This document shows, piece by piece, positions 1-64,000 of a DNA stretch of 64,000 nucleotides. This stretch comes from an uncultured virus (IMG/VR IMGVR_UViG_3300047094_002559) (Duplodnaviria > Heunggongvirae > Uroviricota > Caudoviricetes). How positions within the stretch are numbered: the stretch's first letter is position 1; every line of letters starts with the position of its first letter. The notes under the pieces were generated by a model. It saw nothing but the letters and a program-made list of their open reading frames with translations, made no database searches and was not told where the DNA came from. The stretch lies in the IMG/VR virus record IMGVR_UViG_3300047094_002559. One strand, given 5' to 3'. The position numbers and the translations under genes were made by a program.

Positions 1-196
1 GGTCGCTCGCGGCTGTTGGCTGAGTCGGAATGGCGATGTCGATATGCGCATCCAAGCCGTCCACGATCCGCCTGGAAATCTCGGCTCGCGTGCCTTCCGT
101 ATCGAGTCCCATGGATTCCGCGATGGCAATCACATCCGTTTTGCGGGGCAGTTCGGCAAGTGATTCGATGGTGTGAGGCGTAGCGGATTCGTTCAT
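1..196 (-). CDS. Partial CDS (runs off the window) with an N-terminal HeH/Rho-N-like helical motif
   Basis: Manually translated from ATG at 196: MNESATPHTIESLAELPRKTDVIAIAESMGLDTEGTRAEISRRI...; the pattern resembles small helix-extension-helix modules. Confidence 0.55.
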   Translation of the reverse strand, partial: MNESATPHTIESLAELPRKTDVIAIAESMGLDTEGTRAEISRRIVDGLDAHIDIAIPTQPTAASD

Positions 197-209
197 GGTG
201 TCGGGTTGG

Positions 210-986
210 TTATCGGATTTTGACGTTGAGACCAGCTTGGAAGTCGGTCACTTTCTGGAGCATGACATCCTGGTCCAGGCAGGTAAAGGCGAAAGGATAC
301 TCAGGGTCGCCGGCACACTTGTTCTTCCGCTTGCGCACGTCCCTCCAGTGCGCGTCGAACGTCGAGTCGGAGATCGGCTCCGCTACCACGCCGTCGTCCA
401 CCTTCGGATAAACCTCCCGCAGATCCTCGAACATGAACTCAGGACGCGGCGGACGCTCCCATCGTTGCCACAGGCGCAGGGCCAGCTCCGCGGCTTTCTG
501 CACTTCCATGGGCGCGTAGATGAAATACTCGCGATGCGTCGGCTCGATCTGGAACTTGCTGTGATAGACCAGCAGCGTCACGATGTATGGCACCTGCGCA
601 CGCACAAGCGACTCGCGAATCGGATCTCCGGACTGTCCGCTATCGTCGTAATTGCCGACGCGAGCCATCCCCTGGATGTAGTAGGTCCGCATCTGCTTGG
701 CGGACAGCACCGCGCCGTGCTTCGGATTATCCACGGGCCGCCCGAGATGATCCCGCAACTGCACATTTTTGAAAATCTGCGCGTGTCTGGCTGTGTTTTC
801 CATGCCCCAGTAATGCGTCGCCGCCCGGATTCCGTCAACCCGTTTCTCTCTAAGCAAATTACGTTTCGCGCCGGGTATCATGGGTCGGTGCAGTGTATTT
901 GACAATCCGTGATACCCTGGTCTCGTGCGCGGCGCCCCCGAACGCGTTGAGCTACCGCGTCTTACAGATTTCGACTCGAGTATCAT
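210..986 (-). CDS. Hypothetical protein (258 aa)
   Basis: Long ORF co-oriented with neighbours; no motif recognised; start uncertain. Confidence 0.6.
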   Translation of the reverse strand: MILESKSVRRGSSTRSGAPRTRPGYHGLSNTLHRPMIPGAKRNLLREKRVDGIRAATHYWGMENTARHAQIFKNVQLRDHLGRPVDNPKHGAVLSAKQMRTYYIQGMARVGNYDDSGQSGDPIRESLVRAQVPYIVTLLVYHSKFQIEPTHREYFIYAPMEVQKAAELALRLWQRWERPPRPEFMFEDLREVYPKVDDGVVAEPISDSTFDAHWRDVRKRKNKCAGDPEYPFAFTCLDQDVMLQKVTDFQAGLNVKIR

Positions 987-1053
987 TTTGCCTCTTTTGA
1001 ACTTCCCGATCGAGTATCATTTAGCCGTTTGCATGATACCTTTCTTCTGGGTC

Positions 1054-1626
1054 CTATAATGCTGGCGGCAAAACCACCTCGCGCGTGATGCGCAGAGTCT
1101 CGAACTTTCCAGGCTCCAATTTCAGCGTGTGGATGTAGTATCGGGTCGGCAGATTCAGCCACCGCGTCAGTTCCTGTTTCGCCCGTGGAACACTGCCCTT
1201 GGCTGGCTTCGGCATGCCTGGCTCTTGCAGGGATTTCAACCGCATCAGGTAGAGTGCGGTGTCTGACGTCGGCAGCGTGGCGACGTTCGGCGAGATCATG
1301 TGATACTCCGCGCCCCTGGAGCCGCCGCTGCCTTCTTCGCGCGCCTGCGTGGACTTCTCGCGAGACTCGATCAGCTGCGCTCGTGCTGCGATCAGATCGA
1401 CCAGCTGCAGGTCGCCACGATCGGACGCCGCCAGGTTATCGTCCACTTTCGCTTCCCGCAGCCGCTTCAGATCTTCGGCTTGCATCGCGGCGTATGCTTC
1501 CAAGGACAGAAGCTCTACCCGGATGTCTTTTGCGACGCCTTCGGAATCGCGGTAGTTGAGGATCTCGATCGTGGTGCCTGGCGCTGCGCTCAGTAGCGCG
1601 GCTTTGATTTGTGTGATGTCGTTCAT
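1054..1626 (-). CDS. Hypothetical protein (MNDITQIK...)
   Basis: ORF 1054..1668; ATG at 1626 preferred because 1654-1689 is a terminator hairpin. Confidence 0.75.
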   Translation of the reverse strand: MNDITQIKAALLSAAPGTTIEILNYRDSEGVAKDIRVELLSLEAYAAMQAEDLKRLREAKVDDNLAASDRGDLQLVDLIAARAQLIESREKSTQAREEGSGGSRGAEYHMISPNVATLPTSDTALYLMRLKSLQEPGMPKPAKGSVPRAKQELTRWLNLPTRYYIHTLKLEPGKFETLRITREVVLPPAL

Positions 1627-1653
1627 GATGATGTGATGGTTGTTGGTGTACGC

Positions 1654-1689
1654 AAAAAGCCCGGTCACCGCACTGGGCGATGACCGGGC
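1654..1689 (-). terminator. Intrinsic terminator
   Basis: GCCCGGTCA...TGACCGGGC stem followed on the minus strand by TTTTT, downstream of the 1722..3197 gene. Confidence 0.75.
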
Positions 1690-1721
1690 AGATGAACCGC
1701 AAAGAAATTCTACATTTTGTC

Positions 1722-3197
1722 CTACGCGCTGGCCACGGCGTCCGACGCAACCGCCGGCTCGAGAATCGGAGACTGCTCCTGCTTCATCGCCATGAACTGA
1801 TCGACAGGGTCCGGGTTGTTCGGCTGCAACCGTTCGCCCTGCTCCTGCATCATGTCGCCGCCCTCGGCATCCTCACTCATGCCGCCGGCAGAGTCAGACG
1901 TGAGTTCCTCCTGCATGGCGTCGCTGACTGCCGGATCTCCGGACGGCATCCGACCTTCAAGCGCGGGGTCCGCCGCCAGCATATCGTCGCTGATTGCCGG
2001 GTCTTCGGCCATCATCTGTTCGAGCTCTGCGGAGAGCTGTGTGTCCGCCGCGGTCTTTTCCAGAATCTGCGGACGGAAATAAGTCAGCTGCAGCAGGGTG
2101 GCAATTCCGGCGAATTTTTCGATCTGCTCTTCGCCGTGCGACAGGACCTCGTCATACAGACTCGGCACGAGATCGGCGAACTCCGCAGCGGCCAGCGCTG
2201 CGACAACGGGCCGGAGCCTGGCGGACTTGCAGATCGCAACCGCCGCAAGCGCGCGCTCTGGTAGCGGCAGCGGCTCATCCGATGCTCCGCGGGCGAACTC
2301 CACCAACGCTTCCATTCCGCCGTCGCGCTGGGTTTGCACCATCCCGGCGATACCATCCCGGGCTGCCTTGTGCAGCAAGTCCGAGGTGACACACACCGAT
2401 GCCGATTTTTCGTGGGCCATCTGATCCACAGCCAGCATCAGGAATTCCTGGGCCGCAGCTTCACAGTCCGCCTCCGCCCACAACGTCGCGGCCGACTTCA
2501 GCTGCTCTTCGTCGCCAACCTCCGGCTCACTCAGGTGGCCGTCGGCAGCCACCTGGCGCACGCGCTTCGGGTATCTGGACTTCGGTGTCTGGACTGTCGG
2601 AAAGGCTTTGCGCAGTGTCGCGAAAGTGACCCCGCCGGCCGCGAGCGCAGCCAGCAGCGGCAGCGCCACAGGCGTCGCCGAGATCAGGTCATACAGATTC
2701 ATCTTGGCATCCACTGCCGGAGCCGCCGCGGCACGTTTCGACACCTCGAGGTCCGCGGCGAGAAGCGCCTCGCCCTGCGCTTCGTCCAGCAGCTTCTGCT
2801 TGTGCTTTTTCTGCAGGTAATTGTAGACGGCCTGGGTCAGCGCGTAAGCGCCGCCGGCGCCCAGAATGCCGCCCGTGACAGCCAACCCGGGCGCGATCCA
2901 CCGATTCACGTCTGACGCAGACTTCTGCTGCGGGTGCGGGGATGAGATGTAGAGCGTGTCGTCGTTCAGGCGCGATTTGTCCGCGAGCTCGTTCTCCTCG
3001 CGCAGCGACTTCAGATAGTTCAGCAGCGCCACGACCGCGCTGGCGCCGGCCCCCAGGGCCATGCCGCCGACGGCCATGTTGCGCACGAGACTTGTTCCGC
3101 GCGCGTCTTGCGCGGCGGCTACATCCGGCGAGTTGACCGTGCCGGTGAGTTTACCGGCGGCTCCTCTTGCTACAGTTTCGATCAGGTTGGTTGGCAT
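1722..3197 (-). CDS. Putative internal virion protein with Gly/Ala-rich hydrophobic helices and many K-x-A motifs
   Basis: Glycine-zipper-like segments (GGMALGAGASA, GGILGAGGAY); KSAS, KRAA, KSAA, KTAA motifs; lies in the cluster next to the portal-like gene. Confidence 0.6.
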   Translation of the reverse strand: MPTNLIETVARGAAGKLTGTVNSPDVAAAQDARGTSLVRNMAVGGMALGAGASAVVALLNYLKSLREENELADKSRLNDDTLYISSPHPQQKSASDVNRWIAPGLAVTGGILGAGGAYALTQAVYNYLQKKHKQKLLDEAQGEALLAADLEVSKRAAAAPAVDAKMNLYDLISATPVALPLLAALAAGGVTFATLRKAFPTVQTPKSRYPKRVRQVAADGHLSEPEVGDEEQLKSAATLWAEADCEAAAQEFLMLAVDQMAHEKSASVCVTSDLLHKAARDGIAGMVQTQRDGGMEALVEFARGASDEPLPLPERALAAVAICKSARLRPVVAALAAAEFADLVPSLYDEVLSHGEEQIEKFAGIATLLQLTYFRPQILEKTAADTQLSAELEQMMAEDPAISDDMLAADPALEGRMPSGDPAVSDAMQEELTSDSAGGMSEDAEGGDMMQEQGERLQPNNPDPVDQFMAMKQEQSPILEPAVASDAVASA

Positions 3198-3201
3198 GGT
3201 G

Positions 3202-3681
3202 TCAGAACTGCATGTATTGGACTTCTTGGTAAGTGATGAACACGACCCAGGAGCCTTCGTAGGGTTGCTTTTCCAGCACGGAGATCGCCAGCGTCGGCGT
3301 CTCCGGGTCTGCGGATGCTTTCAGCAGGCGGTTGTACTCGGCCAGGTCCGCCGGTTTCGATAGTGTGAGTATTTTGGTCTCGGGGTTGACGAGTCGCACG
3401 GATGACGGCTGCTCCGCCATCTGCCCGCGGATGGACGGTTTGCTTCCCCACCTGGTATCGGTCGGTCGCGTCGGCGTTTCGTCGTCATCCTTGGTTGCGT
3501 CCTTGTCGTCCGGACCCGCGGGCGGACGGTCTTCAAACCGATCCGCATCGACTTTCGCGAACTTCTCCTGGTCCTCCGCCGAAAGCGCGGAGGCGGATTT
3601 TTCAAACATCTCTTCAGCGCTATCCATCAGCGCGGCTTCCTGCTCTGCGGGCGTTGAGCGTTTTGTTTTCGCGTCAGACAT
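3202..3681 (-). CDS. Hypothetical virion-cluster protein (159 aa)
   Basis: Tightly packed ORF; contains EKSAS. Confidence 0.7.
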   Translation of the reverse strand: MSDAKTKRSTPAEQEAALMDSAEEMFEKSASALSAEDQEKFAKVDADRFEDRPPAGPDDKDATKDDDETPTRPTDTRWGSKPSIRGQMAEQPSSVRLVNPETKILTLSKPADLAEYNRLLKASADPETPTLAISVLEKQPYEGSWVVFITYQEVQYMQF

Positions 3682-4258
3682 TGTAGCGTGAGCGTGTTGT
3701 TTTTGCGGCGGGTTGAACTTCGTTCGCCATGTCCTCCTCGATGTCGTTCTTCAGCTTTCGATACGCCTTGACCTTCTCCATAATGATCGCGTTCTCCGCC
3801 GATGACTGCTCGGCGTTGCGTGACAGCAGAAACGCGAGCGAACCCAGTGCAGTTCCGGTGAGCGCACCGCCGGCTGTGAGGGTCTTGAGGATGTTCCCGC
3901 CGATGTTGTCATGCAACGCCACGGCGGCCGGCAGCAAGGCAGCCCCGGCCTCCTTGCGCAGCTCCTCCTGGTTTGCGAGCGCGCGACGGACACTGTCCGT
4001 GAAGCGCCGATAAGAGGCGTGCCACGTCGCAGTTTTTTCGAGGTTGCGGAAGAGAATGCACACCGGCGAATGCGCGTCGCCGAATCCTTCAAAAAGATCT
4101 GCGGCCAGCTTGCACAGCTGACGCTCAAAAGGGATGCCCTCTTCGCTGGTCATGACGCGCTGTCTGCCCTGCCGACGCAGCATCTCGTTGCGTCCGATTC
4201 CGAACGCGGAAGCGGCCAGTCCTTGTCCAAACGCGAATCCTACAGCGGTTGCATTCAT
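3674..4258 (-). CDS. Putative virion protein (MNATAVGF...)
   Basis: ATG at 4258 just after the upstream stop at 4264; EKTA and KEAG motifs; Gly-rich hydrophobic segment. Confidence 0.7.
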   Translation of the reverse strand: MNATAVGFAFGQGLAASAFGIGRNEMLRRQGRQRVMTSEEGIPFERQLCKLAADLFEGFGDAHSPVCILFRNLEKTATWHASYRRFTDSVRRALANQEELRKEAGAALLPAAVALHDNIGGNILKTLTAGGALTGTALGSLAFLLSRNAEQSSAENAIIMEKVKAYRKLKNDIEEDMANEVQPAAKTTRSRYNV

Positions 4259-4263
4259 AAATG

Positions 4264-5127
4264 TTACAGATAGTCGGTGATTGAAACTTGTCCCAGAATG
4301 TTGCGGCTCGGACCGGCGTCGTAGCCATACCCCATCGCGCCGCCCAGCATACCACCCGCAATCATTGGTAGCAAGCCTTTGGAGCCCAGAAAACGCACGG
4401 CCAGCGCGCCAATGCCGGCACCAGTCGCAGTGCGGAGTAGGCGATAGAGGTCCTCCTGATCGGAAGATCTGGCACTCGCAAGAGCGCGCAGGATCAGCGC
4501 GCGCTGTCCGGAGTTGATCGACGGATCGCTGTTCAACAGTTGAATGACGAGAGGCAACCAGTCCGTCGCTGCCTGCTTTGAGAGCCACGCCTCGCGGCGG
4601 TTGTGCTTGCTCTGCGCCCATGCAGTGCCGGCCGCGCCAACGCCGCCGGCAAGCAGCGCAGCCATGAGCGCGCGCTTGATCGGACTCCCACCCTCCCGCT
4701 TGCTGGGTCCCCACAGATAGCCACCCACTCCGCCGGCCAGCGCCGACAGCAGCCCGGCCGTTCCGACGGCCTTGCCCTGCGACGAACTCCCCCAGTCAAG
4801 CGCCTTGCCGATGCCGCTGGCAATCGAATCGTTCCACTGCCGCGCGGGGGTTTTCGGAATGCGCTGCAGCGGCGCATACCCGTTGTTGGCCGCTTCTTGC
4901 AGATGCATCATCCGGTAGGCCGGATCGAAACTCAGCTTGTACTCGTCGGGAGTCATATACACCCGGGAGTCGTCTGGCGAGAGCCCAATGGAAGCCTTCG
5001 GATGTTGGAACGAAATTTTACCGTCAGGTTCGTTCCGAAAATCCCACACCTCGCCCTGCAGGTGGTGCGGAATGGACTTCGGAACCGCGCCGTGCGGTAT
5101 GAGCGGATGCACGATCTCCTCGCTCAT
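4264..5127 (-). CDS. Putative virion protein with glycine-zipper segments (287 aa)
   Basis: Two Gly-rich hydrophobic hairpins; SKQAA motif; ATGA overlap with the upstream gene. Confidence 0.7.
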   Translation of the reverse strand: MSEEIVHPLIPHGAVPKSIPHHLQGEVWDFRNEPDGKISFQHPKASIGLSPDDSRVYMTPDEYKLSFDPAYRMMHLQEAANNGYAPLQRIPKTPARQWNDSIASGIGKALDWGSSSQGKAVGTAGLLSALAGGVGGYLWGPSKREGGSPIKRALMAALLAGGVGAAGTAWAQSKHNRREAWLSKQAATDWLPLVIQLLNSDPSINSGQRALILRALASARSSDQEDLYRLLRTATGAGIGALAVRFLGSKGLLPMIAGGMLGGAMGYGYDAGPSRNILGQVSITDYL

Positions 5128-5363
5128 CGCCGTCCTCCACTTCCGTTCCCGACGTGCGGGGAGTTCTGTCCTGGATACTTTGCCACCCAGTTCTCCGAGT
5201 CAAACCGGTCCGCTGCGTCTGTCGCACTTCCACGCGGAGTCGCCGCGTGATCGTGGTCGAAACTCAGTTCGCCTTCCGTCAACTTCTTGGACGCGGCTGC
5301 GGCAACTTCCTGCACCGCCGCCTCGCGGAGTTTTCGTGGGTATTGGGATTTCTGGTGAGACAT
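5124..5363 (-). CDS. Hypothetical protein (79 aa)
   Basis: Fills the gap between the portal-like gene and 4264..5127 with an ATGA overlap. Confidence 0.65.
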   Translation of the reverse strand: MSHQKSQYPRKLREAAVQEVAAAASKKLTEGELSFDHDHAATPRGSATDAADRFDSENWVAKYPGQNSPHVGNGSGGRR

Positions 5364-5381
5364 CGCATCGAGACTATACGA

Positions 5382-7253
5382 TTATTGCTGCTGTCCGGCA
5401 AGCATTTGCCCGACTTGGGCGCGACCTTGCGAACCAGCCTGCGCGCGCATCTTTTCCATGGCGTCTTTCGCCGCGGCGTAAAGCGTCGGATTGATTGCCT
5501 CGGCCCGCTGCATCTCCTTGCGGTGCGAATTCGGCTGCTGCGTGTGCATCTGGATCCACTGCTGGGCGATCTCCTGGGCGCGCTGCTGCACCATGGTCGG
5601 GTCAGCATTTGTATCGACGGCGTAATCCAACGGAGAAGCGGGGGCGCCGCCTGCGCCGGCCGCCGCACCAGCCCCGCCCTGAGCGGTCTGCTGCATGGAC
5701 TGCTCGGCCGCTGCCATTGCGAGATCGGCCATGGAACCCTGCGTGCGTTCCTTCTCGTAATTCTTCGCAAGCTCTTCGGCTCCGCGCTGAATCTCCTGAT
5801 CCTCCTCGATGGCCCGAATGTTCGCGGCCTCCGGGTCGGTGACTCCGATGTCCGGGTAGACATCCTTTCGGGGGATCTCGCGGTTTGCGGCGAGCTGCAT
5901 GCGCAGCTGCATCCACTCGGCGTTGTATGCCACGACCGGACGCTTGAGTCGCACCTCCATCTCCTTCGATTCGAAGGCTCGCTGCACCGTGCGCGCGATA
6001 AATTTGAGCAGCCCGTCGAGTTCTGCGTAGAGCCACTCATACTGCCGCTCGAACATGCGAATGGCATTCGGCAGCTGCTCCGGATTCAGCGTGCCACGGA
6101 ATAATTCACGCGGGAATCCAAGCCCGTCGAACAGCTGGTTGGTGTATGCCTCCACGACGTCATACAGCACCATGGCCTTGCCTCCGCCGTCGAAGGTCTG
6201 CATCTCGATCGGGAACGGCACCGCGTGGATCGATGTGGCGTCCCTCCGGCGCGCGGCGATCATGTTCTGCATCTCCGAGCGCCAGCGCGACATCAGTGTG
6301 GTGAGCACGGCGTCGCCGATGTTTCCACCGAAGTTCGGACTCAGCACTCTCGTCGGATGCAGGAATTCCTGCGCGACGGCGAAGTCCGCCTTCCGGTAAA
6401 TCGCCAGTTGGTAGAGCGCATCGTAGTGCATCAGCACTTCCGGCACTGCCCATCCGGAATCGGAGACTCCGCACGGCGTCGGCGATCGAAAATGATGCAC
6501 CTCGCCCTTGCGGAATCGATAGTCCTTGTTCTTCGAGATCGCCTCCAGCAGACCGCGCGGCGTGTTGTTGATCTCGTGCAGCTTGTTGTGCTTGACCCTG
6601 GCCTCCATGTCCGGAGGAATCCGGTAGATGTATTCCGTCGTGTCCGCGTGGTGCGGCGAGTCCAGATCCACGTAGCGCGGGTCCAGGAAGATGATGGAGA
6701 AGCGGTCAGGCGCAGCAGACGGCTTGTCGCGGAATTCCAACCTCACAGTCGGCAGATCGGCCATCTTGCGCTTTTGTTTCGGCAGCTTCGCCGCCGCTGC
6801 CATGTCCGGCACCTCGTAAACCATATCGGACCAGTGATACTTCACCAAATGTTCCGGAAATATGTCCAACGAAATGGCGCGCTGGAGTCCGTCGCGGTTG
6901 TCGACGAGCCAGCGATCGAACGGCTCGACGCAGCGGACGAACGCCTGGCCGTAGATGGCCCACTCTGTGCCGGCCTTCTGCATCTTCGAGAAGATGCGCA
7001 GCGTTTCCGTCAGCAGCCGCTCCAGCTTCTTCTGTTCGTCCTTGTCGCCCGCGTCGACGAATTCGATCCCGGTGATGAAATAGGAAATTACCCGGTTGCA
7101 TACTGCTCCGTACAGACGGTTGGTCCGGTAGAGATAGAGACACAAGTCGAACGTGGACTTGATGTCGCTCGGGAATGAATCTGTCGACGGAAGCAGGAAT
7201 GGATCTCCAAACTTTTTGGAACCGTTCAGAAAGGAGTTGGAGATGACGGCCAT
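5382..7253 (-). CDS. Probable portal protein (623 aa)
   Basis: Size; N-terminal F-D-L-C-x-Y-L-Y-x-x-N...V-I-S-Y-F-I-T helix; the HHFRSPTPCG...GWAVP and GLGFPRELF segments resemble large-phage portals; terminase present in the same window. Confidence 0.65.
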   Translation of the reverse strand: MAVISNSFLNGSKKFGDPFLLPSTDSFPSDIKSTFDLCLYLYRTNRLYGAVCNRVISYFITGIEFVDAGDKDEQKKLERLLTETLRIFSKMQKAGTEWAIYGQAFVRCVEPFDRWLVDNRDGLQRAISLDIFPEHLVKYHWSDMVYEVPDMAAAAKLPKQKRKMADLPTVRLEFRDKPSAAPDRFSIIFLDPRYVDLDSPHHADTTEYIYRIPPDMEARVKHNKLHEINNTPRGLLEAISKNKDYRFRKGEVHHFRSPTPCGVSDSGWAVPEVLMHYDALYQLAIYRKADFAVAQEFLHPTRVLSPNFGGNIGDAVLTTLMSRWRSEMQNMIAARRRDATSIHAVPFPIEMQTFDGGGKAMVLYDVVEAYTNQLFDGLGFPRELFRGTLNPEQLPNAIRMFERQYEWLYAELDGLLKFIARTVQRAFESKEMEVRLKRPVVAYNAEWMQLRMQLAANREIPRKDVYPDIGVTDPEAANIRAIEEDQEIQRGAEELAKNYEKERTQGSMADLAMAAAEQSMQQTAQGGAGAAAGAGGAPASPLDYAVDTNADPTMVQQRAQEIAQQWIQMHTQQPNSHRKEMQRAEAINPTLYAAAKDAMEKMRAQAGSQGRAQVGQMLAGQQQ

Positions 7254-7266
7254 CGGTTAAAGCGTG

Positions 7267-8073
7267 TCAGTTTGCGCGCGGACGATCGAAGTCCAGCCTG
7301 GCTGCCCCGGCGACATTAGCGACGGATTTGCCGACCTCCGGGAACCGCGCGCTGGCGCTCTTCTCGCCCTCCGCAATGGGCTCGCCGGTTTCGTCGTCAA
7401 CGCGATCGCTCGGTCGTCCGGAAACGACCGAAGGAACTCCGTCATGTAATACGCCTTGTTTTTCCACGCTGGCAGACTGAGGCAAAAAGCAGAGCAAGTC
7501 AATCCCAACCCCCGGATAAAGCTGCATCGGCGGCGCCAGGCACAGCACGCGCACGCGCGGGGAATCGCGGTGCTCCAGAAAGCTGATCTCCAGTTCAGAT
7601 CCCGGGTGCGGCGCGAACATCGACTCCGAAGATCTCACCATGATCAGCAGCAGGTGCTTGACGCGATGCAGATGCATCGGCTCGGCGCTGCTCCACGCGA
7701 CTGGTGATTTGACGTCGCCAATCGGCGTGTGGAACACCAGCGTGAGTTTCTTCCTGGTGCGATCGCTCAGGCACTTGGCCACGGCCAGCAACTCGCTCTC
7801 TGCCTCGGTGCCGAGCAGTTGCACAAGCACCGGTGGTATGCGTATTCCCGCTTCGCGAACCGTGACAATGGGCGAGTCCGGAATGTCATACTCCGGCGTC
7901 GGGACCGCAGGAATGCGAATTGTGGCCTGCTCGATTTCGTCCGCTTCGATGACCTCGCTCAGGTCTCCGCTGCGCATTCTCGCCACCAGCGCGTCGGTGG
8001 CGTCACCTGGGTTCGGGGGTCTGGATCCGGACTTCGCGCTCGAGTCCGGCGGCATGGTGGGTTGTGAGTGCAT
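7267..8073 (-). CDS. Hypothetical protein (268 aa)
   Basis: ORF with typical codon usage; C-terminal EKSAS; alternative start at 8055. Confidence 0.7.
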   Translation of the reverse strand: MHSQPTMPPDSSAKSGSRPPNPGDATDALVARMRSGDLSEVIEADEIEQATIRIPAVPTPEYDIPDSPIVTVREAGIRIPPVLVQLLGTEAESELLAVAKCLSDRTRKKLTLVFHTPIGDVKSPVAWSSAEPMHLHRVKHLLLIMVRSSESMFAPHPGSELEISFLEHRDSPRVRVLCLAPPMQLYPGVGIDLLCFLPQSASVEKQGVLHDGVPSVVSGRPSDRVDDETGEPIAEGEKSASARFPEVGKSVANVAGAARLDFDRPRAN

Positions 8074-8719
8074 TGATTCTGGTAATGTGACGTTCGACTA
8101 GGTCGTAGGTCATGGGTTGCTTGTCGATTCTGCCGTCTATTTTGTGGTGCCGGCTGACGAACATACGGCGCTGTCCATCTGCGCCCCGTTCCATCGTCGC
8201 GACGATTCGGTGCGGTGCGAATTTGTCAGCCAGCGGTATCAGCTCCGGGTGCTGCGTCAGGGAGACGTCCACGCTCGTCGGCCAGCCGGCGTCGTAGCGC
8301 AGCGTGAACCAGCCGCGTAGCCCGAACGCGTTGAACGCGAGAACGCAGATCGACAGCGCGCAATCGGTGGCCAGCTGCATCGCTTCCGAGAAAGTTGCCG
8401 CCGACGCCCATCCCACCATGGCCTCCACGCAGGTGCGCGTCACCCGCGCGGGTGCCACGCTGCTCAGCGGCTGGCCGACGACGTCGCAGATGCGCGCAGC
8501 CCGCCCGGTTCGCATCCGTCCGCGATACGGCTTGCTTTTGGAAAGCAGCCGCTTGGCAGTAATCTGCGAGCAGTTCAGCAGCTTCGCAACCGCAGCGCAG
8601 CGGTTCGGGAAGCCGTCGGCATACGAGGACAGGTATTGCATCAGCAGCGGAGTCGACTCCGCTGGCAGCAGACGGTTCTCCGCCCTGCCGATGACACCAC
8701 CGGCCGGTCCCGCTGACAT
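8003..8719 (-). CDS. Putative HTH DNA-binding protein
   Basis: AAVAKLLNCSQITAKRLL...AARICDVVG resembles an XRE/Cro-type helix-turn-helix. Confidence 0.5.
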   Translation of the reverse strand: MSAGPAGGVIGRAENRLLPAESTPLLMQYLSSYADGFPNRCAAVAKLLNCSQITAKRLLSKSKPYRGRMRTGRAARICDVVGQPLSSVAPARVTRTCVEAMVGWASAATFSEAMQLATDCALSICVLAFNAFGLRGWFTLRYDAGWPTSVDVSLTQHPELIPLADKFAPHRIVATMERGADGQRRMFVSRHHKIDGRIDKQPMTYDLVERHITRINALTTHHAAGLEREVRIQTPEPR

Positions 8720-8902
8720 TTACTTCGAGCCCATGATAGTCTTGAAGAATCCGGACACGTTGCGCTCGCGCCGCGTGTCCTGCTTCACATAACTCGCATT
8801 CAGCGCGCTGCGGCGGGGCTCCGCAATGATCGCTGTGCTGTTGCCGTAACCTTGGTGGCGGGCGTTGCGGATCTGCTCTTGTGTGGGTTGGGATTGGCTC
8901 AT
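8720..8902 (-). CDS. Small hypothetical protein (MSQSQPTQEQ..., 60 aa)
   Basis: ATG at 8902 just downstream of the 8907 stop; its own stop abuts the next ATG. Confidence 0.65.
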   Translation of the reverse strand: MSQSQPTQEQIRNARHQGYGNSTAIIAEPRRSALNASYVKQDTRRERNVSGFFKTIMGSK

Positions 8903-8906
8903 GGAA

Positions 8907-10718
8907 TTAGTCGGGTAGTTTGAGGGTCTTCCCCCGCAGGTTGCTGGGGCTGACCCACTCCTTCTTACCCGTGCGCCGGTTGACGAGCAACTGATAAATT
9001 CGACCGTCAGATCCGACACGTGCGCCGTGCGCCAGTCGGACGTCGATGCCGGCTTTTTCAGACTCCGGCCCCGCGATCGGATCCACGAAGCCGAACTGCG
9101 TGGCGCTGACTGCCGTCATGTCGTCCGTGATGGCATTCGGGTCGCCGATGCCGCCGGGTCCCATCTTGGTGATGCGACGCTTCTGCTCGAGGATGTGCAT
9201 CGGGTTGATCTCCTCCAGCGCTGTGACCAGCGGATTGGACTTGAGGTAGCCCATCGTGTATCCGCCGAACGCGTCCGGGCCCACAGGGTCCAGGGTGCGC
9301 ATGCGGCTCAGCCGTCCCATCATCGCGCGCAGGGCATGTCCGTGGTCGAGCTTGATGCGCTCGGCCATCAGGCGGTCCACCGTGTGGACGCGGTCGTTCG
9401 GCAGGCTGTCGCGGTCGTCCGTCTCAGCCAGGCCGCGGTTCACGGCCAGCAGCTTCTCGGTGGCAGCCAGCAGGCCGTCGATGCCCACCGGTGCATACTT
9501 CTCGTGCTCGTCGTCGTCCGCCAGGTAGCGGTGATGCGCCATGGGCGACTTCATCGGCGCTTTCGGCATCGGCTTCGGGACACCGATCGGGACGTAGGTC
9601 GATGCCGCCTTCGCAAACGCAGTCGGGCCATAATCCTGCGGATTGGCAAGCTGGTCCTCGTAAATGGGCACCTCACCCATCAATTGCCGAAGGGCGCGCG
9701 CCGTCACATTGCCGTGCAGCGCGTTATCCCGATGGGTCAGGTTGAACCGATCCGCCACCCACTTCCGACGATCGTCAGGCGTCTTGTCGAAATTCCTGAT
9801 GAAGCCCTGCCGGGTGTTGAACGTCATGACGTCATCATCCACCATCTCCACCCGATGCAGCGGCTCATCCTCCTCTGGCTCGATCTCGGGATGTTCCAGC
9901 CCCTGCGCGACGAGGTAGGCGCGCAATTTCTCCAGTGCGACATCAGCGTGCTTGTCCTCCACCGATGCGTGCACATCCCCGGTGTGGGCGTCATTCACGG
10001 CCAGGCCCGAAGCTTGCAGCTCCTTGAGGATCGCGTGCCAGTTCTTCCGCAGCCCCACGCCCTGCAGCTTGTCGCCGGACAGCCGGAAAGTCTTCGCCAT
10101 CTTTTCCATCGGAAACTCCAGATACTTCGGATCAATCTTCCCCGTCGGATGGATGATCTGGACGTGCGGCACGTCGCCGGCATACCGGCCGTGCCCGGGC
10201 TCGAAGTGCTTCCACAGTTCCTTCGGATTCTTCGCGCGCTCGATGAGCTGCTTGATCTCATCGATCTTCAGGTCGTGATGCCGCGCGGCAAGGATCGGCT
10301 CCTTCTCTTCGTCCGACATGGCGTCCCACTCCTCGTCGCTCAGATGTCCCCACAGCGACTTCCCTGGGGCCAGCTCGACGCCGTGCAGGCGCGTGTCTGG
10401 CGCGTCCCGCAGCAGGGCTTCGAGATCGATCCGCAGCGGCACAGACTTCCGCTGGTTCATCGGGTGCGTCGCGTCGCCCTTGATGCGGTCCGTGTCGGGC
10501 TGGCCGAAGAATGCGGACGGGCCGGCGAACGACGCCTTCCACGGTTCCTCCTTCAGCTTCTTCTCCCGGAATGCCAGCCACTCGTCGGCCGCCTTGCCGG
10601 GGCGCGCGAGTTCCAGCAGGTGCCGGTTCTCCGGGCGCGCAAGGATGTCGCCGGACAGCAGCCCGTGCTCACGGACGGAGTCCAGCGTTTCTTCGGGGAT
10701 GTAGGACAGGAGTTTCAT
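8907..10718 (-). CDS. Multidomain protein: unknown N-domain + acylphosphatase-like domain + RNA polymerase beta subunit fragment (fork-loop/Rif region)
   Basis: EEINPMHILEQKRRITKMGPGG...FGFVDPIAGPESEKAG parallels RpoB DQxNPLSELTHKRRLSALGPGG...YGRICPIETPEGPNIG; LSGDKLQGVGLRK...GLAVND matches acylphosphatase GxVQGVGFR...GWVxN. Confidence 0.8.
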   Translation of the reverse strand: MKLLSYIPEETLDSVREHGLLSGDILARPENRHLLELARPGKAADEWLAFREKKLKEEPWKASFAGPSAFFGQPDTDRIKGDATHPMNQRKSVPLRIDLEALLRDAPDTRLHGVELAPGKSLWGHLSDEEWDAMSDEEKEPILAARHHDLKIDEIKQLIERAKNPKELWKHFEPGHGRYAGDVPHVQIIHPTGKIDPKYLEFPMEKMAKTFRLSGDKLQGVGLRKNWHAILKELQASGLAVNDAHTGDVHASVEDKHADVALEKLRAYLVAQGLEHPEIEPEEDEPLHRVEMVDDDVMTFNTRQGFIRNFDKTPDDRRKWVADRFNLTHRDNALHGNVTARALRQLMGEVPIYEDQLANPQDYGPTAFAKAASTYVPIGVPKPMPKAPMKSPMAHHRYLADDDEHEKYAPVGIDGLLAATEKLLAVNRGLAETDDRDSLPNDRVHTVDRLMAERIKLDHGHALRAMMGRLSRMRTLDPVGPDAFGGYTMGYLKSNPLVTALEEINPMHILEQKRRITKMGPGGIGDPNAITDDMTAVSATQFGFVDPIAGPESEKAGIDVRLAHGARVGSDGRIYQLLVNRRTGKKEWVSPSNLRGKTLKLPD

Positions 10719-11032
10719 AACGTCGCGCAGGTTGGTTGCGGCATGCTGCGTATCCAGACTGCCTCCACCCTGTGCTCGATCCCGCTCATGCCCAAAGGAG
10801 GGCGATGAGTAGTGACGTATTCAAGCGTTCCGCGCATGAGATCAGTCACCGCCTTGATTTGAGCATCGCACGTGTCTGACAATTCTTGCGTCAGAGTCCC
10901 GTCGCCGGGCAGAGAGATTACCATGAACCACATGTCTTCGTCCGCCGCCTTGCGTATCTCGAAAGGCAGAGCGAAAACTCCCAGCGCCTCATAGCCTCCA
11001 TGTTGTGCTTGTGTCATTTGTGATTGTGTCAT
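10715..11032 (-). CDS. Hypothetical protein between the RNAP beta fragments
   Basis: ATG at 11032; stop overlaps the 10718 ATG; looks more AT-rich than the flanking genes. Confidence 0.6.
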   Translation of the reverse strand: MTQSQMTQAQHGGYEALGVFALPFEIRKAADEDMWFMVISLPGDGTLTQELSDTCDAQIKAVTDLMRGTLEYVTTHRPPLGMSGIEHRVEAVWIRSMPQPTCATL

Positions 11033-11033
11033 T

Positions 11034-11261
11034 TTATTGTAGATCCTCCGGTTTGCTGTATCCCCCAAGTGAGCACTCAGACACGCGCTCCGTGCCAGGT
11101 ATCTGCACTCGGTAATGACGCACCTGGAATCTTACATCATCCCGAGGTTGCCTAAGCCCGCACGTGAGCAAATTGATCACATCTTCTTCCTGATCCCTGG
11201 TAGGCGGGGCAGCAGACTCCGTCGTAATTTCCACCTCGAATTTGTGCGTGGTTGTCGTCAC
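11034..11261 (-). CDS. Hypothetical protein (75 aa)
   Basis: GTGA overlap with the upstream stop. Confidence 0.6.
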   Translation of the reverse strand: MTTTTHKFEVEITTESAAPPTRDQEEDVINLLTCGLRQPRDDVRFQVRHYRVQIPGTERVSECSLGGYSKPEDLQ

Positions 11262-12745
11262 GACAGATCCTCCGGTTTGATGTAGCCCTCCAGCGCCAGC
11301 GTCATCAGCTCCCCAGGTCCAGGGGTGCCGACCGCGTCAGCGCCGCGACCGCGCGCCAGCTTAGCCAGGCGTTCGCGCTCGGAGTCGTCGAAGTCGTGCC
11401 GCTGCATGTAGTGGCGGACATACTCCTTGCGCCGGTAGCCTTCCATCCCCTCCTTGAAGTCTTCCCGCTGCTTAGCGGGCAGCAGCTTCAGCGGGTCGAT
11501 GCCCCAGTTGACCAGGGCGAACGCGCGGCGTGGTGTCGGCTTGGCCTCGAACTGCGCGCCGGTCCGAGCCTTGAAACTTTTCCACCTGGCGATCTGCTTC
11601 TCGTCTGTCTCGCCGCGGCGACCGGTGTGGTAGTTCTCATACCACTGCAGCCAGCCCTGCTTGTCGGTGTCGTCCAGCCAGTGCTCCGGCCACGCGCGCA
11701 TGGACGCAAGGCGCGGACCTTTGCCGCCGTAGATCGCGTTGTAGGACTCCTTGAGTTCGTCCGGCGTGAAGTCCGGGGAGAACGCTGCGCGCTTGGTCAG
11801 CGGCACGTCGAACGATTCCCACTGTCCCCAGATCTGTTCGGGCGTGAAGTCAGGATCGAACGGGACGGCTGCCGCCTTGGTCATGCGGTCGGCTGCGTCG
11901 ATCGCGGTCCCCGCCATCCTCCAGCTTGCCGCCTTCTCGTGGCTGTAGAGGTTCGGCAGGTTCTGCTTGAGAATCGACTCCGCCACCTGGGCGCGGTCCA
12001 GCGCCGCCCGGATGTCCTTCACGCGGTCCTCTGGCGCACGCGCGGGGTCGCGCTCCCACTTTGGGATCACCTTGTTGTACACGCGGTCCAGTGTATGCCT
12101 CGAATACTTCGCCCGGTTGGCTTCGAGAATCTCCGGCCCCCACCGACGCGCGAGCTCCTCGTCCGTCACCCCGAGGTCCTTGAACACCGAGTAGGCGTGC
12201 AGGTCCGACGATCCCACCTTGAGACGATACTGCGCCGTGCGCGGGTCGAACGACACCCGCAGGGCCGAGCCGGTGCCGGGGCGCACGTTCAGATGCGTCT
12301 CGAGCTCGCCATTGTCCCGGCGTCGCGTGTAGGCCCCAGGCAGCAGGCGCGACTGCATGGCTGGGGCATACTCGGATCCGTTCTCGATGAACGTCCCGCG
12401 CTCCGTCAGGTAAGGCACTCGGGCCAGCGTCACATTCTTGCGCTCGTCGAGCACCTCGTTGGTCACGTCGTCCACGAGCCGCATCGTTCCGCGCAGCCGG
12501 CGCACGAGCGACTTGTCGTCCAGCAGCGCCTCGCGTTGCTCGGCTTTGGTGAACCTCGCCGGACCGACATGCTTCATGTCTTTCAGCTCCAGCCGGACTC
12601 CGCCGTAGGCGTAGCCGTTGACGTAGCGCTGCATGGACTGCATCACAGAGGTATCGATCGCCTCCCGCGTGGCGTCGGAATCTTCCGGGTCGCGCAGCGT
12701 GACGCCTTCTGGCGGCTCAGGGATGTCGGAGGATGGATTCGGCAC
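11258..12745 (-). CDS. RNA polymerase beta subunit N-terminal fragment fused to a C-terminal GWxQWY domain
   Basis: TLARVPYLTERGTFIENGSEYAPAMQSRLLPG parallels RpoB [30 protein letters not shown]; the C-terminal DKQGWLQWYENYHTGRR..DEKQIARWK...ALVNWGIDP is a separate domain of unknown function. Confidence 0.8.
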   Translation of the reverse strand: MPNPSSDIPEPPEGVTLRDPEDSDATREAIDTSVMQSMQRYVNGYAYGGVRLELKDMKHVGPARFTKAEQREALLDDKSLVRRLRGTMRLVDDVTNEVLDERKNVTLARVPYLTERGTFIENGSEYAPAMQSRLLPGAYTRRRDNGELETHLNVRPGTGSALRVSFDPRTAQYRLKVGSSDLHAYSVFKDLGVTDEELARRWGPEILEANRAKYSRHTLDRVYNKVIPKWERDPARAPEDRVKDIRAALDRAQVAESILKQNLPNLYSHEKAASWRMAGTAIDAADRMTKAAAVPFDPDFTPEQIWGQWESFDVPLTKRAAFSPDFTPDELKESYNAIYGGKGPRLASMRAWPEHWLDDTDKQGWLQWYENYHTGRRGETDEKQIARWKSFKARTGAQFEAKPTPRRAFALVNWGIDPLKLLPAKQREDFKEGMEGYRRKEYVRHYMQRHDFDDSERERLAKLARGRGADAVGTPGPGELMTLALEGYIKPEDLS

Positions 12746-12789
12746 GTACAGCTTTTACCGCAGTCTGTCACTCGTTGCAATCCGTTACA

Positions 12790-15438
12790 TTATCGGTTCA
12801 GGTGTTTCTCCAGGAAGTCGTGCTTCGCATCGTCCGCCTCGTTCGTGTAGTCCAGCACCAGCTCCAGGTCCGCATTCGCGCGCGCAGACTTCTCGTGCAG
12901 TCGGTCAAACGACTCCTTCGGAATTTCGTCAGGACGACGCAAGATCTGCAGCGGCTTGCGCGTGGTGGACCGCACCCATTCCAGGATGTTCTTGTCGTGC
13001 ATCTTTCGCATGCGCGACATCACCGTGACCGGCTCGGCGCCGCACTGCTCCGCCAGCGCATCCACGTCGAACTGCCACCAGCCGTCCTTCTCCACGCCGA
13101 CGTCGAAGATCGCGTCGCGCGTTTCCGATTCCTTCTTCGTCATGGTCGGAATGACTTCCTCAAACCGGATGCGATGCTGCCGCGCGGCGTCCGCGTCGTG
13201 CGCGAAGATTCGCTCACCCAGGCAGAACGACATGATGGCCTGGGTCGCGAACGGATCGATCGAAGCCCGCTTGCATATCTCATCGCGCGACGCCGTGATC
13301 GCCCCGTTGGCGCCCTCACGCATCTGACTTGCCGCCTTGAAGAACGCCTTGATGTCCTCCGGCGTTGGATTGCCGCAGCGGATGAAGTGCTTCCGCGTGC
13401 GAATGCCCTCAGGAGTCGGGATGATCGTGCAGTAGGAGTCGAGACCGTCTCTGCCTGCGCGACCCGCTTCTTGCGCCAAAGCCACCAGAGTGCCCGGGAT
13501 GTCGAAGTGCACCACGTGTCTGATATTGCTTTTGTCCACGCCCATGCCGAACGCGTTCGTGGCCACGATGACTGCCTCGGGGTCCGCCATGAACTTGTCC
13601 TGGTTGAACCGACGATCCGGCTGCAGCATTCCGCCGTGGTAGAAGTAGACCGGGCGGTTGGTGTAGCGGCTGATGGCCGCCGCGTATTCCTCCACCCTCT
13701 TACGCGTGGAAGCGTAGACGATGGTCGGCCCCTCGCAGTTCGCAGCCACCCAGGGTGCGGCCTCCGACATGCGGTCCAGGAACAGGGACGCCAGATGCAG
13801 ATTCGTGCGGCGCGGGTAGTGGTAGATCAGCTTGGCCTTGAGGATGCCCAGACCGCTCCGCACCTCCGCCTCAGCCTCCTCGGACAGCGTCGCAGAGAAC
13901 GCCGCCACCACTTTCGGCTGCACCTTCTGGATGAACTCCCCGGCGAACTTGTAGCCGGGACGGAAGGTGTCCGCCCAGTCATGGAACGTGTGACAGTTTC
14001 CTATCACGACAACTTTTCCGCTGCGTCGAACCACGATGCACCCGGTGGGTACAGTCACGCAGTAGACCATTCCGTCGTAGTCCGTCACGCGCTTCCTGAA
14101 TTCCTGCGTGTCTACGGTTGGCTCGCCCAGGCGAATGAACAACCGGTGTACATCGCTGAATGCGTCCGACCTGTGATCCACCTGCAATGTTTTTCGGGCG
14201 CGCAGTCCAGCGCGTATGCAGACTTCCTGGAAGTAGTCTGTGTTGTCCTCCACCGTGCTGCTGTAGTAACCCAGCGAATCGCTGACGTCGCTACCATCCC
14301 AGGCGATGCATTCGTCGACCAGCGCGCGACAGGCATCAGCCGACAGATCGTTGTAATCAAGCACCTCGCGCATGATCTTGGAAAGCCCGGGCACCCCCGT
14401 CACGATGAACCTTCGACGGCTACCATCTGATCGGTCTTTTACCTCGTTGAAGGCATAACCGCCGTCTTTCATGATCTGCAGGAATCGCTTGATCTTTCGC
14501 TGCTTCACGAACGAAAACGCAGCAGACGATTTGCTGTGGGCGTTTCCGTCCGCCTGAAAAGCAGTCTGAAGACGCTCCCAAGGTGTCAATGCGGAGCGTC
14601 CAGTGCCGGCGCCGGCTGCGGCTCTCATACGCCACATGTAGCTGAACTTGGCGTCCGCGGCAGTTCGCTTTCGCCAGCTGCCGTCAGCCCTGTAAACCAG
14701 CAGATCGTGATTCGGAGTTACCGAGATGTCTATGCCGCTGGTCGATTCGATGTGGATCATCTCTCCTTTGTGCCGCCTACGTATGACGCGCGACGGAACG
14801 ACCAGCGTCATCTCGTGCGTGTCCGGATCCACCTGAGCCACCTGATCTGCATCGTCCAGTGCATCGAATCTCACGAATCCACGACCCGTGAGAATCTCAA
14901 CGTCAGGCGCAAAGCACTCGTCCATCGCCACAAAATCAGGCGGGAACTGCGACACCACGTTCGACCACTCCGGATTCGAGAAGCGCTCCGGGCTGACCAG
15001 CATGAACTGCAGCGTGCCCGACGCCCAGTCCCGCAGCACCGAGGCGTTGTGTCCGTCCGTCTCCTGGCTGGAGATGGACGCCGCAGCAAGCCCCTTGCGC
15101 TGCATGGACGTGGCCTGGTCACGCATGAGCGCGATCAGCGGGTAGATGACGATGGTGCGCCAGCCCATGCACAGCGTCGGCACAACGAAGCATGCACTTT
15201 TCCCAGACCCGGTTGGCAGGATCGTGATCGTGTCCCGCTGCGCCATGATGGACTTCACCGATCGGTCCTGCCCCTCCCGGAGCGTGCTGAACCGCAGGCT
15301 GTTCAGGACCGCCGGCATCTTCTTCATTCCCTGCATCAGCGCCTGTATTTCGGCGGTGGTTGTTACGGCTTTCCGCGCTTCGATCGGAGGACTTTCAGTT
15401 TCGGATTCTTCGGGTTTCGGTTTGGTCAGAGTCGACAT
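12790..15438 (-). CDS. recQ: RecQ-family SF2 helicase containing an intein
   Basis: LREGQ, LPTGSGKS, PLIALMRDQ, VSPER, DE/CH, SAT, YHGGM, VATNAFGMGVDK and QEAGRAGRDG motifs. Confidence 0.92.
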   Translation of the reverse strand: MSTLTKPKPEESETESPPIEARKAVTTTAEIQALMQGMKKMPAVLNSLRFSTLREGQDRSVKSIMAQRDTITILPTGSGKSACFVVPTLCMGWRTIVIYPLIALMRDQATSMQRKGLAAASISSQETDGHNASVLRDWASGTLQFMLVSPERFSNPEWSNVVSQFPPDFVAMDECFAPDVEILTGRGFVRFDALDDADQVAQVDPDTHEMTLVVPSRVIRRRHKGEMIHIESTSGIDISVTPNHDLLVYRADGSWRKRTAADAKFSYMWRMRAAAGAGTGRSALTPWERLQTAFQADGNAHSKSSAAFSFVKQRKIKRFLQIMKDGGYAFNEVKDRSDGSRRRFIVTGVPGLSKIMREVLDYNDLSADACRALVDECIAWDGSDVSDSLGYYSSTVEDNTDYFQEVCIRAGLRARKTLQVDHRSDAFSDVHRLFIRLGEPTVDTQEFRKRVTDYDGMVYCVTVPTGCIVVRRSGKVVVIGNCHTFHDWADTFRPGYKFAGEFIQKVQPKVVAAFSATLSEEAEAEVRSGLGILKAKLIYHYPRRTNLHLASLFLDRMSEAAPWVAANCEGPTIVYASTRKRVEEYAAAISRYTNRPVYFYHGGMLQPDRRFNQDKFMADPEAVIVATNAFGMGVDKSNIRHVVHFDIPGTLVALAQEAGRAGRDGLDSYCTIIPTPEGIRTRKHFIRCGNPTPEDIKAFFKAASQMREGANGAITASRDEICKRASIDPFATQAIMSFCLGERIFAHDADAARQHRIRFEEVIPTMTKKESETRDAIFDVGVEKDGWWQFDVDALAEQCGAEPVTVMSRMRKMHDKNILEWVRSTTRKPLQILRRPDEIPKESFDRLHEKSARANADLELVLDYTNEADDAKHDFLEKHLNR
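13996..14916 (-). mobile_element. Intein (307 aa) in RecQ motif II, with a probable degenerate LAGLIDADG domain
   Basis: MDE|CFAPDVEILT...SVTPNHDL...VYCVTVPTG...VIGN|CH; removal restores DECH; AFQADG and CIAWDG are LAGLIDADG-like blocks. Confidence 0.9.
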
Positions 15439-15875
15439 GATGATAGTTGCACGGCGATGATCATGGAGAGGTCATCGCCGACTTTGAATGTGTGGAATAA
15501 ACCTCGACATCTCATGCGTTGCAGCGCCGCCAGCATGTCCGCCCACGGATCGGCGACAGCCAGCCATAACGACTCCGGGCCGGATGCGGTCGTGTCCTTC
15601 ACCACATACATCGACCCCGGCGTCGACAGCAGATGTTCCGCAAGCGGCGTCGACTCCTCGTTCATGATGTCCGTCGCGACAGCCGCCACCCACGGATACA
15701 ACCCGTGGGTGGCGACGATCAACAGCCGCAGGGGTGAGTCGGCCGGCAGGCTGTCCACTGCCGCGGTCTTGACATCGTCGAGAGCGTCAGACGCCGGCAC
15801 TCCCAGCAGCTTCGCCAGCATGCGGCTGACGACCGAGTCCGATGCCTTCACCGGCGACGGTGCGTGACGCTTCAC
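15426..15875 (-). CDS. Hypothetical protein (149 aa)
   Basis: GTGA overlap with the recA-like stop; overlaps the recQ start. Confidence 0.65.
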   Translation of the reverse strand: MKRHAPSPVKASDSVVSRMLAKLLGVPASDALDDVKTAAVDSLPADSPLRLLIVATHGLYPWVAAVATDIMNEESTPLAEHLLSTPGSMYVVKDTTASGPESLWLAVADPWADMLAALQRMRCRGLFHTFKVGDDLSMIIAVQLSSCRL

Positions 15876-17311
15876 GGCACCACCTCCGGCTCGGCGCCGT
15901 CATCCTCGTCCTCGTCATCAGCGACGTCGTTCTCGGCGGGCACGATATGTTTGATCGCCCGCGCATACCCTTCGATGTCCAGCTGACCGCCGATATACTC
16001 GATGTGCTCAGGGTGCGTATGCAGCGCGCGCATCAGCTCCTCGGGCTTCACAGCCACGCAGCCCAGCGCATCGCAGGTGTAGAGGTCCTTCTCGACAGTC
16101 GTACCGAGGAACTTGTTGGTCACCATCCAGGTAGCGGTCCGGTCTGCGTAGGTGAACGCGGGTGCCTGATAATCCTCAGTGTCCTCATGGCGGTCGAAGA
16201 ACAGCGTCATGTCGCATGTCCTGCCCCTTGGTCCATAGGAGTTTTTCAGCAGCATCACACGCAGGACATGCCCGTAGACCTCCTTGTTGCCGTCCTTCGC
16301 GCGAATGTCCGTCGTCGACATCATGGTCATCCGATAGGCGCACAGGCGCTTCATCGCCCGACCGCCGACACGCGTGTCGTTCTTCAGCGGGCTCGGCGCC
16401 ATATAGGACGGCAAGGGCTTGGCGGCCATGTCGACCTTGTCGTTCTGCTTGTTGATGAACACCACCGTGGTGTTGTTCTTCTCCATGAACGCCGGCAACC
16501 AGCGCGCCATTCCCTGCGCATGCTTCGAGTGTCCGAAGTTGGATCCGTCCACCGTGTCCTTGGGCGCTTCCTTCTTCGCGTTGGCGGCCAGACCCCAGTC
16601 CGTATTGCCTACGGCCTCGCTCTTTGACATCAACCCGCTCCACGGATCAGCGAAGAAGAAGATCGGATTGCCTTTCGTTTCGGGATCGCTGTCGCACCTC
16701 TTGCGCAGATCTTCGACCGTCTTCCGGAGCGTGTCGTCGAACTGCGGCAGCGACCTGGCTTCAGTGTATTCGATCGAGTTGACCTTGATGACCGCCAGCT
16801 TCGGGTCGCGGTCCATGATGCGCTTGATGCGCTTGTCGGACATCTGCTTGCCCTCGCACTCGCAGTAGATGGCGTAACAGCCCATATCCAGCAGCCGGCT
16901 GATCCAGTCGAACACGAACGTCGTGCTGCCGACGCCCTCCTGCGCGATGATCTCGATGGCCAATGGGTAGCGGAAACCGATCGAGCCCAGCATGTTCTGG
17001 AACTGCAGTTCGTCGTATGGAATCATGTTCCTGCGCAGCATGGCCGGGGTGAACAGGCGGATGGGCCGCTGCTTCGATCGCTCATGCAAGACGTCGATGC
17101 TCTTGCGGATGTTCTCGGTCATCTTGCTGAGGACCTTCACCCTGTTACCGGCGTCGACCCGCGGCTTGAGCAGCAGCGGCTGGAACTTGTCCGGGTCTTC
17201 GATCTGGAGCTCGGCGGGCGTTTTGGTTGGTCTCCGCGCGACTTTCTTGGGGGCGGGTTTTGCAGCCGGCACAACGGGCTGCTTCTTGGGTGTGCGTTTT
17301 TTAGCTGGCAT
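15872..17311 (-). CDS. RecA/UvsX-like recombinase with a degenerate Walker A
   Basis: EIIAQEGVGSTT, YCECE, FFADPWSGL, VFINKQ, GGRAMK...RM and LKN motifs follow RecA order. Confidence 0.8.
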   Translation of the reverse strand: MPAKKRTPKKQPVVPAAKPAPKKVARRPTKTPAELQIEDPDKFQPLLLKPRVDAGNRVKVLSKMTENIRKSIDVLHERSKQRPIRLFTPAMLRRNMIPYDELQFQNMLGSIGFRYPLAIEIIAQEGVGSTTFVFDWISRLLDMGCYAIYCECEGKQMSDKRIKRIMDRDPKLAVIKVNSIEYTEARSLPQFDDTLRKTVEDLRKRCDSDPETKGNPIFFFADPWSGLMSKSEAVGNTDWGLAANAKKEAPKDTVDGSNFGHSKHAQGMARWLPAFMEKNNTTVVFINKQNDKVDMAAKPLPSYMAPSPLKNDTRVGGRAMKRLCAYRMTMMSTTDIRAKDGNKEVYGHVLRVMLLKNSYGPRGRTCDMTLFFDRHEDTEDYQAPAFTYADRTATWMVTNKFLGTTVEKDLYTCDALGCVAVKPEELMRALHTHPEHIEYIGGQLDIEGYARAIKHIVPAENDVADDEDEDDGAEPEVVP

Positions 17312-17316
17312 ATGAT

Positions 17317-17359
17317 AGGTAAAGGAACAGAGACACCGGGGAGGACGGCCTCCCCGGTG
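17317..17359 (-). terminator. Hairpin + TTTACCT terminator-like element
   Basis: CACCGGGGAGG/CCTCCCCGGTG stem, then a pyrimidine tract ending TTTACCT on the minus strand. Confidence 0.7.
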
Positions 17360-17387
17360 CTCAAGTTACTGTTGGTGTGGGTGTCGT

Positions 17388-19130
17388 TTAGTCGAGCAGT
17401 TCCATCAAGCCGGAGACCACGTCATCCGGCAGTTCCGTGCTGCGGCCTTTGTCGGTGGCGTTCCACGCGCGTTCGACCAAGACTTTGGCCTTCTTCTGCT
17501 TGTCGGCGGCGAGCCGCTGGAAGCTGCCGGCGTCAGGAAACAGCCGCGTATGCATGCCCTCCAGTGTCACCTCGCCTGCTGCTGAACCAGCGGGCACCGT
17601 GGGCGGTTCCTCGTCATCCGGCACCATGGGTGGTTCTTCGTCGGCTGGCACCATGGGTGGTTCTTCGTCGGCTGGCACCATGGGTGGTGCGTCATCACCT
17701 GCCGGCAGAGTGACCAGCCCGGACTCCTCCAGGCTGACCCACGTGTTCGGCCTGATCATGACTTTGACGCCTTCGATCTGTCCGGCGTCTGTCATCGCCT
17801 GGAGTTCCGCCAGCGTTTTCTTCGCCGGTTTCACGCCTGACGCGCCCGCCCAGAACGGCGAGGCGAGGTCGCCCGCCTTCGCGATCGGTGCGTCAGCAGG
17901 CGCGCGCTCCTTCGGAGGGGACGTGCGTTCTGGCATCGGCGGCTTCGCGTTGGTCGGAGCGAGACGCGAAGCAGCAGGGCCTCCGCCGGTCACAGCGGCG
18001 ACTGGATCGCCGTCGTCCGGCGCGGCTTCGCGCGACGTACGGCTCGCGCGCGACGTGCGAGTCTCCGCGTTATCTGGCGACTCTCCGTCCGGCGTGCGCG
18101 AGGCGGCTCCCGCTGTGAGGCGGACATATTCAGGACGGTCTGCGGGCAGTTCCCCGCTGTAGCGCTGCGCGCAGGCGCCGCGAATCATTTCCATCGTGAC
18201 GGCCGCGTCGTAGGTCTTGATCATGTGATCCACCTGCTCCTCGTAGGTGGGGATGTTCCAATTCGCCGGGTCCGGCAGCAGGAAGCGGCTGGCCAGCACC
18301 TCCGCGCTGATCTTGTGGATCTTCGGCTTTTCGTCGAGGATCTCGGCCCGGTCCGTGAAGCAGATCACGTTGGTGTCATACGGGTCCTTCGGGTCCAGGT
18401 TGACCTTGTCAATGTGCCATTCCAGCGCGCTGGTCGGGTCGGTCGGATCGCCCAGCAGGTAGTGCGGCCAGTTGGGATCGCGCGCCGGCCCGTCATCCGA
18501 GCGGTGCGCCCAGCGCATCTGCTCGATGCAGTAGGAATACGCCGCCTGCGTGATGGCAAGGACGCCGTTGTGCCAGCTGTGCTCCTTGGTGATGCAGCGC
18601 GCCAGCGCAAAGAAACGCAGCGAGCGTCCGGGCACCAGGGCGTTTTCCTTCATGGACGGGGCCTTCAGATAGAAGTCCTTCTTGGAATCGCTGAACGCCT
18701 TGTTCCGGCGAATCCAGCGATTGAGGTCATCGAACGCGTCCGCGACATCATCGTTGCTGAGGGTCTCGCCTCCGATCATGTTGCGACGATTCGACGGTGA
18801 GAGCCAGTGCTCCTTCTTCTCGCCGAGGAACGGGTAGCACGTCAGCGGCAGCGCGAACGCGTTCGGCGTGAAGTGCCGCGGCAGACGCTTGTCGGGTGTG
18901 TCGCTCCAGCATGCTGCGACCGAGGCGGCGAACGCCTTGTCGTCGAAGGAGAGCGTCCAGTCGTAGGACGGCAGCAGGAAGCCGCGGAGTTTGGCGTCGA
19001 TCGACTGCTTGCCGATCATGTAGAGCTTGAATGCGTCCCCGCCGCGCGGCGTGGCGCCCAGCAGTGGGCGCCAATCGCCCTCTCCGTAAGCGGCATCGGC
19101 ATCGACAACAGGTGTGAATTTCTTGGACAT
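17388..19130 (-). CDS. Hypothetical replication/recombination protein (possible SSB) with a low-complexity tail and a GYF-like module
   Basis: Sits directly upstream of the recA-like gene; folded N-domain, Pro/Ala linker, FWAG...TLAELQAM..AGQI...WVSL module and acidic repeats. The SSB role is inferred from position only. Confidence 0.5.
   Translation of the reverse strand: MSKKFTPVVDADAAYGEGDWRPLLGATPRGGDAFKLYMIGKQSIDAKLRGFLLPSYDWTLSFDDKAFAASVAACWSDTPDKRLPRHFTPNAFALPLTCYPFLGEKKEHWLSPSNRRNMIGGETLSNDDVADAFDDLNRWIRRNKAFSDSKKDFYLKAPSMKENALVPGRSLRFFALARCITKEHSWHNGVLAITQAAYSYCIEQMRWAHRSDDGPARDPNWPHYLLGDPTDPTSALEWHIDKVNLDPKDPYDTNVICFTDRAEILDEKPKIHKISAEVLASRFLLPDPANWNIPTYEEQVDHMIKTYDAAVTMEMIRGACAQRYSGELPADRPEYVRLTAGAASRTPDGESPDNAETRTSRASRTSREAAPDDGDPVAAVTGGGPAASRLAPTNAKPPMPERTSPPKERAPADAPIAKAGDLASPFWAGASGVKPAKKTLAELQAMTDAGQIEGVKVMIRPNTWVSLEESGLVTLPAGDDAPPMVPADEEPPMVPADEEPPMVPDDEEPPTVPAGSAAGEVTLEGMHTRLFPDAGSFQRLAADKQKKAKVLVERAWNATDKGRSTELPDDVVSGLMELLD
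17593..17696. repeat. 27-bp coding tandem repeat, ~3.8 copies (PPMVPADEE)
   Basis: Units start at 17593, 17620, 17647 and 17674. Confidence 0.95.
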
Positions 19131-19163
19131 AGGTATTTTGGTTTCTGCGTAGTTTCTGAGTGC

Positions 19164-19193
19164 GCAAAGGCGGACCGAATGGTCCGCCTTTGC
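19164..19193. terminator. Intergenic 13-bp hairpin (terminator or processing site)
   Basis: GCAAAGGCGGACC-GAAT-GGTCCGCCTTTGC; no clear U-tract. Confidence 0.55.
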
Positions 19194-19222
19194 AGTGATT
19201 GATCCTCGTGTGTGTCGGTGAG

Positions 19223-19870
19223 TTAAGCGCTCTGAACTTCGGTCGCTTCCTCTTCGCCTTCCTCATCAATGGCGTCGGGGTCCATCTTGCTGTCGGACGG
19301 CTTCGTCGCTTCGCGGCGGCTCGCCGCGTTCAGCTTGATCTCGACTGAGTTTTCCGTCGTGTTGACGACCCGCCCGAGATTGCCAAGCCGCGTCGATGTC
19401 TCAACCGGCTTGCCAGACGCGAACAGCCTGTCCAGCTCGAGGATGATCGCGGCCGACTGCTCGAAGCGCACGTTGAACGGACGCTGGGTCACCCGGGCGA
19501 CCACTCCGTCCAGATCGTATTGCACGATCATGGTGGTGACGCCGTCCTGCGACTTGGGCACGACTCCCGACCGGTAGAGCCGGTTCGGGATGATGTCGAG
19601 CCCGACTGCCTTGCCGGCGTCGTTGGTGTGCACGATGAACTGGTGGTTCTGCAGTCTGTCCAGTCCATCCGGGACCTCGCCAACTTCGTTGGTGCCTGCT
19701 GCGTAGAGGAACAGTGCTTTCGTGGTCGGGCTGTGCTGCTGGTAGCTGCTGCCGTCAATGTAGGAGAGAAGGACGATGTTCTTCCCTGTGTTCGGGTCGA
19801 GCCGCGTCTCAGGTGCGGTGATCCGTTTGGCGATGGTTCTGGTGGCGGTTGCGCGTGATTTGATTTTCAT
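19223..19870 (-). CDS. Hypothetical protein (215 aa) with an acidic tail
   Basis: ORF with ATGA overlap. Confidence 0.75.
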   Translation of the reverse strand: MKIKSRATATRTIAKRITAPETRLDPNTGKNIVLLSYIDGSSYQQHSPTTKALFLYAAGTNEVGEVPDGLDRLQNHQFIVHTNDAGKAVGLDIIPNRLYRSGVVPKSQDGVTTMIVQYDLDGVVARVTQRPFNVRFEQSAAIILELDRLFASGKPVETSTRLGNLGRVVNTTENSVEIKLNAASRREATKPSDSKMDPDAIDEEGEEEATEVQSA

Positions 19871-20412
19871 GTTTTAGCGGAGCGTTCATACTCCGCGCGC
19901 AATTTAGCCGCCTCGTTCTCCGCCTGCAAGGTTTTTTGTTCAATCTCTTGAAGCAAGTCCGGATTGGTCGTCGTCTGAATCCGGTGCTGCTGGCAGAACT
20001 GCTCGTGCTCGATCACCGGCGTGCTGAAGGATGCCGGCTTGCACTTCGGGCAGGACGCGATGTGGTAGTGCCGCCCGTTCTCAAACACGAAACCCGTCGC
20101 CTGCTTGCCAGGCTTGTAGAACCCCATCAGCGACCGGCATCCCAGACAGACGATGCGTGGCCAGTTCTTGAACTCCTTCCGGCAATCCTCACACAGCAGG
20201 TCCGTGTAGTTGATGCCGGGCGCGATCATCACGCCCTTGCAGAACCGTCCGCTGTGCCACTTCACTTCCCACGCGATCACGTCCAGCAGCTTGCCGCAGA
20301 GGCACGGCTCGTAGCGCGTCAGCTTCAGATCTGATGCCGACTGAGTCGAGACGCCTCGCAGCATCTCCAGCATCGCGGGCGTGAGCTTGAAATCATCAGG
20401 CTGGTCAGTCAT
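19867..20412 (-). CDS. Cys-rich putative zinc-binding protein
   Basis: CLCG, CEDC, CLGC and CPKC motifs; ATG at 20412 (MTDQPDD). Confidence 0.7.
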   Translation of the reverse strand: MTDQPDDFKLTPAMLEMLRGVSTQSASDLKLTRYEPCLCGKLLDVIAWEVKWHSGRFCKGVMIAPGINYTDLLCEDCRKEFKNWPRIVCLGCRSLMGFYKPGKQATGFVFENGRHYHIASCPKCKPASFSTPVIEHEQFCQQHRIQTTTNPDLLQEIEQKTLQAENEAAKLRAEYERSAKT

Positions 20413-20464
20413 GGCGGCAGTCGAGCAGCACACGCCGATGCAGTCCATCGGAATTTCGTCAGCC

Positions 20465-20508
20465 AGGTAAAGAAGATGAAGAGCCGGGGACCATGTCCCC
20501 GGCTCTTC
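20465..20508 (-). terminator. Hairpin + TTTACCT terminator-like element
   Basis: GAAGAGCCGGGGAC/GTCCCCGGCTCTTC stem followed by ATCTTCTTTACCT. Confidence 0.75.
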
Positions 20509-20550
20509 CCACGCGAAGTCATTCCACGCTTATGCCCTGCGGCTCAGGTG

Positions 20551-20757
20551 TTACCCTTTGCCGTATCCTATGCGGGAGGCGGCATAAGCCGCGCCTCCCA
20601 AGCAGGCGAGTGCCGGTATCGACAAGACGATACCGTTACCAAGACCTTTCAGCACCGCCACGACGGCGGCAGCTGAGAAGCCTATGCCTGCCAGGATCGC
20701 CACCGCGCAAGCGGCAGCACCCAGAGCACCTATGATCATTTTGATGAGGTCATTCAT
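20551..20757 (-). CDS. Small membrane protein (68 aa, two hydrophobic helices)
   Basis: MNDLIKMIIGALGAAACAVAIL...; flanked by its own promoter motif and terminator. Confidence 0.7.
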   Translation of the reverse strand: MNDLIKMIIGALGAAACAVAILAGIGFSAAAVVAVLKGLGNGIVLSIPALACLGGAAYAASRIGYGKG

Positions 20758-20761
20758 GTGC

Positions 20762-20796
20762 AATACATTATGACACGCCAGGCTGCGCTTTTGCAA
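20762..20796 (-). promoter_or_regulatory. Conserved promoter motif GCAAW-N13-GYGTCATAA
   Basis: TTGCAAA-N13-GTGTCATAAT; same spacing as the three copies at 54.6-55.5 kb. Confidence 0.7.
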
Positions 20797-20809
20797 GGAG
20801 CGCGACGCG

Positions 20810-20962
20810 TCAGTTAAGCGTGCCGTCGCCGCGGATGTCGCCGAACTGGAGGGCATACACGCCCACGAAATATGGGTCCGTGGTGCCGTAGCCGCTCTGG
20901 CACGCCTCGGCGCCTGCCTCGCGCAGCATGATGTTGCCGAGCTCGATCATTGTTTTCGTCAT
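20810..20962 (-). CDS. Small hypothetical protein (50 aa)
   Basis: ATGA overlap with the HNH stop; MTKTMIELGNIML... Confidence 0.45.
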   Translation of the reverse strand: MTKTMIELGNIMLREAGAEACQSGYGTTDPYFVGVYALQFGDIRGDGTLN

Positions 20963-21684
20963 TGGTGTTTTGGCTGGGGTAGTCCGGCGAGCGCCCGCTG
21001 CAAACGCAGAACGTAGGCGCGTAGAAACTCGAAGAATTCGTCCTCCGTCCTGGTCCACTTCAACGTGTTGCAGTCGTAGCAGGCGATGCGGAAGTTCGCC
21101 GTGTGGTGTGCGCCTCCTCGATCGCACGGGGTAGCGTGATCGACTGAAGTTGCTTCCGGGCGTAGTGGATCAGTGCAGTAGTAGCACTCACCTCGTTGTC
21201 GCTCGAATATCTGCAGCAGGTCTTGCGGTTTGCAGACGTAGTCCAAATCCTTCAGCGCCACTTTGCTCACCTTCACGCCGCGTCGTTTGGCCAACGCTTG
21301 TCGGCCGGCGGTGTTACACGTGTATGCTTTCTTGCGCCACCATGCCTCGTCAAAACCAGAAGACCGGCGAGAGTCCGAGTTGTAGACGCGCGTCAGACAA
21401 GTGTCGCATATCTTGTTCAACTTTTCCTGGCATCGTCGATTCTTTCTCGGTGAGAACTCGCTGAGAAGCTTATGTCGAAAACATTTCACACAGACACGCC
21501 GCCCAGACGCGTCGTCCGGCGCGGCTAGGAGTGCCAGCTTTTTATCTCGCCGCTTTTTCGCGATTTCCTCTTTGTTGTAGCTGCGGACGCACGCCAGACA
21601 CCTCCCTTTGGATTTGCCACCGGAATAGTGTATCGGCGCTCCTGTGTCGCAGTGCGGGCATATAGGATCGTTCATGGCGATCAA
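20959..21684 (-). CDS. HNH endonuclease with N-terminal zinc-binding motifs
   Basis: CYYC...SVDHATP..RGGAH..ANFRIACYDCN..K; four extra CxxC pairs; overlaps the polA stop. Confidence 0.88.
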   Translation of the reverse strand: MIAMNDPICPHCDTGAPIHYSGGKSKGRCLACVRSYNKEEIAKKRRDKKLALLAAPDDASGRRVCVKCFRHKLLSEFSPRKNRRCQEKLNKICDTCLTRVYNSDSRRSSGFDEAWWRKKAYTCNTAGRQALAKRRGVKVSKVALKDLDYVCKPQDLLQIFERQRGECYYCTDPLRPEATSVDHATPCDRGGAHHTANFRIACYDCNTLKWTRTEDEFFEFLRAYVLRLQRALAGLPQPKHQ

Positions 21685-24600
21685 CTTACACCATACGCAG
21701 TCTTGACGTCAACAGGCTTCTGTAGGTGCCCCAAACCCGCGAGCATAAGCAGATTGGGGTGCTGCTCTAAAAACTTCAACTTGCTGGAAGGTGCGTGAAA
21801 CTCTCGATCATCCAACGTCCGCTGATCCTCATCGTTCGGTCGTGTAGACCACCGGTAGTTGAACTCGTTCTCGATAGAGTAGCGCAGCGTTCTAGCTCCG
21901 CGCTCATCGTTGTAGTCCCAGGTGTTCAACTCAGACATGCAGAGCGTGTGTAACCGCGCGACGAGGAATCGCTCCTCTAGCGGAGCCAGCGTCACGACGG
22001 AGTCATATAAACAGATCATCGGACGCGCTTTCATTCCCAGTCTACGATACGCCATCAGCAACCAGTTACACGCTCGCGCTGAGGTGCTTGCAACTGATTC
22101 CTGCATGGCGTAATTCTTCATCTCGCGACCCAGGGCGCTGTCGATCGAGTTGCGCGTGCGCCAGCTCACGCCGCTACCGGCCGAGTGCGTCAGGCAGTGA
22201 CGAATGCGTCCGGACGCTGCGCGATACATACCACGCTCCTTCGGCGTCCTGGCCATCTCCTCCAGGAACTCTGTCGCGCGCGGTTGACGTTCGCGTATAG
22301 CTTCCAGCCCACGCTCGCCGGTACCCTCCTCCGGCTTGACGCCGGTGACAGCTTCGATCTGTCGCTCTAGCGAATTTTCAGAGGCGCCATAGGCGCTAGA
22401 AAAGTTGAGTACCTTCCCGGCCGCTCTATCCTTCTTGGCCTTCATCATCTCGCGATACTTACCGTATGTGCTCTCCACCAGCGACCAGTGAATGTCGTAG
22501 CGAGTGTGTACCACGGCGCCGGACTCGTCCCGCAGCAAATCGCTCTCCTCGACCTTACCAAGACACACACCATCCGCCCATACGTGCATCAGGAATTTCG
22601 GGTTTTGCGCATTCTCCGGGATGCCAGATGTCTTCGCGTCAGTGAACGCCACCCTCACCACGGTCGCGCCATACATCTTACTCTTCAGTCTCGCCCACTC
22701 GGGGTCCGGATCAAACAGAATGCGCATCAGATCCTTGTCCCCGGAGATCATCGCCAGCGCGACCATCTCAGCCGTGACGTAATCGCTCTCGACCAGCACG
22801 TAGCCTTCCGGAGCCTGCACGCACGACCGTATCGACGGCAAGTCGTCTGCGTCCCTGTCGACCCATCGCAGCAGATTCTCCGGCAGGTCGCCTTCCTCGT
22901 GGGCTTCCTTCACGCAGCGCGCCACAGACGCCGAGATGCGCCTGTTCACGAAGCTCGGCCAGTTGAGCACGTTTGGGAAGAACGTCCGCGGCCGGCCCGT
23001 CTCCGTCGATGACGTCTGCGGGTGGATGCGGCCGTCGCTCTGCAGCCACAGGTGCAAGCCGTTCTCCTCGATGACTTCCTCGCCGGTGTCCTCGTCGATC
23101 TCGATCGTCGGCTCCTTCAGGAACGCCTTCGACAAGTTGCCGACGGCGTTCAGGTTCAGAAGCTCGTCGATGGCGGGCAGCTGCTCCGAGAGAATCGCGA
23201 GCGTCTGCTTGTCCACCGCGGGCTTGTAAAGCGACTGGCGGTCCTCAGGCAGCTCCAGCACTTTCTCCCACGCCATGGACGGCAGGCCCTTGGCCTTCTG
23301 GTTGGTGGACTTGATCGGGACGAGCTCCTCGAAGTCGAACAACCAGCGCACCATCTGGTCAGGAGACCGGATGTTGAACGCCGGGGAATCCTCCCAATGG
23401 GCGATCCACTTGTTCCACTTCGGCACCTCCGCGAGCTTGCCGGCGTCGAGCAGCATCTGCTTCACCTGCGTGCGCAGCAGCTCGCCGTCATGCGCCACGA
23501 TCGCCGGCAGGCACAGCTTAGTCGCCGCGACACCGAACGCCTTGATGAGCTTCGACCTGAGCTTCGACTCCGCCTCCGCAGCCACCCGTCGCTTGAACGT
23601 CTTGTCCAGACGCAGCTTCGCGAAGGTGAACAGGTGACGCAGGTCGTCCATCATCGAGATGTCCATCGGCAGCCCGGTCATGCAGAACTCGACGAACACG
23701 TCCGATGAGAACGGACCGAACATGTCGCGGTAGTAGGCCCACAGCCGCTGCGCCTCCAGCTGCCGCTTGATCAGCGGGTAGGCACGATACGGCGTGATGA
23801 CGTCAGCCGCAGCGTAGGGATGCAGGATGGCGCTCGGGATGAAGCCGTAGCCGCCCTTGCAGAGATCCTTATTCTCGCGCTTCCACATGACGAGCTCTTG
23901 GTCGTATCGACCCAGGCTCGTGTATTGCATTGCGATGCGCTCCAACCCGAGGTCCGAGCTTTCGTCGGAAACCTGCTGCGCAAACTCCGTGTCCATTTCC
24001 AGCTTCCCGTAGGTCTCCATCCCGAGCCAGTGCTGCATCCACGGGGCGTCCGCCGGGAAGTGGTGGCCGATGTAGCGGACGCCGAGGCGTGCGAAGGTGC
24101 TCGCGATCGGTCTGCCGATGGTTGCGTAGCGGAACCTGTCGACGACTTCCGGACACGTCTTCTCCTTTTGCAGCGCCGCCAGCCGGTTGGCCTCGACTAT
24201 GAAGTGCACGTAGGCTTCCCTGCTTTCTGCTGGGTTCGGTGTTGGCATCTCGAAACTCCACTCACCCTTCTCGTCCCGAAACTCGATCACCACGGCGTCA
24301 GTCTCCGACCACGCGAACTGAATCGTCCGAAACTTTCCGTCGATGTGCGTCCTGCCGTGCCACTCGCCGTCCACCGACACGAGCGGGTTGCCGTGCTCGT
24401 CCTTGAGTCCCGGCCAGCGGTCCTCCTCGACAAGCGTCTCCAGGTGGCTAAGCCAGTCCTCCAGTTCGTCCATGTTGCGAATCACCTGATGCGTGAAGGT
24501 CTGGCCGACGATGTTACCGCCGTTGTCCAGGATCTCCTTGCGCCGGGCCGCCTCCTTGAAGTCGATGCGGAACATCTCGTAATACTCCGGCTTGCCGACC

Positions 24601-25178
24601 AGAAGCGACGGCGCATACATCACGTAGAGGTGCGCCTGGTGATCCTCTGACCAGAACCAGCAGCCGTGGGCGTCATCGAAGCTGATCTTCTGCGGGCTGA
24701 GCATGTCGAACACGTGCTTGCCCAGGCAGACGATGATCTTCGGTTTCACGCGGGCGATCTCGTCCTCGAGGATCGGCATCCCCCACTTCATGATCTTCTT
24801 CGCCGGCTTCGACCGCTGCGCGCGCGGCAGCAGCCACTTGCAGCACGCGGTGTAGTAGCACCGCTCCATGTCGATTCCGGCCCGCAGCGCCACGTCCTTG
24901 ATGATGCCCGTGGACCCTTTCAGATACTCGGCCGGCTGCGGGATTCGCATGCCGAACACCGAGGTGGCCGCAGTCGCCGCCTCGTCCTCCTCAAGGGAGG
25001 ACGTGACGAACATGATGTCGTATTCCTCCTGCTTGTCCACCAGGGCCCGGCCTGCGACGTAGAGCACGCCGTCGATGTGTCGGGTCTTGGTCAGCGTCCT
25101 GGGGCACTTCGCAGCCTCGTCGTAGGGAGGTTGCAGCTCCTCCAGTGTCCGCCCGCGGCGGGATGGTGTTTCGCTCAT
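21681..25178 (-). CDS. polA: Family A DNA polymerase with an N-terminal UDG-like domain and a 3'-5' exonuclease
   Basis: Exo motifs VDGE, GHHFPAD and YAAAD; TETGR; motif A ESDYVTAE; motif B RAAGKVLNFSSAYG; motif C LYDS; N-terminal EIARVKPKIIVCLG UDG-fold signature. Confidence 0.92.
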   Translation of the reverse strand: MSETPSRRGRTLEELQPPYDEAAKCPRTLTKTRHIDGVLYVAGRALVDKQEEYDIMFVTSSLEEDEAATAATSVFGMRIPQPAEYLKGSTGIIKDVALRAGIDMERCYYTACCKWLLPRAQRSKPAKKIMKWGMPILEDEIARVKPKIIVCLGKHVFDMLSPQKISFDDAHGCWFWSEDHQAHLYVMYAPSLLVGKPEYYEMFRIDFKEAARRKEILDNGGNIVGQTFTHQVIRNMDELEDWLSHLETLVEEDRWPGLKDEHGNPLVSVDGEWHGRTHIDGKFRTIQFAWSETDAVVIEFRDEKGEWSFEMPTPNPAESREAYVHFIVEANRLAALQKEKTCPEVVDRFRYATIGRPIASTFARLGVRYIGHHFPADAPWMQHWLGMETYGKLEMDTEFAQQVSDESSDLGLERIAMQYTSLGRYDQELVMWKRENKDLCKGGYGFIPSAILHPYAAADVITPYRAYPLIKRQLEAQRLWAYYRDMFGPFSSDVFVEFCMTGLPMDISMMDDLRHLFTFAKLRLDKTFKRRVAAEAESKLRSKLIKAFGVAATKLCLPAIVAHDGELLRTQVKQMLLDAGKLAEVPKWNKWIAHWEDSPAFNIRSPDQMVRWLFDFEELVPIKSTNQKAKGLPSMAWEKVLELPEDRQSLYKPAVDKQTLAILSEQLPAIDELLNLNAVGNLSKAFLKEPTIEIDEDTGEEVIEENGLHLWLQSDGRIHPQTSSTETGRPRTFFPNVLNWPSFVNRRISASVARCVKEAHEEGDLPENLLRWVDRDADDLPSIRSCVQAPEGYVLVESDYVTAEMVALAMISGDKDLMRILFDPDPEWARLKSKMYGATVVRVAFTDAKTSGIPENAQNPKFLMHVWADGVCLGKVEESDLLRDESGAVVHTRYDIHWSLVESTYGKYREMMKAKKDRAAGKVLNFSSAYGASENSLERQIEAVTGVKPEEGTGERGLEAIRERQPRATEFLEEMARTPKERGMYRAASGRIRHCLTHSAGSGVSWRTRNSIDSALGREMKNYAMQESVASTSARACNWLLMAYRRLGMKARPMICLYDSVVTLAPLEERFLVARLHTLCMSELNTWDYNDERGARTLRYSIENEFNYRWSTRPNDEDQRTLDDREFHAPSSKLKFLEQHPNLLMLAGLGHLQKPVDVKTAYGVS

Positions 25179-25187
25179 GGTTTCGGT

Positions 25188-25382
25188 TCAGTATGTTGGC
25201 GGTCCGGCTTCGAGCCGCAGCAGCCGCCGGTGGATGTCGATCAGCTTCTCCTCGGTGGTCTTCGCCATCCACGCAGCCAGCGCTTCGCGCTGTTCGCGCG
25301 CGCGGCAGTTGTTGCACTTGTTGTTGGTGAACGTCGTGTATTCCGCGCAGACGTCACAGTGTTGTCGTATCACGTAGGCCAT
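25188..25382 (-). CDS. Small zinc-ribbon protein (64 aa)
   Basis: CDVC...CNNC followed by a helix. Confidence 0.65.
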   Translation of the reverse strand: MAYVIRQHCDVCAEYTTFTNNKCNNCRAREQREALAAWMAKTTEEKLIDIHRRLLRLEAGPPTY

Positions 25383-25385
25383 GAC

Positions 25386-25874
25386 TCAACCCTCCTGCAT
25401 TCCGGTTGCGGGCAATTCGGCGATCATCGGCATCCGGCCCAGCGCCTCGCAGGCATCCACGTATGCGTGCGCCAAGTCCAGCCAGTCCTCGTCGGCGGCG
25501 CAACCCTGCACCTGCCCGTCGCGGTCTTCGATGACGCCGCCGCTGTTCTCGATCGTCCGCACCAATTTCATCAGCGCGGCCTCATAAGCGAACTCCTCCT
25601 CGCTCGACAGCCGGTAGTCAAGATTCCACTCGTCGTGGATGCACTCTCCGTCCTCCCCGCCGAGATGCACGCTGGCATACACCAGCCGCTCGCTCATCTC
25701 GCCGGCGACGCGGAAGAGCTCACTCAGGACGTGCTTCGCCTGCTGCTTGGCCTCCGGCAAATTGTTCGCGCGCCGGTCCGCCGACCATCCGGTAATGTGC
25801 CACGTCTTGCCTCTGCATTTCTCGACGGCCATCCGGTCGTAGCCGAGGATTGTGTATTTGGAGTCTGAGTTCAT
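25386..25874 (-). CDS. Hypothetical protein (162 aa)
   Basis: ORF with ATGA overlap. Confidence 0.7.
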   Translation of the reverse strand: MNSDSKYTILGYDRMAVEKCRGKTWHITGWSADRRANNLPEAKQQAKHVLSELFRVAGEMSERLVYASVHLGGEDGECIHDEWNLDYRLSSEEEFAYEAALMKLVRTIENSGGVIEDRDGQVQGCAADEDWLDLAHAYVDACEALGRMPMIAELPATGMQEG

Positions 25875-26227
25875 ACGATTTCGCGTGGCGTCGGGACTCT
25901 TCGGCGGATGATCCGGAATGATGACATCGCCGAGTCGGCACCGCAGGCGACGTAAATCGGATCTTTGACACCCAACAATTCTGCGGCGGTGTGCAGCAGC
26001 GCGACGATCTTCCCTTCGTCGATGTCATCCGGCAGGTGCATGTCGATTTGCGCAACTTTCACGAACTCGCGGTCGTTGCTGATGATGATAAGCTGACTGC
26101 CTTTGTTGGCGGCTTCTTGTATGCTATTGAGGTTCATATGGTTTCAGTCGTTGTTATTCGTAGGGGATTCCTAACTCATCGAGCTCCGGTCGTAGCCGAG
26201 GATTGTGTATTTGTAGTCTGAGTTCAT
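25832..26227. repeat. 43-bp direct repeat (25832-25874 and 26185-26227, 1 mismatch) flanking an 88-aa gene
   Basis: TCCGGTCGTAGCCGAGGATTGTGTATTTG(G/T)AGTCTGAGTTCAT occurs twice. Confidence 0.92.
25871..26137 (-). CDS. Hypothetical protein (88 aa)
   Basis: ORF between the two 43-bp repeats. Confidence 0.65.
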   Translation of the reverse strand: MNLNSIQEAANKGSQLIIISNDREFVKVAQIDMHLPDDIDEGKIVALLHTAAELLGVKDPIYVACGADSAMSSFRIIRRRVPTPREIV

Positions 26228-26231
26228 GTGA

Positions 26232-26492
26232 TTATTGGCCGGAGACAGCCGGCGCGCTGAAGACTTCGATCGTCAGCGAAGCAGCGTGCTTGTGCACGTG
26301 CGCCGCTGCTTTGCGTCCGCCGACCGCCAAGGCCAGCGCACGTATAGAGTTACCCAGCGCAGAAGGGTCTACGCTCGATGCATTGTTAATTAGAATATCC
26401 GCGAGCTTGGTCCGCCCGCGCATATCCATCTTGTCGATTCGCAGTCCTTCGTTTGCCGCTCTTTCGACAGCGGCGTGTATAGATGTGCTCAT
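26232..26492 (-). CDS. Hypothetical protein (86 aa)
   Basis: ORF with an A/C-rich leader. Confidence 0.6.
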   Translation of the reverse strand: MSTSIHAAVERAANEGLRIDKMDMRGRTKLADILINNASSVDPSALGNSIRALALAVGGRKAAAHVHKHAASLTIEVFSAPAVSGQ

Positions 26493-26535
26493 AGTGTGTT
26501 TGTTGTTATTCGATCAGTTTGTTATCGATCATGCG

Positions 26536-28257
26536 TCACGGTACGATGTTCGGCGGTTCGGCGTCAGCATTGCCCTCGCGGATGCTGCGGTAATACCGCA
26601 TGACGTGCGGGTCCACCTTCGCCACGAAGTCGTCCTCGGCGAGTATCAAGCCCTCCGGCGACCGCAAGCGGGACAGTCCTACGTAGACGTGCCCGGATGC
26701 AAACGCGCGGGAAAGCGCCAGGATCGCGCTGTCCATCGAAAGGCCTTGCGATTTGTGGATTGTGATCGAGGTAGCCGGGATGAGCGGGAACTGCCGCACC
26801 GTCGGATACAGGCTAATCTCCGGCGGCAGCTTCGGGTTGTCGATGTTCATGCGCCATGAAGGCGGAACGACGATTAGTTCCCTCGGGTCCTGCTCGCGTG
26901 TTCGCGTGTAGTTGTGACGATATAATGCCACAAGCCGTTCCTCGTCCTCCGGCTTGCGCCCTGGGACACCGATGACGATGTTGTCCTCGTCGTAGCTCTC
27001 ACTGTCGCGCGGCAAAATGTTGATCTCGCGCACGAAGCCGCGCGTGCCGTTCACGAATCTGCCGTCGGGGTCGTTGACTGTGAACATCACAGGATACCCG
27101 ATGCGCACGAACGTCCGCTTGTCCAGCAGGCGTCGCTGCAACGCTTTAGTCAATTCATCCTTCACGCCTTCGACGTTCTTGGTCTCCCAGTCCTTCATCT
27201 GTTGCACCCCGGGCACGATGCAGAACTCTGCGTCGAGTGGTTGCGTGGGGGCCGGATAGTGTTCCAGCGCCTGCGCGTTGATCGCTTTCGCCTGTTTGTT
27301 GGTCGGCACCAGAAACGTGTAGAACCGCGTCTCCTCCAGCGTCATGTCCTTGCGCACAAACCTTCGCGCATACGCCCGGTCGTCCTGCGTCGTGATGCCC
27401 ACGCGAATGTTATTAAGGAACTCGACGAACCGATGATCGCCCTGCCGAAACACCTTCGTCAGCGCGATCGGTTTCACGCGTGCGTCGTCCCATGCGCGCG
27501 CCAGGAATGCCCAGTCGGGACGCTCATCGTTCATACCCTCCTCGACCGGAGGCAGCTGCGCGAAGTCGCCGATGAATACCATCTGCAGCCCGCCGAACGG
27601 CTGCTCGTTGCCGCGGATACGCTTCAGCATGAAGTCCAGGTAGCCGAGCATGGCAGCGCCGGAGAGCATGGAGACTTCGTCGAGCAGCAGCACCTCGTGA
27701 GCGCGCAGCCGCGCCAGCACGCCGTGGCGCATGAACGGCTTGATCTTCGGATCAGTCATCCAGCGCTCGTAGAACATCTCATACCACGCGTCCAACTCCT
27801 CCTTGCTCATGTCCGCCGCCCGCGGCACATCGGCGCCTGGCCGCACGTCCGCCAGGAACTCGCACATTTTCTTCGGGTAGCACGGCGGCCAGTCCGGCCC
27901 CAGGCCAATCCCGAAGAACGAGTGCATGGTCTTGCCGTCCAGATGGCTGCCGGCGATGCCGGTCGTAGCTGTGACTGACCAATGCATGTTGCGATAATCC
28001 AGCTCCGGCATCACCACAGCCTTCACGAACGTCGTCTTGCCGACGCCAGCACCTCCGGTGATCAGAACGTGCCGGTGCTCGGTGAAGATGGACACGAGAG
28101 CATCCAGATGTTCTTCCGTGCCCTCGAACCCCGGAGTGTTCTTCTCGTAGTATTTCAACCGGGCTGCGAGTTCGGCGCGCTCGATGCGTTTGCGACGATT
28201 CGGCGCCTCGGCGAACGGGTCTTCCGCCGTCTGTTTCAGGAATAGGCTCAGGTCCAT
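26536..28257 (-). CDS. PIF1/RecD-like SF1B helicase
   Basis: TGGAGVGKT, TATTGIA, LDEVSM, PFGGLQ..GDFAQLPP, VFRQ, NGTRG, TIHKSQG and YVGLSR. Confidence 0.93.
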   Translation of the reverse strand: MDLSLFLKQTAEDPFAEAPNRRKRIERAELAARLKYYEKNTPGFEGTEEHLDALVSIFTEHRHVLITGGAGVGKTTFVKAVVMPELDYRNMHWSVTATTGIAGSHLDGKTMHSFFGIGLGPDWPPCYPKKMCEFLADVRPGADVPRAADMSKEELDAWYEMFYERWMTDPKIKPFMRHGVLARLRAHEVLLLDEVSMLSGAAMLGYLDFMLKRIRGNEQPFGGLQMVFIGDFAQLPPVEEGMNDERPDWAFLARAWDDARVKPIALTKVFRQGDHRFVEFLNNIRVGITTQDDRAYARRFVRKDMTLEETRFYTFLVPTNKQAKAINAQALEHYPAPTQPLDAEFCIVPGVQQMKDWETKNVEGVKDELTKALQRRLLDKRTFVRIGYPVMFTVNDPDGRFVNGTRGFVREINILPRDSESYDEDNIVIGVPGRKPEDEERLVALYRHNYTRTREQDPRELIVVPPSWRMNIDNPKLPPEISLYPTVRQFPLIPATSITIHKSQGLSMDSAILALSRAFASGHVYVGLSRLRSPEGLILAEDDFVAKVDPHVMRYYRSIREGNADAEPPNIVP

Positions 28258-28920
28258 TTACTCGCCCTCCTTTTTGTCGGCGCGCGCCTGCGCTGCGGCG
28301 TCGGAATACGTCCCATCCTTGTAGCGGGCGTTCGGTCCTCGCTCAAGCTTCACGATGTTGAGTTCGCGCAAGCGGTCTTCGTCGATTTCCAGCAGCCCCG
28401 CCATCTCACGCACGACCCAGCAATCCTGCAGCAGCAGATCCCTGAGTTTGTCCCGGTCCAAATCTTTGCGATAGAACACGTGCTTCTTGATGACGTCCAG
28501 GATGTGGCCCGCCAATACGGAGTGCATGCTGATGAGGTTGCAGAGAGCGTCATCCGGATACGGGCACGAAGGCGGACCCCACGGCATCGCCCACGACGCC
28601 GGCATTGACAACTCGGCATCGCCTAGCTGCACAAAACCCGCGGCGATTCGCAACGCGCCCTCGTAGAACAGATGGTCGCCCAGCTCCTCGATAATGTTTT
28701 CGGCATCCAACTTCGGATGCAAGATCGACGACAACTTGAAGCCGGACATTCTGACTCCGATCGCCGCTTTTTCAAGTTCCGCCGCTTCGGTGGCGATGCC
28801 TACGGCGGCGTGCAGCATCGAGAGTGCGTCTGCGGTGATCCCCGTGATGATCTGATCGCCGCCCTTGAAGAGGCGCGCGATCAGGTCGAGGTGTGCGGGT
28901 GGAATAGTGAGTGGGTTCAT
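28258..28920 (-). CDS. MazG-like nucleotide pyrophosphohydrolase with a duplicated helical unit
   Basis: LHAAVGIATEAAEL...NIIEELGDHLFY; second degenerate unit AGHILDVIKKHVFY...NIVKL..RY. Confidence 0.75.
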   Translation of the reverse strand: MNPLTIPPAHLDLIARLFKGGDQIITGITADALSMLHAAVGIATEAAELEKAAIGVRMSGFKLSSILHPKLDAENIIEELGDHLFYEGALRIAAGFVQLGDAELSMPASWAMPWGPPSCPYPDDALCNLISMHSVLAGHILDVIKKHVFYRKDLDRDKLRDLLLQDCWVVREMAGLLEIDEDRLRELNIVKLERGPNARYKDGTYSDAAAQARADKKEGE

Positions 28921-29705
28921 CGTTTGAGTGTAGTGGATTTGTTCTTGTTGTAGGAGAACTGGACGTTCTCCCGCTTGAGCCGTTTGATCGCGTCCGAGCC
29001 TGTCGAGCCAGCTTTCTGCGCGCCGTGAAGAAGTAACGCGAAGTCATGTCCGTCGTCCGCCCTCGCGTGACTGTCGTCGTGGTCAATCTCCAGCCCGAGC
29101 CGCTCGGCCTCATCCGGGTGGAAGACTATCCGGGCGCTGCGCAGCTTGTTCGGTTCGATCAGGCTGTCCCACTTTCCTCCCCATGAAGCAGTCAGCACGA
29201 AGTTCTTCGGTACCTTCTTGCGGTGGGCGATCCAGATCGGAAGGCTTTTGGTGTAGGCATAGAACCACCGGTTCGGGTTGCTGCGCGCCGCCGCCATCCA
29301 GGCCAGAAAATAATCCTGGTGGTAGAAATCCCCGTCCACGTGCACCCGCACGTTGTGCAGCCATGCCGCGGGCAGGGACAGGTCGATGATGTTCGTCATC
29401 CGTTCCGTGGTGCGCGCCTCCTGTAGGATGGCCAGATTGCGATCCACAGACGCGCGCAGCGTCGGTGTGTAAGCCTCCATCGAGGCGGCGAAGCAGCGAT
29501 GCTCTGACTTCGGTCCGTCGACGAGTCGTTTTTCCTTGCGGTCGAACCACGCCAGACACTTCTCGGCGCCTGGGCATGTGTAGCCGGCCGGCAGTGAGAA
29601 GGTGGCAGTGCCTTCGATTTTTGCGTTGCCGATACCGAAGAAGAGCGTGCGACGCTCTTCAGGATACGGAGGCTTGAGTTTATTGAATGGTGAGTAGGTA
29701 GACAT
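28917..29705 (-). CDS. GP88-like phage protein
   Basis: FSLPAGYTCPGA..C, CFA, VRVHVDGDFY and FYAYTKS motifs. Confidence 0.7.
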   Translation of the reverse strand: MSTYSPFNKLKPPYPEERRTLFFGIGNAKIEGTATFSLPAGYTCPGAEKCLAWFDRKEKRLVDGPKSEHRCFAASMEAYTPTLRASVDRNLAILQEARTTERMTNIIDLSLPAAWLHNVRVHVDGDFYHQDYFLAWMAAARSNPNRWFYAYTKSLPIWIAHRKKVPKNFVLTASWGGKWDSLIEPNKLRSARIVFHPDEAERLGLEIDHDDSHARADDGHDFALLLHGAQKAGSTGSDAIKRLKRENVQFSYNKNKSTTLKR

Positions 29706-31174
29706 TAAAGGCTGCGTTTTAAGCGCTTGAGCGCTCGGTTAAAGATCCTCTGGTATTCTTCTGGCGTCAGGTCGCCCAGGTCCTTCCCTGCTGGGAGTTC
29801 CAGTTTGGCGAGCGCCAGCATGATCTGCTCCTTGTGCTGCGTGGACCGCAACAGCTTGGCAATCTTCTCCGTCGCCTCGCGGCCAGCGACGTCGTCGTCG
29901 AACGCCAAGAACACCAGGTGAAAGTGTCTTACCACCTTTGCGGCGTTCTCCAGGCTGATGGACGAGCCGGTGACGGGGAGGACACCGGGGCCTCCGCGCC
30001 CGCCGTCCAGTGGTCCTTCGGTGAGCACCGCCCACTTGAGATCGTCCGGATCGCTCTTCGCGCGCGCGATCGCCGCGTCCCACCCCATCAGCTGCCGCTG
30101 TGAGTATTTCGCGGTGCGATACTTCGACGGTCGGAACTTGAGCGTGCCGTCCTTGATTTCGTCGTATGGCGGCATCGGCTGCCACGCCGCGCTGGGGTTC
30201 GCGCGAGTGTGCGTGTGGCTCCAGACGCACAGCCAGTAGCCGCCGCGCTGCTCGTCTCGCACCATCCGCATCTGGTCTCCCGGCCCGCCCGACTTGAACG
30301 ATGCCCTGTGCGATCTGGCGATCGTCGATAAGTCGAACCCGCGGTAGAAGCCGCCGCCGTATGGATGCAGCATGTAGCGGTTGAGGCCATCCTCGGACTC
30401 CCGCTCGATGACACGCGCCTGCCAGCCCAAGGGTATGCCGTCCACCGTCGCCTTGAAGATGATGCGGTGCTGCGGCGTGTCCTTCCAGCCGCCTGGCATC
30501 TTCCGGTAGAATATCTGCTTCTCGCCGTAGGGATATTCCTTCACGCAAAACCCAACGTCGAACTGCTGCACGAGCGCCTTGATGTCGTAGCGCCGGTTGA
30601 CCAGATACCGGACTGCCGGATGCTCAGCAGGCAGCGTGTCCAACCCCACCACCTCGCCGGGCGGCGGAGGGGCCAGTTCGCCGCTCTTCGGATCCTTCTC
30701 CCACATCTCCTTGATATCGTCCGCGACGGCCCCGCCGCGCATGTCTGCGCGCGTGGCGATGTCGGGGAATCGTTCGGAAACGGTTCCCATGTTCAGCAGG
30801 TCATCCAGCGGGATCATGTGCGGTTGCCGCGATGACCGCGTGCGCATGCAGATGCCGGCGCCGTATTCCTGCTTCTTCCGCAGTTCCTCGCGTTCCTCGA
30901 ACATCCTGGGGCGCCAGGCTTGCCCGGCGGTGGTGTCCCGGAAGTCGCCAAGGCCGGCGAGCACGCTCAGGTTGATCGCATATTTCGGATCGTCCAGCTC
31001 GCGCCGTCCGTGGTCCTCCAGGCACTTCGGACACGGGATGTAGAGGTGGTAGCCGCTGACTTCGCGCGCAAGTACCGTGGGGCACCCTTGCAACTCCGTG
31101 ATCCTCTGCGCCCATTTTCGAACCTCCTCCGGCGCGTGCGCCGCGCTGTCGTTCGTGTGAATTTCGCTACTCAT
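29705..31174 (-). CDS. DnaG-like (TOPRIM) DNA primase
   Basis: N-terminal CPKC; YLVNRR; GWQAR; VLTEGPLD; AFDDDVAG; KDLGD. Confidence 0.85.
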   Translation of the reverse strand: MSSEIHTNDSAAHAPEEVRKWAQRITELQGCPTVLAREVSGYHLYIPCPKCLEDHGRRELDDPKYAINLSVLAGLGDFRDTTAGQAWRPRMFEEREELRKKQEYGAGICMRTRSSRQPHMIPLDDLLNMGTVSERFPDIATRADMRGGAVADDIKEMWEKDPKSGELAPPPPGEVVGLDTLPAEHPAVRYLVNRRYDIKALVQQFDVGFCVKEYPYGEKQIFYRKMPGGWKDTPQHRIIFKATVDGIPLGWQARVIERESEDGLNRYMLHPYGGGFYRGFDLSTIARSHRASFKSGGPGDQMRMVRDEQRGGYWLCVWSHTHTRANPSAAWQPMPPYDEIKDGTLKFRPSKYRTAKYSQRQLMGWDAAIARAKSDPDDLKWAVLTEGPLDGGRGGPGVLPVTGSSISLENAAKVVRHFHLVFLAFDDDVAGREATEKIAKLLRSTQHKEQIMLALAKLELPAGKDLGDLTPEEYQRIFNRALKRLKRSL

Positions 31175-31184
31175 GTTGTGGTTA

Positions 31185-32969
31185 TCACGCCGGCACGACG
31201 GCCGGCACGTCTTGTAGGTGTCCCCAGTAGGCGGCGAGCTTCAGCTTGCCGGCCCTGTTCCAGTCGCAGAAATCCTCGCCGTTCGGCTTGTGCTTGACCC
31301 ACAGATTGATGCCGTCCTTATCGATCGGAGCATCATCGTCATCGGCAATAATCGGCGGCTCGGGAATGCCCACCGCCCCGCCGCGCAGCAGGAGCGAGTC
31401 TGGAAACATGTCGAGCAGCTTCGGCAGCACCCTGCGCTCCAGCTTCGACATGCGGGTGAGCGACACGACTGGCAGGAAATGCACCGCGTAAATCGCGTCC
31501 GCCTTGTGCCCCAGCGTAACCATCATCTGCAAGGCTTCGCTGTCGTGGAACGCCTCGGGGTGCTCCGCGAAGTCAGCCCGGGCCTCCTCGAACTCGTCGA
31601 GCGCGTCCTGCAGATCGATCGCCGGCGCCCGGTTCGGCAACGTGTAGGCCCGCGTCGTCCTGCCCATCTGGCATTCCTCGGTGCCGCACAGCTCCGCCAG
31701 GTCGCCGCGCGCCACCAGCTCGTCCAGCAGCGCCAGCGTGACGCCGGGGATGTCCCTGCGGACCTGTGTGCGCGGTACGCGCCTGTGCGTGGATTTCTCA
31801 ATCGCTTCCTCCATCGCCCGCTTGGCCACGGTGAGCCGGGGCGCTGTCACGAAGATGTCCCGCGGATGCCTGAGGTTGAGAATCCGCTTCTCGAACCCTG
31901 CCTGCCCGCTGGCCATACGGTAAATGTAGCGAGCCATCCCCTGCGCAAACTCCAGCGACTTCGCGTCCAGCTCCACATCGCGCAACGGACCGTCCCGGTT
32001 GGTCTGTGCGGCCTCCAGGAATGAATTGACCATGGCCGCGCGCGCGGCGAACAGGATGGCGTTCTCCGGCGACGTCGGCGAAGTTTCCGCCAGCTTCACC
32101 TGCCACGCCGGCACCTCGGGAACGTCCAGCAGATGCGACAGCTGCCAGTTGAGAAACTTGCGCCAGCCCGCAGCAGCGTCGGCCGCGAAGCGAACCTTCA
32201 CCCGCTTCTCCTCCGGCTTGTCGCCGAGCGCGAACACCCGACGTGCCAGCGAATACAGCACGTCCGCGCTGGTGCCGCTGAAGACGCCGGGGCGTCCGGG
32301 AATGACGATGGTCGTGCCGATACCAACCTGTCCGGATGCGGTGGTCTTCACCCGCTCCAGCAATGTCGTCAGATGCTGCTCCTTGCAGCTGCAGAAGAAG
32401 TTGAACGCCGGACAGACGCCGGTCAGCGAGTGGATGAGCGCGCCACCAGTCGCGCCGGCCCGGATGAATGTCTCGTCGGTCGTGCCTTCCATCAGCGTCG
32501 TCCATCCGAGGTCACCGGCCAGATTCCGCGGATTGCTGAGATGCGCGCCGAGCCGGGCGCCGACTGGATCGACGTAAGTGAACGCTCCGTAGTAGTGCGT
32601 CTTGAGCAGCTCGATGATCGTGGACTTCTGAGTCTGATCCTCCTTCCACGCGATGTGCGCTCGCATCGCAATTTTGTCCTTCAGCTCCTTGAGCTTTGCC
32701 TTGTTCATGCCGGTCGCACTCGCGAGTTGTTCCGGCTGCTGTTCTGCTGCCTCGACTGCGCGCCGGTCTGCGGCTGTGGCGTCGTCGTGGAAGCGCTTGA
32801 ACATGACCTCCGCGTTCGCCAGGTTGACCAGCGCCATGCTGGGCAGCGCTGACGTGAACACCATTCCCCGGGTCAGCGGAAATGGCGAGCTGTAGCCGCG
32901 CCCCAACGTCGCATGGTAGAGCAGCAGCTCTGCGAGCATGGAAGCCCGGGGTTCAGTGGTGGATTGCAT
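31185..32969 (-). CDS. Large hypothetical protein next to the primase and the palindromic region
   Basis: 595-codon ORF from ATG 32969; no motif confidently recognised. Confidence 0.75.
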   Translation of the reverse strand: MQSTTEPRASMLAELLLYHATLGRGYSSPFPLTRGMVFTSALPSMALVNLANAEVMFKRFHDDATAADRRAVEAAEQQPEQLASATGMNKAKLKELKDKIAMRAHIAWKEDQTQKSTIIELLKTHYYGAFTYVDPVGARLGAHLSNPRNLAGDLGWTTLMEGTTDETFIRAGATGGALIHSLTGVCPAFNFFCSCKEQHLTTLLERVKTTASGQVGIGTTIVIPGRPGVFSGTSADVLYSLARRVFALGDKPEEKRVKVRFAADAAAGWRKFLNWQLSHLLDVPEVPAWQVKLAETSPTSPENAILFAARAAMVNSFLEAAQTNRDGPLRDVELDAKSLEFAQGMARYIYRMASGQAGFEKRILNLRHPRDIFVTAPRLTVAKRAMEEAIEKSTHRRVPRTQVRRDIPGVTLALLDELVARGDLAELCGTEECQMGRTTRAYTLPNRAPAIDLQDALDEFEEARADFAEHPEAFHDSEALQMMVTLGHKADAIYAVHFLPVVSLTRMSKLERRVLPKLLDMFPDSLLLRGGAVGIPEPPIIADDDDAPIDKDGINLWVKHKPNGEDFCDWNRAGKLKLAAYWGHLQDVPAVVPA

Positions 32970-33125
32970 AGTGTCGCATTGTGTTGATTCGTGATCGCCC
33001 CGCAGCAGCCAAGCCGGGGGCGACGTTGTATGGTTAGACTCTCCGCGGAAGCTCGTCAACTGCTTATTTCAAAGTCTTGAACGAATTTTTATTGACCGGG
33101 AAGTGTGCGCAACGCTGCAGCACGT

Positions 33126-33385
33126 ACAAAGCCAAAGCCAATCTCGAGATTGCTAGTGCTTTGTACGTGCTTTGATTTGATAATCACCCGGGTGTCAACG
33201 ACTTACGTCAAATCCAATCTGGAAAAGGCCTTTTCTATATAACGCGCGCGCGTTTTATTCCGGACCTCTTATATAAGAAGCGTCTTTTCCAGATTGGATT
33301 TGACGTAAGTGCCTGATGTTGTTTGTTTAATCAAATCAAAGCACGTACAAAGCACTAGCAATCTCGAGATTGGCTTTGGCTTTGT
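33126..33385. repeat. 260-bp nested inverted repeat in an AT-rich non-coding gap (candidate origin or telomere-like site)
   Basis: Perfect 56-bp arms 33126-33181/33330-33385 and perfect 27-bp inner arms 33201-33227/33284-33310 share one symmetry centre. Confidence 0.95.
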
Positions 33386-33466
33386 TTTCGAGATTGGCTT
33401 TGTATTCTGCCCGGTTTTTCCAGATGTGCTATTTTAGCAGACTAGACTATCGGGACAACTCGACGA

Positions 33467-33769
33467 TTACGGCAGCCGCATCAAGATTCGCTCACGCCGT
33501 TCCATGTACACGACGCCGATGACGTAGCTGCCGCCTTCCTCGATTGCGATGCGCCACCCCTCGTCGGGATTCCCGGGGATGCCTTGTGCACGCAGCAACG
33601 CGTCCGCTTCCTCGTAGGTGCAGAGTCTCAGCTCGAGTCGTCGGTATCGTTTGAAGATTCGGTAGTAGAGGCTTTTCAACGCTCGGAGCAGCAGCTGAAA
33701 ACCAGACGCCGGTCTGGTTTTCAGTCTCCTCGATTTGAGTGCGTCATGCTGTGGTGTTTTCTGTATCAT
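33467..33769 (-). CDS. Hypothetical protein (100 aa)
   Basis: ATG at 33769 (MIQKTPQH). Confidence 0.55.
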   Translation of the reverse strand: MIQKTPQHDALKSRRLKTRPASGFQLLLRALKSLYYRIFKRYRRLELRLCTYEEADALLRAQGIPGNPDEGWRIAIEEGGSYVIGVVYMERRERILMRLP

Positions 33770-33854
33770 AGGTGATTGTGTTTGACACTGTGCGCTGTTG
33801 CGATATTTTTCCCGCGTCGAGATGCTCGTCGCATTGTATCTCAACAGCCAGCGT

Positions 33855-33888
33855 AACGCCGGCCCTCACGGGCCGGCGTTTTCGTTTT
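33855..33888 (+). terminator. Intrinsic terminator upstream of the + strand gene
   Basis: AACGCCGGCCC/GGGCCGGCGTT stem followed by TTCGTTTT. Confidence 0.65.
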
Positions 33889-33906
33889 GTGCGACAGAGA
33901 TGAGTC

Positions 33907-33935
33907 TTGCACCCCGGAGAGTTTTCGCCTACATT
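33907..33935 (+). promoter_or_regulatory. Sigma70-like promoter
   Basis: TTGCAC-N17-TACATT, ~50 bp before ATG 33985. Confidence 0.5.
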
Positions 33936-33984
33936 TGATCCTCTGTAAATCCCACGCAACAAAAACCATCAACTACCCACTACC

Positions 33985-35127
33985 ATGACTGTCCGAGTTC
34001 CCACTACCAATCTCAGCGGCAACGACGGCCGCGCAGGCTTCCGCGACGTCGACTTTAAGACGGCAGATGACCTTGTCGTTACGTTTCCCAAAGTCGGGAA
34101 GCGCTACCGCATCAAATCCATCTCGATCATCTCCAAGACGGTCTCAGTGCTGACCAACGGCGCGACCGTGGTGGCGAACGAAGCGACCACCAGCGTCGAC
34201 ACGGACGCGCAAGTCACGCTGACCAGCAACGCTACCGCGCCGACGAACGGCGAGACGGTCACGCTGGGCAACAAGACCTACACCCTGAAGGATTTCGTGA
34301 AAGCATCCGGGACGCTGACGTCGGACGGCACGGCCCCTTCGGACGGTGACACTGTCACCATCGGGAACAAGACCTACACGTTCAAGACGACCCTGACGCC
34401 CACGGAAGGCCAGGTGTTGATCGGCGTCTCCGCTGCGGTGGCCCTGGACAATCTCAAGGCGGCCGTCAACCACACCGGGACTCCTGACACGGACTACAAG
34501 TGCGCGGCGGCCCACACGCAAGTCGAGGCCACCACGAACACGAACACGACCCAGCTATTCGTGGCTCTGGACGCTGGCACCGCTGGTAACGCTCTCGTCA
34601 CCACGGAGGCGGGCACGCATACGTCCTTCGGCGCGGCCACGCTCGCCGGCGGCACCGACCCGACCGTCGAGGGCGAAGTGAAGATCGGCGTCTCTGCTGC
34701 CACCTGCCTCGACAACCTCAAGGCCGCGGTCAACAAGGACGCCGGCCACGGCACCCTCTACTTCGCTGCGGCGGCCCACACGCAGTTCACGGCGACGACC
34801 AACTCGGACACCACGCAGCTGTTCGTGGCCAGCGTGGGTGCATACACCGGCGCAGGCGGCAACGGTCTCACCGTGTCGGACACCTCGTCCACCCTGACCT
34901 GGAGCGTGGCGACACTCGCTGGCGGTCTGGATGGCATCCTCGTCAACGAGATGGTCGACAGCACCAACCTCGCGGACACCGACGAGGACGGACTCATTCA
35001 GAACCTCACCCTTCGCTCCGACGCAGAGGTCATCACCGGCGGCAACTCGCTCATCCTGTCCATCCGCGGCGGATCCACTGCGACCACGGACGTGAAGGAC
35101 GTGGACATCGAATACAGCGTCATCTAG
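33985..35127 (+). CDS. Thr/Ala/Gly-rich virion surface or decoration-type protein with a self-nested repeat domain
   Basis: Two copies of a GxTVTxGNKTYT...IGVSAA..LDNLKAAVN...TLAGG module; strongly biased codons; own promoter and terminator. Confidence 0.7.
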   Translation: MTVRVPTTNLSGNDGRAGFRDVDFKTADDLVVTFPKVGKRYRIKSISIISKTVSVLTNGATVVANEATTSVDTDAQVTLTSNATAPTNGETVTLGNKTYTLKDFVKASGTLTSDGTAPSDGDTVTIGNKTYTFKTTLTPTEGQVLIGVSAAVALDNLKAAVNHTGTPDTDYKCAAAHTQVEATTNTNTTQLFVALDAGTAGNALVTTEAGTHTSFGAATLAGGTDPTVEGEVKIGVSAATCLDNLKAAVNKDAGHGTLYFAAAAHTQFTATTNSDTTQLFVASVGAYTGAGGNGLTVSDTSSTLTWSVATLAGGLDGILVNEMVDSTNLADTDEDGLIQNLTLRSDAEVITGGNSLILSIRGGSTATTDVKDVDIEYSVI

Positions 35128-35147
35128 TCCAGCAGGCTGAAACATTC

Positions 35148-35190
35148 AAGGCGCCGGTCTCTCGCGAGACCGGCGCCTTTTGTTTCTACG
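35148..35190 (+). terminator. Intrinsic terminator
   Basis: AAGGCGCCGGTCT/AGACCGGCGCCTT stem followed by TTGTTT. Confidence 0.85.
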
Positions 35191-35216
35191 CGATAGTGTC
35201 AACCGATCGGGGCTCG

Positions 35217-35624
35217 TTATTTGCTTCCTCCCCAGATTCCGTCCCCTGCTAGCCTTCTATCCCGGTCTGCGTGCACTTCGTGTAAGTGCAACTTCCTCCG
35301 TATCTCGTCGCGCTCCGCGAACTTCGATGAGTAAGGGCGCTTGCCTTTGAGCGCGACAGAGAGCTGCCGGTTGAGTTCGTCGAGCGCGACATCGCCCTCA
35401 CGTTCAGCGGTCTGCACGTAATCCAGCATCCCGTCCACCTGCGGCAGGATTGCCAAGATCAGCTTGTCCCGGGTGCGCCAGTCGTCCGGATCCATTCCGA
35501 GCGCAAGCATCGCAGTGACGGCGATCGCGCTCGAGGCAGAGACGCCTTCTTCGTTGTCGAGTCGCCACACGCTACCTGACTTGCCTCGCCGAACTGCGAA
35601 GGGATTGGTTTTTGGTTTGCTCAT
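35217..35624 (-). CDS. Hypothetical protein (MSKPKTNPF...)
   Basis: ATGA overlap with the helicase stop. Confidence 0.65.
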   Translation of the reverse strand: MSKPKTNPFAVRRGKSGSVWRLDNEEGVSASSAIAVTAMLALGMDPDDWRTRDKLILAILPQVDGMLDYVQTAEREGDVALDELNRQLSVALKGKRPYSSKFAERDEIRRKLHLHEVHADRDRRLAGDGIWGGSK

Positions 35625-38092
35625 GCTGTCTTTGCTGTGAATCGCTGGAACCGGAACTCCCGGCGCACTTGAATGTTGTTTCCCTCGCCCTTTCTGGCCT
35701 TGCACAGGCAGAACAGCTGGTCATCGAGGAACATGCTGCGAGGCATGTCCGCCTTGCCGCGCTCTGCCGCCACGATGCCGGCCTTGTCGATCGTGTTGGT
35801 GACGCCGATCACGGCGACCATGTTCTTGCCGAGCCCCTTGCTGATGCCTATGTCGTTGATCGTCAGTATGCGCTTGAGCTGTGCATCGTTGACCGCCTGG
35901 GCCAGGAGCAGCGTCGGGATTCCGGAGCGGTCCGCAAACTTCACGCCGCTGTTGGCTGACTGCTCCCAGAGCATTGCCCGCTCCGAGGTGCCGCCGTGCT
36001 TGCCGCCCGGCGCGGCGTCCGCCACCGAGCCCAGCCAGTCCAGACACACCCAGGTCGGGTCGTGTCCCATCTTGGACTTGTAGATCATGCACTCCCGCTC
36101 CAGCAGCATCTGCAGGTTCATCCCGTCATCCGGGGAGACCTTGTGGATGCGCGTGCGCTCGAGGAACTTTGCCAGCACCTCGTCCACCTTCTTGATGCGA
36201 TACATGGACGCGGGGTTGCTCATGACCGCCTGCCGTATCTGCGCGACGTTCTCGCAGTCCTGCACGACGTTGATCGGGATACCGGCCGCGTTGGACACCG
36301 TGCGCACGGCATACTCACGCGGGTGCAGCTCCGTGGTCACAATCAACGGCCAGCCGTGGTTGTGGCTGGCCTCCCACCAGGCGCACTGCCCCGCGGCGAT
36401 CGAGTTGTGCGTAATGGAGAAATCACCCAGCAGGTAGCGACGATCCGGTCCTTCCACGCTGAAACCGTAGTAGTCACCTTCCCCTAGACTTTCCACGGAG
36501 AACCCATTGGTCAGCGGATTTTTGATCTGCCGCCTGGTCGGCGGCGTCACCCTTTTTACAGGCAACACCACGTCGCCGTAAGGCTGTATGAGCGCGCGCC
36601 AGCTGGTGCAGTCGACATCAAACCCACGCGTTACGCGAGGACTGGACACCGTGACCGAGTATCCCAGCGAACGACCCAGAAACGCCACAGCGTTCACTAG
36701 GTCTTCCTGCGTGTTTGAAAACTCCCAGCCGGACTTCGCGACGCACCCGTCGGAATCAAGCAACCCAGCCAGCAGTGCTGCCCTCTCGTCGATGGAGGCG
36801 ACCAGAAAATGAGCCGGAACATGCTTATTACGGATCAGTCCCAATTTGCGCAGAGCCGCCTTGAAACCGCCAGTGATGGAAATCTTTTCGCAACGATCCG
36901 GGTCGTCCGGACGGCGCACGCATGTCCACCCGGCGGATTCGACTATTTCCCGAAGCATCCGCTCGCATCCTGGCTTGCTGATTTCTGGGTGCCACTTGCA
37001 CCCGTCGCCTAACCAAAATCCCAGCAGGTAAGGTGGGATTTCCAACGGAGACGCCTGCTGCGGAAACACCACGATCCCGGCTTGCACCCACTTGGTGACA
37101 TGCCGAAACTTTTTGCTGCTCGCCAGATAGTCGTCCAGCGGGACATCAATCAGTGTTCCACTGCGCGCAGCTACGCCGCGAGAGGACCTCACCGTCCTCT
37201 TTCCTATGTTGGTGACAGCCAGAGTCAGCGTGTGGCTGCGGTTGACAACGACAGGTTCGGCCGACCGCAGAGGGGTGATCCGGAACATCTCTTCTCTTCC
37301 GCGGACAAGCTCGGTGACTTTTCTCGGGGTCGAGTCGGGTCCCATGAGCAGGTCGCCTACGACGACATCTTCGACTGCCTTAGTAATACCGTCATACATC
37401 AGTATTCGAGTCCCCTTGCTGTAGCACTTGCCGCCGCCTGTGCCCCCGAAGAGCAGGTAGCACTCGTTGGGGCCCCATCCGCCGTTCAGGCACTCGTCCA
37501 GCCCTGTGATGCCTGTGGGGCGCCTCAGCGTGCGTTCGAGGATCTGACTGCCGGCGAACGCCTGCATGGGGTCCTCCGCGCCTTCTGCGACCGCCTGGGC
37601 CGCGGCGGAGAGGGACCGCTGCATCTCGACGATCTGCCCGGGTACATCGGGAATCACGTCCCGCCGGAGCACCAACGCGGCTTTCTTCGCGCGGATGCTG
37701 CCATACCAGGCCTCGAAGTAGGGCCGGATGCAGTAGTGCTGCTCGCAGAACGATGGGTCCTGCAGTTCCTTGATTAACTTCACAGCGATCGCGACGATCT
37801 CGTCATCGGAGCTTTCCGTCTTCGCGGCGACCTCCAGGTAGGTGCGCAGGAACTCGTAGGTCGGCGGGCACGGCACCTGGTGCCCGATGACGTGCATGAT
37901 CTTCACGGCGCTGGTCAGGGCCGCCACGATCAGCGAGTGCTCTTCCCGCTCGAAGTCATCATCCGTCACCGGGACGCTGAGCATCGCTGCGCGCATCAGC
38001 GGATCGTGCATCATCGCGTGCAGCAGGTAGAACGCGTAGGTGTCGCGGTTGTCCGCGAGCCACTGCTTCATCTCATCTGTGATCTGGGCCAT
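35621..38092 (-). CDS. DnaB-like (SF4) replicative helicase containing an intein
   Basis: PTGITGLDECLNGG, GGTGGGK/S, VTTEL, CLDWL, LLAQ and KARKG motifs. Confidence 0.85.
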   Translation of the reverse strand: MAQITDEMKQWLADNRDTYAFYLLHAMMHDPLMRAAMLSVPVTDDDFEREEHSLIVAALTSAVKIMHVIGHQVPCPPTYEFLRTYLEVAAKTESSDDEIVAIAVKLIKELQDPSFCEQHYCIRPYFEAWYGSIRAKKAALVLRRDVIPDVPGQIVEMQRSLSAAAQAVAEGAEDPMQAFAGSQILERTLRRPTGITGLDECLNGGWGPNECYLLFGGTGGGKCYSKGTRILMYDGITKAVEDVVVGDLLMGPDSTPRKVTELVRGREEMFRITPLRSAEPVVVNRSHTLTLAVTNIGKRTVRSSRGVAARSGTLIDVPLDDYLASSKKFRHVTKWVQAGIVVFPQQASPLEIPPYLLGFWLGDGCKWHPEISKPGCERMLREIVESAGWTCVRRPDDPDRCEKISITGGFKAALRKLGLIRNKHVPAHFLVASIDERAALLAGLLDSDGCVAKSGWEFSNTQEDLVNAVAFLGRSLGYSVTVSSPRVTRGFDVDCTSWRALIQPYGDVVLPVKRVTPPTRRQIKNPLTNGFSVESLGEGDYYGFSVEGPDRRYLLGDFSITHNSIAAGQCAWWEASHNHGWPLIVTTELHPREYAVRTVSNAAGIPINVVQDCENVAQIRQAVMSNPASMYRIKKVDEVLAKFLERTRIHKVSPDDGMNLQMLLERECMIYKSKMGHDPTWVCLDWLGSVADAAPGGKHGGTSERAMLWEQSANSGVKFADRSGIPTLLLAQAVNDAQLKRILTINDIGISKGLGKNMVAVIGVTNTIDKAGIVAAERGKADMPRSMFLDDQLFCLCKARKGEGNNIQVRREFRFQRFTAKTA
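36404..37426 (-). mobile_element. Intein (341 aa) with a LAGLIDADG homing endonuclease, in the helicase P-loop
   Basis: GGGK|CYSKGT...YLLGFWLGDG...LLAGLLDSDG...YYGFSV...ITHN|S. Confidence 0.95.
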
Positions 38093-38094
38093 GT

Positions 38095-38295
38095 TTACGC
38101 AGCCTCCTTGATGTAGTCCGAGGCCATCTTCTCACTCACTCCGCAGAGGACGGGCGTTTGATACGCTGGCGAGCCGACGGTCTCATACACCGTGTAGGTT
38201 TTGAGCAGCACGACTTTGGTGTTCGACCATTTCTTCGTGACGGGACACTGCTCCGCTTCGTAGGTTCTGTCCCGCTCGTAGGTGAGCCTCTTCAT
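38095..38295 (-). CDS. Hypothetical protein (66 aa)
   Basis: ATGA overlap; MKRLTYERD... Confidence 0.6.
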   Translation of the reverse strand: MKRLTYERDRTYEAEQCPVTKKWSNTKVVLLKTYTVYETVGSPAYQTPVLCGVSEKMASDYIKEAA

Positions 38296-38909
38296 TTGGG
38301 TTGGTTCTTTCGTTTGTTGAATTGTGCAGCCACACGTTCGTAGAGCACCCCGCGGTGCGCCAGCCACTTGGTCACGCGGCGGTCGGCCGACATCATCGCC
38401 AGGAGTTCCTGTGCCATGTAGAACATCGACTCCATGTCCATCCGGTGAACCGCGATGAGGTAGCGCACCTCGACCGGGTAGGACGTGGCGGTGGTGACGT
38501 CGGTCACGCCGGCCCGCTCCAGCTCCTGCCGCATCCGGGTGAACTCGAAGTCGCGACGCTCCAGGAACAGCTTGGCGCTGCGCTTGTCCACCACGACCTC
38601 GTAGGGCACCTGCAGGTAGTTGCTGAGCGCCTTGGTGAGATACTTCGACGAGAACAGCATGTTCGGCATGGGGCCGTCCGGATGCTTGTTGAACTTCGCC
38701 CAGTCGAATATCGCCTCCATCAGGATGTCCGGCTGCACGTCCCAGTCGTGCACGACGCTCGCCATCTTCTCGATACGAGGCAGCATCAGCGAGCGTAGGC
38801 GCCGTTCGTCCAGCTTGCCGTGATGCCCGGCGTCCTCGAGCAGCTTGGCCTTCTGGTAGATGTAGTTGTCGAGGAGCCGCGTGACGAGGGTTGGGTCAAT
38901 GTCCGGCAT
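38292..38909 (-). CDS. Hypothetical protein (MPDIDPTL...)
   Basis: ORF with typical codon usage. Confidence 0.75.
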   Translation of the reverse strand: MPDIDPTLVTRLLDNYIYQKAKLLEDAGHHGKLDERRLRSLMLPRIEKMASVVHDWDVQPDILMEAIFDWAKFNKHPDGPMPNMLFSSKYLTKALSNYLQVPYEVVVDKRSAKLFLERRDFEFTRMRQELERAGVTDVTTATSYPVEVRYLIAVHRMDMESMFYMAQELLAMMSADRRVTKWLAHRGVLYERVAAQFNKRKNQPK

Positions 38910-39105
38910 TCTTGGTCTTCTGTTTGGACCTGGTGACTTGTCCAATGTTTGCGCGGTCGAACTTTATGCGACGTTTGGCGCCGTTCGGAAACACTCCGTG
39001 GACTTCGAAGCGCTCGATGCGCCACTCTGGATCGTCGAAAGTTTCACGAATTCTGTCCAATGTCCGTTCGATGGTCCTGCAGTCTTTTTGTGGGTCTTCT
39101 TTCAT
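38896..39105 (-). CDS. Hypothetical protein (69 aa)
   Basis: Short ORF in a tightly packed operon. Confidence 0.6.
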   Translation of the reverse strand: MKEDPQKDCRTIERTLDRIRETFDDPEWRIERFEVHGVFPNGAKRRIKFDRANIGQVTRSKQKTKNAGH

Positions 39106-39323
39106 GGTGGTGTCGTGGATGTTGATTTACCGCGTCGACGCTCAGCTTCGGGTGCGTGCTCAAGGCACGGCCAGACATTTCCGCAGTCACCGCAGCGTCC
39201 AGTCTGTGGGCACCGGATCTTCGGATGATGCGCCCCGCTGCGATGAAAGCCGCACTCGCAACAGGCAACCTCTTCACGGTGTCACTGTCGACCCACGAGC
39301 CGGTCGTAAGTCCTGTTGCTCAT
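39102..39323 (-). pseudogene. Cys/His-rich small gene interrupted by an in-frame TGA at 39282-39284
   Basis: MSNRTYDRLVGRQ*HREEVACCECGFH...HPKIRCP...CGDCGNVWPC; ATGA overlaps at both ends. Confidence 0.6.
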
Positions 39324-40129
39324 GCTGCGCCGACCAGACCCAGCAGGTCCGGTCGGAGTTTGTTGGCCCTCGGCGGAATGTGCCACTTGACTGGAATTCC
39401 CAGCTCCTGCGCCAGCTGCCTGGTCAACCCGGGGAATTCGGTGTCCTTCTCCTTGCATTCAGCGAACTGCGCCCATCCCGCGGCCCATCCGTCAGCGCCA
39501 TCAAGTATCGGCATGGCCACCGTGAACGCAGGCTCGTAGAACGTGCGACCCAGGCGCGCGTTGAAGTGAATCAGCACGTAGCAGTCCACGTTGAACCGGC
39601 TGCGCTTGAGCATGTGTCGCAACTGCTTCTGCTTGATCTTGTCGTTCTGGATGCGGAAGGACGGCTGGCTGCAGACCTTGGCCTCGATGATGAACTGCCG
39701 TCCGCTGGAGCGCACGCCTTCGAAGTCCGGCAGGCTCGGCACCGGCAGCCAGGCGTCGTCCACCATGCTGACCATCGTGCCGTAGCGACCCATCGTCAGG
39801 CTGCCGTCCTTCTCGAGCCGCTTGGCCTCGTTCATCAGCAGCTCCTCCAGCTCCTTGCCGTTCCCGCCCAGGTGGCGCGGCGGCGAGTATGGGTCACGCG
39901 AGGCGACGGTGTCGTGGATGAACTGCAGCACATCGCCGACGTCGGCCTCGGCTTCGAGCAGCAACCCGGATGGTAAACTGCTCTGGATGACGTCGTCCCC
40001 GTAGGCAACGAACGTCAGGTGGCCGCAGCGGAGTGTGTCCAGTTCGTAGTGGAACCGCGCGTCGGACCTCCACAGCAGCTCCGCCGCCTTTTCGAACAGG
40101 CTTTTCTTGGGAGCCGCAGGCTTAGCCAC
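39320..40129 (-). CDS. RecU-like Holliday junction resolvase (PD-(D/E)xK) with an N-terminal extension
   Basis: GKELEE, PDFEG, FIIEAK, QKQL and VLIHF motifs; GTG start at 40129. Confidence 0.75.
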   Translation of the reverse strand: MAKPAAPKKSLFEKAAELLWRSDARFHYELDTLRCGHLTFVAYGDDVIQSSLPSGLLLEAEADVGDVLQFIHDTVASRDPYSPPRHLGGNGKELEELLMNEAKRLEKDGSLTMGRYGTMVSMVDDAWLPVPSLPDFEGVRSSGRQFIIEAKVCSQPSFRIQNDKIKQKQLRHMLKRSRFNVDCYVLIHFNARLGRTFYEPAFTVAMPILDGADGWAAGWAQFAECKEKDTEFPGLTRQLAQELGIPVKWHIPPRANKLRPDLLGLVGAA

Positions 40130-40337
40130 GGGGCGCCTCCTCCTGCGTGAACGCTGCAATGCGCTCACCGAGCACGACCGAATACTGGTCCATGATCTTC
40201 GACTGCCGTATGAGGCGTTCCTGTTCTTCCGCTGGCAGCGTCGGAAAGACGTCTCCACGTCCGAACGCATTCAGCTTTTCGAGCTTTTCATCCAGATCTT
40301 GTTTTTCTGTCACGACTCTCTGTTGATGTGGTTTCAT
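40122..40337 (-). CDS. crAss001_48-like small coiled-coil phage protein
   Basis: PHQQRVVTEKQDLDEKLEKL..F...EQERL.RQ..IM..YS.VLGERIAAF pattern. Confidence 0.7.
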   Translation of the reverse strand: MKPHQQRVVTEKQDLDEKLEKLNAFGRGDVFPTLPAEEQERLIRQSKIMDQYSVVLGERIAAFTQEEAPRG

Positions 40338-40348
40338 GTGTTGTGTGA

Positions 40349-41851
40349 TTAAATGGTTGTAACCGCTGTTTGCTCGTAAGCCCCCAGCACGATTTCTCGC
40401 GCGCGTTCAGACGTCGCCACGAACTCGATGTCGTAGCCGATCTCCTCGTATGCTTTGTGCCGCGCCCAGCACTCCCCGATGATGCCGGAGTACGGAGGGT
40501 TGCTGCGCGTCTCCTGCTCCGCGTCGCGGCACTCGAACATGAAGTCGACCATCACGCCGTAATTCTTGCCGGGGCGGCACTGCAGCAGCCGGCCCGGCTT
40601 CTGAATCGCCGTCGTGTTCGCCCCGCCGCCGGCCAGATTCACCACCACCTTCAGGTCCGGAAAAGTCAGCCCCTGCACGTAGATGTTGCTCGCGAGCACG
40701 CGGATGATCGAGCCGTCGGCAATCCTGCGTGTGACGCTGTCGCGCTCTTTGTCCGTCATGCGTTTGGCCATGGCGATGGTGCCCCACGGCGGCATGGCGT
40801 GCTCAAGGTAGAACTCGGCTTGCTTCTCGTCGCGGATGAACGCCATGGTCTGCCAGTCCTGCGGAATCACCTCGTCCACGATCTTCTTCACCAGCGCCGC
40901 GGTGCGGGAGGATTCAGTCAGCAGCCGCTGATACACCACCGCGCGGTCCACCATGCGCCCCGGCACCGTGTCCTTGCTGAACGGGATCTTCACGAAGATG
41001 ACCTTCAGCGGCGCAATGGCGCCCCAGGCGACGGCCTCGCGGTAGGTGACGTTCGATATCACCGGCCCGATGATCCCCTCGATCAGACGGTCCTTCTTGT
41101 CGAACCGGCCTTTCAGCGTGGCGCCGAACCCATACTTCCGGGCACGGACGAACGCGGTCACCTTGGGCATGCGCTCATCCGACACCACTGCGTGCGGCTC
41201 GTCGATGATCAGCAGCTCGGTCGCGTCCGGATCCATCTTGTCCAGCGAGTCGACGGAGCAGATCGTGATGTCGTCCGACTGCTTGGAGTTGCGGCTGCCG
41301 GTGTAGACTCCTTTGATCTCGCGCCCAGGAATGGCATCCTTGAAGTGCGCGAAGAGCTGCTTGCACAAGTCCACGCCGGGGGCGGTGATCACCGTCATCG
41401 CCTTCGGGAACGCTTTGCAGATGGCGGACATTCCAAAACTCTTCCCAAATCTGGTTGGAGCGCCGATCAAGCCGGAGTCGCCGCACATCAGAGCGTCCAT
41501 GATCCAGCGCTTCTGGAACCCGCGCAGCCCTGGCAGGGCTGTCAGGAAGTTCGGATGGTCCAGCACCTTTGGGCGCACATCCTGCACGACCACCGTGTGT
41601 CCCAGCTCGACGAGATGCTGCCGTAAAACTTTCCAGAAGCCCTGATGGCTGAGCAGCGCCGCCCGCCCATCCACGGAGGTCATGTTGAACATCGGCTCCG
41701 TGATTGTCTCGAACCTCGTGCGACCGCGATCGAAAATCATCTCGCGGTATTGCAGGGTCAGGAATTCCCGCACGAGCGGATGGTCTGGCAGCACAGTCAG
41801 GCCGCCTTCGTCCCTGGCTATGACGAAATGGGTAGATTCATTCTTCTTCAC
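40349..41851 (-). CDS. SF2 DExH helicase (UvsW/XPB-like)
   Basis: LRGFQ, APTRFGKS, IIDEPH, GAT, QGLTFP and QKPGR. Confidence 0.88.
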   Translation of the reverse strand: MKKNESTHFVIARDEGGLTVLPDHPLVREFLTLQYREMIFDRGRTRFETITEPMFNMTSVDGRAALLSHQGFWKVLRQHLVELGHTVVVQDVRPKVLDHPNFLTALPGLRGFQKRWIMDALMCGDSGLIGAPTRFGKSFGMSAICKAFPKAMTVITAPGVDLCKQLFAHFKDAIPGREIKGVYTGSRNSKQSDDITICSVDSLDKMDPDATELLIIDEPHAVVSDERMPKVTAFVRARKYGFGATLKGRFDKKDRLIEGIIGPVISNVTYREAVAWGAIAPLKVIFVKIPFSKDTVPGRMVDRAVVYQRLLTESSRTAALVKKIVDEVIPQDWQTMAFIRDEKQAEFYLEHAMPPWGTIAMAKRMTDKERDSVTRRIADGSIIRVLASNIYVQGLTFPDLKVVVNLAGGGANTTAIQKPGRLLQCRPGKNYGVMVDFMFECRDAEQETRSNPPYSGIIGECWARHKAYEEIGYDIEFVATSERAREIVLGAYEQTAVTTI

Positions 41852-42437
41852 TTAGGTTTGCAAATTGTTCATCGGCCTGCGCCGGCGACTCCAGCGGCAG
41901 ATCGCCGCTGGGTTCTTTTTCGTCCACAGAGCGCAGCTCGAACCGTCCGTAATCACGCGCGTGTCCCCACTCGGATATCCCAAGATGCGCGCCGATATGC
42001 AGCAGCATCTCGTCGAACTCTTGCTCATCTGGCGCCCGGGTGAATCGTCCTCCGCCGTCGGTGTTCGGAGGGATGTGCTTGGACAGGGTGAACTGCACGT
42101 CGAGCGTCTGCCCGGTGGACAGCGACTCGAACTTTTCCGTCAGCATCTGTCCCGCGCGCTTGAACTTTCGGTTGTAGGCCGACGTGCGCTTCACCGAATA
42201 CCAGCGGCAGGGGATGATGGCACTCACAGCCACGTCACTCAGGTGCAGCGCGTCGCGGGCCTCCAGGAACGCCCACTCCCATCGCGGCATGTCCATGTAG
42301 ATGTAGCAGCGATCTGGATCGCACCCCTGCGGAGGCTTCAGCACGCGGTTGAACACCCGCTTCGGGTCTTTGCGGTCGTTGTTGTGTTTCGCCGCGAGCA
42401 GCGGAGTGAGGAGACGAAGACGTCGGTTAATCAGCAT
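41838..42437 (-). CDS. Solitary RAMP-like (Cas7/Csm3/Csf2-like) protein
   Basis: N-terminal strand RLRLLTPLLA; E-x-L-x-x-G-x-x-L-x-V-x-F-x-L strand; C-terminal G-rich loop IGAHLGISEWGHARDYGRFEL. Confidence 0.55.
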   Translation of the reverse strand: MLINRRLRLLTPLLAAKHNNDRKDPKRVFNRVLKPPQGCDPDRCYIYMDMPRWEWAFLEARDALHLSDVAVSAIIPCRWYSVKRTSAYNRKFKRAGQMLTEKFESLSTGQTLDVQFTLSKHIPPNTDGGGRFTRAPDEQEFDEMLLHIGAHLGISEWGHARDYGRFELRSVDEKEPSGDLPLESPAQADEQFANLSEEE

Positions 42438-42479
42438 GGTGGCAATCGTTGAGCAACTGGCGCAATCTGGCAAGGCCCA

Positions 42480-42541
42480 TGTAGGCGTTCTGTGGGCGTA
42501 ACATTTTAACCGCCTGGACTTTGTAGGCGTCCTGTAGGCGT
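42480..42541. promoter_or_regulatory. Four TGTRGGCGT direct repeats in two 11-bp-spaced pairs (operator-like)
   Basis: Copies start at 42480, 42491, 42522 and 42533, upstream of the RAMP-like gene. Confidence 0.6.
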
Positions 42542-42544
42542 GCT

Positions 42545-42587
42545 AGGTAAACAACGAGAAGCGGCGGCCCCTTTCGGAGCCGCCGCT
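42545..42587 (-). terminator. Hairpin + TTTACCT terminator-like element
   Basis: AGCGGCGGC/GCCGCCGCT stem, then TCTCGTTGTTTACCT. Confidence 0.7.
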
Positions 42588-42589
42588 GG

Positions 42590-42898
42590 CTAGTTCGGAA
42601 TTCGTTCTGCGTCCCGCATCCGCTGCTGAGCGCAACGCTTGTCCCACGCGACGCGGTCGTAATAGACATCGATCATGTCGACGGACAAACGCGGGTCCAC
42701 TATGAATGGCAGACCACACAGAGCATTGAAGAACATGTCGGCGCGCGACAGCAGGTCGTGCTCCAACCTCAGAATGTCTTCCGCCTGCGGGCTGATCGCT
42801 ATCCCGACCGGCGATACCGCGGGACGCTCAGCCGCAAGCATCGCGGCGAGCGCGCCACCAAAGTCAGGCCCGGGGCTCGTGGTGAATGTCCCTGTCAT
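42590..42898 (-). CDS. Hypothetical protein (MTGTFTTS...)
   Basis: ATG at 42898 overlapping the upstream stop. Confidence 0.6.
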   Translation of the reverse strand: MTGTFTTSPGPDFGGALAAMLAAERPAVSPVGIAISPQAEDILRLEHDLLSRADMFFNALCGLPFIVDPRLSVDMIDVYYDRVAWDKRCAQQRMRDAERIPN

Positions 42899-43347
42899 GG
42901 CAGCGCCTTCGTGGTGGAAGATGTCGGAAGCGCGAGCCCGGCAAATCCGCGTTCCTTCAGCGTCTCGTAGAGCGTCGCTCCCGACGCATCCTGCGCATAC
43001 GGCAAGAAGACCTGCTCGAGTTCCGCCAGCCCGGCGCTCACCAGCGCCAACTGCGCGGCGAGCCAGTCTTTCACGATGCGCCACGCAACGCGCGCGGCCT
43101 GCTCGTGTGTCTTCAGTTTGGGAGTGACGTTCTGCCGCACAAGCACCTGATATATCCTCGGCACGTTTGATGGCAAACGAAAACTCATCAGTCCCGCCGC
43201 CGTCTGAATCCGGAAGCTCAGAGCGACCAGCACGCCGTCGGTATACTCGGTCATCACAGCCTGCGCCTTGGCCTTCGCGAGCATAGCCTGGATCTCCGTC
43301 ACCGTTTTCTCCGCAGCAATCTGTGTATTATAATTCAGGATGGGCAT
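42895..43347 (-). CDS. Phage hypothetical protein (150 aa)
   Basis: NYNTQI..EKTVTEIQ.ML...EQAARVAWRIVKDWL.AQLA...VFLPY, a pattern I recognise as common in phages. Confidence 0.75.
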   Translation of the reverse strand: MPILNYNTQIAAEKTVTEIQAMLAKAKAQAVMTEYTDGVLVALSFRIQTAAGLMSFRLPSNVPRIYQVLVRQNVTPKLKTHEQAARVAWRIVKDWLAAQLALVSAGLAELEQVFLPYAQDASGATLYETLKERGFAGLALPTSSTTKALP

Positions 43348-43386
43348 ACGTCTCCTTCGCCGTTCGCCGCGTCGAATTTTTCCTGC

Positions 43387-43707
43387 TCATCGTCGTCCAA
43401 CACCCCCTCCGGCGTCGGCTGCGTCGTCGAGGTCGTAGTTCTGCGCCTTCCTGCCTTCGAGCAGTATCAGCGCGAAATCCCGGTTATTGAGTCCGGTGAA
43501 TTTCCACTCCGCGAGTTCTTCCTTTGTGACCGGGATTGGCTCGCCGTCTTCTATCCACGTCACTTTTTCGAGCGGCACACTTTCCACGGTTGCGAGGTAT
43601 GCCATCACTCTCCGAAGGTCTTTCATTTCCACGCGAAGCCCCGGCGCAGAACCCGGCGCTGCGCTAGAACGCGCCTCCTGTGTGCTATTTTCGGTTTCGG
43701 TTTTCAT
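43387..43707 (-). CDS. Cassette-like hypothetical protein (106 aa)
   Basis: Coding core bounded by the inverted repeat GTTCTGCGCC/GGCGCAGAAC. Confidence 0.65.
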   Translation of the reverse strand: MKTETENSTQEARSSAAPGSAPGLRVEMKDLRRVMAYLATVESVPLEKVTWIEDGEPIPVTKEELAEWKFTGLNNRDFALILLEGRKAQNYDLDDAADAGGGVGRR

Positions 43708-43767
43708 AGAGTTTTCAGTGTTTTCGATGCGCTATCACGGCGCGTCTGTGAGCTTTGCGGTGGGCGA
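43643..43767 (-). repeat. attC-like imperfect inverted repeat enclosing the start codon of the next gene
   Basis: CGCCCACCGCAAAGCTCACAGACGCGCC...GGCGCGTTCTAGCGCAGCGCCGGGTTCTGC; the arms pair with extrahelical bases. Confidence 0.5.
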
Positions 43768-44352
43768 ACTTCCTTCGTGCGAGCGACGCGCAGCTTCCCA
43801 CCCCGCCAAGAATACCTCTTGGTGAGTTAGTCGGGGCCACACTCCGCGCTTGTCGCACCATTGCAGGAACGCCCATTCCGGCCCCTCCTCCCACTCCTTG
43901 TTCGCCCGGCGCTTCTCGTCGTCGCCCACCACGCTAGTGCAGCGAACGGCGGTCTCAGGTTGTTTGTCGTTTTCAGTGTTCATAAAGGTTGTTTCTTCTC
44001 CGCGCGCGCCGGCCCTGCAGAACGCATCTGCAGGGCCGGCGTAGATGTCGTCCCCGTGTAGAGCCACCGTCACCGTCGCGTCGGCGAACATCTTGGTCAG
44101 CCACTCTGCAAGGGGCAGCGCCGGACCCTCGCACCAGGCGTCATGGATCAACCCGGCGATCAACGGGACCATGTGGTAGCGCCAAGGGTAGTCCCAATCT
44201 TCTCCCTCCGCGTGGATGATGGCGTCGCCGGGTTCGGTGATCGCATCGGCCAGCTCACCGCATAGGCCGTCCCAGTCTTCCACGGTTTCGCCGCGCGCAT
44301 CCAAGAACGCCGTCGCCAGATTGGGAATTTCCTTGGAAGCGGGGTCAGACAT
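43735..44352 (-). CDS. Hypothetical protein; probably an in-frame fusion with an internal cassette gene starting at 43983 (MNTEND...)
   Basis: ATG 44352 (MSDPASK); an internal A-rich leader plus ATG at 43983. Confidence 0.6.
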   Translation of the reverse strand: MSDPASKEIPNLATAFLDARGETVEDWDGLCGELADAITEPGDAIIHAEGEDWDYPWRYHMVPLIAGLIHDAWCEGPALPLAEWLTKMFADATVTVALHGDDIYAGPADAFCRAGARGEETTFMNTENDKQPETAVRCTSVVGDDEKRRANKEWEEGPEWAFLQWCDKRGVWPRLTHQEVFLAGWEAARRSHEGSSPTAKLTDAP

Positions 44353-44629
44353 GGGCGCCTCCTCTCGGCGATGGCTCCAAAGATTTGCCGCATTTCCGGC
44401 ATTTGGTTTCGTAGGCGGCGTGTGCCCTGTTACAGCATATCGCCCGTGTCGGGCATCCGCTGATCTCACGAGTGCCGCAAAGCCATTCCTGCTTTCCTTT
44501 GCTGCTGCGATACCCCTGCCCCTGCGTGAATACTCCAGGATCAGGGCGAGGCCAGTAGCACGGGCATTTGAGGCAGCGCGAATCGGCCACGCTCACGGTT
44601 TGTCTGACATTCCTGTCGCGGACATTCAT
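44345..44629 (-). CDS. Cys-rich small protein (94 aa)
   Basis: CLKC, CG...GCP, CC and CRKCG. Confidence 0.6.
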   Translation of the reverse strand: MNVRDRNVRQTVSVADSRCLKCPCYWPRPDPGVFTQGQGYRSSKGKQEWLCGTREISGCPTRAICCNRAHAAYETKCRKCGKSLEPSPRGGAHV

Positions 44630-44642
44630 GTTACTGTGCCCG

Positions 44643-47165
44643 TCATTCTGGGATCTCGATCAGGTCACTGAAGGCGTCGATGAGCGTCGGGGAGTGGTCG
44701 CAGACGATCATCTGCAGCGTGCCCTCTTCGCCGATCTTCCGGAGCATGTCCGCCATAGCGCGTTTGGCTTCTTCGTCCAGATGCGTGGTCGGCTCGTCCA
44801 GCGACAGGAGTCCCACGTTTGGCATGATCATCGCGTGCAGCGCGCGCAGCGTAGCCACGGCCAGGCGCACCTTCTGGCCGCCTGACATGCGGCTTTGCGG
44901 CATCCAGGCCTCGTCCGCGCGGTCAGTGCGGAGGAAGTCATAGGACAGCGGCAGCTCCTCGCTCGCCGAGACCATGAAGTCCGCGCCGCTCTCCGCCAGA
45001 TAATCCCCGGCCAGTTGTGCGATCTGCCCGAACTTGTAGTTCAGGAATTCGAGGCTGGCGCCGTTCGGTCGGAACGTGTCGCGCAGCATCTCCAGATCCT
45101 TGGCGAGCGCCAGGCGCGTCTTCTGTTCCGCGGTCCGAAGGTCGAGCTCGTCGATCTTGCGGCTCGCCGCCTTCATCGACTCGTTGGCGGCGTCGTGCCG
45201 TCCGCGGGCCTCGTCGAGGGTCTGCTGCGCCTTCTCGAGTTCGGTCAGTTTGCTCTGCACCATCTGCTGCGTCAGCACCGGGGCACCGTCGCTCGGGAAG
45301 AATCCCAGCGGCACATCAGCAAGCAATTTGTGCAGGCTGTCGTGCGCGGCTTCCATGCTGCGCTGCGCGGCGTCGACTTCCGCGATCTGCTTCTGTACAG
45401 TCTCCACTGCGTCGCTGGTGCTCTTGGCTTTCTCGGCGGCGTCGTGAAGCATTGCACCGTCGATCAGCGCGCGCCACGGCGCGTCTTTCAGCGCTTGCGC
45501 CTGGCTCGCCTCTTGCGCGACCAGATTGTCGATCTCGTGCTGCGTCGGCTCCGTCTTGCCTTTGACAGCGACCCTGTAGCGGTCCACGACCTGCGTGAGA
45601 CGCGCGTGCTCGTGCGCCTTGGCGTGCCACGCCTGCAGCTTTGCCGTCGCTTCATTCAGCCCCTGCTGTGTCGTCTCCCTGGTAGTCAGCGACGTTTCAA
45701 TCTGCAGCCGCCTCCGGTCGTTCAGGTGCTTTGCCAGCGCGTCAGCCAGCGTCGCGTGCGCGCGTTGCAACGCGCCCGCATCCTTCTGCTTCGCGCGAAG
45801 AGCGTCGCCGCTGACCACCCCCTTGTCCTCGGCCTTTTTCAACTGCCCCTCGAGGTCTGTGATTTCCTTGCGCAGATGCTCTGGGTCAGGAGGCGTCGTG
45901 CCGCCACAAAGCGGACAGTGATCCGCGTGTCCCCCGCCGACTTCGAGTCCACGCAGAAGATCACGCCGCATCTGCAGAGCATTGCGAATCAGAACGTATG
46001 ACTCCCGGTTGGCGTCATACGCAGTCTGCAAGGCCGTGACGACTTCTGTGCCCGCGGTCACCTTCTCCTCTGCCTCTCTCTCGCTCGCAGTCGCGCCGGG
46101 GATGGATGTCGTCAGCGTGTCCAGGTCGTCGAACTTCTTCAGCATCGCCTCGGCGCGTTTGACGGACGACTCGGGACTGTCGCCCAGCTCTCCGGCCTCT
46201 TTCAGCTTTGCTTCCGCGTCTGCGAGTTCCGCGAACTGTTGCTTGAGCCCGCGCGCGCTGAGCAGAGCCAGGTCCGTCTTGGACTGGTCTGCGCTGGCTT
46301 GCAGATTCGCCTGCTTGCGCTGCGTCAAACTGGTCAGCTTCTTCTGCCACTCTTGTTGCTGCTGGCGCGCGTTGACGAGCCACAGGGCAGCGTCCTCGCC
46401 CGCTGGGACGTGCTGCTGCAGTTGCGTCTTGGCCGCTGTCGCGGCATCCTCCGCCGCCGCAACCGCGCTGTGTTGGGACGAAACATTGCGGACCAGCGCC
46501 AGATACTCGGCAGGCGAAGGCAACCCTTTCATCTCCGACTCGCAGGTCTCGAAGAAACGGCGGGCCTCTTCGTAGGTCGCCTGGGCGGCGTCGCGCACCG
46601 CGCCGAGATCCTGGACGCTGCTCGCGACGGTTTCCCGATGCGTCTCGATCACGTTGGCAATCTTCGCGAGGTGCCCCAGCATGAGCAGTTTGGTGTAGAA
46701 CTCCCGGCGGTCAGTCTCGAGCCCGAACATGTTGGCCATCTCGCCCTGCCGGATGAACACCGTGGAGTTGATGGCCTTTTTGTCGACGCCGAGGATGTCG
46801 AACATGATGCTGCTGACCTCTGCGTCGGACGTGATGGGCTTCTCGGCCCCGTCCCACCACAGCTTCCTGGTCACTGTCGTGCGCGTGATGCGCCGCTGGA
46901 TCTTGCCTACCTTGCCGTCCGCCACGAACTCCAGCGTCACCTCGGCCGCGGCCGGCGGATTTTCGCCGCTCGACCGGCGGATGAATGCGCGCAGCGGGTC
47001 CGGGTGGTCGATGGTGCCGGTGAGTCCGAATTGAATGGCCTGCAGCACAGTCGATTTGCCGCGCCCGTTGGGGCCGGCCAAGCCGACGACGCAGCCCTGC
47101 AGTTTGCTTTTGATCGAGTGATGCCGACCGAAGTCGGTGATCTCGATGGATGTGATTTTGATCAT
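44643..47165 (-). CDS. sbcC: SbcC/Rad50-like SMC ATPase
   Basis: GPNGRGKST, FIRQGE, coiled coil with CPLCG hook, MSGGQ and LDEPTTHLD. Confidence 0.93.
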   Translation of the reverse strand: MIKITSIEITDFGRHHSIKSKLQGCVVGLAGPNGRGKSTVLQAIQFGLTGTIDHPDPLRAFIRRSSGENPPAAAEVTLEFVADGKVGKIQRRITRTTVTRKLWWDGAEKPITSDAEVSSIMFDILGVDKKAINSTVFIRQGEMANMFGLETDRREFYTKLLMLGHLAKIANVIETHRETVASSVQDLGAVRDAAQATYEEARRFFETCESEMKGLPSPAEYLALVRNVSSQHSAVAAAEDAATAAKTQLQQHVPAGEDAALWLVNARQQQQEWQKKLTSLTQRKQANLQASADQSKTDLALLSARGLKQQFAELADAEAKLKEAGELGDSPESSVKRAEAMLKKFDDLDTLTTSIPGATASEREAEEKVTAGTEVVTALQTAYDANRESYVLIRNALQMRRDLLRGLEVGGGHADHCPLCGGTTPPDPEHLRKEITDLEGQLKKAEDKGVVSGDALRAKQKDAGALQRAHATLADALAKHLNDRRRLQIETSLTTRETTQQGLNEATAKLQAWHAKAHEHARLTQVVDRYRVAVKGKTEPTQHEIDNLVAQEASQAQALKDAPWRALIDGAMLHDAAEKAKSTSDAVETVQKQIAEVDAAQRSMEAAHDSLHKLLADVPLGFFPSDGAPVLTQQMVQSKLTELEKAQQTLDEARGRHDAANESMKAASRKIDELDLRTAEQKTRLALAKDLEMLRDTFRPNGASLEFLNYKFGQIAQLAGDYLAESGADFMVSASEELPLSYDFLRTDRADEAWMPQSRMSGGQKVRLAVATLRALHAMIMPNVGLLSLDEPTTHLDEEAKRAMADMLRKIGEEGTLQMIVCDHSPTLIDAFSDLIEIPE

Positions 47166-47178
47166 GTAATGAGTATGG

Positions 47179-47739
47179 CTAGAAAGGACAATTTGGGTCG
47201 TCCGGGATGGTGTATTCGCCGCTGTCCTTTTCATCTAAGACGTCGGACTCCTCTCGGTTGTCCATCGCCAGGTATTTCGCATTCCTCTCCTGGATGTCGT
47301 CGCGTTTGCGTTCCAGCATGTGCTGCACGTGCTCTGGCAGGTAGCGCTCCTGATGCGATTTCCATGAGTTCAGCTCCACCGTCACCACGCGCATGTTGCC
47401 CTCCTCGTAGCCGAGCGTCGGATTCACGCGGTCGATCGTCAGCACCGAATCGTCGCCCTCTTTTTTGGAATACAGACCGAAGGCGTCCACCAACCCTCGC
47501 CAGTAGTCCAGCGTGATCCTGAACGGTATTTTCCGCTCGGCCGCGTGGTCACGCAGCGTGCAGTAGTCCGCGGTTTTCTTCTGCTGCGCACGCCAACGCC
47601 GCATCTCGTGCATGTGACACAGACACCGATCGTCCCGCGACGCGCGCCGGCAGCCTTTTACCCAGCACAGTCCGTCGCCGGAATTCCCCTTGAACTCGAA
47701 GAATCCTTCGGCAAGCAGAGCTGCGCTGGGTTTCGGCAT
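47179..47739 (-). CDS. HNH-like (His-Me finger) putative homing endonuclease between sbcD and sbcC
   Basis: LTIDRVNPTLGYEEGNMRVV...N..K. Confidence 0.7.
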   Translation of the reverse strand: MPKPSAALLAEGFFEFKGNSGDGLCWVKGCRRASRDDRCLCHMHEMRRWRAQQKKTADYCTLRDHAAERKIPFRITLDYWRGLVDAFGLYSKKEGDDSVLTIDRVNPTLGYEEGNMRVVTVELNSWKSHQERYLPEHVQHMLERKRDDIQERNAKYLAMDNREESDVLDEKDSGEYTIPDDPNCPF

Positions 47740-47745
47740 GTCAGC

Positions 47746-48954
47746 CTATTCTTCATTTTCCCTGACGTCTGCTGCGACTAGGCGAGCCTCGATCAGATCT
47801 GCCACGATATTGCTGGCGTCGCTCTCGCCCCGGTGCAGGAGATCCAGCGCCGTCTTCTGCAGGTCTTCCCGGTCCTTGAATCGCTGACTCACGAAGTATT
47901 CCATCGTGAACTCCTTCTCGGAGTCCGGTGAATCTTTGACTCTCGCCGGATGCGCCTGCGTGTTGGGCAGCGGGTAGCACCGTATGACCGCGCGCTGGGC
48001 GTCCAGCATCGAGTGCAGCCGGTTGATCGTCTGCGGAAACTGCCGGTCGAACTGCACGACCGCCACAGGATGCTGCGCGGCCACCGGCTCGATACGCAGC
48101 ATGAGCGCGTCGAGGTCCTCGGCGGTGCGCACCTCCGCGTTGATGAACGGACGGGTGTGAATCGGAATCGTCTCCTTCAGGACAGCGCCCTCGGCGGTCA
48201 GCCGGATGATCGGCACAGACTTGCCGATCGGCTCGCCGGCGTTGCACATCTCGGTCGACCCCGGGTAACCGATCAGGCACTTGCCTCCGCCGGGACGGTC
48301 CAGCTGCTGGAACCCCTGCAGGTGGATGTCGCCGAGCAGCCAGGCCTTGTTGTGCTTCGAGATTGGCAGCTCGGATACGTGCAGCGGGTCCGGTGTGTGA
48401 ATCGGAAACTTCACCACTCCGTCGATGAGTCCGTGGAACAGCACGACATCTGCCTGCCGCGCCCGCACGGTGATGTTCGCCAAGTCGCCGCGGAAGCTGG
48501 CTGCGGTGTGCGGCGTGAGCCCCACGATGCGGTAGCCACGGAAGACGACGCTGGAGTCGTCCAACGGCACGATGCCTGTCTCACCTTCAAATAGCGTCTC
48601 GGTGTCGTCGTCCGTCAGATTTAACGCGCGCCCCGGAAACAGCGTCTGCAGCCACGTGGGCGTGCTCCAGTCGTGGTTGCCGGTGATGGTGAATGCCACC
48701 TTCCCGGCGCTCCGGATCATCTGGTCGATGTGCATCAGCTGCCCGATTACCTGCGGGCTCGGCCGCGGGCGGTCGAAGATGTCGCCGGTGATGCAGATGA
48801 TGTCCGCGTGCTTCAGCGCCGCCTCGACTGCATTACGGAAGCCGTCGTAGAAGTCCTGGCCCCGACGGGCAGCCGCGTATTGTGAGTCTCGCAGGTGGGT
48901 GTCACCGATAAGTGCGATCAGAAGATCGCTGTTTGGGGTCGCATTTTTTGCCAT
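47746..48954 (-). CDS. sbcD: SbcD/Mre11-like metallophosphoesterase nuclease
   Basis: GDTHL, TGDIFD, GNHD, LFH, LGDIH and YPGS. Confidence 0.92.
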   Translation of the reverse strand: MAKNATPNSDLLIALIGDTHLRDSQYAAARRGQDFYDGFRNAVEAALKHADIICITGDIFDRPRPSPQVIGQLMHIDQMIRSAGKVAFTITGNHDWSTPTWLQTLFPGRALNLTDDDTETLFEGETGIVPLDDSSVVFRGYRIVGLTPHTAASFRGDLANITVRARQADVVLFHGLIDGVVKFPIHTPDPLHVSELPISKHNKAWLLGDIHLQGFQQLDRPGGGKCLIGYPGSTEMCNAGEPIGKSVPIIRLTAEGAVLKETIPIHTRPFINAEVRTAEDLDALMLRIEPVAAQHPVAVVQFDRQFPQTINRLHSMLDAQRAVIRCYPLPNTQAHPARVKDSPDSEKEFTMEYFVSQRFKDREDLQKTALDLLHRGESDASNIVADLIEARLVAADVRENEE

Positions 48955-49685
48955 TTTTCAGTAGGGTAAATTTTGGAAGCCGCTTCAGCCAATTCTTCGC
49001 GAGCCCCCTTGAGGAGAGCGCGCGCCGCGCCTGCGAGTGCATCACAAATCGCCTGCCCGTCCACGACATTACGCGGGCGGCACATGGGCGTGATGCAAAC
49101 GTGCTTGGCCATGAACGACCAACGCATCCACAGATCACGCTCCTTCAGCCGGGACATCAGCGGGTCGCCATCCTCGTTGTAGAGGAACGCGTGGGCGAGA
49201 CTGCTGCGATCGGTGTACCAGAGAATCGAGACCCGGTCAGGTCCCGTGAATTGGTTCAGGATTCCCTCGGTGCCGATTTTGTAAAGCTCCGCGGAGTCAG
49301 TCGTCTGCTCCTGAAGCTCCCGCCCGCGCTCTGTCAGGATGGAGTGCACGCCATCCAGCAGGGCGCTGAACTCCGATCGGCTGACCGTGGACCCATAGGT
49401 GCCAGCGACGTAGCAACCGCGCGACACCGGCGCCCTGACCTCGCCGATCAGATCGATACGCTCCCAGACGGCCGCGTAGCCGCCCCATCCCTCGGTGCAG
49501 CCGGAGCCGTCGGTGTAGAGGACGCAGTCGTGCTCGTAAGGATCCGGGGCGACATCTTCGAGCCACTCGAACACGTCGGCGTAGCGCTCCTTGATCAGCT
49601 CACCGTCGACGGTCAGGTTATCCCACCAGGACGTCTCTTTTCGCCACTTGTGTTTGTTCCAGGTGTCACGGTTGTGGTGAGTCAT
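48918..49685 (-). CDS. RNase H-like protein
   Basis: LYTDGS..GGYAA, SRSE..ALL, YTD and CDALA catalytic pattern. Confidence 0.8.
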   Translation of the reverse strand: MTHHNRDTWNKHKWRKETSWWDNLTVDGELIKERYADVFEWLEDVAPDPYEHDCVLYTDGSGCTEGWGGYAAVWERIDLIGEVRAPVSRGCYVAGTYGSTVSRSEFSALLDGVHSILTERGRELQEQTTDSAELYKIGTEGILNQFTGPDRVSILWYTDRSSLAHAFLYNEDGDPLMSRLKERDLWMRWSFMAKHVCITPMCRPRNVVDGQAICDALAGAARALLKGAREELAEAASKIYPTEKWQKMRPQTAIF

Positions 49686-50274
49686 CGTCGTCCGCTTCTG
49701 GAGTCCTCACGTTTCCGGCCGTCTCCTTTTCGTGCTGCTGCGCCGCGTCCAGAACGCTGCCGTTCGCGTCCTCTCCTTGTGGTAATTTCGGCACGGCGGG
49801 TGCGGTGGTCTCGACCGCCGTGATCAGGCGCCGGCTGGCAATTCGCTTCAGAGAGCCGACGTTCTGATGTTCCGCTTCTTCCATGAACGCAGCGATGAGA
49901 GGGCCGGCCATCTTGTCCGCCACCTCCTGCTGAATCTGCGCTTGAGCATGCGGTCGCATCTTGTCGCTCAGCATACCGGGCATGGATGATGTGCCAGTGA
50001 CCTGCGTGAACGGCTGGTCGGCCCCGCGCACAATGCGGATGTCCCAGTAGATGCGGATGTCGCTGTCGTTGACCCCGACGACGCCCGAGTGGAAATCGAT
50101 CAGCGGACGTTCGCGGTCCAGCAGCCTGGCGTTGAGTTCGTTGGCCTCCTGGATGGCCTTGACCGCGCTCTGCAGTGCGGCCAAGACATCGACGGACGGC
50201 GCGTCAGGCGTTGAATTTCGCCCGGATTTCTTCTGCTTCGCTTTCGACTGGTTCGGTGGGTGGTGATTGCTCAT
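49666..50274 (-). CDS. Hypothetical protein (MSNHHPP...)
   Basis: ORF; first gene of the leftward block. Confidence 0.7.
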   Translation of the reverse strand: MSNHHPPNQSKAKQKKSGRNSTPDAPSVDVLAALQSAVKAIQEANELNARLLDRERPLIDFHSGVVGVNDSDIRIYWDIRIVRGADQPFTQVTGTSSMPGMLSDKMRPHAQAQIQQEVADKMAGPLIAAFMEEAEHQNVGSLKRIASRRLITAVETTAPAVPKLPQGEDANGSVLDAAQQHEKETAGNVRTPEADDDDSPQP

Positions 50275-50396
50275 TTTGAATATCGCGTAGTTTCTCGCCT
50301 TGCTCACGCGTCCAGATCAAATAGAGTGACGTGCGTGCTTTTCCGAACCTGTCCGCACGTTCGTTTTCCAACAACACCGTCGATTTTGATTGAGCC

Positions 50397-50831
50397 ATGT
50401 TAGCGCAAGGTGAATTTATTTATGATTTGATGAACGCCTTGAGGAGAGACCCTCAGCGGGCGGCAAAGGTGTCCGCCGCTCTGCAGCGCATGGACACGGT
50501 AACGGCGGCCGTGGCGGATGGCAAGGCCACACGCAGCGACATCGCCAAGATCGAGGCTGAGATCGTCCCGCTGTGCGGTTTCAACTTCGGCCTTCTCATT
50601 CCTCGATTCTTCCCGCGTTACCCATTCGAGAAGCCGCTCGACCTGAGCGCGCGCCCGTTCATGTATGCCATGACCGCGCTGGCGCCGGGCAGCGTCGTCA
50701 CCCTAAAGGCTGGACGTCAGGTCGGGAAATGCGCCGACGGCGACACCACGGTCGTCACCGACCGCGGCGTCGCCACGTTGCACGACATCTTCGCGGAGGG
50801 GATCCCAGTTCAGGCCAGCATCGTGCGATAG
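50397..50831 (+). CDS. terL: Terminase large subunit N-terminal part + 33-aa N-intein
   Basis: RPFM...LKAGRQVGK (Walker A up to Lys), then CADGDTTVVT (intein block A) and a stop. Confidence 0.85.
   Translation: MLAQGEFIYDLMNALRRDPQRAAKVSAALQRMDTVTAAVADGKATRSDIAKIEAEIVPLCGFNFGLLIPRFFPRYPFEKPLDLSARPFMYAMTALAPGSVVTLKAGRQVGKCADGDTTVVTDRGVATLHDIFAEGIPVQASIVR
50730..50828 (+). mobile_element. Split intein N-fragment (33 aa)
   Basis: CADGDTTVVTDRGVATLHDIFAEGIPVQASIVR*. Confidence 0.8.
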
Positions 50832-51772
50832 CTGCGAATGGCTTCTGCTCCGTGGATCTCGACGTATGACGGGTCGAACACTTCCGCCTCCGCAGGCGTG
50901 TAGATCAGCCCGTCCTTCAGCTTGTCGATCAGGTGCTGCGAGAACCGGTAGCGGACGCCGGGCGAAGCGAGCATCCACTTCGACTGCAGCGTGAGGATCA
51001 TCTCGCCGGACATCCCGGCTGCGAATCCGCAATCCCGCAGCAGATCGGTGATGTAGTTTTCCCGGATGCGCGCGAAACGATCCGCCAGCGTCTCGAAGTG
51101 GTGTCTGGCGCTCAGCGGCCAGCTTTTCTTCAGCCACTTGTGGCGCTCGAGGTAGATGTCCTGCATGCTCGGGGACAGGGCGCTCACGTCGGCGTAGAGG
51201 CAGGACACTCCGCAGGTCCACATCTTGTGCTCGCCGACGTAGAACTGATCAAGGTCCGCCTTGCCCGATTCCATGATCATGCGGCGGCAGAGCATGCCGA
51301 AGTTGGAATGATCCGCGGCGCTGGCTCCGGCGTGATCCTCCGCGCACGCCAGCAGCGACAGCTGCGGTTGACGCAGCGCGGTCCGCATCTGCTGCAGCAG
51401 GATGCTACGGTCAATCTGCAGCGCCGTTGCGTCCGGGCCCGTATATGGGTATTCCGGCTTCGGCAACTTCTTGCTCAGCTTTCCGGCTGCGTCATACATC
51501 TCGACGATCCGCTCGTCGCGACGCAGGAAGAACGCATCGCTCTCGTCTTTCCTCGCTGCCTTGCGCATCCATATTTCGGCGTCTTCGACGTCGATTCGGT
51601 AGATGGTGATGTCCGGCCTGCCCGGGTCGTTGCTGGCGGCCTGGACGCTGACGAGTCCTGCGAGGAACGGGGATGGACGCGGAGTCCATTGCTGCTTTTT
51701 TGGTAGTTTCTGAGTGGTGTTCAAATGGTTGAGTTGTGGACGACCATACAGCGTGGAGACGGCGGACGGCAA
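50810..51772 (-). CDS. Hypothetical protein lying inverted between the two terminase halves
   Basis: 320-aa ORF with typical codon usage; start uncertain (TTG); no nuclease motif recognised. Confidence 0.7.
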   Translation of the reverse strand: MPSAVSTLYGRPQLNHLNTTQKLPKKQQWTPRPSPFLAGLVSVQAASNDPGRPDITIYRIDVEDAEIWMRKAARKDESDAFFLRRDERIVEMYDAAGKLSKKLPKPEYPYTGPDATALQIDRSILLQQMRTALRQPQLSLLACAEDHAGASAADHSNFGMLCRRMIMESGKADLDQFYVGEHKMWTCGVSCLYADVSALSPSMQDIYLERHKWLKKSWPLSARHHFETLADRFARIRENYITDLLRDCGFAAGMSGEMILTLQSKWMLASPGVRYRFSQHLIDKLKDGLIYTPAEAEVFDPSYVEIHGAEAIRSYRTMLA

Positions 51773-51910
51773 GTCCGTGGATGTCTTCGCTGCCCCTTCG
51801 TCCGTAATGGGGAATAATGCGCGCGGTCGTTCCGTGCCGACCGTGTTCCTGCGCCTGTTCAGGTGAGCCCCCGCCGCTTGCGCTTGCGGGGATCTTCATC
51901 TTGACGCTAT

Positions 51911-52297
51911 TTGCGATGCGCCTACGATGCCAAACATCGCGTGCTGTTGGAAACCGAAATAGCTGAGGAAAGATCCGTGGAGCATCTCGACTTAAAAGTC
52001 GCTGCTCCGGGTGGTGCTTTTGTGCGTGTCACCCACGTCTGCCGAACCGTGCCGATGCCGGTGTGGCGAATCCTGACGCGAGATTTCGCGTTGGAGTGCG
52101 CCGGCAAGCATTTGGTAAGGAGACTCAGTGGATATGGGCAGGTGGATCAATGCCTGCCCGGTGACTTCATACTGACTCAAGACGGCTGGCAGCCCGTCAC
52201 TGCATGTGCGCCGGTGGGTGAGGAACGCGAGATGTTCGACCTCCGTGTGGAGGGCGAGGATCACGCATACTTCACCTCCGGGATTGCCAGCCACAAT
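51911..52297 (+). mobile_element. Split intein C-fragment (~119-129 aa, no endonuclease)
   Basis: Block B LECAGKHLV; block F MFDLRV; block G ASHN followed by +1 Ser. Confidence 0.85.
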
Positions 52298-53857
52298 TCC
52301 ACGGGCCTCGGGGCCGCTGAGCTGTTCAAGCTCAGCGTGGTTCCAAATTACCGCTCCATCTACCTGACCCCGCTGAGGGAGCAGAGCAAGACGATGGCGG
52401 ACAAGCTGCTCAACATGCAGCGCGGCTCGATCTGTCCCCCGGCGTATTTCACCTCCCGCGGCTACCGCAACAACATGTATTACAAGGAGTCGCCACAGGG
52501 AGGCTCGCTGAAGCTGATGCACATCCTGACGGACCCGACAAAGATCCGCGGCGAAAGCGTGCCCACCATCATCATCGATGAGAGCCAGGATTTCGACGCC
52601 GAGCATCTGCCGGAAATCGAGCAGGTTCAAAAAGCCTTTCCCGACGATCGTCTGACCGTGTTCGCCGGCACGTCGAAGCATCTCGATACCTGCCTGGAGG
52701 CTCAATACAACCTGGGCAGTCGCGGCGTGTGGCACGTGTATTGTCCGTGTCCGAAGAAGTTCCACTCGCTTGGCGACGCAGAGCTCGTGCCGAAAATGAT
52801 GGCCTCCGTGGAAGGCCTGCGCTGCCCGGACAACAAGCACATCAAGCTCAACCCCCTGATGGGGGAGTTCGTCCACGAAGACCGGTCTCGGCTGCGCGTC
52901 AACATGCCCAGCTTCCATCTGCCGCAGGTGATCGTGCCGGAGTATGCCCTCGGAAAGGGCTTCATGGACATCTGGAAGGACTACAAAAAGTATCCTCTCA
53001 AGAAGTTCCTGCAGGAGGTCTGGGGTATCGCAGTCGAGTCCGGGCTGACCGAACTCAACGAGGAAGATTTGAAGCGGTGCTGCACCACCAAGACGTTCGC
53101 GCAGACGCAGGAGGACTGCCTCGCCGGACGTTCGCGCTACATGTATCTGTTCTCCGGCGTGGACTGGGGCGGCTCGGACTGGGAGCCGGCGTATCGCAGC
53201 AAACTCTCCTACACGGTGCATACGATTTACGGGATGCGCGGCGACGGGAAGATGGACCTAGTCTACGCCTTCCGCTACTCCGGCATGAACTACCGCGAGA
53301 TCGCACAGAACATCGTCGAGCAGCACAACAAGTATAAGAGCTTCGCGATGGGCACCGACAACGGCGGCGGCGCTTACTACAACGCCTACATGCGGGACTG
53401 CGGACGCATCCGGACGGAATCGATCATTCACTTTCAGTATACCGACACCAAGCTGATGCTGGACCGCATCAAGCACCCGGAGGCGCACATCATGTCGCTG
53501 CACCGGTCGGACTCCCTCTCGGCTCTGCTTGCCGACATCAAGGACCAGAACATCTCATGGCCACGCTGGGACGAGTCCAGCCCATTCGTGTTGGACTGCC
53601 TGAACATCCGGAGAAACATAGCCGAAGCGCCGTCCGGTCGCACCATCATGCGCTACATCAAGGCTGGGGCGCGGTCGGATGACTTCCTGCAGTCTACCAA
53701 CTACGCGTGCATGATGAAGCGCATCGTGCGCAACGAATCGCTCATCCCGAACAAGCAGATCATGGACGAGCTGCGGACGTTGTTCGGTCTGTCCATCCCG
53801 ACCGATCTGGCGTCGCGGATGGGCGACATGTTCGAGGGCGGCTACGTGGGCGGGTAA
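51911..53857 (+). CDS. terL: C-intein + terminase large subunit C-terminal part (ATPase and nuclease)
   Basis: ...FDLRV...YFTSGIASHN|STG; RGES, IIIDESQD, GTSK, zinc-like CxC..C, SGVDWGG and DDFLQS; start may be GTG 51941. Confidence 0.88.
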   Translation: MRCAYDAKHRVLLETEIAEERSVEHLDLKVAAPGGAFVRVTHVCRTVPMPVWRILTRDFALECAGKHLVRRLSGYGQVDQCLPGDFILTQDGWQPVTACAPVGEEREMFDLRVEGEDHAYFTSGIASHNSTGLGAAELFKLSVVPNYRSIYLTPLREQSKTMADKLLNMQRGSICPPAYFTSRGYRNNMYYKESPQGGSLKLMHILTDPTKIRGESVPTIIIDESQDFDAEHLPEIEQVQKAFPDDRLTVFAGTSKHLDTCLEAQYNLGSRGVWHVYCPCPKKFHSLGDAELVPKMMASVEGLRCPDNKHIKLNPLMGEFVHEDRSRLRVNMPSFHLPQVIVPEYALGKGFMDIWKDYKKYPLKKFLQEVWGIAVESGLTELNEEDLKRCCTTKTFAQTQEDCLAGRSRYMYLFSGVDWGGSDWEPAYRSKLSYTVHTIYGMRGDGKMDLVYAFRYSGMNYREIAQNIVEQHNKYKSFAMGTDNGGGAYYNAYMRDCGRIRTESIIHFQYTDTKLMLDRIKHPEAHIMSLHRSDSLSALLADIKDQNISWPRWDESSPFVLDCLNIRRNIAEAPSGRTIMRYIKAGARSDDFLQSTNYACMMKRIVRNESLIPNKQIMDELRTLFGLSIPTDLASRMGDMFEGGYVGG

Positions 53858-53867
53858 TTTCTGTAGT

Positions 53868-53909
53868 AGGTAAAGAAGACGCCGGCGCGGCCCCACCTGG
53901 GGCCGCGCC
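53868..53909 (-). terminator. Hairpin + TTTACCT terminator-like element
   Basis: GGCGCGGCCCC/GGGGCCGCGCC stem, then GGCGTCTTCTTTACCT; between convergent genes. Confidence 0.75.
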
Positions 53910-53922
53910 ATGCGCAGACGAC

Positions 53923-54405
53923 TTAGATGTTTTTTCGTTCTGCCGCCTCGGCGGCGATCATCGCCGACATCAGTGGGGCGGCGTCAGTCGGCAGCACTTT
54001 CTTGATCGCCATCGGACGACACATGCCGTGTGTGTATGCCGACGCCTCCATCATGTCAGCTGCGCTGGGCATGCAATCGTTAGCGCGCGCAGACTTTGCG
54101 GTTTCCCCGCAGCACCCACGGCCGCACGGGCCGCAGTAGGTGCCGGAGGCGTGGCTCCTGCAGCTGCAGCCGCAGCGGCACTCGCAGAAGCTCGGGAGCG
54201 GCGGCGTGTAGAGACACACCCACTCGCCCAGCGCCTCGCGGCGGCCCACTTCAATCTGCGCCTCTTCCTCCGTCGCGTAGCGGTCGCCGACTAGCGCACG
54301 ACTCTCCCCGGACCACACCCCGTATGGCAGCGGGGGTGTGATGCTAACGATATTGAGGCCTTCGCGCACAACAGTCAGCCCGTCACTTGTGATAGTGGTT
54401 TTCAT
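53923..54405 (-). CDS. Cys-rich hypothetical protein (160 aa)
   Basis: CECRCGC...CGPCGRGCC; inside a promoter/terminator cassette. Confidence 0.6.
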   Translation of the reverse strand: MKTTITSDGLTVVREGLNIVSITPPLPYGVWSGESRALVGDRYATEEEAQIEVGRREALGEWVCLYTPPLPSFCECRCGCSCRSHASGTYCGPCGRGCCGETAKSARANDCMPSAADMMEASAYTHGMCRPMAIKKVLPTDAAPLMSAMIAAEAAERKNI

Positions 54406-54600
54406 AACGACAACCCCCTTAGCCCGTCCTTCAACAGGCGTTGGCGTCCAGACTCGGGGGAAGTCCAGAAGGCTGACTCAGCATGACGCCCCGGAAGTGG
54501 GGAACCCGGGCGCCGTTCGAAGCAGCGCCCGGGTCTTGTCGTCATTGCCTGTCGGCGTGCACACACACAGCCACCAGACGAATCTGGTAACCATGTATAT
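54404..54600 (-). ncRNA. Candidate structured 5' leader RNA (switch-like)
   Basis: 18-bp G-U-rich hairpin with UUCG loop at 54561-54600; 12-bp hairpin at 54504-54534; 10-bp pairing over the start codon. Confidence 0.55.
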
Positions 54601-54601
54601 A

Positions 54602-54636
54602 CAAAGTATTATGACACGGAAGGGTCTGGAATTGCA
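54602..54636 (-). promoter_or_regulatory. Conserved promoter motif
   Basis: TGCAAT-N13-GTGTCATAATACTTTG. Confidence 0.75.
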
Positions 54637-54648
54637 CGGGGTCCAACC

Positions 54649-54695
54649 AGGTAAAGGAAGTGCCGCCGCGGCCCCCGAAGGAGCCGCGGCGGCAC
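54649..54695 (-). terminator. Hairpin + TTTACCT terminator-like element
   Basis: GTGCCGCCGCGGC/GCCGCGGCGGCAC stem, then TTCCTTTACCT. Confidence 0.75.
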
Positions 54696-54701
54696 GTTGC
54701 G

Positions 54702-55070
54702 TTACAGGGCGGGGTCGGCGCCAGCAAGGAGGCTGCCGGTGGTGCGCAGGCGCTCGACGAGTTCCCGCAGTCTGGCAGCGACGCCAGCCACGAACGGGAT
54801 CTCGTAGTCGAGGTCCGTTGGTCCGCTAAGGACCGCCGGCAGCCACCCGCCGTCATCGTCGTCGGGCTTGGTCGACGCTTCGAGCCAGAGAACGTCGGCG
54901 AGGTTTTTGGAAGTGAACTCCGAGAGGAGTTCCTTCCGGTGTTTCTCCAGCGCAGCGATAACTGACCAGCCCTTGCGGGCTGCGTCATCACTGGCCATGG
55001 TTCCGAGCTGTTTGACCAGCTCACACAGTTCAGCCGCTTTTGGCGGCATCATGGTATTGGTGGTGTCCAT
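54702..55070 (-). CDS. Hypothetical protein (122 aa), probably leaderless
   Basis: ATG 55070 lies 7 nt after the CATAAG box. Confidence 0.7.
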   Translation of the reverse strand: MDTTNTMMPPKAAELCELVKQLGTMASDDAARKGWSVIAALEKHRKELLSEFTSKNLADVLWLEASTKPDDDDGGWLPAVLSGPTDLDYEIPFVAGVAARLRELVERLRTTGSLLAGADPAL

Positions 55071-55071
55071 A

Positions 55072-55105
55072 CAAAGTCTTATGACACCGCGCGGTCTCGA
55101 ATTGC
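55072..55105 (-). promoter_or_regulatory. Conserved promoter motif
   Basis: GCAAT-N13-GTGTCATAAGACTTTG. Confidence 0.75.
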
Positions 55106-55108
55106 GGC

Positions 55109-55153
55109 AGGTAAAGAAGACGAGCCGGCGCGGCCTCGTGGGCCGCGCCGGCT
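55109..55153 (-). terminator. Hairpin + TTTACCT terminator-like element (a similar hairpin + TTTACG precedes it at 55158-55195)
   Basis: AGCCGGCGCGGCC/GGCCGCGCCGGCT stem, then CGTCTTCTTTACCT. Confidence 0.75.
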
Positions 55154-55440
55154 GTTTCGTAAAGTGAACCGGGCGGGACCTCAGCCCCGCCCGGTGTATC
55201 GAGGCGATACGGTATCGCAGCACGACGCTGCGATTGATGAACACCAACCGCTCGAAGAGGCGCAGGACTCGCCTGCAGCTTTTCGAGCGGGGTGCGAAAC
55301 GAAAAAGAACGGACACCGTATCCGTCAGCCAGCGGCGCATCTGTTGCTGTAGATGATCCCACGCATGACGCAGGATGAACTTCACAACAGATGCGCGGGC
55401 TGACGAGGCGTGATGTGTTTAGACGGCGAACACCACTCAG
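55154..55440 (-). ncRNA. Candidate structured non-coding RNA (~290 nt, ~330 nt with terminator)
   Basis: Six stems of 8-12 bp between a promoter motif and a terminator; no credible ORF start. Confidence 0.65.
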
Positions 55441-55474
55441 CAAAGTATTATGACGCAAGATGACGCCAAATTGC
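55441..55474 (-). promoter_or_regulatory. Conserved promoter motif
   Basis: GCAAT-N13-GCGTCATAATACTTTG. Confidence 0.75.
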
Positions 55475-55475
55475 G

Positions 55476-56105
55476 TCAAGCATCCGAGTCGTCTTTGAAC
55501 TCGGCCGCGACCGCTGCATACTCCTCATCCATCGCGCGCAGCATGTCGGTCGGGACTCCCAGCGCACGCATCTGGTCGAGCACCATCAGGTATGCCCGCT
55601 CGACCTCTGTCGCATTCTGATCCTGATCCTCTTGCTCGTATTCGAGCGCATCCTGGATGTATCGCCGCACCGCATTCGAGAATGTCGGCGGATCGACGGA
55701 GTCGCTCGCCATCCCCATTTCGAGCACCGCCCACATGATCTCCGTAGCGTCCAGGTCATCGAAGATCAGCGTGTCGCCGAGGTCACCGTCGAACAAAGCG
55801 GTAGCGACCGCCACGAACACATCCGCGTCATACCAGAATTGTCCGTTCGTCAGCCCAGTGATGATCGCGTTGAGTTTGTTCTCCCCCTCCTCGGTCACCC
55901 AGGTTCCATACCGGGTAAACAGGTCTGACCACATCTCAGATGGATCCATCTGCTCCACGCCTGCCTCAGCATCCCCCATGACCGCGGGGCCGAAGGCGTG
56001 GAGCGCAATGACAAACAGGACGATACCAGACGTGTCAGCATCTCCGAGGGCCTTCCTTATCTCGCCCTCGTCCAGTTTGACAGATGCCGTCATCAAGCTG
56101 CTCAT
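55476..56105 (-). CDS. Acidic hypothetical (probable virion) protein (209 aa)
   Basis: Co-transcribed with the K-x-A-rich gene upstream. Confidence 0.7.
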   Translation of the reverse strand: MSSLMTASVKLDEGEIRKALGDADTSGIVLFVIALHAFGPAVMGDAEAGVEQMDPSEMWSDLFTRYGTWVTEEGENKLNAIITGLTNGQFWYDADVFVAVATALFDGDLGDTLIFDDLDATEIMWAVLEMGMASDSVDPPTFSNAVRRYIQDALEYEQEDQDQNATEVERAYLMVLDQMRALGVPTDMLRAMDEEYAAVAAEFKDDSDA

Positions 56106-56124
56106 AGTGCGTCAGGTGTTGGTT

Positions 56125-57192
56125 TCAGGCGGCGGCAGCGACGGTCAAACGTAGTAGAGTTTTTTGGTCGCTCTCCGGCCACTGCTCGACAGCGAGACTG
56201 AGGTCGCGCGCATCCCCGGTGTCCCGCAGACGTCTGAATGTATCCGCAGCAGATTTGCTGAGCCGATACTCCGCATCCATCGCATCGATCGAGCGGACTT
56301 CTTGCAGCGGCAGTAAAACGTCACGAACCAGGACGTGCTCCTTCGCCGCCTTTTCCGCATCAGAGGCGAGCGCGCCGCAGAACACGATGTCGAACGGCGT
56401 CGGCACCAGCGATGAGTGACGGTAGCTGTTGGAGACGCCAGCGACGAAATCGATGGTCGCAATTTTTTCCATGGCAGCGTCCGGCTCGGCCTCCAGGTCG
56501 GCGAGGGCCGCCTGGTAGTCCGCCTCCACCTGCTCCCGGATTGTCGCGTCCTTGCAAAACTGCGACCGTCCCTGAATTCTTCGTGCGGCCTCCTCTGCGT
56601 CCGGGAAGCGCTCTACGCCGTGCCGCATGATGAGATCCGGCAGTTCGTGCGACACGTTATGGTCGTGCGCGGCTTTCACGATCTCTCTGGCCGCAGCCAC
56701 GAACATCGGAAGCATGATGCGATTCTCCGCTGCCATCTTCGACAGCTCGAACGATGAATCGCGAACGTCGACCGCGTCGTTCAGCGGCAGCAGCTTGAAA
56801 ACTTCGCCACCGAATTCGTCATTGATGGCGTAGCGGCCCTCCGTCAATTCGTCGAGCGAGGCGCTCTTCTCGAACTCGCCCGCGAACAGTTCAGCGTAGG
56901 GCAGGATGTCCTGCTCGATGCCATAGTGGGCGCACGCTGACTTGACGCGTTCCAGCGTGGCGTCGTCGTAATTATCCAGATGCGCGAATACGTTGAGTGC
57001 TGAGTGAAAGGCTGCAGACTTTGTGCAGATTGGCAGCAGCCGGCGCTTCGTGTCGGCGAAGGCTGCCGATGCTTTCTTCTCGAATTCCGCCGCCTCCGGC
57101 ATGGGTTCGCTCGCGACCCAATCGGGAAACGGATGATGCATCTCTGCCCGATACAAAAACTTGGGATTGTTGAGGGTGTTGAAGTCTTGCAT
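56125..57192 (-). CDS. Putative head/virion protein with K-x-A motifs (MQDFNTLNN...)
   Basis: EKKAS, TKSAA, EKSAS, SKMAA and SKSAA; ATG at 57192. Confidence 0.65.
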   Translation of the reverse strand: MQDFNTLNNPKFLYRAEMHHPFPDWVASEPMPEAAEFEKKASAAFADTKRRLLPICTKSAAFHSALNVFAHLDNYDDATLERVKSACAHYGIEQDILPYAELFAGEFEKSASLDELTEGRYAINDEFGGEVFKLLPLNDAVDVRDSSFELSKMAAENRIMLPMFVAAAREIVKAAHDHNVSHELPDLIMRHGVERFPDAEEAARRIQGRSQFCKDATIREQVEADYQAALADLEAEPDAAMEKIATIDFVAGVSNSYRHSSLVPTPFDIVFCGALASDAEKAAKEHVLVRDVLLPLQEVRSIDAMDAEYRLSKSAADTFRRLRDTGDARDLSLAVEQWPESDQKTLLRLTVAAAA

Positions 57193-57310
57193 GTTCGTGT
57201 CGTAGAGGTGGCTGTGGGTATGGAGACAGCATAGCCGAATTTTTGCAACTGTGGAAGTGCAAATCCTGACGTGGACTTCCGGCAGAGGATCGCGATAATG
57301 CCAAACACCT

Positions 57311-59776
57311 GTGCGCATCATTACGGCAATCGACTTTCTGGGCATCCCAGTCACTCCACTGGACACGTGGTCACATCAGCTGGTGTGTCCGTGGTGTCAT
57401 GAGGATGCCTGGGCCGTCTCGGACTACCTCCAGTGCTACAATCCCACATGCACAACGCAGGCGGCGACAGCGGAGGATCTGCTCGCGCATCAGTTCGGCA
57501 GCTACGAGCAGGCCGCTCAAATCATGGCTCAAAAATATAAGCACGAGCCGGACTTTCAGAGGGCGAAAAGCCGCGAGGCGGAGCGCCTGGTGCTGGACAC
57601 GTGGTTGCGGTTCTGCGTCACGCCGCCGACGAACGAAGCGCTGCAGGCAGCGGGCCGGCTGCAAGCCAGTGGTTACGGCATACGCAGCAGCCGTTTCGGC
57701 GCCATCGTGTTGGACTCCAATCAGATCAAGCAGCTCGTCGACGTGGCCATGTCCACCGGGGCGGAAGTTCCCGAGGCGTGGCAAAAAACACCACCATCGG
57801 TCGTCCGAGCGTTCTGTGTGCAGACGCGCCCGCACACCGTGGACCGCATCATCATCATGCACCACAGCGGACGCACCGAGGAGATTATCTGGTACTCGCA
57901 CGCCGCGGGGTTCTGTTCGCTGCTGGGGTTGCGCCCGAACCAGCCGCGCCTTCTGGCTGCCGACATCGAGACGGCGCTGAAGCTTCAGCACGATCTGACC
58001 GCGGTTGGCAAATCGGAGGAGGTAGCCTGCATCCACCTGGACCTGCACCGCGGAGACCCGTGCCCGCGATGGGAAGTGCAGGAGCATCTGCTGACGGCGG
58101 TGCCACGTCACTGCGCAACGAGTTCGAACGCGAAGTTTTTCGGACCCAACGACATCGTGCGGATACAGAACGCGATGGACCACTTCCCGGGCGCGGAGGG
58201 TAGCGTGCGAGGTCTGCCGATCGACCATGTCATCAATCTGCGTCCGCGCGAGCAAGCGGTGGCTTGGTCATCGCTGCGCTTCGCCATGATCGCCAGCATG
58301 GTGCCGTCGACGGTCGCGCAGATGCCGCCGGCCGCCGCCAGCATCTTCGAGCAGACTGGCACCAAGGCCGAGGACGCAGCGGCACTCATCGACTGTTACG
58401 CCAAGCAGGGACGTCAGCGCCTGGTGGAGGACGTGGAGATGCTGGCAATGACACGCGTGATCCAGCGCGACAGGTCGATGACCGTAAAGGAGACGGCAAA
58501 CGACTACCGCATCATTCGCGGGGCTGACACAGCCCTGCTGACCAACTTCAGCCTGCGCATCACCTCGAACGTCACGTTCCGCAACCACAAGGCCGACCGC
58601 TACTGCCAGGCCACGATGCGCTGCGGCAAGGCCGTCGTGGACGTCATCTTTCCGCAGACGCTGCTCAACGACCGCGTGCAAAGCCTGGAGGGAGAACTGC
58701 AGCGTCAGATCACCGTGGCAGACATGGTGACTCAGGCCGGCAGAATGCCGACAGTCATCGAGATCAACAAGTTCAGGCAGTTCGTCGTCCCGCATCTGCG
58801 CACACAGGCGGCCAAGGCCAAACCGATCCGGGGCGTCGACATGCTCGGGTGGAGCGACAACCGCAAGTCGTTCATGTTCCCCGGCTTCGTCGTGACGGCG
58901 AACGGGACGGAAGCTGCCAGCCAGATTCTCTGTCCGTCCGTGCCTGTGCTGTCCCGATACAAGGCCATCCCGCTTGCGGGCTGGTCCGAGAGCTGCCCGG
59001 CGAATCTGGACTCTGCCTGCCACGACATCATCGCCATGATGGTGGCATCCAGTGTCCGATATTTCCGCCGGTGCATCACGCAGCCGATCATGATCGCGCA
59101 GAACTCAGCTGCGATGACCTTGCTGGACCGCCTGAGCACCGCGATGGGGCAGCACGAAATTCATACGCTGAACAGCAACGCCAGAGAGGGCAGCCGCATC
59201 GAGGGAATCTACGGTTACCCGCTGCTGGCCGCGGGCGCCCGCAACGCAGGCCTGGCAGATTCGCAGACGCCGTTCCTGCATCTGACCGACAGCGGATACA
59301 GCATGTCCACTCCTACCGAGCCGCAGCAGGCGGCCGCCGCGGGCCGCGCAGCGCAGTTCTGTCTGAAGAAGGTGGTGGAGTGGTGCCTGGCGACCGGCGG
59401 CGACGCGTTCCAGGAGGTGCCGGCGTTGATCCATTACCACTCCCTGCTGCGCGAAGGCCGCTGGCTGATCGAGCAGGTGTGCGGACTCAATGGTTGGACT
59501 GTCTCACACCTGGAAGCGACCGCGCTGGAAAAGCTGCTCGCGCAGATACCATATGCCGAGGCCGGACGCCGCATCACACTCATCGACGGACAGGATCTCA
59601 GCATCGACATCCGCGGACTCGATCATGACCACGACGGTATTCTTCGGGAGGCGCGCGACATGGGCACCATCATCGCCATCAACGAGGATCAGCTGGCATC
59701 GTCCGCGGTCCGGCTACTGCCGGCCATCGCAACCTACTACGGGCAGGAGCCGGACGTCACTGTTGTGGTGTCGTGA
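57311..59776 (+). CDS. Large hypothetical protein with an N-terminal zinc finger (possibly primase/helicase-related)
   Basis: CPWC...CYNPTC; LGWSDNRKSFMFPG is reminiscent of DUF927-type regions (weak); no intact Walker A seen. Confidence 0.65.
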   Translation: MRIITAIDFLGIPVTPLDTWSHQLVCPWCHEDAWAVSDYLQCYNPTCTTQAATAEDLLAHQFGSYEQAAQIMAQKYKHEPDFQRAKSREAERLVLDTWLRFCVTPPTNEALQAAGRLQASGYGIRSSRFGAIVLDSNQIKQLVDVAMSTGAEVPEAWQKTPPSVVRAFCVQTRPHTVDRIIIMHHSGRTEEIIWYSHAAGFCSLLGLRPNQPRLLAADIETALKLQHDLTAVGKSEEVACIHLDLHRGDPCPRWEVQEHLLTAVPRHCATSSNAKFFGPNDIVRIQNAMDHFPGAEGSVRGLPIDHVINLRPREQAVAWSSLRFAMIASMVPSTVAQMPPAAASIFEQTGTKAEDAAALIDCYAKQGRQRLVEDVEMLAMTRVIQRDRSMTVKETANDYRIIRGADTALLTNFSLRITSNVTFRNHKADRYCQATMRCGKAVVDVIFPQTLLNDRVQSLEGELQRQITVADMVTQAGRMPTVIEINKFRQFVVPHLRTQAAKAKPIRGVDMLGWSDNRKSFMFPGFVVTANGTEAASQILCPSVPVLSRYKAIPLAGWSESCPANLDSACHDIIAMMVASSVRYFRRCITQPIMIAQNSAAMTLLDRLSTAMGQHEIHTLNSNAREGSRIEGIYGYPLLAAGARNAGLADSQTPFLHLTDSGYSMSTPTEPQQAAAAGRAAQFCLKKVVEWCLATGGDAFQEVPALIHYHSLLREGRWLIEQVCGLNGWTVSHLEATALEKLLAQIPYAEAGRRITLIDGQDLSIDIRGLDHDHDGILREARDMGTIIAINEDQLASSAVRLLPAIATYYGQEPDVTVVVS

Positions 59777-60149
59777 CTGCGCACCAGCAGTCGTAACACC
59801 ACACCCCAGCCAGCATGAGCCAGCGCCGACACCGTGTGACTCTCGGTGACTGCTTCAGCTGCGTGTGCATCCATTTGCGCGCGACGTCGCGCGGAAATCC
59901 CATGTCCAGCATGCGGTCATGTAGCAGCGCAGCCGGTGCGTGCGCTCCGATCTGAGACAGCAGCGACTGCAGAAACCACGGCACGGATGCGATGTCGGTT
60001 CTCCAGCCGACAGGGAACGACAGCATGCAACCTCCGACTCCCAACTCCACCTCCCCGGCTGCGGTGCAGACGAGAGTTCGGTAGTATTCGTCGTTCACCA
60101 GGCTGAACACCGGGCGGGTCTTCCACGTGATGTGCGTGTTCGGATCCAT
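59757..60149 (-). CDS. DUF1353-family protein
   Basis: PVGWRTDIASVPW...AALLHD. Confidence 0.8.
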   Translation of the reverse strand: MDPNTHITWKTRPVFSLVNDEYYRTLVCTAAGEVELGVGGCMLSFPVGWRTDIASVPWFLQSLLSQIGAHAPAALLHDRMLDMGFPRDVARKWMHTQLKQSPRVTRCRRWLMLAGVWCYDCWCAVTTPQQ

Positions 60150-60151
60150 CG

Positions 60152-60364
60152 CTACGATGACGCGATAGTAAAGCCCAGCGGCAGTCCGCTGATGCTCAGG
60201 ATCACATCATCGACCGCCAACTGATTCGTCAGCAGCGTTCCGCCAGTCAGCGTCATCGGCCCCTTCAGTGCGAAGTCGCGCCGCATGGGAGGCGCGACCA
60301 AAGATCCGTCCTGTCGCCGGCTGTCGATGGTCATCAGATCCTCGATGGCGAGATGCTCGTTCAT
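60152..60364 (-). CDS. Hypothetical protein (70 aa)
   Basis: ATGA overlap within the operon. Confidence 0.6.
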   Translation of the reverse strand: MNEHLAIEDLMTIDSRRQDGSLVAPPMRRDFALKGPMTLTGGTLLTNQLAVDDVILSISGLPLGFTIASS

Positions 60365-60753
60365 GCCTCCTCGGGTTCGATGATGATCTGCTCCGTGATG
60401 GAAAGCGATTCCGCAGCCTGCAAATTGTTGGCCAGATCTTGCACCATCATCTCGACCTTCTCCACAAACTCCTCCGCGGCCTTCGCGCTGCGGCAGAGTT
60501 TCGTCACCGTGGACACCCGGTAATACGGGCTTCCCTCCGCGGGCTCCGACTCCGGCAGATCAGTCATCTGGATGGCGCTGGCGATGCAGGACAGGCTGTC
60601 CGCGGACACGTCCGGCTGTGGCGATGCCTGCATCACGAAGATGAACGCAGGCTCGTCGTTCCATGTGTAGAGCGCGGTGTAGCGCACCGGCCACAAGTGC
60701 CGGTTGTTGATCACATCCTCGTCGCTTATTTCTTCTCTCGTCAGTTTGAACAT
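60361..60753 (-). CDS. Hypothetical protein (130 aa), tail/baseplate cluster
   Basis: ORF in the structural operon. Confidence 0.7.
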   Translation of the reverse strand: MFKLTREEISDEDVINNRHLWPVRYTALYTWNDEPAFIFVMQASPQPDVSADSLSCIASAIQMTDLPESEPAEGSPYYRVSTVTKLCRSAKAAEEFVEKVEMMVQDLANNLQAAESLSITEQIIIEPEEA

Positions 60754-60773
60754 GTGGCGGGTGGGTTGCTGTC

Positions 60774-60968
60774 CTAGTCGCCAGCGACGGCAAGAGGCTG
60801 ACCGGAGATCGTGAAGATGTAGTTCGGACCGCCTGGCGTGGTGGGAGAGACGGCAAAAGTGAAATTCTCAGCGCCAGGGTCGGATATCAACGCTCTCACG
60901 TATTGTCCGCGCTCATCCAACAGCGGCGCTCCGAATGAGTTTTCAGGTGGTGTCAGCAGCAGATTCAT
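60774..60968 (-). CDS. Hypothetical protein (64 aa)
   Basis: ATGA overlap with the upstream gene. Confidence 0.6.
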   Translation of the reverse strand: MNLLLTPPENSFGAPLLDERGQYVRALISDPGAENFTFAVSPTTPGGPNYIFTISGQPLAVAGD

Positions 60969-62350
60969 AGCGGCAGCGGTTTGATGCTGACGAGAATGTT
61001 ACACGACTTCGGCCGGTGTTCGAACAAAAACCGCCACAGCCGGCTGTTGATTGGGGGTCCGTGATCGGCAGCCACAGCCAGCGCAAGCCGGCTGCCGTAG
61101 AACGTGTGCAGCATCTCCCAGAAATTCACGCTGTGTGGAAACGACGGAGCGCCCAGTTCCTCATGCAGGAAGACTCCGGTCGCGCGCTCGTGCAAGGCCG
61201 AGAATTCCCAGTAGCGCTCCTGCACCGCAGTGTCGCCGTCGAACATCAAGCGGGCATGCGTCTTACCATTGTGGGGCCCGGGTTCTGGGTTGGTGCCGCC
61301 GTCAGTCAGCATGACTTCGCTGACGCCGTCCCAGGTCAGCCCGTTTACAGGCAGGATGCCGTCGAGCGTGATCGGATGGTCCCATCCGGAAAACATCTGC
61401 TTTCGAAGATCCTCGGTGCTGGCGTGCCTGGTGTTCACCAGCTCGAACTTATCGCAGACGATGTAGCCCGGCTCCACGGTTTGGCCCGGCGTGAGATGGA
61501 CGTGCGGATAGGCGATCTCAATCGCCCCGGCGGACGCGGTGGCGTAGACCATGGTGTCGACACCACTGACCGCGTGCGCTGAGAGCACCACGTCGGCTGA
61601 GTGAAAGACGTAGAGACCGGCATACTCCGCCGCGGCCCTTTTGTAAGCCTCCAGCGACTGCGTCTTGTAGGTGTAATCGGCCACCCACTTGCTGCGCGTC
61701 AGCTGCGCAGGCGCGGACAGCACGAACCGGTTGACCGACGCGGTCTTCACATACGCGGAGTTTACCTTCACCACGCCCCTGGGCATCACCAGAGTCGGCA
61801 GATCGATCATGGCGATGTAACCTTCGAAGGCCAGGAAATCCACACCCTGCACCAGATACTCCCCTGCATTCAGACCCTGAATAACGATCGGCAGGATGTG
61901 CGACGGCACGGGAACCAGATACCAGTCACGACTCTGGTCTGCCAGGAACATGTCCTGGTCCTCCTCGACCTTCGCGACGAACTCGAGCGACAGGCGCGCA
62001 AGTTTCGTCGCCAACGGATCGGCGCTGTAGCCGCCAGCCCCGGACCGGTAGCCGGCGTAGATCGGCGTGCCGTCCGGCATGACGACGCGCCGGTGGCTAT
62101 ACTCCCGCTGCTTCTTGCCGATGACTGCGAATTCGCCGTCCGTAAATTGGAAGTAGACATCCTCCACGAGCACGCGCTCGCTGTTCAGCGCGGCGGCCGC
62201 CGCCTGATCCAGCTGGGCAAGCAGCGATGCGCCGCCTGCCGCGCTCACGATGGCGCGGATGATCTGACGGGTGGGCCCGTCGACCTGGCTCTCCCAGAGC
62301 GAACCCTGCCCGCCGTATAATTTGTGCCGCAGATCGTAGTCGGCTTTCAT
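60965..62350 (-). CDS. Putative baseplate wedge-type protein (461 aa)
   Basis: Directly follows the baseplate-J-like gene; YLVQGVDF beta motif; function inferred from position. Confidence 0.5.
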   Translation of the reverse strand: MKADYDLRHKLYGGQGSLWESQVDGPTRQIIRAIVSAAGGASLLAQLDQAAAAALNSERVLVEDVYFQFTDGEFAVIGKKQREYSHRRVVMPDGTPIYAGYRSGAGGYSADPLATKLARLSLEFVAKVEEDQDMFLADQSRDWYLVPVPSHILPIVIQGLNAGEYLVQGVDFLAFEGYIAMIDLPTLVMPRGVVKVNSAYVKTASVNRFVLSAPAQLTRSKWVADYTYKTQSLEAYKRAAAEYAGLYVFHSADVVLSAHAVSGVDTMVYATASAGAIEIAYPHVHLTPGQTVEPGYIVCDKFELVNTRHASTEDLRKQMFSGWDHPITLDGILPVNGLTWDGVSEVMLTDGGTNPEPGPHNGKTHARLMFDGDTAVQERYWEFSALHERATGVFLHEELGAPSFPHSVNFWEMLHTFYGSRLALAVAADHGPPINSRLWRFLFEHRPKSCNILVSIKPLPL

Positions 62351-62351
62351 G

Positions 62352-64000
62352 TCAGGCGGTTTCGACGAAGCTCACGTTCTCAGGATCGACAGCGTAACGC
62401 ACGGTGCGGTTGGTTGCTGCCCAGGCGTCGGCAGGTCCTCCCGGTGAGATCTCCCCGTCGACGATCTCATACGGATTGTTGACCGTCGCGATGTCCGTAA
62501 ACGTGGGGATGTAGAGCGCGTCCGATTCCGTCGCCCAGTCCGCCGTGATGTCCGCATCACCAGGATCAGCGATCGCGACGCGCAGCAAGCGTGAAGCTGC
62601 CGAGACCAGTATGCGCCCAGCGACGCCCACCGCGATGATTTTGTCCGCTCCGGCGTTGCGCATGATGTCGTAGATCTCCGTCACGCGAAAATCATCCGGG
62701 TGGCCAGCGGTGCGGAGATACTCCACGATCTTGTCCCTGGCCACGCTGAGCAGCGTCTTCACTCCCTGCTTCTTCACATACGTGATTTCGAGATCATCGA
62801 GGACAAGCAGCGGGCCGGACTTCACGAGCACGTCCACGCCGGCCGGTCGATACTCCGGCGACTCGAGCAACGACGACACCGTTTCGAGCAGCGGATCAGC
62901 GTCGTAGGTGATGGTGAAAATGGCATACTGATCGCCGTCATCCTCGCTCAGCGGAATCAGCGGCACGTCCAAACCGTCCACGATCGGCACCAGCGACAAG
63001 TAGAGCGACTCGAACCGCGTTCCGCAGTGCAGGCTGCCGTAGAGATCGGCGCGATCGGTTTTGCTGAACACCGCATAAGAACTCACCAGCGACTCGGTCG
63101 TGGTGCCGGACCACTCGATGCTGACGATCCGCGACGCGCGGTGAAGCAACGGCAGCAGGCCGCGGAACACTTTGTCCCCGACCGACGGTTGCACGTAGTC
63201 CAGGCGGACGCTCTGCGTGATGCGCTGCATGTCCCGAGCCGACCGGAAGTAGACGTCGACGGAGGGCGCCGTCAGCGCGAGCGCCGAACCTGCGGCGATT
63301 CGCTGCATCTCAGCGTCGCTCGGGACGATAGGTGAGACCATGTTGGACTCCGGCCAGTTGCGATACACCAGCGCCTTCGTGGACGCGCGCGACCCGGACG
63401 TCAGCGAGCAGGCGATCTTGCGCGCCGTGCGCGCCAAGTCAGACAGTGTAGCTGACGGCACGCCCGACGTGAAAGTGATGGCCGCCGCAATGCCGACGAG
63501 CGTCGTCGCGATCTCAGTGGCTGCGCCTTCCGTGCCGATTTCGATTGGCGCGCTCAGTGTGCCTTCCACCGGCAAGTCCACCGCCCAAGTGTTGGCGGTC
63601 GTCTGCGCCAGAATGTAGGTGTCAGCCGCCCCGGTGTGCGTGCTGCCGGCGGCCAGTATCTGGACGTAGGTGGCGTCCGGGTTGACCGCCTTCAGAACCC
63701 AATCGTCGTCAGCGGCGAAGCGGAAGCGAATCGTGCGATCCAAACTGACGGCGTTTGGACTCGAGAAGGTCAGACGCACCAGACCAAACGCCCGCAGGTT
63801 CTCCACGTCGTAGACCCCGAAATTCCCGAGGTAGGCCTTCACAAACTCGCATGAGTAGATCAGCCCTTCGGCGACGTTGCCCAGGTCCAGGTCGCTCATG
63901 AACCTGCTGTGCGCTTCGTTCGTGGCTGCCCTGCGCAGTGCCAGCGGGGTGATGACGAGATCGCCGGTCGGCGTACCTGGCGCCAGGTCCACGTCGGGCA
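62352..64000 (-). CDS. Putative baseplate J-like protein (5' end outside the window)
   Basis: DLAPGTPTGDLVITP N-terminal motif, AFGLVRLTFS, SGVPSAT...SL, AEMQR...VDVY and C-terminal DVLVKS...I.EYL pattern. Confidence 0.55.
   Translation of the reverse strand, partial: PDVDLAPGTPTGDLVITPLALRRAATNEAHSRFMSDLDLGNVAEGLIYSCEFVKAYLGNFGVYDVENLRAFGLVRLTFSSPNAVSLDRTIRFRFAADDDWVLKAVNPDATYVQILAAGSTHTGAADTYILAQTTANTWAVDLPVEGTLSAPIEIGTEGAATEIATTLVGIAAAITFTSGVPSATLSDLARTARKIACSLTSGSRASTKALVYRNWPESNMVSPIVPSDAEMQRIAAGSALALTAPSVDVYFRSARDMQRITQSVRLDYVQPSVGDKVFRGLLPLLHRASRIVSIEWSGTTTESLVSSYAVFSKTDRADLYGSLHCGTRFESLYLSLVPIVDGLDVPLIPLSEDDGDQYAIFTITYDADPLLETVSSLLESPEYRPAGVDVLVKSGPLLVLDDLEITYVKKQGVKTLLSVARDKIVEYLRTAGHPDDFRVTEIYDIMRNAGADKIIAVGVAGRILVSAASRLLRVAIADPGDADITADWATESDALYIPTFTDIATVNNPYEIVDGEISPGGPADAWAATNRTVRYAVDPENVSFVETA

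What the first reader, a model, noticed from the sequence alone, without database searches (positions are those of the whole stretch)
55109..55440. Candidate novel ~300-nt structured ncRNA with its own promoter and double terminator
Seen: a long interrupted hairpin (55323-55330/55398-55405 enclosing 55335-55346/55385-55396), then a multibranch domain closed by 55206-55213/55315-55322 containing hairpins 55248-55256/55282-55290 and 55214-55221/55227-55234 plus a U-rich single strand, then two terminator-like hairpins. UGGUGUUC occurs twice. It does not look like tRNA, tmRNA or a CRISPR array. Inference: a phage ncRNA, possibly an RNAP or protein decoy, an anti-defence RNA, or the partner of the RAMP-like protein.
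Basis: partly seen in the sequence, partly recalled or inferred. Interest (0 to 1): 0.8.

Follow-up and report, generated by a model that had tools for sequence, protein, structure and literature searches.

The report
Structured ORF-less phage RNA cassette
An uncultured large phage carries a strongly folded stretch of about 280 bases with no gene in it, sitting between a conserved promoter-like motif and terminator hairpins; it is probably a non-coding RNA of unknown job.

Summary
On the minus strand, 55441-55109 is a promoter-like motif, an ORF-poor, strongly folded stretch and two terminator hairpins. Fold z is -8.5 for the whole and -7.2 without the terminators; helices H2 and H4 score -7.2 and -5.3. 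No Rfam family matches, nor tmRNA, tRNA or a conserved ORF.

Only two sequence variants exist in the data. The 210-nt core differs at 3 sites, against 24 of 269 four-fold sites in the two upstream genes. All 3 changes keep minus-strand pairing.

The promoter motif occurs three times in tandem, and the second "terminator" belongs to a repeated stem-loop-plus-promoter cassette. That resembles the PeSL cassettes of T4-type phages, which flank swappable cargo. In distant relatives the same promoter drives a tmRNA, a protein or other ORF-less structured units.

Best reading (about 0.5): a clade-specific non-coding RNA of about 280 nt, perhaps also about 140 nt. Its function is unknown. Nothing supports an RNAP decoy, a CRISPR mimic or a RAMP partner. 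Expression is untested.

The parts
55441..55474 (-). P3: promoter-like motif GCAATT-N16-CATAAT-ACTTTG; transcript start inferred at about 55437-55440
   Evidence: One of 3 matches in the window against 0.17 expected and 3 in the 98-kb record. Kept downstream of the 209-aa gene homologue in 13 of 15 loci by pattern and, as a GCAAGT variant, in L020 by eye. L019 ends before it. Not called by the sigma-70 consensus scan.
55410..55436 (-). H1: weak 5' hairpin (GUGGUGU/ACAUCAC)
   Evidence: -6.2 kcal/mol, z 0.2. Its 3' arm is rewritten in the L005 variant, which still folds a 5' hairpin in another register. Relatives also have a hairpin at the inferred 5' end.
55323..55405 (-). H2: long interrupted hairpin, about 35 pairs
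   Evidence: -48 kcal/mol, z -7.2, 0 of 200 shuffles as good. The one difference from L005 turns U.G into C-G.
55296..55326 (-). H3: 8-pair hairpin plus U-rich tract CUUUUUCGUUUCG; possible early stop at about 140 nt
   Evidence: Terminator-like in the scans of the window and of L005. Weak on its own: -8.1 kcal/mol, z -1.6.
55241..55295 (-). H4: second long hairpin
   Evidence: -32.8 kcal/mol, z -5.3. Two differences from L005, A-U to G.U and U.G to C-G, both keep the pair.
55196..55234 (-). H5 and H6: small hairpins, with an alternative GCGAUA/UAUCGC pairing and a long-range pairing to 55315-55322
   Evidence: -14.7 kcal/mol, z -2.8. The alternative closing helix appears.
55160..55195 (-). 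T1: the unit's own terminator hairpin plus tail UUCACUUU
   Evidence: -26.4 kcal/mol, z -4.3. Not called by the scan in the window; called in L005, where the tail is UCAUUUUUUA. L005 has one extra base in each arm, which keeps the stem.
55113..55153 (-). T2: GC-rich stem-loop plus CGUCUUCUUU; first half of a repeated stem-loop/promoter cassette
   Evidence: Terminator-like; -31.5 kcal/mol, z -6.3. It aligns with the stem-loops at 54660-54695 and 53868-53909.
55072..55105 (-). P2: second copy of the promoter motif, 7 bases before the ATG of the next gene
   Evidence: sequence.
54702..55070 (-). 122-aa gene of unknown family, apparently leaderless (context)
   Evidence: ORF and sequence. No Pfam or PHROG match. 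81% identical to the L009/L010 homologue.
54602..54695 (-). Stem-loop plus P1: third copy of the composite cassette
55476..56105 (-). 209-aa acidic protein gene; its stop codon lies inside P3 (context and synteny anchor)
   Evidence: No Pfam or PHROG match.

Best explanation
This is a separate, non-coding transcription unit on the minus strand of a roughly 184-kb uncultured phage.

Inferred, not shown: transcription starts just after the conserved motif P3, at about 55437-55440. The RNA folds into two stable imperfect helices, H2 and H4, joined by a U-rich linker. Some transcripts may stop at the weak hairpin H3, giving about 140 nt. The rest stop at T1, giving about 280 nt. T2 belongs to the next cassette and acts as a backstop.

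The unit is one cargo slot in a short array of repeated stem-loop-plus-promoter cassettes. The array lies between a conserved gene and the terminase gene, in a region that differs between related phages.

I think the RNA itself is the product and is kept by selection. The most likely mode of action is a stable trans-acting RNA that binds protein through its long imperfect duplexes and U-rich linker, as a sponge or decoy. That last step is a guess. I give it about 0.2 within an overall 0.5 that this is a functional non-coding RNA.
For: - Promoter motif: 3 matches in the window against 0.17 expected. It is kept downstream of the 209-aa gene homologue in all 14 relatives' loci that have sequence there, down to 47% protein identity. 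Between the two variants its spacer differs at several positions while both conserved blocks are kept.
- Orientation: U-tracts follow H3, T1 and T2 on the minus strand only. The minus-strand fold has 8-10 G.U pairs against 3-6 for the plus strand; in the 5' domain it is 8 against 1.
- Stability: z -7.2 for the core, and -7.2 and -5.3 for H2 and H4. The region is in the top ~1% of windows.
- No coding signal: no minus-strand ORF has a ribosome-binding site by eye. There are no meaningful Pfam or PHROG matches: best E 0.26 and 0.0077, the latter on a plus-strand ORF. The 3 core differences give 2 of 3 and 3 of 3 amino-acid changes in the two long minus frames. Two 1-base insertions in T1 shift the frame.
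- Constraint: the core 55196-55405 differs at 3 of 210 sites from the other variant. Four-fold degenerate sites of the two upstream genes differ at 24 of 269 (Fisher p 2.4e-4). All 3 core changes, one more in T1 and the paired insertions in T1 keep minus-strand pairing.
- Not a leader for the next gene: that gene starts 7 bases after its own promoter motif and has no Shine-Dalgarno sequence.
- Analogous units: relatives have ORF-poor structured units in the same slot. L023 is 380 nt with z -6.7; L020 is 173 nt with z -4.95.
Against: - No transcript evidence. The one RNA run holds only a 172-nt contig inside the upstream gene.
- Only two sequence variants exist, so covariation cannot be tested. 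Four structure-keeping transitions are expected by chance about one time in four (my estimate).
- The low divergence of the core could come from a recent cassette exchange rather than selection. The flanks are mosaic: the promoter spacer, the 3' arm of H1, a 106-108-nt insertion after T1, and 72-90% identity further downstream. The core rate of 1.4% is not clearly below the whole-gene rate of 3.2%.
- Distant relatives show no detectable homology. A covariance model of the 5' domain scores L020 at 7.9 bits, E 1.8. Local alignments give z -1.0 to 1.25.
- The plus strand folds as well as the minus strand.
- Other nearby non-coding stretches are equally structured; the P1 leader has z -6.65. Structure alone is therefore not special at this locus.
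- The sigma-70 scan does not call the promoter. The phage has an RNA polymerase beta-like fragment, so which polymerase reads the motif is unknown.
Confidence: 0.5

Rival explanations
1. Filler of a mobile cassette. The slot between two stem-loop/promoter cassettes holds hairpin-rich sequence left by cargo loss or by insertion of palindromic pieces. It may be transcribed, but the RNA has no job of its own.
For: - The locus is a cassette array in a variable region. It has three promoter copies and three stem-loop copies.
- The cargo differs between relatives: tmRNA, a 157-179-aa protein, small proteins, or ORF-less units.
- The other variant carries an extra 106-108-nt hairpin-forming insertion right after T1.
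- The complete close relative has lost, or never had, the tmRNA and tRNAs found at this locus in a distant complete relative.
- There is no homology to the units of distant relatives.
Against: - The core is far less diverged than four-fold sites next door: 3 of 210 against 24 of 269.
- Every change keeps the pairing.
- The promoter blocks are kept while the spacer changed.
- There is no remnant of the relatives' protein: best tblastn hit in the window E 0.072, and it lies elsewhere.
- There is no remnant of tmRNA.
Confidence: 0.25
2. A cis-acting element. The stretch is the 3' untranslated end and terminator block of the upstream operon, and/or an attenuator (H3, T1) that times read-through from P3. 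It also insulates the next cassette.
For: - The stop codon of the 209-aa gene lies inside P3, so upstream transcripts must run into this stretch and end at T1 or T2.
- H3 plus its U-tract looks like a weak terminator.
- A U-tract ending in UUUCG follows a hairpin at 135-175 nt in the window, L020 and L023 (read by eye).
- In L024 the same promoter is followed after about 60 nt by a tmRNA, so it can act as the head of a longer transcript.
- Early-terminated leader RNAs are common in virulent phages: 29 candidates in six Pseudomonas phages (PMC10914365, passages read).
Against: - Nothing translatable follows within the unit. The next gene has its own promoter copy 7 bases before its ATG and no ribosome-binding site for read-through transcripts.
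- Simple termination or insulation would not need H2 and H4 to be kept.
Confidence: 0.15
3. A DNA-level element. The inverted repeats are protein-binding or recombination sites, or an origin, and act as double-stranded or cruciform DNA.
For: - The plus strand folds as well as the minus strand (z -9.1).
- H2 holds a perfect 12-bp inverted repeat.
- The authors of the PeSL work suggest that the stem-loops of such cassettes may be recombination targets (PMC2839356, passages read).
Against: - G.U pairs are more frequent on the minus strand.
- In both variants all changed positions pair on the minus-strand RNA, whereas the plus strand or DNA would have A.C mismatches.
- GC skew shows no turn here.
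- The element occurs once per genome.
Confidence: 0.05
4. A small protein gene missed by ORF rules.
For: Open frames exist on the minus strand: GTG at 55385, giving 76 aa in the L005 variant, and TTG at 55479, giving 149 aa.
Against: - By eye there is no ribosome-binding site.
- The products are arginine-rich, as off-frame translations of GC-rich DNA usually are.
- The three core differences are mostly or all non-synonymous in these frames.
- The frame end differs between variants because of indels in T1.
- There is no meaningful family match.
Confidence: 0.03

Closest known systems
PeSL cassettes (promoter-early stem-loop) of T4-type phages (PMC2839356, passages read; PMC4122927, abstract read)
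   Same: - A repeated composite motif joins a GC-rich terminator stem-loop to a strong promoter.
- The copies cluster in a variable region next to conserved genes.
- They flank small cargo that is swapped between close relatives.
   Different: - This phage is not a recognisable T4-type phage. Its terminase is 22-23% identical to the nearest cultured phages.
- The promoter motif does not fit the sigma-70 consensus scan.
- The motif sequence is unrelated.
- The cargo of this slot has no ORF, whereas PeSLs are described flanking ORFans.
- Promoter, terminator and recombination activity are untested here.
ncRNA candidates of virulent phages found by transcript-end mapping (phiKZ, PAK_P3 and others; PMC10914365, passages read)
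   Same: Short to mid-size phage RNAs, defined by a start site and an early or intrinsic terminator, with no ORF preceded by a Shine-Dalgarno sequence, conserved only among close relatives, and of unknown function.
   Different: Those were seen as transcripts, and most are 5'-leader or 3'-end derived. Here expression is only inferred, and no gene follows within the unit.
Phage tmRNA and tRNA loci
   Same: The same conserved promoter motif, downstream of the same 209-aa gene, precedes a tmRNA in 3 distant relatives (L007, L023, L024). tRNAs follow in L007. The slot can therefore hold stable RNA genes.
   Different: The window RNA has no tRNA-like domain and no tag reading frame, and it matches no tmRNA model. 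The complete close relative G001 has no tmRNA or tRNA at all.
6S RNA (RNA polymerase decoy)
   Same: A long imperfect hairpin.
   Different: H2 is about 83 nt and has no large central bubble. No 6S-type family matches at E up to 10. That Rfam holds 6S models is recalled, not checked.

Membership tests
Any Rfam 15 family | Score at or above the family's gathering threshold | tested here: not met
   0 matches in the whole window. In the permissive search of 54350-55520, only terminator-shaped matches far below threshold appeared (best 26.8 bits against a threshold of 60).
tmRNA | tRNA-like acceptor/T-arm domain and a tag reading frame | tested here: not met
   ARAGORN finds none in the window. 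RF00023 finds none in the 98-kb record or in the complete relative G001. No tmRNA-clan match at E up to 10. The same tools find tmRNA in L007, L023 and L024.
6S RNA / RNA polymerase decoy | Match to 6S models; closed hairpin with a large central bubble that mimics an open promoter | tested here: not met
   No 6S-type match at E up to 10. The internal loops of H2 are 2-4 nt.
RNA anti-CRISPR / solitary CRISPR repeat mimic | Close likeness to a CRISPR repeat of a host array | tested here: not met
   No CRISPR-DR family at E up to 10. A degenerate pattern of the H2 apical hairpin found 93 loci in 185,579 species genomes: 91 hold a single match, one holds overlapping matches on the two strands (a palindrome), and one holds two matches 583 bases apart. 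None is an array. Limit: the pattern is strict and the host is unknown.
PeSL-type composite terminator-promoter cassette | Repeated composite motif: a GC-rich stem-loop next to a conserved promoter | tested here: met
   Three stem-loop copies, two joined to promoter copies, plus P3.
PeSL-type composite terminator-promoter cassette | Sits in a variable region and flanks cargo that differs between close relatives | tested here: met
   Identity to the L005 variant is 92-100% in most 50-base bins upstream (lowest 84%). It falls to 72-90% across 54700-54999 and below about 70% from 54550 down to 53900. Cargo differs among relatives.
PeSL-type composite terminator-promoter cassette | Sigma-70-like promoter of a T4-type phage, with shown promoter/terminator activity and mini-circle formation | tested here: not met
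   The sigma-70 scan calls none of the three motifs. The phage is only remotely related to cultured phages. Activity is not testable with these tools. So it works like a PeSL array but is not filed as a member.
Intrinsic (Rho-independent) terminator | GC-rich hairpin directly followed by a U-tract | tested here: met
   T2 and H3 are called in the window. T1 is called in the L005 variant but not in the window, where the tail is UUCACUUU.
Phage-encoded non-coding RNA (generic kind) | A discrete transcript is detected | not testable with these tools
   The one RNA run covers only 55707-55878 in the upstream gene.

The most novel reading that the evidence does not exclude
The RNA is a new class of stable phage RNA. 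It has taken over the slot behind a family-wide conserved stable-RNA promoter, the slot that holds a tmRNA in related phages. It works in trans on the host, for example as a decoy for a double-strand-RNA or U-tract binding protein or for a defence sensor. The two-domain layout is 5' hairpin, long helix, U-tract ending in UUUCG, then a second domain. On this reading, that layout, which by eye the ORF-less units of L020 and L023 share, is a fast-evolving but homologous family.
Probability: 0.12. Interest if true: 0.7.

Novelty: new member of a known kind. Interest (0 to 1): 0.4.

Why it matters
If the RNA is real, it adds a large, well-folded RNA of no known family to the short list of non-coding RNAs of virulent phages, in an uncultured lineage far from any studied phage.

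It would also show that terminator-promoter cassette arrays, described so far for small orphan genes in T4-type phages, can carry RNA cargo and exist outside that group.

The conserved promoter motif drives tmRNA, proteins or ORF-less RNAs in different relatives. That gives a handle for finding more such cargo in metagenomes.

Without a transcript, a host or a phenotype, it remains a candidate.

Tried and rejected
- **RNA-seq.** One metatranscriptome run shared 6% of the sampled words. Laid on 54300-56200, it gave a single 172-nt contig at 55707-55878 and nothing on the candidate. This is uninformative either way.
- **Cultured relatives.** blastn of 54300-56200 and tblastn of the 209-aa protein against 50,697 phage records found no match.
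- **More relatives.**
  - Viral contigs gave 4 loci and metagenome contigs gave 11.
  - Genome contigs gave none by protein.
  - Two DNA-pattern scans of viral contigs, with 8 and 19 hits, added only chance matches beyond the same three relatives.
- **Homology to the units of distant relatives.**
  - The covariance model R1 of the 5' domain finds only the two close variants. L020 scores 7.9 bits, E 1.8; L007 has a 14.3-bit match, E 0.033, on generic hairpins.
  - R1 finds a single copy in G001 and G002 and none in G003.
  - Local alignments are no better than shuffles.
- **Remnant of the relatives' cargo.** tblastn with the 179-aa and 157-aa proteins found nothing in the candidate region. Nothing tmRNA-like was found.
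- **tmRNA start in L020.** By eye I read a tmRNA start at the cut end of L020. Rfam does not support it, so I dropped it.
- **CRISPR-repeat mimic.** Rejected.
- **Antisense control of the neighbouring leaderless mRNA through UGGUGUUC.** Duplex energy against shuffled targets gave z -0.64 (window) and -1.54 (L005). The site ranks 3622 of 12792 windows. Rejected.
- **Replication origin at this site.** GC skew shows no turn.
- **Tandem or direct repeats inside the RNA.** None besides the promoter copies.
- **Earlier notes of this scan.** Nothing by place or by sequence.

Full report
**What the window is.** The window is the first 64 kb of a 98-kb IMG/VR virus record estimated to be 50% complete. 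A 184-kb record with terminal repeats, G001, is identical at this locus. The genome is about 60% GC. It encodes DNA polymerase A, several helicases, a primase, a UvsX-like recombinase, SbcCD, a large terminase, tail parts and an RNA polymerase beta-like fragment. It is far from cultured phages: DNA and the 209-aa protein find no match, and the terminase is 22-23% identical to Salmonella and Vibrio phages.

**Layout.** All local genes are on the minus strand. Reading down in coordinates:
- a 209-aa gene (56105-55476);
- motif P3 (55474-55441);
- the candidate (55440 to about 55113);
- motif P2 (55105-55072), 7 bases before the ATG of a 122-aa gene (55070-54702);
- a stem-loop (54695-54660), then P1 (54635-54602);
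- a 195-nt leader, then a 160-aa gene (54405-53923);
- a third stem-loop (53909-53868);
- the end of the convergent terminase gene.

**The observation.**
- Fold z-scores are -8.5 for the whole, -7.2 without the terminators, -7.2 for H2, -5.3 for H4, -4.3 for T1 and -6.3 for T2.
- H1 (z 0.2) and H3 (z -1.6) are weak.
- The region ranks 6th to 12th of 1063 windows for GC-corrected stability.
- The plus strand folds as well (z -9.1), so energy alone does not give the strand.
- The twice-occurring UGGUGUUC is about what chance gives.

**Strand and transcription signals.**
- The motif GCAATT-N16-CATAA(T/G)-ACTTTG occurs 3 times in the window against 0.17 expected, all on the minus strand. It occurs nowhere else in the 98 kb.
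- U-tracts follow H3, T1 and T2 on the minus strand only.
- The scan calls T2 and H3 in the window and also T1 in the other variant.
- G.U pairs number 8-10 in the minus fold and 3-6 in the plus fold.
- The sigma-70 consensus scan calls none of the three motifs. Because the phage has an RNA polymerase beta-like fragment, I leave open which polymerase reads them.

**Known families.**
- Rfam gives nothing at gathering level. At E up to 10 it gives only terminator-shaped sub-threshold matches.
- ARAGORN finds no tRNA or tmRNA.
- The long ORFs that overlap the region have no meaningful Pfam or PHROG match.
- By eye they have no ribosome-binding site.
- The differences between variants are mostly non-synonymous in them.
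- Their ends shift with indels in T1.

**Relatives.** The 209-aa protein found 4 viral and 11 metagenome loci, at 47-100% identity. Only two variants of the candidate exist: window = L004, and L005 = L006 = L016 = L017 = L018.
- Between the two, the core 55196-55405 differs at 3 of 210 sites. Four-fold degenerate sites of the two upstream genes differ at 24 of 269 (Fisher p 2.4e-4). Codon positions 1 and 2 differ at 1.7-2.1%.
- The 3 core changes are U.G to C-G, A-U to G.U and U.G to C-G. T1 has C-G to U.G plus one inserted base in each arm. All keep minus-strand pairing, whereas on the plus strand they would switch between pairs and A.C mismatches.
- With four transitions this could happen by chance about one time in four, so it is a hint only.
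- The flanks are mosaic: the P3 spacer and the 3' arm of H1 are rewritten, and L005 has 106-108 extra bases between T1 and T2. A recent cassette exchange could therefore also explain the near-identical core.

**What sits behind the same promoter elsewhere.** The motif and the first transcribed bases (TTGCTAAG or TTGCTGAG) are kept after the 209-aa gene in every locus that has sequence there. The cargo differs between relatives.
- L007 has a 179-aa protein, then tmRNA and tRNAs.
- L022 has a 157-aa homologue of that protein.
- L024 has a tmRNA about 60 nt after the motif.
- L023 has a 380-nt ORF-poor unit with its own terminator (z -6.7), then a tmRNA about 590 nt from the motif.
- L020 has an ORF-poor structured stretch (z -4.95 for the first 173 nt) before the contig ends.
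- L026 has small proteins.

By eye, the window, L020 and L023 share a layout: 5' hairpin, long helix, U-tract ending in UUUCG, then a second domain. Neither a covariance model nor local alignment detects homology. G001, the complete close relative, has no tmRNA or tRNA. The complete distant relative G003 has one tmRNA and 8 tRNA matches, 7 of them over the family cut-off.

**The cassette array.** T2 aligns with the stem-loops at 54660-54695 and 53868-53909, including the following C(G/A)(T/C)CTTC(T/C)TTTACCT. Two of the three are joined to a promoter copy. Identity to the L005 variant is 92-100% in most 50-base bins upstream (lowest 84%). It drops to 72-90% in the 122-aa gene and to alignment noise beyond it.

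This matches in kind the PeSL cassettes of T4-type phages: composite strong promoter plus terminator stem-loop, clustered in hyperplastic regions, flanking orphan genes and mediating their exchange (PMC2839356, passages read; PMC4122927, abstract read). P3 and T1 belong to the unit, and T2 belongs to the next cassette.

**Reading.** I put about 0.5 on a functional, clade-specific non-coding RNA of about 280 nt, perhaps also about 140 nt. The other odds are:
- 0.25 that it is transcribed filler of a cassette slot;
- 0.15 that it is a cis-acting 3' end, attenuator or insulator;
- 0.05 that it is a DNA-level element;
- 0.03 that it is a small protein gene.

A protein-sponge mode of action is my best guess and rests only on anatomy. 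The closest known kind is the set of ncRNA candidates mapped in virulent Pseudomonas phages (PMC10914365, passages read).

**What the evidence cannot tell.** The tests that came back negative are listed under Tried and rejected. With only two variants and no transcript data, the evidence cannot decide between selection and a recent cassette exchange.

Noticed in passing
window 33080-33470: A very large near-perfect inverted repeat in an AT-rich (42% GC) gap between genes. It folds to -189.9 kcal/mol with z -17.3, by far the strongest structure in the window. It could be a replication origin or another RNA; I did not pursue it.
   Followed up: partly
window 54406-54601 (minus strand): The 195-nt leader between P1 and the 160-aa gene is also strongly folded (z -6.65). 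It starts with a 19-pair hairpin at the inferred 5' end. Unlike the candidate's core, it is poorly conserved in the L005 variant.
   Followed up: partly
window 55064-55158, 54594-54700, 53850-53915: Three copies of a GC-rich stem-loop followed by CTTCTTTACCT, two of them joined to a copy of the promoter motif. This is a PeSL-like cassette array outside the T4-type phages.
   Followed up: yes
L007 5371-6261; L023 1864-2284; L024 3708-4153: Distant relatives carry a tmRNA (and tRNAs in L007) just downstream of the same conserved promoter motif. The complete close relative G001 has neither tmRNA nor tRNA.
   Followed up: yes
window 8910-10718 (minus strand): A 603-aa protein matches RNA_pol_Rpb2_3 (E 3.7e-6, above the Pfam cut-off). 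The phage may therefore carry its own multisubunit RNA polymerase, which bears on who reads the promoter motif.
   Followed up: no
window 12793-15438 and 35624-38092 (minus strand): Intein-type insertions in two replication proteins: Intein_splicing in a DEAD-box helicase, and Hom_end_hint plus LAGLIDADG in a DnaB-like protein. The start of the terminase ORF (51911 onward) also looks Hint-like by eye, but Pfam did not call it.
   Followed up: no
window 55070 (minus strand): The 122-aa gene's ATG lies 7 bases after the CATAAG of P2 with no Shine-Dalgarno sequence, so its mRNA is probably leaderless.
   Followed up: no
L056, L062, L065, L069, L070, L085, L090, L093 and others: The hairpin pattern used for the CRISPR test hits many separate contigs of a few Thermoanaerobaculia and Acidobacteriota genomes, once per locus. 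That suggests a dispersed repeat in those bacteria, unrelated to this phage.
   Followed up: no
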